This document shows positions 1 through 64,000 of a stretch of 64,000 bases of DNA, in pieces (within the stretch, counting starts at the first letter, position 1; every line of letters begins with the position of its first letter). Where the stretch lies: contig CM097886.1 of assembly GCA_044892525.1 (NCBI GenBank), forward strand, positions 103,416,001-103,480,000. Reading direction: 5' to 3'. The stretch comes from Schmidtea polychroa (lineage: Eukaryota). Below the pieces are notes generated by a model. That model saw only the letters and a list, made by a program, of their open reading frames with translations. It ran no database searches and was not told where the DNA came from. The position numbers were made by a program, and so were the translations under genes.

Positions 1-2
1 AT

Positions 3-1236
3 AAAGCTGTTCTTAGACCAGGAAGATTTGATCTCAAAATTTCGGTTTACCCTCCAGATTATCTTGGGAGAATATCTATTTTCAATTTTTATTTATCAAA
101 AGTAAAATCAGATGACTCTATTGATGTTGACACATTAGCAAAATCCACTATCGGTCAAACTGGAGCAGATATAAAAAATTTAGTTAATCAGGCTGCCATT
201 ATTTGCGCTCTTCAAGATCAACCAGCTGTGGGAATGAATCACTTATTGGAGGCAGAATCGAAAATTCAATTGGGAGCCGTTAGAAATCGTTCCCAGCTAG
301 AATCTGATAACCGCAATACGGCATATCATGAAGCCGGTCATTCCATTGTCAGCTATTTTAGTTTAAATAATTCACACAAAATAAAACAGGTGAGACAATT
401 TTCACTTTAATATCTTATGAAAACTTTTTCCATGAGTTTTAAAACGTTTACCATTCAAAAATACGCTTAATAAAATTATGTCAAATTATATTTATCCACT
501 ACTTCTCATTAAAAAATCCTTGGTTATCTAATGCAGTCAATTATTAAACTTTTAAAAATTATTTTAAAAAAATTTTAAATAATCAATTATATTTAAAATT
601 GTTTTTAAAAAGAATGATTATTAAAAAATTTATTTATAATTTAAAATTTATATATTTTATAATTTGTTTATATATTATCAATATTCGCGGACAACGCTGA
701 TCTAATGTACATAGTCATTTTATGTAATCACCTCTATTTATTTAGATAGTATTTTGTTTTTAATAGATCGTTAGTATTTTATTAAATAAACCATTATAAA
801 ATTATATTTTGGATAGTTTAATTTTATTTTTACAATGCACTTCTACATTTTTTTCTATATGATTCATATTTTTGTTTATTAAATTTAATATGGATTTATA
901 ACACTAAAACCTCAATTTGCGTCGTTTTCGAAGTTGCGTTGATTTTGAAATTTTGTTATTTCAGAGTTGCGTCGTTAAAATTTCGATTTGCGTTGCTTAA
1001 ATTTCATATTTTTATATTTTGATTATTTAATGGATTTTTATGTTATTTTATCTCTTATTCAATGAATTTATGTTTTATATTTTCGCCATTCGTACATCTT
1101 TTTCACTATATATTTCGATAGCATCACTATCATCATCAGGTTAATCTATTAATCTATAAATAATCAATTATTAAACTTTTAAAAATTATTTTAAAAATAA
1201 TTTTAAAAATGATTATTAAAAATTTTTATTTATAAT

Positions 1237-1331
<95 letters not shown>

Positions 1332-3697
1332 TGCTCGAAGTGAGGCGGGATAGCCGGGATATTATCCCGGCATTGATTATGTAGGCGGAATTGCATCCCG
1401 GCACTTCATTTCATATAATCTATAGGTTTATCCCGGTACTTATTTCATTTTATAGGCACACAAATACTGCAATTAAGGTCACACATAGTACATCCATATA
1501 TGTATGTATATATATATTCTTTATTCTCTATTCTATATTCAATTTGTTGGACACCCCCCCAAAGTTTTCTGCATAAAAGCCTGGAATCCTGGGTGCCACA
1601 GCATGCCTATCCCGGCACATATNNNNNNNNNNNNNNNNNNNNNNNNNNNNNNNNNNNNNNNNNNNNNNNNNNNNNNNNNNNNNNNNNNNNNNNNNNNNNN
1701 NNNNNNNNNNNNNNNNNNNNNNNNNNNNNNNNNNNNNNNNNNNNNNNNNNNGATGATAGTGATGCTATCGAAATATATAGTGAAAAAGATGTACGAATGG
1801 CGATTTTTATTAATAATTTTAATGAATTTATGTATTATATTTAATGTTGGTTTATGTATTACATGTATACATAACGATTGAAATAAAAATAGTTTTTAAT
1901 CCAAGGGATATTTTGTTTTAGTACTTATTAATAAAATGCATTTTTATATCAAAAAAATTAATTTCGATTTGCGTCGTCTTTCTTGGTGCCCAATTAACGG
2001 CACAAATCGAGGTTTTGTTGTACTTCATTTTAATTATTCATCAATTACATTTTTAAATAAAATTTAGATCATTTTTATAGAAGTCCGGTTATACTGATGA
2101 TTTATATTACTTACTGACATTTTAGTTTAAAAATTGATCCATTAAATAGCAGTCTTGTACAGTGTTAACTTGTTCAAATAATAATTCTAAATTCCTTGAA
2201 TTTATAGTTTGTTTTTTGATTTTCAATTAATTGTCACAATTTACTGAGGTGTATTTGGGTGTATTTGGCCGATTCTAGTTTATAGGATGCACATGTAACC
2301 AGCTTTTTGATGGACTCAATATGATCTTGCTCATCACTTTTCAACTATTTAATCTGAAAATGTTGCATTTACAACGTATTTACAAGGAGAATAATCATGA
2401 TGCAATGCCTAACCTTACAATATATGGTTATTAGCTTTCCCCTTTTTCAGTACAATTCTTAAAAATAAACCCTTGGTAATTTTTTTCAGTGACTTTGGAA
2501 TGCTTTTATAAAGACTCAAACAAAAAAGGTTGACAGTTTGGTTTGCTCATTTTTATATAATTTAAATGCGTGCAAAACATAAATCTAAAATTTTATTATT
2601 AAATTTATTTTCAAAAAGTTTTTTGAAAAGCACATAAATCAATAAATTATGATTTAACACAAATTTTTGGTATAGTTTTATTAAGTGATTTTAGATTTTG
2701 TTGATCAATACTTTTATATAAAAGAAATTGAAAAAGAAATTTTAAAATCAGACATACCTATTTCATCTTACAGCCCTTATTGTGCTCACCAATATGGGTC
2801 AAAGCCTTCGGTTTACAATGTTCTCGAGCTCGGATACAGAGATGACGGGAAGTCTCTCCAATATATATGGCATTACACCCATTACATGTAAACTGTTAAA
2901 CGAGATCGGAACACAATTCAACCGGAGTTTTTGACTTATTAACAAACATATTGCGTACTTTCCATGAAGTTGACACTATCCTATAGTTTAAATTCCCTAA
3001 CTGCTTTCTTATCTTCACTTTATAATCCTTGTCATAAGTTCGAAATTTATCGATATAATTGTTTTTGATAGGTGACTATTTTACCAAGAGGATATTCTGG
3101 TGGCCATAATAGTTTCGTTCCGAAGGATGAATCGCACAATTTGTCAAAAAATCAAATTTTAGCACGACTTGATTCTATGATGGGTGGAAGGGCTGCTGAA
3201 GAATTGCTAAATGGAACTAGTAATATTACAACAGGAGTTGCAGATGATATGAAAGTAAAAAGGAGTTAAACTTTGGAAATTAATTTATTATTTCAAAATT
3301 TAAGCAAGCAACCGATTTAGCAAGAGCTTTAGTGAAATCTTTCTCGATGTCAGATATTGGTTTGCAAGTAGTAGGCAGCAATAAATGCGAATGTGGAGGC
3401 CAAGCAGTGTCACCAAAATTATCGGACGCGATTGATGTGGAAGTCACTAAAATTTTAAATGAGTCCTACGCTAGAGCAAAAGCGATAATTCTTGAACACG
3501 AAAAAGAGTGGCGCATGTTAGCCAATAGTTTATTGAAATATGAAACATTAAATGGTGAAGATGTTGAGTTGATAATAAAGGGTAAAAAGCCAAAAGTCGC
3601 GAAGGCTTTTGAAGATGTTAATGAACTTAGCAAAAAGCCAATTGCAGAATCAAATCAATTTTTCGGACTTTTTTCCGGAAAAAATGCTAAAAAATAA
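3..3697 (+). CDS. YME1L1: Mitochondrial i-AAA / FtsH-family ATP-dependent zinc metalloprotease (YME1L-like), 5'-partial; exons <3..389, 3072..3254, 3305..3697
   Basis: Manual translation gives KAVLRPGRFD (AAA second region of homology), GQTGADIKNLVNQAA and the HEAGH zinc motif, then across GT-AG introns VTILPRG...GGRAAEEL...ITTGVADDMK|QATDLARALV...YETLNGEDV. Introns are 390-3071 and 3255-3304. The YME1L versus other FtsH paralogue assignment is by resemblance only. Confidence 0.88.
1243..1328. repeat. (TA)n microsatellite
   Basis: Uninterrupted TA run. Confidence 0.97.
1329..1622 (+). mobile_element. Probable end of a non-autonomous hAT-like DNA transposon
   Basis: Starts CAGTGCTCGAAGTG directly after the TA tract. 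GC-richer than the flanks, with repeated ATCCCGG/CCGGGAT subterminal motifs. The other end is masked or not visible. Confidence 0.35.
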
Positions 3698-4599
3698 TAT
3701 TTGGAAATTTATTTGACTTCATTGTTGTAATTCTCTATAAAATAATAGTTCCATTTATAAATATTATGACTTTGGTTTTACTATTAATGTAAAATTACAA
3801 ACTTCAGACTTGGAAATTTTTACAAAATGGATTTATTAATTTATTAATTTAAAACATCGACTTTAAAACAGATTGCTATAAAATCGAACTGATTGTTAAG
3901 TAATCAATAATTAAGGTAATATTTCCTAAATCCATCTAGCACCAACACTAAAAAATTATCAATTGCTTAGTACAATTTTAAAAGAAATAATTGATTAAAT
4001 ATTAATTAGTGGGGAAATTAAGCAATTTCGTTAAGTCCTTTAATAATGTTAATAAAAATTAATTTATTAACTTTTTAAACTAATATATAAAAATCACTTA
4101 TTTATAGAAAGTTTAACGTAAAAACCTTATTGAATTTGTTGAATATTCATCTGTAGAGACATACAATTTATTTGAACAAAGAATTTATTGCAATTAACAT
4201 TGTTGAAGATCTTGAACATCATCAGAGATATAATTGTGAATAAGATGAAGGTTTCCTGTATTTCTGACATATTTGATCTATTGATTTTGGAGGGAAAGTG
4301 CCAACAATAATACTGATAACAATGATGATACCCCTAAATGACTAATTACGAGACAGCCACAACTATCTCACCATCATATTTTTACATCTTCTAATAATTA
4401 ATAATACATTTATCGCAACCAATTATGGCTATTGACAACCACACATTTCCAATTGCTGTCCAGGGCAGTCAAACCCCGACAATTGGGAATGTGTTTGTTG
4501 TTATTTATAATAATGAGTCATGTTAATAAATGTTTTATTTATTTATTTACTCATTTATTTACTTATTTATTCCATTTATTCATTTGGGTTAGGGAATTG

Positions 4600-5290
4600 T
4601 TTATATCGATTATTAAGAATAATTTAAAAATTTGTGCTGTTATTGATGAAGCTTCCACCATTTCCAGTAAATCAACGCTTTTAGTTTTCATCAAAATAGA
4701 ATCTTCTGAAATATCCCCAATAATTTTCGTAGATATTGTGGAGCTTGACGCACAAGATGCGAATACTATTTTTCAAAGTTTGTTGGGTGTATTGCTTGCT
4801 GTTGGATATGATACAAATTATTTAAAACTGAATTTAATAGGATTCTGTTCTGACGGTGCTAGCGTAATGCTCGGTTGTAAATCTGGAGTCAGCGTACGAA
4901 TAAAATATATGTTTCCAATCAATTTTTCTCAATCACCGTCTACAACTTGTTTTAGGTGATTCCATAAACGATATCAAACAGGTTAATCATTTTAAAGTTT
5001 TCATAGACAAAATATATTGTATTTTTCATCAATCTAATAAAAACCAAAAAGAACTGAGTAATATTTCCCAGGAGCTTAGTTTTGATATAATTAAGGTTGG
5101 AAGAGTGTTAGGACCAAGATGGGATCTGCTCTTGCTGTATGGCGGAGCTACCCTGCTTTGTATACGTTGTTCTCTTCTAACCAAAAAATGTCTGGAATGG
5201 CAAAACGACTACAAAACAAATGTTTTCTAGTAGATTTAGCTCTAATGATTGACATCCTACAGGAGTGCGCTCATTATTCGTTTCATTATT
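4600..5290 (+). pseudogene. Degenerate hAT-family transposase (ZNF862/KIAA1586-like) fragment
   Basis: ICAVIDEASTIS...[24 protein letters not shown] carries the DEAS and SDGASVM-G motifs of this hAT lineage. It continues through frameshifts ([25 protein letters not shown]; [10 protein letters not shown]). Confidence 0.75.
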
Positions 5291-7112
5291 CGTCTCATTA
5301 TTCGTGATCCGCCCCGGAAAATATTGATTTTTAATTTTTTGATTTGTTTAATTATTATTTTGTACTTAAAATTTTTATTTTGAATTTGGTGTTTTTATTG
5401 ATTTTCACCTCATTTTTGTACCTCTCTTGTAACCCCAACACACTAAAACTTACAGTGACGAAGCCCCCATCTGCGTGATTGAAGATGCCGTATACCCACC
5501 AGCTGAGCACCCGAAGGCCTCTCAAGCCATGGTATACAGTATTTCAACTCCTTGGTCACTACTATTCCAAACACAGAAATTAAAAAGAGAAATAAACGAC
5601 AAAGAGCACAATTAAAAAGGAATATAACTAATACTAGATTGAATAAAAAAATTTATTGGCTAAAAACATTAGATAAAAATTACACATTAAAATAAAATTA
5701 ACAAATCCAATTCAAGCGTACCTCGATGGCATAAAATCGAAAACTTAGGGCAGCAAAAATCTTGTGTTAACGTTAAATTTCAAAACCAAGTGTAATTTCA
5801 AATTGAAAAAATAGTTAGTTAACTGAATTTTCAATCAGTATTTATATTGATCTCAATGGTGCATTCATGCAATCTCTTCCACTAGATCCAATCAGAATGC
5901 AGTAAAACTTGATTTACTTTTGCATGCATGCATGAGTGTGTGTAATTATTTATTTTTAATTTAATTGATTTAATTTTTATTAATTTCAACAATTTAATTT
6001 TGTACATTTTTATAATTTAAATAATTTTAGCTAATTTTATTTTAATTTTCCTTAATTTTAACATTTGATTCTATAAACTTTATAATTCATATAATGTTAA
6101 CTAATTTTATTTTAATTTTTATTATTTTTTAACGATTTAATAAATGTTATAATTTACATAATTTCAACTAATTTTATCTTAATTTTTATTATCTTATCAA
6201 TTCAACTGGAAATTCTTTAGTTTCAATTTTTAAATGTATTTATATCTTTATTTTGTTTCCTTTAATTTTTAAATAAATTATTCTGTTCCTTTCTTAAAGT
6301 ATGCACTCATTGTCATAGCTCATTCGTATGTAAATGCGAGCCATAACATCCCTATTTAATTTGATTATGGTCCTTTGTATGTAAATATGACCAATAATCC
6401 TTCTTAAAATTTCTTTTCTTATTATTAGCTAATTTATTATCAATTATTTTATTTAGTAGTTGGCAGGTTTTTTGAATGCGATATTTCTCTTAACTGTGTT
6501 GGTGATTGCAACTTCTTGCGTTTCTTGATTCTATGATACATGTTTTAATGTGTTATGTACTTTATTTTGTATTATTTGACATATAACCATAGATTTTAAT
6601 TCAACTTAGTGCGGTTTTTATATTATATATTTCCGATCCATTAAAACAAACTCCCAACTTTCGGTTCTAGCCCAACGGGATGATTAATAACAAAAATTTT
6701 TAATAAAGGCCTCGTGCAATTTCATAAAGCTCACAACTAGGTACAACCTGAAGAATCCAAATCATTTGGAGTTTTCATGCCAAAGACAGATATATCAATA
6801 ATAATAGAACAACCTAGAACAATAACACTATCAAATATATCATAAAACATCCCATTACAACTTATTTATACTTCAGTTAAAGTTAAATATTGCATAAATT
6901 AGCAAATTTATTTTTTAGTAGACTCTACGTACAACTTAATGTTTTAAATTACACAATTCAATGAACATAAAGCATTACTACAGTAATTTGAAAAAATTTA
7001 AGAAAATAGCTTTTACAATTTCTGTATTTCATAATGAAAATTCATTTTAATAAATTATAATTTTAATTCCTTAAAATCAATCAACTATCAAATATCATTA
7101 TATTTGTTTAAC

Positions 7113-8093
7113 ATGGCTCCTACGTTAGGTTACTGGAAGATTCGAGGAGTATGTTTTCAACACCATTATGCATTATACTAATAATTAAAAATCATAGCTA
7201 GCTCAATCTATTAGACTTTTACTAGAATATACTGGAGAAGAATACCAAGAAAAGTTTTACGAATTGGGGAATGGTTAGATTATTTAACGGTAATGTTATT
7301 AAAAATAACATTATGCCTGTCGTCTAGCACCCGATTTTAATAGAGATGAATGGTTAAATGAAAAATTTAGCTTAGGATTAAGCTTTCCAAATGTTAGTTT
7401 TCAATTTTCATTAGTATGTAATTTATAAATTTTAGCTACCATATTTAATTGAAGGAGATTTTAAATTAACTCAATCTTCTGCTATTTTGCGTTATATAGC
7501 AGAAAAACATGACATGGGTAATATATTTAACAAATTTTATTTAAATTTCATTTATTCAATAGTTGGATCTTCCGTTGAAGAAAGAGCTGTTGTGAATATG
7601 GTTGCTGATGAAGTCCAAGATCTTCGAATGAGTTTTGGAAGATTATGTTATAGCCCGGATTTTGTAAATATTTCATTCAATTAAATTAATTAATTCAATT
7701 CTCAGGTTAAAATAAAAGATGATTATTTATCGCAATTACCAAGTCGTTTAAAATTATTTTCTGACTTCTTAGGAAGTAAACAATGGCTGATTGGTGAAAA
7801 GGTACGAAATATTTTTGATTTACATTTAATCTTATTATGGCATAGTTAACTTATTCTGACTTTAATTTCTATGATATACTGGACAGCTTAAAAATATTTT
7901 CACCGAATTGTTTGGATGAATTTGAAAATATCAAAACATATATAATTAAATTTGAGGTAATTATAATGAATAATAGATATTAAATTTATTATTCCAGAAA
8001 TTGGATCCGATTGCGAAGTATTTGAAGTCTAATAGATACATCCACAAACCATTGAATAACAAAGTCGCACAATTTGGTGGTGATACCGATTAA
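7113..8093 (+). CDS. GSTM: Glutathione S-transferase, mu class, 220 aa; exons 7113-7148, 7198-7273, 7328-7392, 7436-7517, 7563-7663, 7706-7801, 7846-7956, 7998-8093
   Basis: Spliced translation: MAPTLGYWKIRG|LAQSIRLLLEYTGEEY...|PDFNRDEWLNEKFSLGLSFPN|LPYLIEGDFKLTQSSAILRYIAEKH... All 7 introns are GT-AG (41-54 nt) and the frame is continuous to TAA at 8091-8093. Confidence 0.95.
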
Positions 8094-8774
8094 ATATTAT
8101 TGGTAAAATGTGAATCAAACTTGCCTAGGATTTTTGTTGTGTTTAGTTTATGTTTGTTAACACATTAAAGACCGAATTTTTCTCTTTTAACTTGCCATAA
8201 TGGCCGTATATCTTTTTGCTCTTAACTACATCCCGATTAAATTGCGCCCGAAAATATGTCTGTTACTGGTAAATTTTAATGTTTAAAGGTGTTGTATAAA
8301 AATCTATAAAATTGGGCATATTTTTTGCAACATTAATTATTTTCTATAACATTTAAAATATGCACTAGGGAATAGCCGAATTTGTTTTTTATGTTGATTG
8401 CGAATTTCTAAATTTTGGTGTTTCAGATTCCATATGCGGTCCGAATCGTTGGTAATCAAGACAACTTCATATGATTTTAATTTTTTGAAAATCACTTTCG
8501 GATTTATTTTCGAGGTTGAATTCTAACACAGATAGACAATTCGGAAACTGTTTACGTTGTTCTTTTCTAGATATCCCTCCTTTTTCCACTGTTCGCTTGA
8601 CTGATCATCTATAATATTAGGATTATCATCCGTTAACACATTAACATCGGTTTGTAAAATACTAACTCCATAAATTTTTGTTTAGGAAATTATGTACTCA
8701 AAGATTATATTTGTTTGTTATTTATACAAATTTCAATCTTTTAAAATTTCTAATTAAAACTTTTAGAATCTTTC

Positions 8775-9060
8775 AGCTTATCCCACTTAAGAAATTTTTT
8801 AAGATTTTCCACGTTTCTTTCGATCTTACCATTTTCGTTTCTTAAGATATATCGTCTGTCATGCACTTTCGATCACTTTATATGGACCTTCATATCTGTC
8901 CTGGCTTTTGTTGCGTGTTTCTAATTTTACAAACATTCTCCTACATTGAATCTTCTACTTGTTTATTCTTCTTGTTTTTCTTTTGTCCCGTACCATTTTC
9001 CCTGCTGCTGGGCTTTGGTCGGGTCTATAGACATTTTCAACTACTAGGGGATGATAGTCC
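8775..9060 (-). pseudogene. Ty3/Gypsy integrase C-terminal (GPY/F) remnant
   Basis: With stops and frameshifts, the minus strand reads RRFNVGE...KLETRNKSQDRYEGPYKVIE...HDRRYILRNENGKIERNVENLKNF. Confidence 0.65.
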
Positions 9061-9566
9061 TTAATACACAGTCAGCAGGTTACATTCCCGAGGGACCCTT
9101 AACCAAATGCCACACGATCACATTCCGAACATGACACTCATGATTCGCATCATGTTGGTGTTGTGCCATGTCGGCAAGCTACGATGAAGCAGGTGAGCCC
9201 CTGCCTTAGGACTACTCCTTCATCTCAACTCGACTTAACTAACTCTCGACTACCGTTAGAAGGACTTACGTCATTTTCCATCGTTCACGGTGTTGGCGCT
9301 ACTCACATCATTTCTATCATCAAATAACCACCGCCATTATACCGTTTCCGCTAAGACGGTTTCTGACAAACATGCAAGAACAAAAATTTTCGACATTCCA
9401 GACACACATCAACACTGCAGGTTTATCCTTAACATACATCTTCAAATCATTACCCTCACCATTTACCACTGAGTTTTATATTAATAGATCTCAACATCAA
9501 CCATAATCATTTAATTCGCCAATCAATAACAAGAAGTATATTTATATACTACAACAAAAGAAATAT

Positions 9567-10289
9567 TCACAGAGTTTTGGGTGATGTCCCTGAAAAGATC
9601 TCATGGAGATCAAAGAAATCTCGGGCATCTTCTTCCCAAGAAGTGCTCGTGGAAGGTATCACTCTGAATGCCGAGGGAGAGCGGGGTAATGTCTCCACCG
9701 GAAGTGCCGGGGTTTGTTGCCTGGCTGTGGCGATCAAGGTCGCTCCTCTCTCAGCTTGGAGAGCTCTCCGTCTCTTAGTTCGCTCGGCCCTAGAAGGTTG
9801 CCGGCGCTTAGTAGTTTTTGTCGCCTCCGGAAGAGTGACCGGGGTCGATATGTCCGATACCTTCGGTGCCGCTTGGCTAGTGCCCGTGAAAATGACGTCT
9901 GAAGAAGTTGCTGGCCGTGGGACACCCGAACTACTGACACTTGTTCGATTGGTCGACGTGGCTGAAGCCTTAAGTCGAAAATGATGAGGTGGGAACACAC
10001 TGTCTTCTTCTGCGAGGGTGATATTTACTATCTTTTTCGTGATCGACGCCTGCACATAGACTTTATGCAGCGCCTCTGATTGTTCTTTGATCAAGATTCG
10101 CAGAGCTCGACTCTCTTCTATCAACGCATCACGACATCTTTCGGCCCGGGAGAAATATGTTCCTTCTAAGTGATCTGATTTCTTTTTGAGGAGACCGTTC
10201 TGTGTCTGCAGCGTCTTTATGAGGTGATTCTTATCGGCACAAGAAAAACATGGGCGTAAGACAGTGGTGGTTGCTGGAGTCTTGGACAT
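9567..10289 (-). CDS. Orphan 240-aa ORF (CxxC, predicted coiled coil, S/T/P/R-rich C-terminus)
   Basis: Uninterrupted ATG-to-stop ORF in a GC-richer island. I recognise no family. Confidence 0.45.
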   Translation of the reverse strand: MSKTPATTTVLRPCFSCADKNHLIKTLQTQNGLLKKKSDHLEGTYFSRAERCRDALIEESRALRILIKEQSEALHKVYVQASITKKIVNITLAEEDSVFPPHHFRLKASATSTNRTSVSSSGVPRPATSSDVIFTGTSQAAPKVSDISTPVTLPEATKTTKRRQPSRAERTKRRRALQAERGATLIATARQQTPALPVETLPRSPSAFRVIPSTSTSWEEDARDFFDLHEIFSGTSPKTL

Positions 10290-11074
10290 TTCTAAATAAT
10301 CAAAAGAATTTTATTAGGATCAAGTCTTTCCTAATAATTCCATGACAAGCATCATCCCAATCAGATGTCGCAATCTCATTAAGAAAACAATAATAAAATA
10401 GACGAAAAACTCAAACAACTCCATGTACCACGTGTATGCTGGTAAACGTCGGAGCTTTAGCAAATTTAAAACGTATAATTTAAATTCATTCTTATTCGTT
10501 CGGATTCATTTCATGCACGCAAAAATTATTAAACTAATCGGTAACTTTGCTGATAGAGAATTAAACCAAAATTTGTATGGATGTCTATGGCATCCTTACG
10601 CGGGTTCCCGTTTACTACTGGGAGACAATTTATTCCAAAAACCAGAAAAATGTTCAATCAAAAATTTATTATCGAATTGTGTATAATCATTAATATATAA
10701 TAATTGACATCTGAGCCATTTAATCGACATTCGCGATTTTATCTTTATACTATTAGTTTTCGATAACGTTCTGCAATTATCGCAATAGACCCGTCGGATT
10801 CCCCATGTGATATTATGGTGTAGCTGTTTGTGTTTCGTGTGGAATTGTGTTTCAGTTCGAGTGTGATTAGACCGGCTGGTGAACCTTATCTCATTTTCTA
10901 GCTCTATTTGCTGATCATGTTAATACGACTGTTAAATTTTGGTAACCGGCTTTTATATATGCGCAACTTTGCGTGTGATTGTTATCAGATGTGAAAATTG
11001 GTGAGTGTGGATTCCCAACCGTATACGTTCGGGTGGTCAATTTTATCAAAAACATCAAGGTTTCTCATTCTCTC

Positions 11075-11213
11075 ATCCCTGATTCAAACGCCATCCCACA
11101 ATCAACTCTTATCTCCTTTGGATATCCAAATCTTTAAATCCATTTTTCTAAATTCGATTTCTTAATTGTTTCCTCGCCTTGTCTTGTTATAGTTGTCAGG
11201 ATTTGATACTTAC
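11075..11213 (-). pseudogene. Ty3/Gypsy integrase core remnant
   Basis: Minus strand reads SKYQILTTITRQGEETIKKSNLEKWI*RFGYPKEIRVDCGMAFES, which resembles the rve core around the second catalytic Asp. Confidence 0.6.
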
Positions 11214-11955
11214 TGTAGTGTATTGTCAAATTTTTAATTATTGTCACTTTTATTATAAAGTAGTTACGAATAAGTAAATCCCCCTCAATTTAGTTGTCGC
11301 GTTATTTATTCAAACTATATAGTTTAAATTCTCTATAATAAATAATCACAAATTGAAAAAATTAAGGCAATTACTAAAAAGCAAAATTTGATAAAGAAGC
11401 AAAATTGAATCAAAATCAAATTTACTAATAACCAAATTACCGACGTATTGATATTATTTTCAAGAATCTTCTAACTCTACCAACAACCTTATATTATATA
11501 TTTTCCCATCACCGGAACTTCATAAACTAAAGAAAAAGAAAATCTTCAACTATATTCAAAGAAATAAAGGTTTTATTGACATCAGAAATTCCCCAAACAG
11601 ATAAGTTACGAAATCCAATTTAGACACCTAAGGTGCGTTTAAAAGTTTTGTTGTTAGTAATAAGATTTTGTAAAAGTTTATTAAAATGTTTATTTTGATA
11701 ATTCTATATTCATTATACACAAACACCCCGGCTGTACCGCTACATTTTTAAAGGTAACTCTGCCGGGTACTAACAAATCTCTTAATACACAAACACGCTG
11801 ATAACAAAAATAGAAGTTTATTAACATAACTGTTATTATAACAATCAGACAAGTACCCTCGGACTACATCAACACTTACTATATACTTACTGTTATACCA
11901 AATATATACTTCTTACGTCCTTTTGTTTCTTGCATTTGTCCACATATATCCATGA

Positions 11956-12040
11956 AGTAGATAGTTATAGATCCATGTGCACTCCAGATCCAGATACCCC
12001 CTATTATTTTAAATTTTTTTTAAAAAGACCCCTACTTTCT
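11956..12040 (+). mobile_element. Possible left terminus of an older Maverick
   Basis: AGTAGATAG...ATACCCCCTA...TTTAAATTTTTTTT has the same order of motifs as the terminus at 30995 (AGTAGAGGG...ATACCCCCTA...TTTAAATTTTTTTT). Confidence 0.4.
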
Positions 12041-13443
12041 TTTAATTTTAAACTTGGTTTTAATTATCGATTACGTAATATTTTTAATTCTGTGGAAATC
12101 GTTGATGATGTAATAATTAAAATTTTTATTTTAATTATCAATTACATAATAATTTCAATTTGTTTAAATCATTGATTATGTAATAATTTAAAATTTGTTT
12201 TAATTACCAATTATCTAATAATTGCAATATTGTTTAAATAGTTGATAAGAGCTTTTTATGTCAAAATTGTGAAATTTCGTTTTTAGTACACCATTTTTGA
12301 ATTTACACATCTTTTTAAACAAATTGAGATATTTTCACTCAAACAATATATAGATAGAATTTTAATCTCTACAAAATGACATCATTATTTACTTCAAATT
12401 CACAATCATAACACCTTAAACAATGCCTTTTTTAGCCATCTTTTACATACACACGTATTTTCAACTTTAAAAAAATACAAATTATTCATCTAAACTTAAG
12501 AAAACTCATTATGATAGTAAAAAATTATATTAAAAGACATTAAAATCCCAGAGAAATTCGAGCACTATCTAATCTCCAAATCGGTGATATGATATCTTTC
12601 TCATCCATGATGATAAAATTTTATTTAATAAAAGATATCTCAAAAAACTTGTCTGTTCTTATTTTTGTTATTTAAACAAATTTCAGATTTTCTTAAAATA
12701 TTTCTTAGATAAATTTCTTCTTTTTAAAATATTTTTCAATAAAAATATTTTTAAAATTTTTACCAAATTTCTAATTAATCTTTAAGAATCTTTTAACTTC
12801 CTCATAGTCATCTTTCTACATGTCTTTAATTTAAAATATTATATTATGAGCATCCATAAAAACCTTCAAAATGACCCTTGTCTTACCCTTGGATTAGAAT
12901 AATACAACATTCGGATACCCAGCGTAAAACCCTTCGAAATAATAATAATAATCCCTGTGAGCGTTATAACCGTTCGAAAAACCTTTAAACTGAGTCCTCG
13001 TTAAATAAATATCCATCGCAAACTCATCATTAGAAAAAATAATATGACCTTGAAAATAATAATTTCTAAAATAATAGTACTTTTTAAATAAAATAAGAAC
13101 AAAATATCTTTTCCGANNNNNNNNNNNNNNNNNNNNNNNNNNNNNNNNNNNNNNNNNNNNNNNNNNNNNNNNNNNNNNNNNNNNNNNNNNNNNNNNNNNN
13201 NNNNNNNNNNNNNNNNNNNNNNNNNNNNNNNNNNNNNNNNNNNNNNNCTGTGTATCGACTAATTTTTTAGTCCGCAGAGGTGATTATGATTTTTCATACG
13301 CCATGTTTACAAGTTTACAGATTTTTTCTGTGACCAAGCTATTTTGCAAGCGATGTGATTTCCAGTGTACCGGGGAAAGTATGCAATAGAGTTGAATCAA
13401 CAATATTGTATACTTACCTGGCGCGAAGAGAAATCTTCGTGTC

Positions 13444-13496
13444 TCCCGCATAGTACTGATGAGAGCCAAAAGCTCGAAACTAGTCTACTATTGGGA
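13444..13496 (+). ncRNA. Type I hammerhead ribozyme with minimal palindromic helix III
   Basis: Stem I ATAGTA (13450-55)/TACTAT (13486-91), extended by TCCC/GGGA. Core CTGATGA 13456-62. Stem II GAGC-caaaa-GCTC. GAAA 13476-79. Helix III AC-TA-GT. Cleavage triplet GTC 13483-85. Confidence 0.85.
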
Positions 13497-14556
13497 TTTG
13501 CACTGGGTATCANNNNNNNNNNNNNNNNNNNNNNNNNNNNNNNNNNNNNNNNNNNNNNNNNNNNNNNNNNNNNNNNNNNNNNNNNNNNNNNNNNNNNNNN
13601 NNNNNNNNNNNNNNNNNNNNNNNNNNNNNNNNNNNNNNNNNNNNNNNNNNNNNNNNNNAATTCAATGAATTCAATACTTTGAAAATAAATAATAAGAACT
13701 TTGAAAATAATTTGAAAATGATAATAATAATACTTTATAAATAAAAGAGGAATTTTGAAGAAAACAGTGATGATAAAAAAATATTGGAAATCATGAAAAT
13801 ATTGAAAATGATGAAAATGATGAAAATGATGGAAACGTTGAAAATTATGAAAATGTTCCTGAAAATAATCATCAAAATATTGAAAATCATGAATTGATGC
13901 AGATATTCAGATTTATGAATATTTAAGTAAATAATAATGAAGCATCGAAAATAAAATAATAAGAACTTTGCAAATAATAATAGTAATATTTCCCTGCGTG
14001 TGTATAACCCCTTTGAACAACCTTTAAAATATTAATAATAATAATAAGATGAAGAACTTTCAAAAAACTTTAAAAATAATAATTTAAAATAATAATAGTA
14101 AAGAAATATTGAAAAATATTGAAAATTATTAAAATATTCATGCAAATGATAAAAATGTTGAAAATCATGAAATAATAATTCTTTGACAATAATACTTTGA
14201 AAATATCTTTGAANNNNNNNNNNNNNNNNNNNNNNNNNNNNNNNNNNNNNNNNNNNNNNNNNNNNNNNNNNNNNNNNNNNNNNNNNNNNNNNNNNNNNNN
14301 NNNNNNNNNNNNNNNNNNNNNNNNNNNNNNNNNNNNNNNNNNNNNNNNNNNNNNNNNNNNNNNNNNNNNNNNNNNNNNNNNNNNNNNNNNNNNNNNNNNN
14401 NNNNNNNNNNNNNNNNNNNNNNNNNNNNNNNNNNNNNNNNNNNNNNNNNNNNNNNNNNNNNNNTAACTTTAAAAATAATAATTTAAAATAATAATAATAG
14501 CAAAATGTTGAAAATCATGAAATTGAAGTAGAACTTAAGTTTTATGAATAATTGCA

Positions 14557-14612
<56 letters not shown>

Positions 14613-14749
14613 GAAGAAGAAGAAGAAGAAGAAGAGTTTTCAAAATAACTTTAAAATAATTTTAAAATATTAAAGTCATATGAACTTTATTGAGCTTAGT
14701 GAGTCATCTGATCAATGATCTGATCCAGAATAATACTAAAAATAGATGT

Positions 14750-15595
14750 CTTTGTCACTAAAAATAGAATGACCTCGATGAGTCAGCGGACTTTGAGTCA
14801 TGGTCTTTGTTTAAATTACCTTGATAATAAAAAACTTGATGATAATAATAATAATCTTTAGAAATAATAATGACAATAAAAAGATATATGGCTCGTTCAA
14901 AAGATCATGCATTGGGCTTTAAAACGAGCAATCATTCAAAAAATTTCGTTGACTGAAACTTTGTAAATTTAAATTTTAAAATATAACCTTGAGAAAAAAT
15001 TGACCGTGAAAAAAAAATAACCTTGAAAAAAATAATATTTTAAAAAATAATAATAAAATAATCAAATGACCTTGAAAATGGTCTTGAGAAAATGTTAATA
15101 ACATCACCAATAATAATGATACTTTCAAACAACTCATGCGACAGGTTTTGTACCAAGCTTCAAAATCACCTATCGATCGATGAAATAAATTGATGGGAAC
15201 GATAACTTTTGGCATGCAAAATAGTAGAGGCACCGCTAGCACACTTAATAATATTTTTGCAAAATAATAATAAAATAAAAATATTTTTGAAAAATAATAA
15301 TATGACCTTGAGAATGACCCTAGTGGGTAATCGCGATGAGTCATATAACCTTGAAAATGACCTTGGAAGAATCACACGAAATTGATAATGATCTTGGATG
15401 AGTCACACGACAATGAAATGACCTTGAAATTTTTTTTACCTTAACGAGAAATCCGATGAGCCATGGTCTTAATTTAAAAGATCTTGAAAAAAATTTCACC
15501 TTCTTGAGACAAGCAATGAGACACATGAACTTGAAAAGAAAATTGATGAGTCATAGGGTGAGTAATGGTCTTTGTTTAAAATAGTAAAAAGTTTT
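14750..15595 (-). mobile_element. Degenerate Maverick-TIR-like region in inverted orientation (relic right end)
   Basis: GAGTCATGGTCTTTGTTTAAATTACCTTGA (~14797) and ATGGTCTTTGTTTAAAAT (~15567) match the reverse complement of the 31065-31100 TIR segment. TGACCTTGA and TGAGTCA motifs recur many times. Confidence 0.6.
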
Positions 15596-16255
15596 AGTTT
15601 CAAATCATAATTGTGATTATACACTATTGTATTACACACTTCTATTAAAACGGATGTACATTACACTGTTATAATATAACTAACCTCATTACACACTTGA
15701 TATTACTTTAGTTATTACACACCTGCAATAACTTCATTCCCCCACTTAAGCCCTAGCCCTCACTTTTTATTGTTTAGGGCCGCGTTGTGTGTGCGCTGTG
15801 CACAGAGACCCCGCCAAGAATCTGGGCAACCACTAAGAATCACTAAACAATAAAGAGAGGGGCATAAAAGAGAAAAGTGTACAGGAGTGAGTACAAGTGT
15901 GTAAGACAAGAGTAATGGCAGTTGTGCTTTGAGATACGTTTTAATATAAGATGTGTAATACAATATGCACAACACAGTAGATAGAGAAACAGACCTGGTT
16001 GCACAGCAGGAATAGTTCATAATATTACACACCAGTGAAAAGTTATGAAATGAAATTTAATATACAAGAAGGCATAAAATATCAATTAATATTGACATTC
16101 AAATTATGGATAGTCAAGAAAGATTGTTGCCAGACACTAGTCTACCATCAACATAAGAGGGAAATTCTACGTTAAACACTACTGACAACAGTAGAGCTCC
16201 ATTATTACATCCTCCGGTTAAACAACGGATAACATATGGAACAAGAGAACCTGTT

Positions 16256-17164
16256 ATGCCAAGAGAACCACAACAGATTACTAGACAATCATATAAAAGA
16301 TTCCTAGATGATATGAAGAATTACAGAATCGAAATGGATAAATGGTATGCAGGACAAGTATACCAATCGACTTCGAAAAGAAAGTGGCCTCAACAAAAAG
16401 AGGAACATGGATATAGAATAAAGGAACCATCATTTAAGAACCCTAAATTGGATACTCCAAGAATAAAAGAACCAACAAAAATGATTACTGGTCCTTTACC
16501 AAAACCGAGACCTAGACCGGCATTGGATGATTTGACAAAAGATATGTTATATAGACAGAGCCAAGATCAGGATTTACGATTAAAGTTATTGCAATCAGCT
16601 CGACAAAGAGACATAGACAGAGGGCTAACATGGAAAGGCGATACACAAATGTCATATGATGATTGGATTGCAAAGACTGAAAGAGATCGTTTTCCTTTGA
16701 CTGATAAAGAAAGAAGAAAAATGATAGATTACGATAGAAAGGTCAAAGCAGACTTACATGCTCAAATGGAAAAGCATAAATTGGATCCTAAGTATAAACC
16801 TAGTCACCATAGTAAGTCGTTATATGATATAAAACAATTCTTCGAATTCGAAAGAGAATTATTAATGAGGAATAAAGAAAAAGGTATTCCATTAGACAAA
16901 TGGAAAGCAAAGACAGATTTAAAAGGATTAAATGAGCCAATAAAGGAATTAGAACCATATAATGAGATTTTCGACAAACATAAAAAATGGTTAGAAACGA
17001 AAACGGAACATAATAAATGGGCAGTAAAGCAATTTGAAAATTTAAAATTACGTGGAAAAGAATTCCTGACCAGTTATATGCCACTACTAAAAACAGGTTT
17101 ACGTAACCTAGGCAAAATTGGTATTATAGCTTTAATTGACTTCGGGATACAAGGAGAAATATAA
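16256..17164 (+). CDS. Orphan 302-aa charged protein, array copy 1
   Basis: Intronless ORF repeated in all 4 units. An in-frame upstream ATG at 16106 is separated from it by one TAA. Confidence 0.6.
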   Translation: MPREPQQITRQSYKRFLDDMKNYRIEMDKWYAGQVYQSTSKRKWPQQKEEHGYRIKEPSFKNPKLDTPRIKEPTKMITGPLPKPRPRPALDDLTKDMLYRQSQDQDLRLKLLQSARQRDIDRGLTWKGDTQMSYDDWIAKTERDRFPLTDKERRKMIDYDRKVKADLHAQMEKHKLDPKYKPSHHSKSLYDIKQFFEFERELLMRNKEKGIPLDKWKAKTDLKGLNEPIKELEPYNEIFDKHKKWLETKTEHNKWAVKQFENLKLRGKEFLTSYMPLLKTGLRNLGKIGIIALIDFGIQGEI

Positions 17165-17550
17165 TAGTCAGCTAAACTATTCGATTAGTATTAGTAAAGG
17201 TCATAACGCAAAGGAGTTTAGATAGATTAACTGAGTGAAAAAGTGTGTAATTATACTTATCTATTTCTATTTATAACTCAGTCTCGTTACTATTATTAAT
17301 TCAAATATACCTTACTTTAATTCACAATTGTACACGAGTATGAGAGCCATGATGCAAAAGATTTTCTACTTTTCAAACTTTATTTACTTGGTCTTTGTGA
17401 CATTGCTTGTCTTTATATAAATTTTTATCAAATATATTTTTTTAATTATTTAACAAATTACATTTCAAATAAATAAAAATAAATATTTTAAAGTAGCTAT
17501 TTGTAAGCCAAATATATATATTAACTATCTAATATTAATATTTAACTACA

Positions 17551-18609
17551 ATGACAATTACAGATTTAGTTTCAAATCATAATTCTGATTATGCAAATTT
17601 TAATAGTAAAATAATAAAAAATAATAATAAAAATGCAAGAAAACGCAAAGTAAAATACAATGTTGTCTCAGTGGATTTTAAGTACAGCAAATCGAAATAT
17701 GAAAATGTTTACGACCCTGAAAGTAAGAAACCCGTTTCACTAATAAACCACGGGGTCAACTGCTACATGAACGCTGCTATCCAAAGTATTTTCACTCCTC
17801 TACATGAAATATACCAAAGACTGGATAATATTTCAATTCCAGCCAATTGTGGAGCTGTGATCTTACTAAAAAATCTAATGAAATCATATGAAAATCGAAA
17901 AAGCTTTTCAATTCGAGAATGTATTTCTAATTATTCAAAGCTCGAGTATTTCAGCAGTGAATTGTCGTGGAATCAGCAAGAAGATGCTCATGAGTTTTTG
18001 AATTGTTTTCTCAACAAATTACATAACGAATTAGGACTGGTGTCGACATCGGTCAAATCTCCTTTCGAAAGCGCACATGATTCTCGTTTCTTTTGTGATA
18101 ACTGTGGAAAATCGAATAGTTTAGAAAGTTCCAGTGTGGTGAAAGAAAATGTTCTATTTGTGAATGTTGGCAAAAACATGAATGAAATGATTGAGAAATC
18201 AACAAGTAACAAGGTTAATGGATTTAGTTGTGAAAATTGTGGAATAAAAGGCACAGCCAGCAACACTGCCGTTTTTTCAGAATTACCCAAATTTCTAATT
18301 ATTTGTGTTAAAAGATTTACCTATGATAATTATTGTGAAAGTGTAAAGAATTCAGATCAAATTGAAATCGAGGAATTTATTTCTGTCTCACTTAAAGAAA
18401 ACGACACAGTCAAACATGTAAAATATGAATTAATTTCAATAGTAAATCATCATGGAAGTGCGTTTGGTGGGCATTATAATTGTTGTTTAAAACATGAAAA
18501 CGTTTGGTACACAGCAGATGACGAATCCATTACAGAGTTCAGCTTCGATCAGGTCGTAAGCAGTTCCAGATCTTCATGTTATATACAGGTTTATGTAAAA
18601 AGAGAATAA
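17551..18609 (+). CDS. Ubiquitin-specific peptidase (USP, peptidase C19), intronless, copy 1
   Basis: Cys box LINHGVNCYMNAAIQ, QQEDAHEFL, CxxC pairs (CDNC, CENC), LPKFLIICVKRF, His box IVNHHGSAFGGHY and WYTADD. The catalytic C/H/D residues are intact. Confidence 0.93.
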   Translation: MTITDLVSNHNSDYANFNSKIIKNNNKNARKRKVKYNVVSVDFKYSKSKYENVYDPESKKPVSLINHGVNCYMNAAIQSIFTPLHEIYQRLDNISIPANCGAVILLKNLMKSYENRKSFSIRECISNYSKLEYFSSELSWNQQEDAHEFLNCFLNKLHNELGLVSTSVKSPFESAHDSRFFCDNCGKSNSLESSSVVKENVLFVNVGKNMNEMIEKSTSNKVNGFSCENCGIKGTASNTAVFSELPKFLIICVKRFTYDNYCESVKNSDQIEIEEFISVSLKENDTVKHVKYELISIVNHHGSAFGGHYNCCLKHENVWYTADDESITEFSFDQVVSSSRSSCYIQVYVKRE

Positions 18610-19159
18610 ATTCGAATGTATTGTTTATAAAACATTTTTAGTATCTATCATTTAAGTATAAATATACAAAGTAAAATATCTGTTTTTTCTATTATCATAA
18701 TAAAATTATTAATACTAATTTGTCTAAAATCTTATTTTTGATCGATTTTTTGAGATTAACTTTTCTTTGAAAGTAGTTGCTTCTATAATTAATTATGCGA
18801 AATTTTTGATTTTATTTTTTGATTTTATTTTATTTTATCAAATTTTAAAAGTTAATGAAAAATGTGCTTTAAAATATAGTAAAATTTCAAGTTTTCGATT
18901 TGAATATTATTAATGTCAGTTATTAATGTCAGTAAAAATAGCTCAAACTCAAGACACGAGTAGATAAATACGAATGCACTAGCTCACTATAGAATTAGTC
19001 TTCAATTAGCGCTTCAATTCGGCTAGAAGATGATGGTAATGTGATGTCCCATGGTCTATGTTTTAAATTCTGTCAATCACATCATGTTAAAGTAAATATT
19101 TTTCAAAATTTTCTCTAACATTTTGACACAAAATCCGGCTGCACATTAGCTCAAATGTA

Positions 19160-19357
19160 TCTAGGTCATGTAAGACGTAACCAACAGTTACTGCAGATAC
19201 AATGCTCGATACCTCAAAGATTCTATTCTGTCCCAAATTCGACTACCTCTATTACAAGTCTAGGTCATGTAAGACGTAACCAACAGTTACTGCAGATACA
19301 ATGCTCGATACCTCAAAGATTCTATTCTGTCCCAAATTCGACTACCTCTATTACAAG
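19160..19357 (+). repeat. 99-bp tandem repeat, 2 copies (unit 1)
   Basis: Perfect repeat TCTAGGTCATG...CTATTACAAG, period 99. Confidence 0.95.
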
Positions 19358-19571
19358 TCTGTTGTTCCAGGCATCAGTAAAATTATGAAAGCCCGCAACT
19401 ACGGTGCTAAAGAGAAATTGTGGTGCTGGACATGGGGCATGAACGAAAAGGGCGTATCAGATTATACACCTATGAGATGGGATTCATCGACAATATCGAA
19501 TCATATCCCTGGATTGAAGAATGCAACCCCATTCCGACAATATTCCTGAAAATTTCAGAAATCGTTAGATG

Positions 19572-19621
<50 letters not shown>

Positions 19622-19627
<6 letters not shown>

Positions 19628-20081
19628 GAATTATTTTTGCTGTGCAACCAGGTCTGTTTCTCTATCTACTGTGTTGTACACTATTGTATTACACACTTCT
19701 ATTAAAACGGATGTACATTACACTGTTATAATATAACTAACCTCATTACACACTTGATATTACTTTAGTTATTACACACCTGCAATAACTTCATTCCCCC
19801 ACTTAAGCCCTAGCCCTCACTTTTTATTGTTTAGGGCCGCGTTGTGTGTGCGCTGTGCACAGAGACCCCGCCAAGAATCTGGGCAACCACTAAGAATCAC
19901 TAAACAATAAAGAGAGGGGGATAAAAGAGAAAAGTGTACAGGAGTGAGTACAAGTGTGTAAGACAAGAGTAATGGCAGTTGTGCTTTGAGATACGTTTTA
20001 ATATAAGATGTGTAATACAATATGCACAACACAGTAGATAGAGAAACAGACCTGGTTGCACAGCAGGAATAGTTCATAATA
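19622..20081. mobile_element. ~460-bp fold-back / MITE-like element at the start of each unit (also 23733-24192, 27799-28258; left arm truncated in unit 1)
   Basis: Perfect 39-bp inverted repeat (19639-19677 vs 20026-20064) inside ~90-bp imperfect arms. Confidence 0.6.
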
Positions 20082-20312
20082 TTACACACCAGTGAAAAGT
20101 TATGAAATGAAATTTAATATACAAGAAGGCATAAAATATCAATTAATATTGACATTCAAATTATGGATAGTCAAGAAAGATTGTTGCCAGACACTAGTCT
20201 ACCATCAACATAAGAGGGAAATTCTACGTTAAACACTACTGACAACAGTAGAGCTCCATTATTACATCCTCCGGTTAAACAACGGATAACATATGGAACA
20301 AGAGAACCTGTT

Positions 20313-21221
20313 ATGCCAAGAGAACCACAACAGATTACTAGACAATCATATAAAAGATTCCTAGATGATATGAAGAATTACAGAATCGAAATGGATAAAT
20401 GGTATGCAGGACAAGTATACCAATCGACTTCGAAAAGAAAGTGGCCTCAACAAAAAGAGGAACATGGATATAGAATAAAGGAACCATCATTTAAGAACCC
20501 TAAATTGGATACTCCAAGAATAAAAGAACCAACAAAAATGATTACTGGTCCTTTACCAAAACCGAGACCTAGACCGGCATTGGATGATTTGACAAAAGAT
20601 ATGTTATATAGACAGAGCCAAGATCAGGATTTACGATTAAAGTTATTGCAATCAGCTCGACAAAGAGACATAGACAGAGGGCTAACATGGAAAGGCGATA
20701 CACAAATGTCATATGATGATTGGATTGCAAAGACTGAAAGAGATCGTTTTCCTTTGACTGATAAAGAAAGAAGAAAAATGATAGATTACGATAGAAAGGT
20801 CAAAGCAGACTTACATGCTCAAATGGAAAAGCATAAATTGGATCCTAAGTATAAACCTAGTCACCATAGTAAGTCGTTATATGATATAAAACAATTCTTC
20901 GAATTCGAAAGAGAATTATTAATGAGGAATAAAGAAAAAGGTATTCCATTAGACAAATGGAAAGCAAAGACAGATTTAAAAGGATTAAATGAGCCAATAA
21001 AGGAATTAGAACCATATAATGAGGTTTTCGACAAACATAAAAAATGGTTAGAAACGAAAACGGAACATAATAAATGGGCAGTAAAGCAATTTGAAAATTT
21101 AAAATTACGTGGAAAAGAATTCCTGACCAGTTATATGCCACTACTAAAAACAGGTTTACGTAACCTAGGCAAAATTGGTATTATAGCTTTAATTGACTTC
21201 GGGATACAAGGAGAAATATAA
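20313..21221 (+). CDS. Orphan 302-aa charged protein, array copy 2
   Basis: Differs from copy 1 by I->V (YNEI/YNEV). Confidence 0.6.
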   Translation: MPREPQQITRQSYKRFLDDMKNYRIEMDKWYAGQVYQSTSKRKWPQQKEEHGYRIKEPSFKNPKLDTPRIKEPTKMITGPLPKPRPRPALDDLTKDMLYRQSQDQDLRLKLLQSARQRDIDRGLTWKGDTQMSYDDWIAKTERDRFPLTDKERRKMIDYDRKVKADLHAQMEKHKLDPKYKPSHHSKSLYDIKQFFEFERELLMRNKEKGIPLDKWKAKTDLKGLNEPIKELEPYNEVFDKHKKWLETKTEHNKWAVKQFENLKLRGKEFLTSYMPLLKTGLRNLGKIGIIALIDFGIQGEI

Positions 21222-21607
21222 TAGTCAGCTAAACTATTCGATTAGTATTAGTAAAGGTCATAACGCAAAGGAGTTTAGATAGATTAACTGAGTGAAAAAG
21301 TGTGTAATTATACTTATCTATTTCTATTTATAACTCAGTCTCGTTACTATTATTAATTCAAATATACCTTACTTTAATTCACAATTGTACACGAGTATGA
21401 GAGCCATGATGCAAAAGATTTTCTACTTTTCAAACTTTATTTACTTGGTCTTTGTGACATTGCTTGTCTTTATATAAATTTTTATCAAATATATTTTTTT
21501 AATTATTTAACAAATTACATTTCAAATAAATAAAAATAAATATTTTAAAGTAGCTATTTGTAAGCCAAATATATATATTAACTATCTAATATTAATATTT
21601 AACTACA

Positions 21608-22666
21608 ATGACAATTACAGATTTAGTTTCAAATCATAATTCTGATTATGCAAATTTTAATAGTAAAATAATAAAAAATAATAATAAAAATGCAAGAAAA
21701 CGCAAAGTAAAATACAATGTTGTCTCAGTGGATTTTAAGTACAGCAAATCGAAATATGAAAATGTTTACGACCCTGAAAGTAAGAAACCCGTTTCACTAA
21801 TAAACCACGGGGTCAACTGCTACATGAACGCTGCTATCCAAAGTATTTTCACTCCTCTACATGAAATATACCAAAGACTGGATAATATTTCAATTCCAGC
21901 CAATTGTGGAGCTGTGATCTTACTAAAAAATCTAATGAAATCATATGAAAATCGAAAAAGCTTTTCAATTCGAGAATGTATTTCTAATTATTCAAAGCTC
22001 GAGTATTTCAGCAGTGAATTGTCGTGGAATCAGCAAGAAGATGCTCATGAGTTTTTGAATTGTTTTCTCAACAAATTACATAACGAATTAGGACTGGTGT
22101 CGACATCGGTCAAATCTCCTTTCGAAAGCGCACATGATTCTCGTTTCTTTTGTGATAACTGTGGAAAATCGAATAGTTTAGAAAGTTCCAGTGTGGTGAA
22201 AGAAAATGTTCTATTTGTGAATGTTGGCAAAAACATGAATGAAATGATTGAGAAATCAACAAGTAACAAGGTTAATGGATTTAGTTGTGAAAATTGTGGA
22301 ATAAAAGGCACAGCCAGCAACACTGCCGTTTTTTCAGAATTACCCAAATTTCTAATTATTTGTGTTAAAAGATTTACCTATGATAATTATTGTGAAAGTG
22401 TAAAGAATTCAGATCAAATTGAAATCGAGGAATTTATTTCTGTCTCACTTAAAGAAAACGACACAGTCAAACATATAAAATATGAATTAATTTCAATAGT
22501 AAATCATCATGGAAGTGCGTTTGGTGGGCATTATAATTGTTGTTTAAAACATGAAAACGTTTGGTACACAGCAGATGACGAATCCATTACAGAGTTCAGC
22601 TTCGATCAGGTCGTAAGCAGTTCCAGATCTTCATGTTATATACAGGTTTATGTAAAAAGAGAATAA
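21608..22666 (+). CDS. USP deubiquitinase, copy 2
   Basis: Same motifs as copy 1; one V->I change. Confidence 0.93.
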   Translation: MTITDLVSNHNSDYANFNSKIIKNNNKNARKRKVKYNVVSVDFKYSKSKYENVYDPESKKPVSLINHGVNCYMNAAIQSIFTPLHEIYQRLDNISIPANCGAVILLKNLMKSYENRKSFSIRECISNYSKLEYFSSELSWNQQEDAHEFLNCFLNKLHNELGLVSTSVKSPFESAHDSRFFCDNCGKSNSLESSSVVKENVLFVNVGKNMNEMIEKSTSNKVNGFSCENCGIKGTASNTAVFSELPKFLIICVKRFTYDNYCESVKNSDQIEIEEFISVSLKENDTVKHIKYELISIVNHHGSAFGGHYNCCLKHENVWYTADDESITEFSFDQVVSSSRSSCYIQVYVKRE

Positions 22667-23171
22667 ATTCGAATGTATTGTTTATAAAACATTTTTAGTA
22701 TCTATCATTTAAGTATAAATATACAAAGTAAAATATCTGTTTTTTCTATTATCATAATAAAATTATTAATACTAATTTGTCTAAAATCTTATTTTTGATC
22801 GATTTTTTGAGATTAACTTTTCTTTGAAAGTAGTTGCTTCTATAATTAATTATGCGAAATTTTTGATTTTATTTTTTGATTTTATTTTATTTTATCAAAT
22901 TTTAAAAGTTAATGAAAAATGTGCTTTAAAATATAGTGAAATTTCAAGTTTTCGATTTGAATATTATTAATGTCAGTTATTAATGTCAGTAAAAATAGCT
23001 CAAACTCAAGACACGAGTAGATAAATACGAATGCACTAGCTCACTATAGAATTAGTCTTCAATTAGCGCTTCAATTCGGCTAGAAGATGATGATAATGTT
23101 AAAGTAAATATTTTTCAAAATTTTCTCTAACATTTTGACACAAAATCCGGCTGCACACTAGCTCAAATGTA

Positions 23172-23468
23172 TCTAGGTCATGTAAGACGTAACCAACAGT
23201 TACTGCAGATACAATGCTCGATACCTCAAAGATTCTATTCTGTCCCAAATTCGACTACCTCTATTACAAGTCTAGGTCATGTAAGACGTAACCAACAGTT
23301 ACTGCAGATACAATGCTCGATACCTCAAAGATTCTATTCTGTCCCAAATTCGACTACCTCTATTACAAGTCTAGGTCATGTAAGACGTAACCAACAGTTA
23401 CTGCAGATACAATGCTCGATACCTCAAAGATTCTATTCTGTCCCAAATTCGACTACCTCTATTACAAG
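23172..23468 (+). repeat. 99-bp tandem repeat, 3 copies (unit 2)
   Basis: Same unit as 19160-19357 with one extra copy. Confidence 0.95.
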
Positions 23469-23682
23469 TCTGTTGTTCCAGGCATCAGTAAAATTATGAA
23501 AGCCCGCAACTACGGTGCTAAAGAGAAATTGTGGTGCTGGACATGGGGCATGAACGAAAAGGGCGTATCAGATTATACACCTATGAGATGGGATTCATCG
23601 ACAATATCGAATCATATCCCTGGATTGAAGAATGCAACCCCATTCCGACAATATTCCTGAAAATTTCAGAAATCGTTAGATG

Positions 23683-23738
<56 letters not shown>

Positions 23739-24423
23739 GAATTATTTTTGCTGTGCAACCAGGTCTGTTTCTCTATCTACTGTGTTGTACACTATTGTAT
23801 TACACACTTCTATTAAAACGGATGTACATTACACTGTTATAATATAACTAACCTCATTACACACTTGATATTACTTTAGTTATTACACACCTGCAATAAC
23901 TTCATTCCCCCACTTAAGCCCTAGCCCTCACTTTTTATTGTTTAGGGCCGCGTTGTGTGTGCGCTGTGCACAGAGACCCCGCCAAGAATCTGGGCAACCA
24001 CTAAGAATCACTAAACAATAAAGAGAGGGGGATAAAAGAGAAAAGTGTACAGGAGTGAGTACAAGTGTGTAAGACAAGAGTAATGGCAGTTGTGCTTTGA
24101 GATACGTTTTAATATAAGATGTGTAATACAATATGCACAACACAGTAGATAGAGAAACAGACCTGGTTGCACAGCAGGAATAGTTCATAATATTACACAC
24201 CAGTGAAAAGTTATGAAATGAAATTTAATATACAAGAAGGCATAAAATATCAATTAATATTGACATTCAAATTATGGATAGTCAAGAAAGATTGTTGCCA
24301 GACACTAGTCTACCATCAACATAAGAGGGAAATTCTACGTTAAACACTACTGACAACAGTAGAGCTCCATTATTACATCCTCCGGTTAAACAACGGATAA
24401 CATATGGAACAAGAGAACCTGTT

Positions 24424-25332
24424 ATGCCAAGAGAACCACAACAGATTACTAGACAATCATATAAAAGATTCCTAGATGATATGAAGAATTACAGAATCGA
24501 AATGGATAAATGATATGCAGGACAAGTATACCAATCGACTTCGAAAAGAAAGTGGCCTCAACAAAAAGAGGAACATGGATATAGAATAAAGGAACCATCA
24601 TTTAAGAACCCTAAATTGGATACTCCAAGAATAAAAGAACCAACAAAAATGATTACTGGTCCTTTACCAAAACCGAGACCTAGACCGGCATTGGATGATT
24701 TGACAAAAGATATGTTATATAGACAGAGCCAAGATCAGGATTTACGATTAAAGTTATTGCAATCAGCTCGACAAAGAGACATAGACAGAGGGCTAACATG
24801 GAAAGGCGATACACAAATGTCATATGATGATTGGATTGCAAAGACTGAAAGAGATCGTTTTCCTTTGACTGATAAAGAAAGAAGAAAAATGATAGATTAC
24901 GATAGAAAGGTCAAAGCAGACTTACATGCTCAAATGGAAAAGCATAAATTGGATCCTAAGTATAAACCTAGTCACCATAGTAAGTCGTTATATGATATAA
25001 AACAATTCTTCGAATTCGAAAGAGAATTATTAATGAGGAATAAAGAAAAAGGTATTCCATTAGACAAATGGAAAGCAAAGACAGATTTAAAAGGATTAAA
25101 TGAGCCAATAAAGGAATTAGAACCATATAATGAGGTTTTCGACAAACATAAAAAATGGTTAGAAACGAAAACGGAACATAATAAATGGGCAGTAAAGCAA
25201 TTTGAAAATTTAAAATTACGTGGAAAAGAATTCCTGACCAGTTATATGCCACTACTAAAAACAGGTTTACGTAACCTAGGCAAAATTGGTATTATAGCTT
25301 TAATTGACTTCGGGATACAAGGAGAAATATAA
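24424..25332 (+). pseudogene. Orphan 302-aa ORF, copy 3, with a nonsense mutation
   Basis: TGG->TGA at 24511-24513. Confidence 0.7.
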
Positions 25333-25718
25333 TAGTCAGCTAAACTATTCGATTAGTATTAGTAAAGGTCATAACGCAAAGGAGTTTAGATAGATTAACT
25401 GAGTGAAAAAGTGTGTAATTATACTTATCTATTTCTATTTATAACTCAGTCTCGTTACTATTATTAATTCAAATATACCTTACTTTAATTCACAATTGTA
25501 CACGAGTATGAGAGCCATGATGCAAAAGATTTTCTACTTTTCAAACTTTATTTACTTGGTCTTTGTGACATTGCTTGTCTTTATATAAATTTTTATCAAA
25601 TATATTTTTTTAATTATTTAACAAATTACATTTCAAATAAATAAAAATAAATATTTTAAAGTAGCTATTTGTAAGCCAAATATATATATTAACTATCTAA
25701 TATTAATATTTAACTACA

Positions 25719-35347: not shown

Positions 35348-35746
35348 ATGAATCTTATTTCGAAAAATCCTAAACCTAAACGTCAAACCCGTCAAACCCG
35401 TAAAACCCGTAAAAAAGTAGTTAAAAATCATCGCAGTTTTCCATTTTTTAATGCATTGTTAAAGGCCCCGAGTATGAAAAGAATGAATATATTGCAATCA
35501 TTCCCAAATTTTGTTGTCGATGATTTACTCAATATTATACTTAAAGTAGTCAAAGGCAAAATTAAAATCAGTAAATCAAAAAAGCATTTATTGAGCAAAC
35601 ATAGGAAACCTTTGTTATCATTAGTAAATAATAAAAATCGTAAGCAAATGAGGAAAATTATATATAAACAACAAGGTGGATTTATTGGTGCATTGATACC
35701 TCTGGCATTATCATTATTAGGTGGAGTTGTAGGAAATCAATCATAA
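35348..35746 (+). CDS. Basic Maverick structural protein with a QQGG|F cleavage-like site and C-terminal hydrophobic helix
   Basis: K/R-rich body ending KQQGGFIGALIPLALSLLGGVV. A QxGGF-type gene upstream of the integrase is a common Maverick arrangement. Confidence 0.75.
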   Translation: MNLISKNPKPKRQTRQTRKTRKKVVKNHRSFPFFNALLKAPSMKRMNILQSFPNFVVDDLLNIILKVVKGKIKISKSKKHLLSKHRKPLLSLVNNKNRKQMRKIIYKQQGGFIGALIPLALSLLGGVVGNQS

Positions 35747-35749
35747 ACA

Positions 35750-35977
35750 ATGGGTGCTAATCCTTCATTGCCCGACATTAAATTTAATTTTAAATCTTCT
35801 TGTTGTAATGGAGAAGATTTGGACGAACCCAGAAGACAAAGCCGGTTTCGGTGGAGTGGAAAAATTAAAGAAAAGAGTTCCGAATTCGAAAAAAGAAACC
35901 CAGGAGTGGTTATCAGATCAGCTTGCGTACAGTTTGAACAAACCAATGCGGAAAAGATTTCCAACAAGAGCGTATAA
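35750..35977 (+). CDS. Overprinted 75-aa ORF with an N-myristoylation-type start (MGANPS)
   Basis: ATG lies 3 nt after the previous stop and fits the MGxxxS consensus. It overlaps the integrase 5' end in another frame. Confidence 0.4.
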   Translation: MGANPSLPDIKFNFKSSCCNGEDLDEPRRQSRFRWSGKIKEKSSEFEKRNPGVVIRSACVQFEQTNAEKISNKSV

Positions 35978-36854
35978 AACATTTGGTATTGATGATTTAT
36001 GGCAAATGGATTTGATGGAGATGATACTTTATTCGAAAATTAACAATGGGAATAAATATATTTTAACATGTATTAATGTATACAGCAGGTTTGCACGAGC
36101 AATACCAGTCAAGGCAAAATCTGCAGAAGAAATGTCCAAGGCAATTAATATTTTATTTAAAGATGGACATCCTAATAACTTGCAAACAGATTTAGGTATT
36201 ATTATTATTATTATTATTATTTTAGGTAAAGAATTCTATAATAGCAAAGTTAAGCAAATTCTCGATAAACTGAAAATAAATCACTACTCGGTACATTCTC
36301 AATACAAAGCTGCCCATGTTGAAAGATTTAATCGAACATTGAGAGATAGATTAAAGAAATTGTTCGTGCATCAAGGTAATAAAAAATGGGTAAATGTATT
36401 ACCGAAAATAATAACAAGTTATAATCATTCATCACATCGAGGACTGAATGGATTGAGACCGGTTGATATTACATCAAAAACATCATTGACTTCTAAAAAA
36501 TCTGTAAAAATTGCAAAACCTAAATATAAAGTTGGTGACCATGTTAGAATTAGTAAAATTAGTGCATCACCATTTATTAAAAATTTTGATACAAATTGGA
36601 GTGATGAAGTCTTTGTAATTTCAAAAATAAATACTAAACAGAATCCTGTAATGTATGTCATCAAAGATAATGATAATAATATTGTACAGGGGAAATTTTA
36701 TGAGCAGGAATTACAAGTCATTCCTCCCCCAAAAGTATTTAGAATTCAAAAAATATTGAAAACTAAAAAAGTCGGCAAGGATAAACAATACTATGTCAAA
36801 TGGCATGGTTATCAAAACCCGTCATGGATATCAGCAAAAGATCTAGTAAAGTGA
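35808..36854 (+). CDS. Maverick retroviral-like (RVE, DDE) integrase with a C-terminal chromo-like domain; probable 30-nt intron at 36196-36225
   Basis: WQMDLMEM (D), LQTDL^GKEF (D), KAAHVERFNRTLR (E), YKVGDHVRI, GKFYEQEL and YYVKWHGY. The likely start is MEKIWTNP at 35808. Confidence 0.93.
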   Translation: MEKIWTNPEDKAGFGGVEKLKKRVPNSKKETQEWLSDQLAYSLNKPMRKRFPTRAYKTFGIDDLWQMDLMEMILYSKINNGNKYILTCINVYSRFARAIPVKAKSAEEMSKAINILFKDGHPNNLQTDLGIIIIIIIILGKEFYNSKVKQILDKLKINHYSVHSQYKAAHVERFNRTLRDRLKKLFVHQGNKKWVNVLPKIITSYNHSSHRGLNGLRPVDITSKTSLTSKKSVKIAKPKYKVGDHVRISKISASPFIKNFDTNWSDEVFVISKINTKQNPVMYVIKDNDNNIVQGKFYEQELQVIPPPKVFRIQKILKTKKVGKDKQYYVKWHGYQNPSWISAKDLVK

Positions 36855-37873
36855 ATTTTTATACTATTTTGCCGAGCAATAGTTGCCCATTAATTCATCC
36901 AGACAATCAAGCCAGTAAATTTATGGTCAATCTCCAGAATCCGATTTCTTTAAATGGTGACTGGGAAGTTGCACTGCAAGATTTTACATTCGTGTACAAT
37001 ACATTCCCATTTTATAGTCAATGTAAGATTGATTTCAAAAGGAATATTGTGAAAACATGTAGCGGTATCTTTGTTATCAGTAATTATGATAAAACATATC
37101 ACATTCCGAATCAAATTTTAGATTCGCATTGCTATATGTTTTACAAGGATGGATTAAATATCAGTTGTGATTTTAAACCATTTACAATAACATTCGAAAC
37201 TATTGAAGATGCCAAACGAATGGGTTGCAATAAGTTGAAAAATATTATTACGGAGACCGAGTATTTATTACGTTTTAAGATATTTGAAGCAAACAGTATA
37301 GTGAAAGAAGAAATCAAAATATCTGCGTCGTATAATGATGAAGTTGAAGAATCATTCACCTTTGCTGATGAATTATATTTTGATAAACTTGATGTATTAC
37401 TTAAATATTTAAAGTTCAATTGTTCACACATATTTAAAAATTTGGAAATTGTGAAAGATTTGATGTTTACCTTCATTTTGAATGATGATATTTGCGAAGT
37501 TACATTTGATAAAAATTTGGCAAATTCACTTGGATTAGATAAGCAAAAATATCGAGAAAAATCGACTGGTATACGCAAACCAAGAATACTAGAACATCAT
37601 CAACAAATGTTCATATATACTAACATTATTGAACCCATAATTGTTGGTGATTCCAGTGTTCCTCTTTTGAAATCGGTATGGATTGGAAAATATGAACATG
37701 ATGAAGTTGTCAATATAAATATCGATAATCCCATGTATTTACCAATAGCAAGTTCATGTATAAACAATATAGAAATAAATATTCGTGATGATAGTGGAAA
37801 ACTTATAAACTTTCCAAAAGGTTCAAAAACTCATTTGACATTACATTTTCGTAAAGTAGATGGCAAATTCTGA
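36824..37873 (+). CDS. Minor capsid protein (penton, single jelly roll)
   Basis: FYTILPSNS...NPISLNGDWEVAL N-terminus and IYTNIIEP..VGDSSVPLLK...IEINIRDDSG...LTLHFRK C-terminus are typical of the Maverick minor capsid protein. Confidence 0.88.
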   Translation: MDISKRSSKVNFYTILPSNSCPLIHPDNQASKFMVNLQNPISLNGDWEVALQDFTFVYNTFPFYSQCKIDFKRNIVKTCSGIFVISNYDKTYHIPNQILDSHCYMFYKDGLNISCDFKPFTITFETIEDAKRMGCNKLKNIITETEYLLRFKIFEANSIVKEEIKISASYNDEVEESFTFADELYFDKLDVLLKYLKFNCSHIFKNLEIVKDLMFTFILNDDICEVTFDKNLANSLGLDKQKYREKSTGIRKPRILEHHQQMFIYTNIIEPIIVGDSSVPLLKSVWIGKYEHDEVVNINIDNPMYLPIASSCINNIEINIRDDSGKLINFPKGSKTHLTLHFRKVDGKF

Positions 37874-38228
37874 TATTATTAGTATGTATAGTGGTAGCCA
37901 ATCTGGCGGTGAATTACCATATTTTATTGGTAAACAGTACGGATCGGGATGGTTGAGAACAATTGGTAGATTTGCATTGCCTATTCTTAAACGTATTGGT
38001 AGTTTTGGTATGAAAACTGCAAAAGATGTTATTATGAATGAACAGAAAATATTACCATCTCTAAAAACAAATGCTTTAGCTGAATTAGGTAAAGTTTTAC
38101 CGGGGGTTGCAGGTATGTTTCAAAAAGAAAAATCTCCAGCTCCAGCTCCTGTTCCAAAACGTAAAAGACACGGAATATCACGTATAAACAAACGAATGAA
38201 AGGACATGGAACTATATTTGCAAAATGA
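37860..38228 (+). CDS. Conserved Maverick protein with QSGG/QYGSG motifs and an amphipathic helix (candidate membrane-lytic / core protein)
   Basis: SQSGGELPYFIGKQYGSGWLRTIGRFALPILKRIG; lies between penton and hexon. Confidence 0.75.
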   Translation: MANSDIISMYSGSQSGGELPYFIGKQYGSGWLRTIGRFALPILKRIGSFGMKTAKDVIMNEQKILPSLKTNALAELGKVLPGVAGMFQKEKSPAPAPVPKRKRHGISRINKRMKGHGTIFAK

Positions 38229-39448
38229 TTTGTGGTAAATCTGAATTATGTATATTTGATAGACCATCGCCTCAAGCGGTAATTGAATTTGGGGCGTTTG
38301 AGGAAGTTTTTCCTATGAATTCAATTACCGATAGTAGAAATGATATAGAGTTTTATATTAATGGTTCGCAAACTGAATATTTAGATTTGAACGATACTTT
38401 ATTGACTGTTCAGATCAAGGTTGTAGATAAAGATAGAAAAGTTTTGGATGCCAATGCAGATGTAATACCGAACAATTTCCTGTTTCATACTCTGTTTAAA
38501 GATGCAGTGTTGGGATTTAATAATATAAAGATTGAGGGTGGAAATAATACATTCATTCACAAAGCTTTAATAGAAACTATTTTAAATTACAATTCCGATA
38601 CTAAAAATACATGTCTTACTCCAATGGGTTATGCAGCAGCAGATGATGAAAGAAAAAAGTGGGTTAAAGGCTCAAAGGTTTTCACCATGTGCTCATCATT
38701 ACAACTCGATTTTATGGATCAACCGAAATATTTACTACCGGGAGTTAATGTACATATTAGACTGAAAAGGTCTGATTCTGCATTATCTCTTACTAGTGCA
38801 ATTGGTGCACCAATATGTCAATTAGTTGATGCAAAATTATTGGTGAGAAGAGTTCGAGTAGACCCGTCAGTATTAGCTGGTCATCAATTAGGTCTTAATT
38901 CAAAACATGCAATTTATCCATTAAAAACAAAGGAAATTGTACAATTCGCTATTGCTAAAGGTGCTTCATCATTCTATAAAGAACAAATATTTGGTGATAG
39001 AAGAATGCCTAATTTTATTCTGATAACATTTCAAAGTGAAACACAATATAATGGATCATATACTGCGTCCAGTTCAATTTTCAAAAACTTTGGTGTTACA
39101 TCATTGACTTTGTCGAAAAATACTGATTATAGAGAAACATATATTCAAGATTTCGAGAATGACAATTACTGTGCGACATATATGCAGAGTATTGTTAGAA
39201 ATCTGGGTTATTTAGATAAAAATTTGAATTGTGGAATAACTCTAGAAGAATTTAAAACCAAATACCCATTTTTTACATTTGTTTTAGCCCCCGATTTTGA
39301 TTTAAATCAGAGTCAATTACCCCAAAATGGAAATTTACGACTGGATATAAAGTTTGCAAAAGCAATTACTGAACCAGTCCATGTAATAATCTATGGAGTA
39401 TTTGAAAATGAAGTTCAAATTACTGCAAATAGAACAGTGTTGGTATAA
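38225..39448 (+). CDS. Major capsid protein (hexon, double jelly roll)
   Basis: 407 aa. SELCIFD...IEFYINGS..EYLDLNDTLL, QPKYLLPGVNVHIRLKRS, and GNLRLDIKFA are characteristic of the Maverick MCP. Confidence 0.9.
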   Translation: MICGKSELCIFDRPSPQAVIEFGAFEEVFPMNSITDSRNDIEFYINGSQTEYLDLNDTLLTVQIKVVDKDRKVLDANADVIPNNFLFHTLFKDAVLGFNNIKIEGGNNTFIHKALIETILNYNSDTKNTCLTPMGYAAADDERKKWVKGSKVFTMCSSLQLDFMDQPKYLLPGVNVHIRLKRSDSALSLTSAIGAPICQLVDAKLLVRRVRVDPSVLAGHQLGLNSKHAIYPLKTKEIVQFAIAKGASSFYKEQIFGDRRMPNFILITFQSETQYNGSYTASSSIFKNFGVTSLTLSKNTDYRETYIQDFENDNYCATYMQSIVRNLGYLDKNLNCGITLEEFKTKYPFFTFVLAPDFDLNQSQLPQNGNLRLDIKFAKAITEPVHVIIYGVFENEVQITANRTVLV

Positions 39449-39475
39449 ATGTGTACAGAAATATAGAAAGTTGTC

Positions 39476-39859
39476 ATGGAGTAAGTTTTTTGATACTATT
39501 TAATTTATTAAAGTAGTTCTGTTCAGGTTAATCGAATTGGAAAACAGATATTGGGAAATGAATTTGTAGGAGTTTTTCCTCTCGATAAAATTCCATATTT
39601 GAGAAATAATCAAGCCATAATCGTCAATACTCAATCGTCTCATCTTGGTGGAGAACATTGGATAGCTATATACGTGAAACCTAGTAATATATTCGTATTC
39701 GATCCTATGGGTTTTTATTACCCGGCTTTATTGATATCAAAACTGCAAACAATGGGGAAACCTATTATGTATAATAAAACTATGTTTCAAAATCCATTGA
39801 CCCAAACATGTGGTCAACATTGTTTAGCTTGGTTGTTGTATAAAAAATTTGATGTTTAA
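39476..39859 (+). CDS. Adenain-like cysteine maturation protease, 115 aa; exons 39476-39480, 39517-39859
   Basis: ATGGA|gtaagt...aagtag|TTCT gives MDSVQVNRIGKQILGNEFVGVFP. Catalytic GEHW, FDPMG and QTCGQHC are present. Confidence 0.9.
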
Positions 39860-40167
39860 TAAATGTATATAGNNNNNNNNNNNNNNNNNNNNNNNNNNNN
39901 NNNNNNNNNNNNNNNNNNNNNNNNNNNNNNNNNNNNNNNNNNNNNNNNNNNNNNNNNNNNNNNNNNNNNNNNNNNNNNNNNNNNNNNNNNNNNNNNNNNN
40001 NNNNNNNNNNNTATTTTATTTAAATTTATTATTATTTCGAAAAATATTATTATTATTTTTGTCATAAAGACATCACATGCCTGGAGCATGCACAGTGCAT
40101 CTTAACAAAGTCGTGACTAATAAAGACAGTCACATGAAAAATAAGAAGGCATGTGTAGACGCAATGT

Positions 40168-40258
40168 GATTGGTTAAGAGAGTAAAATATTTAGTTTATA
40201 TATATGTGTGTCTAAATTCTGATTGGCTGGGACAGGAAATTTTCATTTTCTTTATAAA
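40168..40258 (+). promoter_or_regulatory. Pol II promoter candidate: two reverse CCAAT boxes and a TATA box
   Basis: GATTGG at 40168 and 40221, TATAAA at 40253, about 85 nt upstream of the ATG at 40341. Confidence 0.45.
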
Positions 40259-40340
40259 CATTCACAAATTCCAAATTTGTCACTTTTAAAAAATATTTAT
40301 TTACAAATTTGCAAACAAAACAATTATCAACAATTTCAAA

Positions 40341-40893
40341 ATGAATAATCAAAATAATATTTTAAAAGCAATGTTGGCTGGAGAAAACGGTAAATTTTTT
40401 TTTTCTTTTATTTATTATTATTTTATTCACATTTAGCTAATTTATGGTACGAAGTTACCGAAACAGAAAATAATATGGACGATGCCCCAATTATTATTAG
40501 TGACGATGATGATGGTAAATTAAATTATTTATTTATTAAATTATTAAAATTTAGATGAAATTAATCTTATGGAAGATAATGAAATTATTATTATAACCGA
40601 TGATGAAGAAATCATTATTAGTGATGACAGTGGTAAGTTTTATATTATTTATTAAATATATTTAAAAAGGAACTTCAGATAATGAAACAAATGTAGTTAA
40701 AAATGAAGGAGTAATTAATAATATCGTCGATGATGCCCCCACAGATATTGGAAATGTCGTCAATGAATCTGATGCATCCACATTTATTGCAAATGCAGTT
40801 GATGATTCTGATGCCCCCACTGATATTGGGGATGCCCCTATGCGGGATGAATTAGAAGATGATTCTGATTCCGATATGGAATGGAAATGTTAG
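40341..40893 (+). CDS. Spliced acidic protein with three SUMO-interacting-motif-like sites, ~139 aa; exons 40341-40389, 40437-40514, 40555-40632, 40679-40893
   Basis: Not in the ORF track. Three phase-1 GT-AG introns (47, 40, 46 nt) give an open frame: ...DAPIIISDDDD|DEINL...EIIIITDDEEIIISDDS|DNET...DMEWKC*. Confidence 0.75.
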
Positions 40894-41319
40894 CATTTTT
40901 TAATTTATTTTTTATAATATTTAACAAATTTTTACTAAAACACTTCGTTAAATGTATTAATTTAAATGATTAATTATTCAAAAACTTTATTTGATAAGTA
41001 ATTAAATCTTTATAAATCATAAATTGATAATAATATTTTAACAAATTAATACATGTNNNNNNNNNNNNNNNNNNNNNNNNNNNNNNNNNNNNNNNNNNNN
41101 NNNNNNNNNNNNNNNNNNNNNNNNNNNNNNNNNNNNNNNNNNNNNNNNNNNNNNNNNNNNNNNNNNNNNNNNNNNNNNNNNNNNNNNNNNNNNNNNNNNN
41201 NNNNNNNNNNNNNNNNNNNNNNNNNNNNNNNNNNNNNNNNNNNNNNNNNNNNNNNNNNNNNNNNNNNNNNNNNNNNNNNNNNNNNNNNNNNNNNNNNNNN
41301 NNNNNNNNNNNNNNNNNNN

Positions 41320-41354
41320 TAGCTTGTAGTGAGCATGCATCTACATCTCTTCTC

Positions 41355-41440
<86 letters not shown>

Positions 41441-41545
41441 GCCCCAAATAAATGTAGCTTGCAGTGAGCATGCATCTACATCTCTTCTCATATAATAATA
41501 ATAATTATCCCAATAAAAGTAGTTTGCAGTGAGCATGCATCTACN
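41320..41545 (+). repeat. Hairpin-containing minisatellite interspersed with (AAT)n; recurs upstream of every polB copy
   Basis: The core GTGAGCATGCATCTAC is visible 8 times (41.3-41.5, 46.6-46.8, 54.3, 61.8-62.0 kb). The rest is masked. Confidence 0.85.
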
Positions 41546-42080
41546 NNNNNNNNNNNNNNNNNNNNNNNNNNNNNNNNNNNNNNNNNNNNNNNNNNNNNNN
41601 NNNNNNNNNNNNNNNNNNNNNNNNNNNNNNNNNNNNNNNNNNNNNNNNNNNNNNNNNNNNNNNNNNNNNNNNNNATATCTTTCACATAGTTAGCATTCAG
41701 CATGCGACTACCAACCTATGATATTAATAATATTAATAATAATTCATATGATTCATTTTAGTTTACAATTACCAATTTCAGATTATTTTACAATTATTAA
41801 TATTTATTTCATTTTTACGGTTTTTTTTTATTAGAAATGAAATAAATATCAATAACTGTTATAGATTTATAACAATAAATATATAGATATTTTATGTAAA
41901 TTATATTAGTCTAATAAAATGTATTAATTAATGTTATTTTTGAACAAATACAATCGAAATGATATATATATTCAAAAATTTTAGAATGTAATTTAATTAT
42001 TTTTTAAAAATTTATTAGGCAAACTATATCAACGATATTGTCAATCCTCAATTGGACATAGCTCTGCATGCCATAAAGTA

Positions 42081-42269
42081 ATGAAGCTTTACTATGGTCA
42101 TAGATTCTATGGCACCAACTTTTTTATTTGCCCCAAATGCGAAACTGCCCAAGATTTAAAATACATAGATTTTTATAAGGGGCATTACACCCACTTAAAT
42201 CAATTTGTATTGAATAAAAAGACCCTTTTTAATATAATTTATGCGAAAACTAATAAGAATAATAATACA

Positions 42270-42349
<80 letters not shown>

Positions 42350-45300
42350 TAATAACAGAAATAATAGAAATAATAATAATACCAATAACAGAAATAATAA
42401 TACAAATAACCGAAATAATACAAATAATAATGATTCAAATAATGGAAATAGTACATATAATAATAATATTACAAATAATGGAAATATTAATAATACAAAT
42501 AATAGAAATATAGATAATACAAATAATAATACAAATAATAATACAAATAATAATAATAATAATACAAATAATAATACAAATAATCGAAATAATAAAAAAT
42601 CTAAAAGACCTGCTGTAAATACTGTTCCGTGTATCCCTACTAAAATTATAAAATTATCAACCATCGTGATAAGTGATGATGAATCTGAATTATTAAATAC
42701 CCAAATAGGGGGTTCGATAAACAATATAGAAAATATTCAAATAGATATAAATGATGAACCTGAAATAGAGATAGATTTAAAGGGTTCCCGTAAAAATATT
42801 CGATTTGATTTAGAACATAAAAACTTAATTCAAATCTCCCTTACGGATAAAATTATAAATAAAATTAATGTGGAAATTGAAAAGATGGGATCTGTAAAAG
42901 TCCAGTTTACAGTTCTTATTCAATTTGAAAAAGATGGAGAAATTAAAGATAATTTCTTTTCAAATAGTGCGAGTGTTTTTTCCGACAATTTTCTTATCGA
43001 TGGTGTGAGTCGATTAAATGAGAAAATTGAAAAATTTACTTATTTAGGTAGCGGATGGAGGGTTGTAAAGATTAAGGAACTTGATTTTATTTTGACCACA
43101 TTTTACCCTATAAGTCGATTAGCTGGCCATAGTTTTATACCTACACCAGCGGCAATATATAAAAAGAAAGCAATTGTAAATGTAAGAAACAATGATAATG
43201 CTTGTTTTATATATAGTGTTTTATCACTATTAAAGCGTGATATAATTTTAAATCACAGGGAGCGTGTTTCCAATTATACTAATTACTTAGACGAACTAAA
43301 TTATGATCCCATTACTGATTGCCCAATGAGGTTATGCAACATCCCGAAATTTGAAAGAAATAACATAGATTTAAAATTGGCAATCAATGTTTTTGAATAT
43401 AAACCCACAATAACAGGGAATAAAATAAATAATGATATAGATTATGTACCTCATCATCCACACCTAAATATAATTCATAGATCTAAGGTTACCGAAGGGA
43501 ATCCTATTAATCTTTTACTCCTACAAGACGGTGATAATTATCATTACACCGCAATTTTTAATTTAAACCGATTAATGAATGGTCATTCAACCATCGAATG
43601 TAATACTAGAATTAGAGTTAGATGGTGCCCTCATTGTTTAAATGGTTTTTATCGGGTCAAAACTTTTAAGGTACATGTTGCATTGTGCGCTAAAAATCAA
43701 ATAGGAACCACCCTTTACACGCTCCCTAAAAATAAAAATTTAACGTTTAAAGATTATTCAAAGATGATTACCCCACCGTTCGTAATATACGCGGACTTTG
43801 AGGCTATTTTACCTGGGGATATAAATCATCACCAAATACACAAGCCAATAACAGCAGGTCTATTATTAATTAACAATTACACTAACACAACATCATATTT
43901 TAATTTTATAGGCTTGGAATGTGTTTTTGAATTTTTAAAGAAGGTGGAGGAAATTGCTGTCACAATTGTCCTCCCGTATTATGAAATTCATGGTAGAAAA
44001 TTCATCAATACTCTGTCTTTCAATGAGGAACGGGAGTTCAACAACTGTAGGACTTGTTATCTCTGTAAACATTTTATAAAGGATAAGGTTAAGGACCATG
44101 ATCATTTCACAGGTAAGTATCTTGGTGCTGCCTGTAGAAATTGCAATGTTTCTAGGAGAATAAACAAACAGGGGTATGACTTACATCACATTTTAAAGTA
44201 TGGTTTGAATGATTTTCCATCTTGGAAATTAAATATCATTCCGACCACCACTGAAAAATTTATATCCTTGATTGTAAATATTAACAAATTGACTGTTCGT
44301 TTTATCGACAGTATGCAATTTGTTAACTCATCGTTAGCAAAGGCAGTTAAAACTCTTTCAGATTTACCTTTAACTTCGTCTGTTTTTGATGGTAGTATTG
44401 TGAGAGCAAAGGGCATATTTCCTTACGACTTTGCAACATCACTCGAAATTCTTGAATCTACTCATGAATTACCACCGATTTGGAGTTCTGTATCTAATGA
44501 AGAATATGCTATCGCCCAAGAAATCTGGGTTCAGCAAAATTGCGAAACAATGTTAGACTATATGTTAACGTACCTTAAATTGGACGTATTCCTCTTGGCA
44601 GATTATTTTCAGCAATTCCGTGCCAAAGCAATTGCTTATAACGGCCTTGAACCTCTAAACTTCTATGGAATTCCAGGTATGTCATGGGCGTCAGCACTCA
44701 TGACATTACAGGAACCTATAGAAGTTCTACAGGATATGGAAATGTATAATTTCTACGAAGGTGGAATACGGGGCGGGTTAACATTTGTTAACAAACATTA
44801 TGTAGCAAGTTCTGAAGATACAGAACTTTTGTATATAGATATAAATAATTTATATGGTTGGGCTCTTAGCCAAAATCTTCCGTATGGTGACTTTGTTTGG
44901 GTGTATGAAAATCTGAATGATGTGTTGAGTGAATGCGTGAATGCCGATATTGAAAACCTTCCATATGGTTATACTATGGAAGTAGACATCAATATCCCTA
45001 ATCGTGTGCATGAATATTTGAATGATTTTCCGCTTGCTCCTGAAAAAATGTGTCCACCTAATTCAAAGGTTGAGAAGCTTATGCTCACGCATTGGCCTAA
45101 GAAGAACCATGTTCTTCATTGGCGGCTTCTCAAGCTGTATATAGAATTAGGTGCGGAAGTTGAGCATGTACATAGAGCAATTAAATTTAAACAATCAACA
45201 ATTTTCAAAACATATATAGATCGAAATACTAATTTACGTTCAAAATCAACATGTGAACTGTATAGAGATCTATATAAATTATTCAATAATAGTCTCTATG

Positions 45301-46253
45301 GTAAATCATTAGAGAATTTGAAAAAACGTATGAATTTGAGGCTATGCAATTCATCAGCAAAGATGATTGTATACGCCTCCAAACCAACTTTCAAAAAATC
45401 AATTAAAATAGCGGATGATCTGATTGCGGTTCATCTTAATAAAGATATTATATGTTTAGACAGGCCTAGCTACATAGGCCAATCAGTGCTAGACCTGTCT
45501 AAACTACGCATGTATCAACTGCAATATAATGAATTGGCAAAATATAGATCCGAATTCTTATGTGATATAAATATCGTTGCCGGCGATACTGATTCGTTTT
45601 TTCTTGAGGTTAAGCACTGTAAGCTAGACACTCTTTTGCCGGCAATGATAAGAGATAATCTTCTAGATACCTCTAATTATGATCCCGCACACCCATTATA
45701 CTCGAGAAACCTTGATTCTGTGATAGGAAAATTTAAAGATGAAAGCAAAGGTCTCGGGTATAAGGAATGGGTTTTCTTAAGACCTAAGTGCTATAGTTTA
45801 TTAGGTGTCAAAGATACTATGAGGGCTAAAGAGGTGAAGTTAATGGGGACAGAGATTGAGCACCAGTCATATTTAGACTGCTACAATAACAACGTAGAAA
45901 TTGCAGTGCCGCAAACTAGGATAGGGACGCGGAACCACCAACTATATACCATCAAAAATAGTAAAATCGCATTGACAAATAACGATGACAAGCGATTATG
46001 GGTGGGGAAAAATAATAGTATCGCATTTGGGCATTATTTTGGGGTTGATGCTGTAGATAATGATCAAGTATTGGATGAAGTTGGACCGCTCTCTGTAGGT
46101 TTCAGTCCAGATTTCGATGAAAGTGATCAAATATTAGAGGAAGTTGGACCGCTTTGTGGAGGTTTCAGCCCAGATTTCGATGATAGTATCGATATAGATG
46201 TTGATATAGACGATATTATATTAACTGATGATGATGATGACGACTATTATTAA
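42081..46253 (+). CDS. polB: Protein-primed family B DNA polymerase (pPolB), copy 1, uninterrupted (1390 aa)
   Basis: Exo I YADFE, CxxC...DHDH...CxxC (endonuclease VII-like) insert, YLKLDV, YIDINNLYGWAL, KLFNNSLYGK, AGDTDS and RPKCY. Also a poly-Asn tract and an acidic tail. Confidence 0.95.
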
Positions 46254-46633
46254 ATATATCTTCTTTAAAAACTAGACTTTTAATGTGTTCATTTTTATTT
46301 TTAATTGATGTATAGTTTTCAAATTTAATCATTTTTAATAATCGTAATAATAACATCTTTTAATATGTGTATTTTTATTATTATTTTGAAAACATGTGAT
46401 AGTTTTCAAGTTNNNNNNNNNNNNNNNNNNNNNNNNNNNNNNNNNNNNNNNNNNNNNNNNNNNNNNNNNNNNNNNNNNNNNNNNNNNNNNNNNNNNNNNN
46501 NNNNNNNNNNNNNNNNNNNNNNNNNNNNNNNNNNNNNNNNNNNNNNNNNNNNNNNNNNNNNNNNNNNNNNNNNNNNNNNNNNNNNNNNNNNNNNNNNNNN
46601 NCTTGTAGTGAGCATGCATCTACATCTCTTCTC

Positions 46634-46722
<89 letters not shown>

Positions 46723-49700
46723 GCCCCAAATAAATGTAGCTTGCAGTGAGCATGCATCTACNNNNNNNNNNNNNNNNNNNNNNNNNNNNNNNNNNNNNNN
46801 NNNNNNNNNNNNNNNNNNNNNNNNNNNNNNNNNNNNNNNNNNNNNNNNNNNNNNNNNNNNNNNNNNNNNNNNNNNNNNNNNNNNNNNNNNNNNNNNNNNN
46901 NNNATATCTTTCACATAGTTAGCATTCAGCATGCGACTACCAACCTATGATATTAATAATATTAATAATAATTCATATGATTCATTTTAGTTTACAATTA
47001 CCAATTTCAGATTATTTTACAATTATTAATATTTATTTCATTTTTACGGTTTTTTTTTATTAGAAATGAAATAAATATCAATAACTGTTATAGATTTATA
47101 ACAATAAATATATAGATATTTTATGTAAATTATATTAGTCTAATAAAATGTATTAATTAATGTTATTTTTGAACAAATACAATCGAAATGATATATATAT
47201 TCAAAAATTTTAGAATGTAATTTAATTATTTTTTAAAAATTTATTAGGCAAACTATATCAACGATATTGTCAATCCTCAATTGGACATAGCTCTGCATGC
47301 CATAAAGTAATGAAGCTTTACTATGGTCATAGATTCTATGGCACCAACTTTTTTATTTGCCCCAAATGCGAAACTGCCCAACATTTAAAATACATAGATT
47401 TTTATAAGGGGCATTACACCCACTTAAATCAATTTGTATTGAATAAAAAGACCCTTTTTAATATAATTTATGCGAAAANNNNNNNNNNNNNNNNNNNNNN
47501 NNNNNNNNNNNNNNNNNNNNNNNNNNNNNNNNNNNNNNNNNNNNNNNNNNNNNNNNNNNNNNNNNNNNNNNNNNNNNNNNNNNNNNNNNNNNNNNNNNNN
47601 NNNNNNNNNNNNNNNNNNNNNNNNNNNAATAATACCAATAACAGAAATAATAATACAAATAACCGAAATAATACAAATAATAATGATTCAAATAATGGAA
47701 ATAGTACATATAATAATAATATTACAAATAATGGAAATATTAATAATACAAATAATAGAAATATAGATAATACAAATAATAATACAAATAATAATACAAA
47801 TAATAATAATAATAATACAAATAATAATACAAATAATCGAAATAATAAAAAATCTAAAAGACCTGCTGTAAATACTGTTCCGTGTATCCCTACTAAAATT
47901 ATAAAATTATCAACCATCGTGATAAGTGATGATGAATCTGAATTATTAAATACCCAAATAGGGGGTTCGATAAACAATATAGAAAATATTCAAATAGATA
48001 TAAATGATGAACCTGAAATAGAGATAGATTTAAAGGGTTCCCGTAAAAATATTCGATTTGATTTAGAACATAAAAACTTAATTCAAATCTCCCTTACGGA
48101 TAAAATTATAAATAAAATTAATGTGGAAATTGAAAAGATGGGATCTGTAAAAGTCCAGTTTACAGTTCTTATTCAATTTGAAAAAGATGGAGAAATTAAA
48201 GATAATTTCTTTTCAAATAGTGCGAGTGTTTTTTCCGACAATTTTCTTATCGATGGTGTGAGTCGATTAAATGAGAAAATTGAAAAATTTACTTATTTAG
48301 GTAGCGGATGGAGGGTTGTAAAGATTAAGGAACTTGATTTTATTTTGACCACATTTTACCCTATAAGTCGATTAGCTGGCCATAGTTTTATACCTACACC
48401 AGCGGCAATATATAAAAAGAAAGCAATTGTAAATGTAAGAAACAATGATAATGCTTGTTTTATATATAGTGTTTTATCACTATTAAAGCGTGATATAATT
48501 TTAAATCACAGGGAGCGTGTTTCCAATTATACTAATTACTTAGACGAACTAAATTATGATCCCATTACTGATTGCCCAATGAGGTTATGCAACATCCCGA
48601 AATTTGAAAGAAATAACATAGATTTAAAATTGGCAATCAATGTTTTTGAATATAAACCCACAATAACAGGGAATAAAATAAATAATGATATAGATTATGT
48701 ACCTCATCATCCACACCTAAATATAATTCATAGATCTAAGGTTACCGAAGGGAATCCTATTAATCTTTTACTCCTACAAGACGGTGATAATTATCATTAC
48801 ACCGCAATTTTTAATTTAAACCGATTAATGAATGGTCATTCAACCATCGAATGTAATACTAGAATTAGAGTTAGATGGTGCCCTCATTGTTTAAATGGTT
48901 TTTATCGGGTCAAAACTTTTAAGGTACATGTTGCATTGTGCGCTAAAAATCAAATAGGAACCACCCTTTACACGCTCCCTAAAAATAAAAATTTAACGTT
49001 TAAAGATTATTCAAAGATGATTACCCCACCGTTCGTAATATACGCGGACTTTGAGGCTATTTTACCTGGGGATATAAATCATCACCAAATACACAAGCCA
49101 ATAACAGCAGGTCTATTATTAATTAACAATTACACTAACACAACATCATATTTTAATTTTATAGGCTTGGAATGTGTTTTTGAATTTTTAAAGAAGGTGG
49201 AGGAAATTGCTGTCACAATTGTCCTCCCGTATTATGAAATTCATGGTAGAAAATTCATCAATACTCTGTCTTTCAATGAGGAACGGGAGTTCAACAACTG
49301 TAGGACTTGTTATCTCTGTAAACATTTTATAAAGGATAAGGTTAAGGACCATGATCATTTCACAGGTAAGTATCTTGGTGCTGCCTGTAGAAATTGCAAT
49401 GTTTCTAGGAGAATAAACAAACAGGGGTATGACTTACATCACATTTTAAAGTATGGTTTGAATGATTTTCCATCTTGGAAATTAAATATCATTCCGACCA
49501 CCACTGAAAAATTTATATCCTTGATTGTAAATATTAACAAATTGACTGTTCGTTTTATCGACAGTATGCAATTTGTTAACTCATCGTTAGCAAAGGCAGT
49601 TAAAACTCTTTCAGATTTACCTTTAACTTCGTCTGTTTTTGATGGTAGTATTGTGAGAGCAAAGGGCATATTTCCTTACGACTTTGCAACATCACTCGAA

Positions 49701-50921
49701 ATTCTTGAATCTACTCATGAATTACCACCGATTTGGAGTTCTGTATCTAATGAAGAATATGCTATCGCCCAAGAAATCTGGGTTCAGCAAAATTGCGAAA
49801 CAATGTTAGACTATATGTTAACGTACCTTAAATTGGACGTATTCCTCTTGGCAGATTATTTTCAGCAATTCCGTGCCAAAGCAATTGCTTATAACGGCCT
49901 TGAACCTCTAAACTTCTATGGAATTCCAGGTATGTCATGGGCGTCAGCACTCATGACATTACAGGAACCTATAGAAGTTCTACAGGATATGGAAATGTAT
50001 AATTTCTACGAAGGTGGAATACGGGGCGGGTTAACATTTGTTAACAAACATTATGTAGCAAGTTCTGAAGATACAGAACTTTTGTATATAGATATAAATA
50101 ATTTATATGGTTGGGCTCTTAGCCAAAATCTTCCGTATGGTGACTTTGTTTGGGTGTATGAAAATCTGAATGATGTGTTGAGTGAATGCGTGAATGCCGA
50201 TATTGAAAACCTTCCATATGGTTATACTATGGAAGTAGACATCAATATCCCTAATCGTGTGCATGAATATTTGAATGATTTTCCGCTTGCTCCTGAAAAA
50301 ATGTGTCCACCTAATTCAAAGGTTGAGAAGCTTATGCTCACGCATTGGCCTAAGAAGAACCATGTTCTTCATTGGCGGCTTCTCAAGCTGTATATAGAAT
50401 TAGGTGCGGAAGTTGAGCATGTACATAGAGCAATTAAATTTAAACAATCAACAATTTTCAAAACATATATAGATCGAAATACTAATTTACGTTCAAAATT
50501 AACATGTGAACTGTATAGAGATCTATATAAATTATTCAATAATAGTCTCTATGGTAAATCATTAGAGAATTTGAAAAAACGTATGAATTTGAGGCTATGC
50601 AATTCATCAGCAAAGATGATTGTATACGCCTCCAAACCAACTTTCAAAAAATCAATTAAAATAGCGGATGATCTGATTGCGGTTCATCTTAATAAAGATA
50701 TTATATGTTTAGACAGGCCTAGCTACATAGGCCAATCAGTGCTAGACCTGTCTAAACTACGCATGTATCAACTGCAATATAATGAATTGGCAAAATATAG
50801 ATCCGAATTCTTATGTGATATAAATATCGTTGCCGGCGATACTGATTCGTTTTTTCTTGAGGTTAAGCACTGTAAGCTAGACACTCTTTTGCCGGCAATG
50901 ATAAGAGATAATCTTCTAGAT

Positions 50922-53017
50922 TAGGGTGGAGCTTAAAAATTAAAAAAAATTAAAAAAAGTATTTTTGAAAGTCTTACCCTCCTAATCTGTTCCTTATAAT
51001 ATAGAAACACTACATAAAAAGTTTGAATAATAAATTATTGTGTTTAGGGGTAGCTCAAGTGCTTCAAATTTACCAAAATTATGAAAATTACATAAATTCT
51101 CAATTTATTTGTAACAAATCAGTATAAATTTTTCAACACAATTAGATTGCAATCTCAGTTCAGTTTTGGGAAGAGTTCAGGGTGTCAGTTCAACAATTTC
51201 CAAATTTATTGTTTATGTGGTACTCCAGACATAGTTTGTTTCCTGCTGTCAGGGTACATTCGACGATGATCCTCGACAACTTGCAGGAGGAATTGTAACT
51301 GTGATTCATCGTGAGTTAACAAGCCGCTGTATTCCTGAATTAAGGCAACTCCACGTTCGGCATGATCATTTACTACTTTCAGTGACTTGACTGTTTCCTT
51401 TGCTTGCCTGAAATCATCTCTGTCCTCCCACAAATCAGGATCAACCGCGAGGAATCCATGTGGAAGTTCCAACATTCGGAGCAGGGTCATTGACTTAGCT
51501 GTGACAAAATCTTCCAAGTTCTTGGTCTTAAAGGAATCGAGAGCAACTGTAATTCTCTTTGAATGGTCCTTATCTTGCTCTTCTTCGCTCTGCATTGCAC
51601 TCACCATCAGTCTCTTTGTTGATGAATTAACGCGATCGTCGAAGAAAGCCAAGCTAACAAGTTCCTGTGACAGGTACCACAAATGATTGGAAAACTTATG
51701 TGATGTTTGCTTTGAGATTGCAGAATGGATAAACGAGTATTCAAGCAGAGACTTGAGCAGCAGAAAGTCATTGTAAGGAGCACCGGATGCTTGAGGTGCA
51801 GAGATCCAGGCTTTCAGGTAGATGCGTACTGCAAACACACACACATCGCGTATTCCTCTTTCTTCTGCAGAAGTAAGTTTGAATTGAGCCTTGAACATCC
51901 AGATCTTTAAACTGTATATGACTTTACTCATCCAGCGAGCATGATGCATTGCTCCGGGCAACATGAATCGCACTCCTCTGGCAGGACCAGCACCGAGAAA
52001 GACAATCACGAGTTCCAAGAATTCTTTATAATCGTCCCTCGGCTGGCTCTGTTCAAGATGCTTGATGGCAAAATCGACGGTGCTTTGCCTAATGTCTTCC
52101 ACTAGATTTGCCACGTCGTCTGTTGCAATCCCTGGTTCATATTTGTCCGTTTCGATGAATGCCCAGTATTCCTGAAAGCGTTTGAAGAGTTGGACCACGG
52201 GAGAGGAGGTGGCTCCCATACAAACTTGGAAGACTGCACCAATAATTAGTTCCATAACGTGATGCCTGCAAGCCAGCGACAACAATACACAGATTGTCAA
52301 ATAAGGTCATACACATTACACAATCAAACACATACACACACAAATTACACATATTTGAAACTTTAAGATAAACCATAAACCTGTAACATGTGATACTACA
52401 TTGTATAAATTTAAAAATAATTTCAAATACCTGGTTTGCTGTAGTGTAGTGTTGATGAAAAAATAATCACATTTACAAATTTATCACTATTTCAATCATT
52501 AATAATAAATAGAAACAAAAATTGTATTTCTTCTGCTTAAGTTAGCAAAATGGCTGTCAGCTTTGGTAGTCTATTGCACTGCCTCTAACCTGTGAATAAG
52601 TAAGCAAACCTACATGCATCAAGGGCAAAAGTTAGTTACTTTTATTAGAAATTAAAAAACACTAAGCTGATGCAAAAATTTTATGATAATAATGATAATT
52701 ACGTAATATCATAAGTTTAGTTTTATTTTGTTTGAATGAACAATTCAAGCTATTTTGATTGTAATGATTAAAAATGATTAAAGCCCCCTAACCAGTAACC
52801 ACACGGCTTGTGAAATATATTTTACACTGAAAGAATACAATTATGGACCCGTCGGAGTCTGACGACCAGAGTGCTGGAAACTTCACCGTCATTGAGCTAC
52901 CTCTAAATATTGTTCAATTGTGCTCATATGTTGTCTGAATTATTATTTCATAAATAGGAACAAAATTAGAGGGTAAGAAGATCATATTTCAAAAGTTAAA
53001 AAATAAGCTCCACCCTA
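50922..53017 (-). mobile_element. 2,096-bp internally deleted hAT (hATm-like) DNA transposon
   Basis: 14-bp TIRs TAGGGTGGAGCTTA / TAAGCTCCACCCTA. 8-bp TSD TTCTAGAT at 50914-50921 and 53018-53025. The empty site is visible in polB copy 1. Confidence 0.92.
51206..52300 (-). pseudogene. C-terminal ~360 aa of a hATm-type transposase
   Basis: LACRHHVMEL, PGAMHHARWMSKVIY, HLWYLSQELV and VVNDHAERGV are present. The N-terminal catalytic region is missing. Confidence 0.8.
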
Positions 53018-54062
53018 TTCTAGATACCTCTAATTATGATCCCGCACACCCATTATACTCGAGAAACCTTGATTCTGTGATAGGAAAATTTAAAGATGAA
53101 AGCAAAGGTCTCGGGTATAAGGAATGGGTTTTCTTAAGACCTAAGTGCTATAGTTTATTAGGTGTCAAAGATACTATGAGGGCTAAAGGGGTGAAGTTAA
53201 TGGGGACAGAGATTGAGCACCAGTCATATTTAGACTGCTACAATAACAACGTAGAAATTGCAGTGCCGCAAACTAGGATAGGGACGCGGAACCACCAACT
53301 ATATACCATCAAAAATAGTAAAATCGCATTGACAAATAACGATGACAAGCGATTATGGGTGGGGAAAAATAATAGTATCGCATTTGGGCATTATTTTGGG
53401 GTTGATGCTGTAGATAATGATCAAGTATTGGATGAAGTTGGACCGCTCTCTGTAGGTTTCAGTCCAGATTTCGATGAAAGTGATCAAATATTAGAGGAAG
53501 TTGGACCGCTTTGTGGAGGTTTCAGCCCAGATTTCGATGATAGTATCGATATAGATGTTGATATAGACGATATTATATTAACTGATGATGATGATGACGA
53601 CTATTATTAAATATATCTTCTTTAAAAACTAGACTTTTAATGTGTTCATTTTTATTTTTAATTGATGTATAGTTTTCAAATTTAATCATTTTTAATAATC
53701 GTAATAATAACATCTTTTAATATGTGTATTTTTATTATTATTTTGAAAACATGTGATAGTTTTCAAGTTNNNNNNNNNNNNNNNNNNNNNNNNNNNNNNN
53801 NNNNNNNNNNNNNNNNNNNNNNNNNNNNNNNNNNNNNNNNNNNNNNNNNNNNNNNNNNNNNNNNNNNNNNNNNNNNNNNNNNNNNNNNNNNNNNNNNNNN
53901 NNNNNNNNNNNNNNNNNNNNNNNNNNNNNNNNNNNNNNNNNNNNNNNNNNNNNNNNNNNNNNNNNNNNNNNNNNNNNNNNNNNNNNNNNNNNNNNNNNNN
54001 NNNNNNNNNNNNNNNNNNNNNNNNNNNGTTTTATTACATTGTTTAATAATATCATTGTACCC

Positions 54063-54134
54063 TTGCGAGTTGTTGAGCGTGAGCAGTACCCTTGTGAGCA
54101 TTACCCATAGGGGGATAGAATATTTTGTCGGATA
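54063..54134 (-). repeat. Inner tip of the Maverick right TIR
   Basis: Reverse complement of 31460-31531 with 3 mismatches. Confidence 0.85.
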
Positions 54135-54347
54135 GATTAGGANNNNNNNNNNNNNNNNNNNNNNNNNNNNNNNNNNNNNNNNNNNNNNNNNNNNNNNNNN
54201 NNNNNNNNNNNNNNNNNNNNNNNNNNNNNNNNNNNNNNNNNNNNNNNNNNNNNNNNNNNNNNNNNNNNNNNNNNNNNNNNNNNNNNNNNNNNNNNNNNNN
54301 NNNNNNNNNNNNNNNCTTGTAGTGAGCATGCATCTACATCTCTTCTC

Positions 54348-54419
<72 letters not shown>

Positions 54420-54855
54420 TGATAATAATAATGATGTTAATAATAATTTATATCTTTCACATAGTTAGCATTCAGCATGCGACTACCAACCTATGATATT
54501 AATAATATTAATAATAATTCATATGATTCATTTTAGTTTACAATTACCAATTTCAGATTATTTTACAATTATTAATATTTATTTCATTTTTACGGTTTTT
54601 TTTTATTAGAAATGAAATAAATATCAATAACTGTTATAGATTTATAACAATAAATATATAGATATTTTATGTAAATTATATTAGTCTAATAAAATGTATT
54701 AATTAATGTTATTTTTGAACAAATACAATCGAAATGATATATATATTCAAAAATTTTAGAATGTAATTTAATTATTTTTTAAAAATTTATTAGGCAAACT
54801 ATATCAACGATATTGTCAATCCTCAATTGGACATAGCTCTGCATGCCATAAAGTA

Positions 54856-55044
54856 ATGAAGCTTTACTATGGTCATAGATTCTATGGCACCAACTTTTTT
54901 ATTTGCCCCAAATGCGAAACTGCCCAAGATTTAAAATACATAGATTTTTATAAGGGGCATTACACCCACTTAAATCAATTTGTATTGAATAAAAAGACCC
55001 TTTTTAATATAATTTATGCGAAAACTAATAAGAATAATAATACA

Positions 55045-55118
<74 letters not shown>

Positions 55119-58100
55119 TAATAACAGAAATAATAGAAATAATAATAATACCAATAACAGAAATAATAATACAAATAACCGAAATAATACAAATAATATT
55201 GATTCAAATAATGGAAATAGTACATATAATAATAATATTACAAATAATGGAAATATTAATAATACAAATAATAGAAATATAGATAATACAAATAATAATA
55301 CAAATAATAATACAAATAATAATAATAATAATACAAATAATAATACAAATAATCGAAATAATAAAAAATCTAAAAGACCTGCTGTAAATACTGTTCCGTG
55401 TATCCCTACTAAAATTATAAAATTATCAACCATCGTGATAAGTGATGATGAATCTGAATTATTAAATACCCAAATAGGGGGTTCGATAAACAATATAGAA
55501 AATATTCAAATAGATATAAATGATGAACCTGAAATAGAGATAGATTTAAAGGGTTCCCGTAAAAATATTCGATTTGATTTAGAACATAAAAACTTAATTC
55601 AAATCTCCCTTACGGATAAAATTATAAATAAAATTAATGTGGAAATTGAAAAGATGGGATCTGTAAAAGTCCAGTTTACAGTTCTTATTCAATTTGAAAA
55701 AGATGGAGAAATTAAAGATAATTTCTTTTCAAATAGTGCGAGTGTTTTTTCCGACAATTTTCTTATCGATGGTGTGAGTCGATTAAATGAGAAAATTGAA
55801 AAATTTACTTATTTAGGTAGCGGATGGAGGGTTGTAAAGATTAAGGAACTTGATTTTATTTTGACCACATTTTACCCTATAAGTCGATTAGCTGGCCATA
55901 GTTTTATACCTACACCAGCGGCAATATATAAAAAGAAAGCAATTGTAAATGTAAGAAACAATGATAATGCTTGTTTTATATATAGTGTTTTATCACTATT
56001 AAAGCGTGATATAATTTTAAATCACAGGGAGCGTGTTTCCAATTATACTAATTACTTAGACGAACTAAATTATGATCCCATTACTGATTGCCCAATGAGG
56101 TTATGCAACATCCCGAAATTTGAAAGAAATAACATAGATTTAAAATTGGCAATCAATGTTTTTGAATATAAACCCACAATAACAGGGAATAAAATAAATA
56201 ATGATATAGATTATGTACCTCATCATCCACACCTAAATATAATTCATAGATCTAAGGTTACCGAAGGGAATCCTATTAATCTTTTACTCCTACAAGACGG
56301 TGATAATTATCATTACACCGCAATTTTTAATTTAAACCGATTAATGAATGGTCATTCAACCATCGAATGTAATACTAGAATTAGAGTTAGATGGTGCCCT
56401 CATTGTTTAAATGGTTTTTATCGGGTCAAAACTTTTAAGGTACATGTTGCATTGTGCGCTAAAAATCAAATAGGAACCACCCTTTACACGCTCCCTAAAA
56501 ATAAAAATTTAACGTTTAAAGATTATTCAAAGATGATTACCCCACCGTTCGTAATATACGCGGACTTTGAGGCTATTTTACCTGGGGATATAAATCATCA
56601 CCAAATACACAAGCCAATAACAGCAGGTCTATTATTAATTAACAATTACACTAACACAACATCATATTTTAATTTTATAGGCTTGGAATGTGTTTTTGAA
56701 TTTTTAAAGAAGGTGGAGGAAATTGCTGTCACAATTGTCCTCCCGTATTATGAAATTCATGGTAGAAAATTCATCAATACTCTGTCTTTCAATGAGGAAC
56801 GGGAGTTCAACAACTGTAGGACTTGTTATCTCTGTAAACATTTTATAAAGGATAAGGTTAAGGACCATGATCATTTCACAGGTAAGTATCTTGGTGCTGC
56901 CTGTAGAAATTGCAATGTTTCTAGGAGAATAAACAAACAGGGGTATGACTTACATCACATTTTAAAGTATGGTTTGAATGATTTTCCATCTTGGAAATTA
57001 AATATCATTCCGACCACCACTGAAAAATTTATATCCTTGATTGTAAATATTAACAAATTGACTGTTCGTTTTATCGACAGTATGCAATTTGTTAACTCAT
57101 CGTTAGCAAAGGCAGTTAAAACTCTTTCAGATTTACCTTTAACTTCGTCTGTTTTTGATGGTAGTATTGTGAGAGCAAAGGGCATATTTCCTTACGACTT
57201 TGCAACATCACTCGAAATTCTTGAATCTACTCATGAATTACCACCGATTTGGAGTTCTGTATCTAATGAAGAATATGCTATCGCCCAAGAAATCTGGGTT
57301 CAGCAAAATTGCGAAACAATGTTAGACTATATGTTAACGTACCTTAAATTGGACGTATTCCTCTTGGCAGATTATTTTCAGCAATTCCGTGCCAAAGCAA
57401 TTGCTTATAACGGCCTTGAACCTCTAAACTTCTATGGAATTCCAGGTATGTCATGGGCGTCAGCACTCATGACATTACAGGAACCTATAGAAGTTCTACA
57501 GGATATGGAAATGTATAATTTCTACGAAGGTGGAATACGGGGCGGGTTAACATTTGTTAACAAACATTATGTAGCAAGTTCTGAAGATACAGAACTTTTG
57601 TATATAGATATAAATAATTTATATGGTTGGGCTCTTAGCCAAAATCTTCCGTATGGTGACTTTGTTTGGGTGTATGAAAATCTGAATGATGTGTTGAGTG
57701 AATGCGTGAATGCCGATATTGAAAACCTTCCATATGGTTATACTATGGAAGTAGACATCAATATCCCTAATCGTGTGCATGAATATTTGAATGATTTTCC
57801 GCTTGCTCCTGAAAAAATGTGTCCACCTAATTCAAAGGTTGAGAAGCTTATGCTCACGCATTGGCCTAAGAAGAACCATGTTCTTCATTGGCGGCTTCTC
57901 AAGCTGTATATAGAATTAGGTGCGGAAGTTGAGCATGTACATAGAGCAATTAAATTTAAACAATCAACAATTTTCAAAACATATATAGATCGAAATACTA
58001 ATTTACGTTCAAAATTAACATGTGAACTGTATAGAGATCTATATAAATTATTCAATAATAGTCTCTATGGTAAATCATTAGAGAATTTGAAAAAACGTAT

Positions 58101-61100
58101 GAATTTGAGGCTATGCAATTCATCAGCAAAGATGATTGTATACGCCTCCAAACCAACTTTCAAAAAATCAATTAAAATAGCGGATGATCTGATTGCGGTT
58201 CATCTTAATAAAGATATTATATGTTTAGACAGGCCTAGCTACATAGGCCAATCAGTGCTAGACCTGTCTAAACTACGCATGTATCAACTGCAATATAATG
58301 AATTGGCAAAATATAGATCCGAATTCTTATGTGATATAAATATCGTTGCCGGCGATACTGATTCGTTTTTTCTTGAGGTTAAGCACTGTAAGCTAGACAC
58401 TCTTTTGCCGGCAATGATAAGAGATAATCTTCTAGATTAGGGTGGAGCTTAAAAATTAAAAAAAATTAAAAAAAGTATTTTTGAAAGTCTTACCCTCCTA
58501 ATCTGTTCCTTATAATATAGAAACACTACATAAAAAGTTTGAATAATAAATTATTGTGTTTAGGGGTAGCTCAAGTGCTTCAAATTTACCAAAATTATGA
58601 AAATTACATAAATTCTCAATTTATTTGTAACAAATCAGTATAAATTTTTCAACACAATTAGATTGCAATCTCAGTTCAGTTTTGGGAAGAGTTCAGGGTG
58701 TCAGTTCAACAATTTCCAAATTTATTGTTTATGTGGTACTCCAGACATAGTTTGTTTCCTGCTGTCAGGGTACATTCGACGATGATCCTCGACAACTTGC
58801 AGGAGGAATTGTAACTGTGATTCATCGTGAGTTAACAAGCCGCTGTATTCCTGAATTAAGGCAACTCCACGTTCGGCATGATCATTTACTACTTTCAGTG
58901 ACTTGACTGTTTCCTTTGCTTGCCTGAAATCATCTCTGTCCTCCCACAAATCAGGATCAACCGCGAGGAATCCATGTGGAAGTTCCAACATTCGGAGCAG
59001 GGTCATTGACTTAGCTGTGACAAAATCTTCCAAGTTCTTGGTCTTAAAGGAATCGAGAGCAACTGTAATTCTCTTTGAATGGTCCTTATCTTGCTCTTCT
59101 TCGCTCTGCATTGCACTCACCATCAGTCTCTTTGTTGATGAATTAACGCGATCGTCGAAGAAAGCCAAGCTAACAAGTTCCTGTGACAGGTACCACAAAT
59201 GATTGGAAAACTTATGTGATGTTTGCTTTGAGATTGCAGAATGGATAAACGAGTATTCAAGCAGAGACTTGAGCAGCAGAAAGTCATTGTAAGGAGCACC
59301 GGATGCTTGAGGTGCAGAGATCCAGGCTTTCAGGTAGATGCGTACTGCAAACACACACACATCGCGTATTCCTCTTTCTTCTGCAGAAGTAAGTTTGAAT
59401 TGAGCCTTGAACATCCAGATCTTTAAACTGTATATGACTTTACTCATCCAGCGAGCATGATGCATTGCTCCGGGCAACATGAATCGCACTCCTCTGGCAG
59501 GACCAGCACCGAGAAAGACAATCACGAGTTCCAAGAATTCTTTATAATCGTCCCTCGGCTGGCTCTGTTCAAGATGCTTGATGGCAAAATCGACGGTGCT
59601 TTGCCTAATGTCTTCCACTAGATTTGCCACGTCGTCTGTTGCAATCCCTGGTTCATATTTGTCCGTTTCGATGAATGCCCAGTATTCCTGAAAGCGTTTG
59701 AAGAGTTGGACCACGGGAGAGGAGGTGGCTCCCATACAAACTTGGAAGACTGCACCAATAATTAGTTCCATAACGTGATGCCTGCAAGCCAGCGACAACA
59801 ATACACAGATTGTCAAATAAGGTCATACACATTACACAATCAAACACATACACACACAAATTACACATATTTGAAACTTTAAGATAAACCATAAACCTGT
59901 AACATGTGATACTACATTGTATAAATTTAAAAATAATTTCAAATACCTGGTTTGCTGTAGTGTAGTGTTGATGAAAAAATAATCACATTTACAAATTTAT
60001 CACTATTTCAATCATTAATAATAAATAGAAACAAAAATTGTATTTCTTCTGCTTAAGTTAGCAAAATGGCTGTCAGCTTTGGTAGTCTATTGCACTGCCT
60101 CTAACCTGTGAATAAGTAAGCAAACCTACATGCATCAAGGGCAAAAGTTAGTTACTTTTATTAGAAATTAAAAAACACTAAGCTGATGCAAAAATTTTAT
60201 GATAATAATGATAATTACGTAATATCATAAGTTTAGTTTTATTTTGTTTGAATGAACAATTCAAGCTATTTTGATTGTAATGATTAAAAATGATTAAAGC
60301 CCCCTAACCAGTAACCACACGGCTTGTGAAATATATTTTACACTGAAAGAATACAATTATGGACCCGTCGGAGTCTGACGACCAGAGTGCTGGAAACTTC
60401 ACCGTCATTGAGCTACCTCTAAATATTGTTCAATTGTGCTCATATGTTGTCTGAATTATTATTTCATAAATAGGAACAAAATTAGAGGGTAAGAAGATCA
60501 TATTTCAAAAGTTAAAAAATAAGCTCCACCCTATTCTAGATACCTCTAATTATGATCCCGCACACCCATTATACTCGAGAAACCTTGATTCTGTGATAGG
60601 AAAATTTAAAGATGAAAGCAAAGGTCTCGGGTATAAGGAATGGGTTTTCTTAAGACCTAAGTGCTATAGTTTATTAGGTGTCAAAGATACTATGAGGGCT
60701 AAAGGGGTGAAGTTAATGGGGACAGAGATTGAGCACCAGTCATATTTAGACTGCTACAATAACAACGTAGAAATTGCAGTGCCGCAAACTAGGATAGGGA
60801 CGCGGAACCACCAACTATATACCATCAAAAATAGTAAAATCGCATTGACAAATAACGATGACAAGCGATTATGGGTGGGGAAAAATAATAGTATCGCATT
60901 TGGGCATTATTTTGGGGTTGATGCTGTAGATAATGATCAAGTATTGGATGAAGTTGGACCGCTCTCTGTAGGTTTCAGTCCAGATTTCGATTAAAGTGAT
61001 CAAATATTAGAGGAAGTTGGACCGCTTTGTGGAGGTTTCAGCCCAGATTTCGATGATAGTATCGATATAGATGTTGATATAGACGATATTATATTAACTG

Positions 61101-61126
61101 ATGATGATGATGACGACTATTATTAA
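54856..61126 (+). pseudogene. pPolB copy 3, split by the same transposon, with an extra premature stop at 60992-60994
   Basis: Same insertion point as copy 2, plus GAA->TAA in the acidic tail. Confidence 0.92.
58438..60533 (-). mobile_element. Second copy of the 2,096-bp hATm-like element
   Basis: Same TIRs; TSD TTCTAGAT at 58430-58437 and 60534-60541; transposase fragment at 58722-59816. Confidence 0.92.
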
Positions 61127-61575
61127 ATATATCTTCTTTAAAAACTAGACTTTTAATGTGTTCATTTTTATTTTTAATTGATGTATAGTTTTCAAATTTA
61201 ATCATTTTTAATAATCGTAATAATAACATCTTTTAATATGTGTATTTTTATTATTATTTTGAAAACATGTGATAGTTTTCAAGTTNNNNNNNNNNNNNNN
61301 NNNNNNNNNNNNNNNNNNNNNNNNNNNNNNNNNNNNNNNNNNNNNNNNNNNNNNNNNNNNNNNNNNNNNNNNNNNNNNNNNNNNNNNNNNNNNNNNNNNN
61401 NNNNNNNNNNNNNNNNNNNNNNNNNNNNNNNNNNNNNNNNNNNNNNNNNNNNNNNNNNNNNNNNNNNNNNNNNNNNNNNNNNNNNNNNNNNNNNNNNNNN
61501 NNNNNNNNNNNNNNNNNNNNNNNNNNNNNNNNNNNNNNNNGTTTTATTACATTGTTTAATAATATCATTGTACCC

Positions 61576-61647
61576 TTGCGAGTTGTTGAGCGTGAGCAGT
61601 ACCCTTGTGAGCATTACCCATAGGGGGATAGAATATTTTGTCGGATA
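61576..61647 (-). repeat. Inner tip of the Maverick right TIR (second occurrence)
   Basis: Same sequence as 54063-54134. Confidence 0.85.
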
Positions 61648-61863
61648 GATTAGGANNNNNNNNNNNNNNNNNNNNNNNNNNNNNNNNNNNNNNNNNNNNN
61701 NNNNNNNNNNNNNNNNNNNNNNNNNNNNNNNNNNNNNNNNNNNNNNNNNNNNNNNNNNNNNNNNNNNNNNNNNNNNNNNNNNNNNNNNNNNNNNNNNNNN
61801 NNNNNNNNNNNNNNNNNNNNNNNNNNNNNNNCTTGTAGTGAGCATGCATCTACATCTCTTCTC

Positions 61864-61937
<74 letters not shown>

Positions 61938-62512
61938 GCCCCAAATAAATGTAGCTTGCAGTGAGCATGCATCTACNNNNNNNNNNNNNNNNNNNNNNNN
62001 NNNNNNNNNNNNNNNNNNNNNNNNNNNNNNNNNNNNNNNNNNNNNNNNNNNNNNNNNNNNNNNNNNNNNNNNNNNNNNNNNNNNNNNNNNNNNNNNNNNN
62101 NNNNNNATATCTTTCACATAGTTAGCATTCAGCATGCGACTACCAACCTATGATATTAATAATATTAATAATAATTCATATGATTCATTTTAGTTTACAA
62201 TTACCAATTTCAGATTATTTTACAATTATTAATATTTATTTCATTTTTACGGTTTTTTTTTATTAGAAATGAAATAAATATCAATAACTGTTATAGATTT
62301 ATAACAATAAATATATAGATATTTTATGTAAATTATATTAGTCTAATAAAATGTATTAATTAATGTTATTTTTGAACAAATACAATCGAAATGATATATA
62401 TATTCAAAAATTTTAGAATGTAATTTAATTATTTTTTAAAAATTTATTAGGCAAACTATATCAACGATATTGTCAATCCTCAATTGGACATAGCTCTGCA
62501 TGCCATAAAGTA

Positions 62513-64000
62513 ATGAAGCTTTACTATGGTCATAGATTCTATGGCACCAACTTTTTTATTTGCCCCAAATGCGAAACTGCCCAAGATTTAAAATACATAG
62601 ATTTTTATAAGGGGCATTACACCCACTTAAATCAATTTGTATTGAATAAAAAGACCCTTTTTAATATAATTTATGCGAAAANNNNNNNNNNNNNNNNNNN
62701 NNNNNNNNNNNNNNNNNNNNNNNNNNNNNNNNNNNNNNNNNNNNNNNNNNNNNNNNNNNNNNNNNNNNNNNNNNNNNNNNNNNNNNNNNNNNNNNNNNNN
62801 NNNNNNNNNNNNNNNNNNNNNNNNNNNNNNNNNNNNNNTAATAATAATACCAATAACAGAAATAATAATACAAATAACCGAAATAATACAAATAATATTG
62901 ATTCAAATAATGGAAATAGTACATATAATAATAATATTACAAATAATGGAAATATTAATAATACAAATAATAGAAATATAGATAATACAAATAATAATAC
63001 AAATAATAATACAAATAATAATAATAATAATACAAATAATAATACAAATAATCGAAATAATAAAAAATCTAAAAGACCTGCTGTAAATACTGTTCCGTGT
63101 ATCCCTACTAAAATTATAAAATTATCAACCATCGTGATAAGTGATGATGAATCTGAATTATTAAATACCCAAATAGGGGGTTCGATAAACAATATAGAAA
63201 ATATTCAAATAGATATAAATGATGAACCTGAAATAGAGATAGATTTAAAGGGTTCCCGTAAAAATATTCGATTTGATTTAGAACATAAAAACTTAATTCA
63301 AATCTCCCTTACGGATAAAATTATAAATAAAATTAATGTGGAAATTGAAAAGATGGGATCTGTAAAAGTCCAGTTTACAGTTCTTATTCAATTTGAAAAA
63401 GATGGAGAAATTAAAGATAATTTCTTTTCAAATAGTGCGAGTGTTTTTTCCGACAATTTTCTTATCGATGGTGTGAGTCGATTAAATGAGAAAATTGAAA
63501 AATTTACTTATTTAGGTAGCGGATGGAGGGTTGTAAAGATTAAGGAACTTGATTTTATTTTGACCACATTTTACCCTATAAGTCGATTAGCTGGCCATAG
63601 TTTTATACCTACACCAGCGGCAATATATAAAAAGAAAGCAATTGTAAATGTAAGAAACAATGATAATGCTTGTTTTATATATAGTGTTTTATCACTATTA
63701 AAGCGTGATATAATTTTAAATCACAGGGAGCGTGTTTCCAATTATACTAATTACTTAGACGAACTAAATTATGATCCCATTACTGATTGCCCAATGAGGT
63801 TATGCAACATCCCGAAATTTGAAAGAAATAACATAGATTTAAAATTGGCAATCAATGTTTTTGAATATAAACCCACAATAACAGGGAATAAAATAAATAA
63901 TGATATAGATTATGTACCTCATCATCCACACCTAAATATAATTCATAGATCTAAGGTTACCGAAGGGAATCCTATTAATCTTTTACTCCTACAAGACGGT
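62513..64000 (+). CDS. pPolB copy 4, 3'-partial (runs off the window)
   Basis: ATGAAGCTTTAC at 62513; matches the 5' third of copy 3. Confidence 0.85.
   Translation, partial: MKLYYGHRFYGTNFFICPKCETAQDLKYIDFYKGHYTHLNQFVLNKKTLFNIIYAKXXXXXXXXXXXXXXXXXXXXXXXXXXXXXXXXXXXXXXXXXXXXXXXXXXXXXNNNTNNRNNNTNNRNNTNNIDSNNGNSTYNNNITNNGNINNTNNRNIDNTNNNTNNNTNNNNNNTNNNTNNRNNKKSKRPAVNTVPCIPTKIIKLSTIVISDDESELLNTQIGGSINNIENIQIDINDEPEIEIDLKGSRKNIRFDLEHKNLIQISLTDKIINKINVEIEKMGSVKVQFTVLIQFEKDGEIKDNFFSNSASVFSDNFLIDGVSRLNEKIEKFTYLGSGWRVVKIKELDFILTTFYPISRLAGHSFIPTPAAIYKKKAIVNVRNNDNACFIYSVLSLLKRDIILNHRERVSNYTNYLDELNYDPITDCPMRLCNIPKFERNNIDLKLAINVFEYKPTITGNKINNDIDYVPHHPHLNIIHRSKVTEGNPINLLLLQDG

Follow-up and report, generated by a model that had tools for sequence, protein, structure and literature searches.

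The third intron of the Drosophila P element, when retained in somatic cells, yields a repressor, and its retention is tissue-regulated by known factors; the element described here is similar in that the gene of its mobility enzyme carries an intron and retained transcripts appear in probable RNA, but whereas retention in the P element ends the reading frame early, here it is in frame, and in two families only. Intact Mavericks of vertebrates are intronless according to the cited sections of Barreat and Katzourakis (2021; PMC8097293). Our element shares with the animal Maverick/Polinton elements of those sections a chromodomain integrase, an A32-type ATPase, an adenovirus-type protease and a long polymerase-like ORF in one cluster, but unlike the vertebrate elements it has short GT..AG introns in its integrase gene and in an accessory gene, present or absent by family. 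Dinoflagellate Maverick-like proviruses also have introns inside element genes, which in the cited part of that study (PMC11957031) are mobile introner copies, whereas in our element families the AT-rich interiors are unrelated and occupy a single fixed position. DDE enzyme genes with spliceosomal introns are likewise described for Ginger1 transposons, with 1-4 GT-AG introns and an integrase-like transposase (PMC2836005), and for the intron-bearing Tc1-like DNA element TLEWI (10.1101/656579); unlike our virus-like element, these are of the simple cut-and-paste or domesticated kind, and the cited parts of the two reports describe no microsatellite interior. The new introns of Daphnia pulex, as presented in the cited part of PMC4202315, resemble the present case in presence or absence at one site, possible parallel gain and short terminal repeats, but they are recent, population-level gains in host genes, whereas the gain considered here would predate the split of the element families, its trace having decayed. 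The literature searched, mainly open-access main texts, holds no report of an integrase intron at this Maverick site, and the parts consulted of PMC10748475, PMC8502044, PMC6431247, PMC10558129 and PMC11410931 make no mention of such introns.

The element and the insert in its integrase

The window, that is, the whole 64,000-nt stretch of Schmidtea polychroa DNA analysed here (GCA_044892525.1, contig CM097886.1, positions 103,416,001 to 103,480,000), holds a Maverick/Polinton element with an integrase (Pfam rve and Chromo), a Pox_A32 ATPase, a Peptidase_C5 protease, a TBP-like ORF and a long ORF. Its features other than the integrase are:

33859..33904, - strand: ordinary GT..AG intron of 46 nt interrupting a small accessory gene; GT..AG ends and a length of 45-51 nt in 27 of the 27 copies where it was found
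34031..34495, - strand: TBP-like ORF of the element (Pfam TBP, 1.6e-14), conserved across the families fetched
34526..35194, + strand: packaging ATPase ORF, given stop to stop (Pfam Pox_A32, 3.8e-7)
36785..37873, + strand: likely minor capsid ORF, so named from its position; conserved across families, no Pfam hit
38165..39448, + strand: likely major capsid ORF, so named from its position and size; conserved across families, no Pfam hit
39512..39859, + strand: adenovirus-type protease (Pfam Peptidase_C5, 1.9e-6)
41997..46253, + strand: long polymerase-like ORF of 1418 codons, conserved across families, no Pfam polymerase hit

The ORF at 41997..46253 may encode a protein-primed family-B polymerase, to judge by motifs recognised by eye. 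Its N-terminal linker contains an in-frame poly-Asn (AAT) run at 42250-42600 (+), the repeat type of the integrase insert described below, tolerated there in coding sequence. Between 41600 and 64000 the polymerase-like region occurs as several tandem repeats of more than 99% identity, either as a rearranged copy or as an assembly effect. A candidate left end lies near 30995; no inverted partner was found in the window, whose right part is tandem-repeated and partly N. Just outside this end is an intron-less ubiquitin-specific protease ORF (29773-30843, +; Pfam UCH). At 15612-30994 are about four units of approximately 4.1 kb with more than 99.5% identity, each with a 336-codon ORF lacking a Pfam hit and with a 99-bp subrepeat of varying copy number.

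The integrase is interrupted at 36196-36225 (+) by a 30-nt GT..AG stretch of ATT repeats with TTTAG before and GTA after it (36191-36228 in the window sequence):

35808..36195, + strand: integrase exon 1, the second catalytic Asp being encoded at 36189-36191 (Pfam rve; alignment to solved retroviral integrases)
36191..36198, + strand: first TTTAGGTA, exon end plus donor (sequence)
36196..36225, + strand: probable intron of phase 1, 30 nt, filled with ATT repeats, a contracted copy of a family-wide intron (sequence, family survey, same position in other families)
36221..36228, + strand: second TTTAGGTA, acceptor plus exon start (sequence)
36226..36854, + strand: integrase exon 2, with the catalytic Glu region and a C-terminal chromodomain (Pfam rve and Chromo; retroviral integrase alignment)

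The initial annotation had seen here an 8-mer duplicated around a repeat with GT..AG ends, whose retention would be in frame, and the window bears this out: TTTAGGTA stands on both sides, and the open frame reads ...LQTDLG-I8-LG-KEF, ten residues, including the Ile8 run, more than in intron-less relatives. That the insert adjoins the catalytic Asp is confirmed as well, since a profile of 53 homologues run against solved structures aligns LQTDLG with the TD(NG) of retroviral integrases (LQTDNG in FIV, INTDNG in HTLV-2), which places it two codons past the second catalytic Asp; a phmmer search of solved structures with the single integrase gave no match. We take the Asp of LQTD to be this residue from what is generally known of DDE integrases. 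The insert had also been called the shortest intron of the stretch, which holds among the introns measured in the window (the others are 41-54 nt), a comparison covering those introns rather than every gene. Altogether we give a probability of about 0.78 to the reading that it is a slippage-shortened copy of an ordinary lineage-specific spliceosomal intron, the interior of which was later overtaken by an ATT microsatellite and which is inefficiently spliced.

Copies of the insert and introns at the same site in other families

The donor junction has 940 exact matches in the 781-Mb genome assembly. The insert is present in all 30 family loci first fetched (30-129 nt), which were the best matches and hence biased to short inserts; in copies taken in list order it spans 48-174 nt with a median of 102 nt (55 of 60 measurable, four being broken inside the repeat and L081 having been fetched with too little flank). 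Comparing other genomic copies for presence and length, as the initial annotation had advised, thus shows both, and a private inactivating slippage event is excluded by the 30 of 30 first copies and the 940 exact donors. Over all copies seen, lengths run from 21 to 174 nt, mostly 50-170 nt, and the window copy is a contracted outlier, one of the six at 30 nt or less genome-wide (21 copies are at 39 nt or less). The assembly contains no exact insert-less family-A junction, and the 13 insert-less matches with one mismatch (10 fetched) represent a sister family, S, about 77% identical. In 78 of 80 family-A copies the insert ends in AG; its GT end was part of the selection criterion. In the four broken copies (L044, L056, L060 and L070, of 60) the break or recombination lies within the intron repeat, and two of them run on into polymerase-like sequence, which suggests that ATT arrays are rearrangement points.

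It had been argued that a true intron should tolerate lengths that are not multiples of three. In the survey, 5 of 55 and 6 of 80 copies have left the triplet register, and in all six of the latter both tested exon stretches are open. The test is a weak one for a trinucleotide repeat, because slippage by itself keeps lengths at multiples of three (50 of 55). The latter, together with the lack of in-frame stops in any measured insert, is also what a translated insert would be expected to show, and in this respect speaks against splicing. A TTAAT-type word lies 12-15 nt upstream of the AG in 6 of the 80 copies and is scattered elsewhere, which is suggestive only of a branch-point gain inside the repeat. 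Five loci (L046, L058, L059, L062 and L063) form a subfamily in which the repeat ends in such a word and a poly-T tract, with lengths outside the triplet register among them; it is possible that stronger splice signals were regained there.

Could the insert simply not be spliced, either as an inactivating microsatellite in a non-autonomous family that is moved by intron-less integrases, or as a tolerated loop of the protein? Some intron-less families of this genome do keep open integrase frames, and the poly-Asn run in the polymerase ORF of the same element shows what coding sequence may bear. But a dead gene is excluded by purifying selection on both exons: exon 1 has a pN/pS of 0.21 across the 80 family-A copies and exon 2, over its first 55 codons, one of 0.08, and variants common to at least three copies are 45 synonymous against 17 non-synonymous, whereas private variants are 16 against 62 (neutral site ratio about 1 to 4). 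Family A made working integrase while its inserts, if translated, would have put tens of Ile residues at the active site. A translated loop is opposed by insert lengths reaching 174 nt, equivalent to about 56 Ile, and by the copies outside the triplet register with open exons, and both variants by plain introns at the same site in other families and by a junction-shaped contig in run X2 (below). We regard an unspliced insert as very improbable.

The position itself offers independent evidence. A gapped pattern search of the genome gave 534 matches; among the 100 listed, about 29 (counted by eye) have at exactly this site a GT..AG intron that is AT-rich and free of repeats. These plain introns measure 43 nt in family C, 45 nt in D, 42 nt in E and 40 nt in F, and each is either not a multiple of three or contains an in-frame stop. 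Most of the other rows among the matches listed belong to family B, which has an interrupted ATT repeat of 42 nt and is, with A, the most numerous family. Intron-less matches number 114 and fall into families S, G and H (100 listed, 30 fetched). Thus, six of the nine integrase families in the genome have the intron and three do not, and at one site GT and AG ends are conserved across families around unrelated interiors. Since frame-breaking plain introns occupy the same position in four families, the intron position is supported, and with it the initial view of the insert as an intron, which the selection on the exons and the X2 contig in probable RNA favour too; the homology of the repeat intron to the plain ones cannot be shown from the letters.

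The element also carries host-type introns elsewhere, as indicated by plain introns of host size at several sites. A host gene at 7113-8090 (+), which we take to be GST-like from its translation, has six modelled introns of 41-54 nt with TAAT-like words and a seventh beyond the model, and the plain element introns of 40-45 nt belong to this size class. The accessory-gene intron at 33859..33904 is similar in homologues of two other elements, and another GT..AG intron, of 39 nt, lies in an accessory gene of family E (L162, reverse strand, near 5347). Two other ATT stretches of the window, 31395-31445 and 33350-33505, compared across copies, show no conserved-intron behaviour. In the accessory ORF at 33122-33505 (-), the window copy has a TAA array in place of the 5' half that family B possesses.

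Possible splicing and retention in probable RNA

Two runs bear on splicing, X1 and X2, both only probable RNA, their nature being guessed, as no run is recorded as RNA. Contigs on the window stretch cannot show the joint, as the repeat is skipped, and a natural insert-less locus, L036, was used as the reference. In X1, family-A contigs enter the repeat from both sides at a depth of 16-17; this is retention only, so that the retained form foreseen by the initial annotation exists in probable RNA, and it is also the pattern of an insert that is never spliced. In X2, a 47-nt upstream contig (depth 114.1) ends at the last letter that exon 2 has in common with the intron; another contig, of 52 nt and depth 21.9, covers 1486-1537 of the L036 reference with three differences. 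With 31-letter words, the length, ends and mismatch count of the latter are predicted only for spliced family A; it was identified by this geometry and mismatch count, its letters being undisplayed, and the matching exon-2 allele is found in 147 genomic copies. X4 has no contig on L036, and X3 has none across the site on the window stretch. The DNA control, X15, shows 8 of 243 pieces and therefore does not exclude the same contig in DNA. We read the two depths, 21.9 against 114.1, as roughly a fifth of family-A transcripts being spliced, a rough figure because contig depth is crude; antisense or nascent RNA inflates apparent retention. Since the X2 contigs cannot be assigned to one of the more than 900 copies, the evidence for splicing is at the level of the family. 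The window copy sits in a rearranged element, and its own splicing is doubtful, its 30 nt lying below the 40-54-nt class and probably below the size that the host splices well.

When the retained form is modelled with AlphaFold2, the fold is preserved (mean pLDDT 86.8) and the Ile insert forms a low-confidence loop. Such tolerance of a 10-residue loop would suit an unspliced insert; the underlying alignment biases the model toward a kept fold, and the model does not prove the short retained form inactive.

It is possible that retention serves a purpose. As in the P element, it might act as a regulated switch, in which retention would yield a full-length but inactive integrase, still equipped with its chromodomain, as a repressor of integration, with the length of the repeat tuning the ratio of the two forms. 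Both forms do appear in probable RNA, retention being the majority; in the most numerous families, A and B, a retained intron neither shifts the frame nor brings in a stop; and the site lies two codons from the catalytic Asp. However, an in-frame retained product is not conserved, as the intron breaks the frame or contains a stop in C to F. Moreover, the triplet lengths and absence of stops follow from ATT slippage alone, since no single change makes in-frame ATT a stop, and 6 of 80 copies have left the register, members of the poly-T-tailed subfamily among them. Most retention is error according to the cited part of 10.1101/114215, where retained introns invisible to nonsense-mediated decay are usually in deficit. 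We consider a regulated switch unlikely; were it shown, it would add a new way of controlling a virus-like element. A related scenario would combine origin and function, the intron having been gained beside the active site, perhaps twice at a hot spot, and then turned by the most successful family into an in-frame microsatellite free of stops, with repeat length setting the share of active and poisoned integrase copy by copy, like a dimmer; this, too, we hold to be improbable.

The most likely scenario is that of an ordinary, weakly spliced intron. Host spliceosomes would remove the family-A intron from a minority of transcripts, and these would provide the working integrase maintained by selection. 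Splicing would be weak because a pure repeat probably offers a poor branch site. Retained transcripts of A and B, being stop-free, would escape nonsense-mediated decay and be translated into an enzyme in which a poly-Ile run adjoins the catalytic Asp; a splicing error is the simplest account of them. More than 900 near-identical copies varying mainly in intron length provide a natural series for the minimum size of an intron and for the effect of repeats on splicing.

Probable order of gain, possible loss and repeat takeover

Of 38 metagenomic loci from outside this genome, 34 cover the motif, and each of these 34 reads straight through it at the DNA level, with no intron. Absence is thus ancestral, and the intron gain at an AG|GT site that the initial annotation proposed is supported as a gain in this lineage at a G|GT or AG|GT site. 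The 120 database proteins come from intron-blind gene callers (the motif pattern read 80, all of them contiguous), so that the DNA-level metagenomic loci carry the outgroup claim; by the same token, such callers miss or mis-call the integrases studied here. A search of viral contigs found no relative.

For the trees, 150 loci were screened, 72 of which were open, and 18 plus 2 read with X entered the protein tree together with 45 of the 120 database proteins; rows with stops or shifts were left out of the trees, and family D is only in the DNA trees. Family F is sister to A and B with support of 100/94 in the protein tree and of 98/98 and 100/99 in the trees of exon DNA. Because F has a plain intron, the ATT repeat is secondary by parsimony, and it would have been in the ancestor of A and B that the interior turned into ATT repeats. 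The trees need two changes in any case, and the starred branches of the larger tree force two. A constraint that holds all intron-bearing families together is not rejected (p-AU 0.052, 0.147 and 0.067), nor is one that makes S and G a single clade (p-AU 0.30, 0.20 and 0.20). We infer that the intron was gained at the G|GT site either once, with later loss in S and G, or twice, presumably after Mavericks had entered the host lineage. Nine families that differ in one intron would thus record a datable gain, a possible loss or parallel gain, and then takeover by a microsatellite.

It is less clear that the duplicated 8-mer marks this birth, as the initial annotation supposed. On that account, the intron would have arisen recently and independently of the plain introns, by duplication of TTTAGGTA in break repair or as a target-site duplication around an ATT filler. 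The 8-mer is indeed repeated, and the letters shared at the junction (3+5 in the window) exceed those of six host introns, which share at most 2. Daphnia gains with terminal repeats of 4-12 bp and parallel gains at one site, described in the cited part of PMC4202315, would offer a precedent, and the trees need two changes anyway. However, recent birth would require a further independent gain at the same site, since a plain intron of 40 nt, whose flanks show no repeat of the 8-mer, is already present in the sister family F. The TTTAGGTA repeat is to be expected where the GTA/TTTAG splice consensus meets Leu-Gly-Lys codons, and junction letters are shared in families E (4+8), C (5+1) and D (3+1) too. 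Some family-A copies have TTTGG instead of TTTAG before the donor, and family B has its interrupted repeat at an ordinary 42 nt. The 8-mer duplication is therefore likely not the birth mark, and we find recent birth around a repeat unlikely. Plain introns resemble their own flanks no more than chance would give (p<0.05, uncorrected, in 3 of 48 tests), and since old interiors may have decayed, an old duplication may still have been the origin of the intron.

A final observation concerns the region 3' of the integrase. In L003, L006 and others, the minor-capsid-like region is 78-86% identical as against 97-98% for the integrase, which we take as module exchange between subfamilies.

Follow-up and report, generated by a model that had tools for sequence, protein, structure and literature searches.

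The question raised by this locus is what four small exons at 40341-40893 of the window encode. The window is a 64,000-nt stretch of the Schmidtea polychroa genome (CM097886.1 103416001-103480000), and the exons lie inside a Maverick/Polinton element, between its protease gene and the gene for its protein-primed DNA polymerase (pPolB). A sequence-only reading had taken them for a stand-alone gene, built by exon duplication, whose product would bind SUMO through several SIM-like motifs and act as a free SUMO-chain sponge.

The element and the predicted pPolB gene

In the AT-rich, 781-Mb host genome, scoring 40 of 1484 candidates for the 1-kb region around the exons gave at least 59 matches; for the protease, 150 of 5016 candidates were scored, which gave at least 150 near-identical copies. 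Pfam recognized ORFs for a packaging ATPase (Pox_A32, E=4e-7), an adenain-type cysteine protease (Peptidase_C5, E=2e-6), an integrase (rve, E=8e-6, below the curated cut-off) and a TBP-like protein (34031-34468, minus strand, E=2e-14). Polymerase motifs, homologues with PF03175 and fold matches identified pPolB as a protein-primed PolB; the Pfam search itself gave no PF03175 match for the window's own pPolB protein. The size and position of an ORF at 38225-39448, which matched neither Pfam nor phage records, suit a candidate double jelly-roll major capsid protein. A candidate terminal inverted repeat was detected as an 80-nt inverted match of 31451-31531 to 54063-54142 and 61576-61655 (92.5%), the right end being partly N and duplicated.

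Intact vertebrate Mavericks are reported to be intronless (PMC8097293). The core ORFs here are not: there are introns in pPolB, and candidate introns in the protease and the integrase. Because intronlessness is a reported trait rather than a core criterion, we class the element as a variant Maverick. The protease probably begins with a 5-nt coding exon (ATG GA) followed by a 36-nt GT..AG intron (39476-39516), kept in most copies, and a candidate 30-nt in-frame GT..AG intron of ATT repeats lies inside the integrase catalytic-Asp motif (36196-36225).

Four tandem units of ~4.06 kb (15612-30994) adjoin the left end of the element; every unit holds an ORF for a ubiquitin-specific protease (Pfam UCH, E=6e-38) beside an unknown ORF of 335 aa. 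A small element ORF (31993-32304, plus strand) without a Pfam match is one that, by eye, we take to resemble Bcl-2 BH1; in a distant family, L200, an ORF like it lies ahead of the leader. Three further repeats of the pPolB part occur within 41675-64000 (46.9k, 54.4k and 62.1k), starting inside intron 4 and without the leader. A ~2-kb insert carrying a transposase-like ORF lies in two of them, and further repeats follow past the window end. The window pPolB lacks nine exonuclease II codons (44100-44200 region) relative to a sister copy, and this copy is therefore probably impaired. A genome-wide Rad60-SLD search for host SUMO gave at least 150 ubiquitin-like repeat matches (of 828 candidates), many in long ORFs at dispersed loci, which suggests ubiquitin-bearing mobile elements; neither this search nor two degenerate patterns built from SUMO motifs gave anything usable as a host SUMO sequence. 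The genome also holds three intronless TFIIH p62 paralogues.

The predicted gene is laid out as follows.

40253..40262, plus strand: putative TATA-like promoter motif (TATAAACATT), which sister subfamilies have kept ahead of the leader
40341..40389, plus strand: exon 1, coding part, 49 nt, ATG at 40341, ends in phase 1
40390..40436, plus strand: intron 1, 47 nt, GT..AG, phase 1, predicted
40437..40514, plus strand: exon 2, 78 nt, phase 1-1, with W-Y-E-V-T-E (40445-40462) and SIM-like PIIISDDDD (40487-40513)
40515..40554, plus strand: intron 2, 40 nt, GT..AG, phase 1, predicted
40555..40632, plus strand: exon 3, 78 nt, phase 1-1, with SIM-like IIIITDDEE (40584-40610) and IIISDDS (40611-40631) and an internal 27-nt repeat
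40633..40678, plus strand: intron 3, 46 nt, GT..AG, phase 1, skipped in one X1 contig
40679..40888, plus strand: exon 4, 210 nt, phase 1-1, acidic, last base T, with an in-frame 78-nt tandem unit of variable copy number
40889..42018, plus strand: intron 4, 1130 nt, GTTAG..AG, predicted, partly N, containing TAG 40891-40893 and a short repeated palindrome
42019..46253, plus strand: exon 5, with a Cys/His domain (42019-42248), then an Asn-rich stretch, TP-like domain, vOTU (predicted catalytic Cys 43203 and His 43542), exonuclease, polymerase and acidic tail; SIM-like TIVISDDESE at 42660-42689 and, in the acidic tail, IILTDDDDDD at 46215-46244

The spliced product would comprise 4650 nt. Exons 1-4 carry 40 D/E against 4 K/R in 135 whole codons, and GC content is 0.24-0.38 in exons versus 0.05-0.15 in introns. 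Among 19 aligned copies, multiples of three made up 9 of 16 exon indel events as against 2 of 13 intron events. One of the nine in-frame exon indels is an insertion that itself contains an intron; the frame-shifting exon events (7/16) occur in decayed copies. An extra 78-nt unit in exon 4 was present in 10 of the 19. With the TATA-like motif, a presumed promoter, as the anchor for aligning sister subfamilies, four or five leader exons of varying length were found, the exon 1 homologue measuring 46-52 nt; these lengths are those checked by eye, automatic parsing having chosen wrong acceptors and failed on decayed copies. Exon 4 had no Pfam match. Intron 4 measures 904-1130 nt in five subfamilies, and the comparison of these five revealed no common coding exon in it. 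A palindromic repeat (41320-41545, core TGCAGTGAGCATGCA) alternating with AAT runs is common to all five, the rest of the intron having diverged; it is possibly a cis element.

The equal length and phase of exons 2 and 3 were borne out, as were the GT..AG introns around them. The exon duplication read from this equality stood in part. In register, the two exons share 32 of 78 positions (null 30.3 +/- 4.3, P=0.39), and for want of this colinear homology we did not accept equal length as showing duplication. In three sister subfamilies exon 2 measures 60-63 nt. Shifted out of register, the last ~50 nt of exon 2 and the first ~50 nt of exon 3 are alike (P=0.013), and so are introns 2 and 3 (P=0.007), both values being uncorrected and from low-complexity DNA. 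Together with the 27-nt repeat in exon 3, this pattern would be best explained by small tandem duplications rather than a clean exon copy.

From the exon 4 donor to the pPolB acceptor

In the window, the open spliced frame ends at TAG 40891-40893, as expected of a stand-alone gene that leaves pPolB to start separately at ATG 42081. This stop falls within the donor of intron 4, and the end of a four-exon gene is therefore not confirmed. We compared 49 homologous exon 4 ends, several of which come from one locus in some cases. The donor was T|GTTAG at 34, giving an immediate stop if intron 4 were retained, and T|GTAAG at 10, where there is no stop and the frame would read on into low-complexity sequence; 4 sites were damaged and 1 was read out of frame. 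The stop is thus not conserved, whereas the donor is.

At the other end of intron 4, an acceptor (last base 42018) precedes the first pPolB ATG by 62 nt. AG|G[CT] was found in 30 of 33 matches; two others read AG|AC, which would give Tyr, and one was spurious. In four further Maverick families of the genome this codon also bears the acceptor, with a T|GT[AT]AG upstream, and a phase 1 acceptor was common to all families sampled. Over the 20 codons from acceptor to ATG, pairwise comparison of five subfamilies gave pS 0.57-1.00 and pN 0.15-0.30 in 9 of 10 pairs (the pair L042-L043, nearly identical sequences, gave pS 0.00 and pN 0.06). On the intron side of the acceptor, just 12-19 of 38 positions were identical. 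Judged from these comparisons, purifying selection acts between the acceptor AG and the first ATG, and conservation begins at the AG, which is not expected if pPolB starts at 42081.

The predicted joint points the same way. The codon split between exons 4 and 5 is TGC or TGT and would encode Cys; the final base of exons 1-3 is G, from which Gly would result. A Cys occupies this position, 4-6 residues before the next ligand position, in 12 of 12 uninterrupted relatives, picked because their N-termini extend upstream. Other relatives (P0002, P0003, P0124, P0125 and P0148) begin at an internal Met, the pattern expected of intron-blind gene calls. Three conserved Cys/His residues of the domain lie upstream of ATG 42081, and L192 has a stop just before the acceptor; both observations argue against a separate start.

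Splicing was inspected in 4 of 13 sequencing runs (X1-X4), aligned as assembled contigs to 40438-40895 only; none of the runs is recorded as RNA, and X1 is probably an RNA run, its kind being guessed. One of 11 X1 contigs skipped the 46 nt of intron 3, GT..AG, and a DNA form without this intron was absent from the 41 loci checked. The contig did not use an alternative intron 3 acceptor at 40669. X2, X3 and X4 contigs contained no splice joints over this region. Splicing of intron 2 was seen in none of the X1-X4 contigs; one X1 contig enters the intron by 7 nt and one X2 contig crosses it entirely. In one further X1 contig 94 nt spanning exon 2 and intron 2 appear to be deleted; it had no match among the 41 loci.

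Use of donor 40889 was seen in two X1 contigs that leave the window sequence at 40888|40889. Their continuation matches the genome exactly once, immediately after an AG, at the start of a host exon with Pfam CSTF_C (E=6e-18), the last one of the CstF-64 gene; an upstream CSTF2 hinge exon (E=3e-22) has the same orientation. Copy L018 lies between the two exons, ~5 kb upstream of the CSTF_C exon. Its variants match the spliced contig, and it has lost the sequence corresponding to 41770-43376, the pPolB acceptor included; its donor 1 is shifted, donor 2 weakened, and donors 3 and 4 are intact. As the contigs pass from 40888 to the CstF-64 exon and L018 lacks the normal acceptor, 40889 is a working donor that in such a copy joins the next host exon. 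This X1 transcript, from a decayed copy in a host intron, may be driven by the host promoter. The decayed copy at L063/L065 (G000:C3:128777.6k-128790.9k) lies in sense orientation in an intron of the host CstF-64 gene and is spliced to the final exon of that gene; translation is predicted to stop where the two meet.

Because the stop lies in a used donor, the acceptor is conserved in phase 1 and the joint would create a conserved Cys, the four small exons are very likely the coding start of pPolB, contributing an acidic 138-aa leader to a protein of 1549 aa, and not a separate gene. We are highly confident that in intact copies donor 40889 would be joined to acceptor 42018, giving a protein composed of leader, Cys/His domain, Asn-rich linker, SIM-like motif, terminal protein, vOTU and polymerase. 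The stand-alone gene is very probably wrong. The joint of exons 4 and 5 (40888|42019) was not seen in the X1-X4 contigs over 40438-40895, as that gene would predict; set against the evidence above, a four-exon SUMO-chain sponge with a separate pPolB nevertheless appears highly improbable.

An intermediate arrangement would give both products: intron 4 would sometimes be retained, or its transcript cleaved, yielding full pPolB and a free 139-residue poly-SIM protein as a SUMO decoy. The unspliced GTTAG donor does encode Cys-stop at most sites, the intron is long in all five subfamilies, and some X1 contigs continue unspliced into it. However, the 10 sites without a stop read on into low-complexity sequence, GTTAG also serves an ordinary internal intron of the relative L080, the first AATAAA is ~557 nt downstream in 88% AT sequence, and one distant family has a last intron of ~200 nt and no stop. 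We consider such dual output improbable.

SIM-like and W-x-x-V motifs of the leader

The SIM consensus is a V/I-x-V/I-V/I hydrophobic core flanked by Ser/Thr and acidic residues (PMC7915335). The three leader motifs and two pPolB motifs named by the sequence-only reading are all present, and their SIM-like look was confirmed: the leader holds hydrophobic cores with acidic or Ser/Thr flanks in tandem, and the motifs are kept through synonymous codon changes between subfamilies. In all six frames of the window, [VIL]3-[ST]-[DE]2 had 10 matches, 3 in the leader exons and 7 in pPolB copies, and none elsewhere. Residue shuffles of the leader gave 0.012 matches against the 3 observed, for a pattern picked after the motifs had been seen; a looser SIM pattern gave 2 observed against 0.137 (P=0.0065). 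With all window matches in leader or pPolB and far lower values in shuffles, the pattern stands above background. With exons 1-4 very probably part of pPolB, leader and pPolB motifs would share one polypeptide; a free SUMO-chain sponge is not supported.

One to three SIM-like motifs were found in 8 of 9 related subfamily representatives (the window, L035, L037, L042, L043, L047, L195 and L198), multiplied inside single exons in L037 and L047. Subfamily L046 has none, and neither do the leaders of two distant families (L170 and L200), although these are laid out in the same way. Ahead of the TP-like domain, L190, L192 and L194 carry a motif of this kind, as do 6 of 13 outside homologues under a loose pattern, 7 being without.

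Daxx and PIAS are SIM-bearing proteins and RNF4 is a tandem-SIM protein. The leader shares with them a V/I-x-V/I-V/I core followed by Ser/Thr and acidic residues, in tandem within an acidic region; it differs in having no RING or other effector domain, and its motifs are predicted and absent in some families. PML is a vertebrate protein, and PML bodies, which had been invoked for this locus, are unlikely to be relevant here.

Runs of Ile and Asp arise cheaply in the (ATT)n-rich DNA of this region, and the leader could be a nearly neutral, biased extension kept only for the start codon and first Cys, its motifs the product of ATT/GAT slippage. Exon number and length do vary freely, a distant family manages with a basic, motif-free leader, and in outside relatives pPolB begins a few residues ahead of the Cys. 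We nevertheless regard neutrality as very unlikely: motif residues are kept despite synonymous codon changes, pN is well below pS in two leader blocks, and this single predicted protein accounts for all 10 motif matches of the window.

The best-kept leader motif is not a SIM. W-[YF]-x-[VIF]-[TS]-E had 58 matches over the loci screened, two with an in-motif stop, and occurs in 9 of 9 related subfamily representatives, the SIM-less L046 included (pS 0.82, pN 0.21). The same spliced leader might serve mainly to contact another host factor through a W-x-x-V acidic string, of the TFIIH p62 PH type or the Atg8 type (to which we presume a likeness), or as a generic acidic activation or DNA-mimic tail, with the SIM-like motifs secondary. 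XPC Trp133/Val136 and UVSSA Phe408/Val411 have the same spacing in acidic strings (PMC5727438), and the element also encodes a TBP-like protein. On the other hand, the residues before the Trp are not strongly acidic, unlike those of described acidic strings, the motif is missing from the leaders of the two distant families, and the repeated gain of Ile-rich acidic motifs would be left unexplained. A score of 0.01, from modelling the exon-2 peptide together with the p62 PH domain of the host and with alignments unused, is not counted as evidence either way. A main role of this kind strikes us as fairly unlikely, and we return to SUMO docking as the preferred reading.

Domains, relatives and meaning of the leader

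Exon 5 contains the vOTU catalytic Cys and His in the sequences NDNAC and YHY, its activity being predicted. A structure model of 42675-44200 (pLDDT 75) had its best fold matches in adintovirus and related pPolBs (E 3e-23). The TP-like part of this model gave weak Y-family little-finger matches (probability up to 0.99, but E above 0.001), and folding the Cys/His domain from its sequence alone yielded a poor model (pLDDT 54). No usable match came from the ESM Atlas, and a first homologue search with residues 1-480 found one match, of low complexity. Among the N-termini inspected (33 of 120 and 29 of 150), no other protein carried the full spliced leader.

In metagenome relatives, pPolB starts at the Cys/His domain, and 5 of 9 inspected (L080-L084) have short AT-rich intron candidates in the pPolB 5' coding region. 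One of them, L080, carries a tandem pair of near-identical exons. One distant family of the genome shows a three-mini-exon layout of the leader. At dozens of loci, a distant Maverick family (L193 and L170-L181; e.g. G000:C1:102696300-102701100) has its pPolB 5' ends paired head to head, 3.5-6 kb apart; in L193 the arms form a 1950-bp inverted repeat with 100% identity.

The closest known counterpart of the gene is Maverick/Polinton adintovirus-type pPolB with its TP-vOTU-EXO-PALM organization (10.1101/2024.03.18.585575); the two share vOTU Cys/His and polymerase motifs and the accompanying integrase, ATPase and protease. It differs in being spliced, with four mini-exons supplying the start, the acidic leader and the first Cys of the Cys/His domain. 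Dinoflagellate maverick-polinton-like elements also contain introns, namely introners that are mostly secondary insertions (PMC11957031); here, in contrast, diverged families share inherited intron positions, and a conserved codon is split by the last intron.

In adenovirus, the spliced E2B mRNAs for polymerase and pre-terminal protein take their first codons from an upstream exon. The likeness is that the first codons of a protein-primed replication protein come from such an exon; the difference is that few residues are added there, whereas here the full leader comes from four host-sized mini-exons with variable motifs, on a fused TP-polymerase.

We propose that exons 1-4 are spliced onto exon 5 to give pPolB with an acidic, predictedly disordered N-terminal leader. 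In the polinton model, vOTU cuts between TP and vOTU (10.1101/2024.03.18.585575). As vOTU would cut behind the terminal protein, the piece bound to the genome ends would keep the leader and four of the five SIM-like motifs. The motifs could then tether the free linear genome to SUMO-rich nuclear sites, or shield it locally from SUMO-dependent silencing. Given the gene structure, we hold SUMO binding with either consequence to be about evenly balanced; docking of the polymerase or its terminal protein on SUMO-modified host proteins is our leading explanation, tentatively and at slightly below an even chance. Such docking would be a lineage-specific accessory, not a core need. A bolder version, which we consider unlikely, is that in this animal Maverick clade host-type mini-exons form a modular, fast-evolving pPolB N-terminus, here with up to three SUMO-binding motifs and W-x-x-V, so that, after vOTU cleavage, each free genome end bears on its terminal protein a poly-SIM arm countering small-RNA silencing that depends on SUMO, as an anti-silencer encoded by the transposon and fused to its replication primer. 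Polintons are direct nuclear-PIWI targets in a planarian (PMC8532177), and fly piRNA silencing runs through SUMO-SIM contacts (10.1101/533091).

A search of literature listings, reaching few subscription papers or Repbase entries, showed no description of a spliced leader or SIMs on polinton pPolB. Maverick core genes are usually annotated as intronless ORFs, and in this clade pPolB would therefore be called from the wrong start, losing the host-facing module and part of the Cys/His domain. Without SUMO binding by the motifs, the finding would come down to this correction of gene structure. The structure offers a handle on how endogenous polintons meet host chromatin defence.
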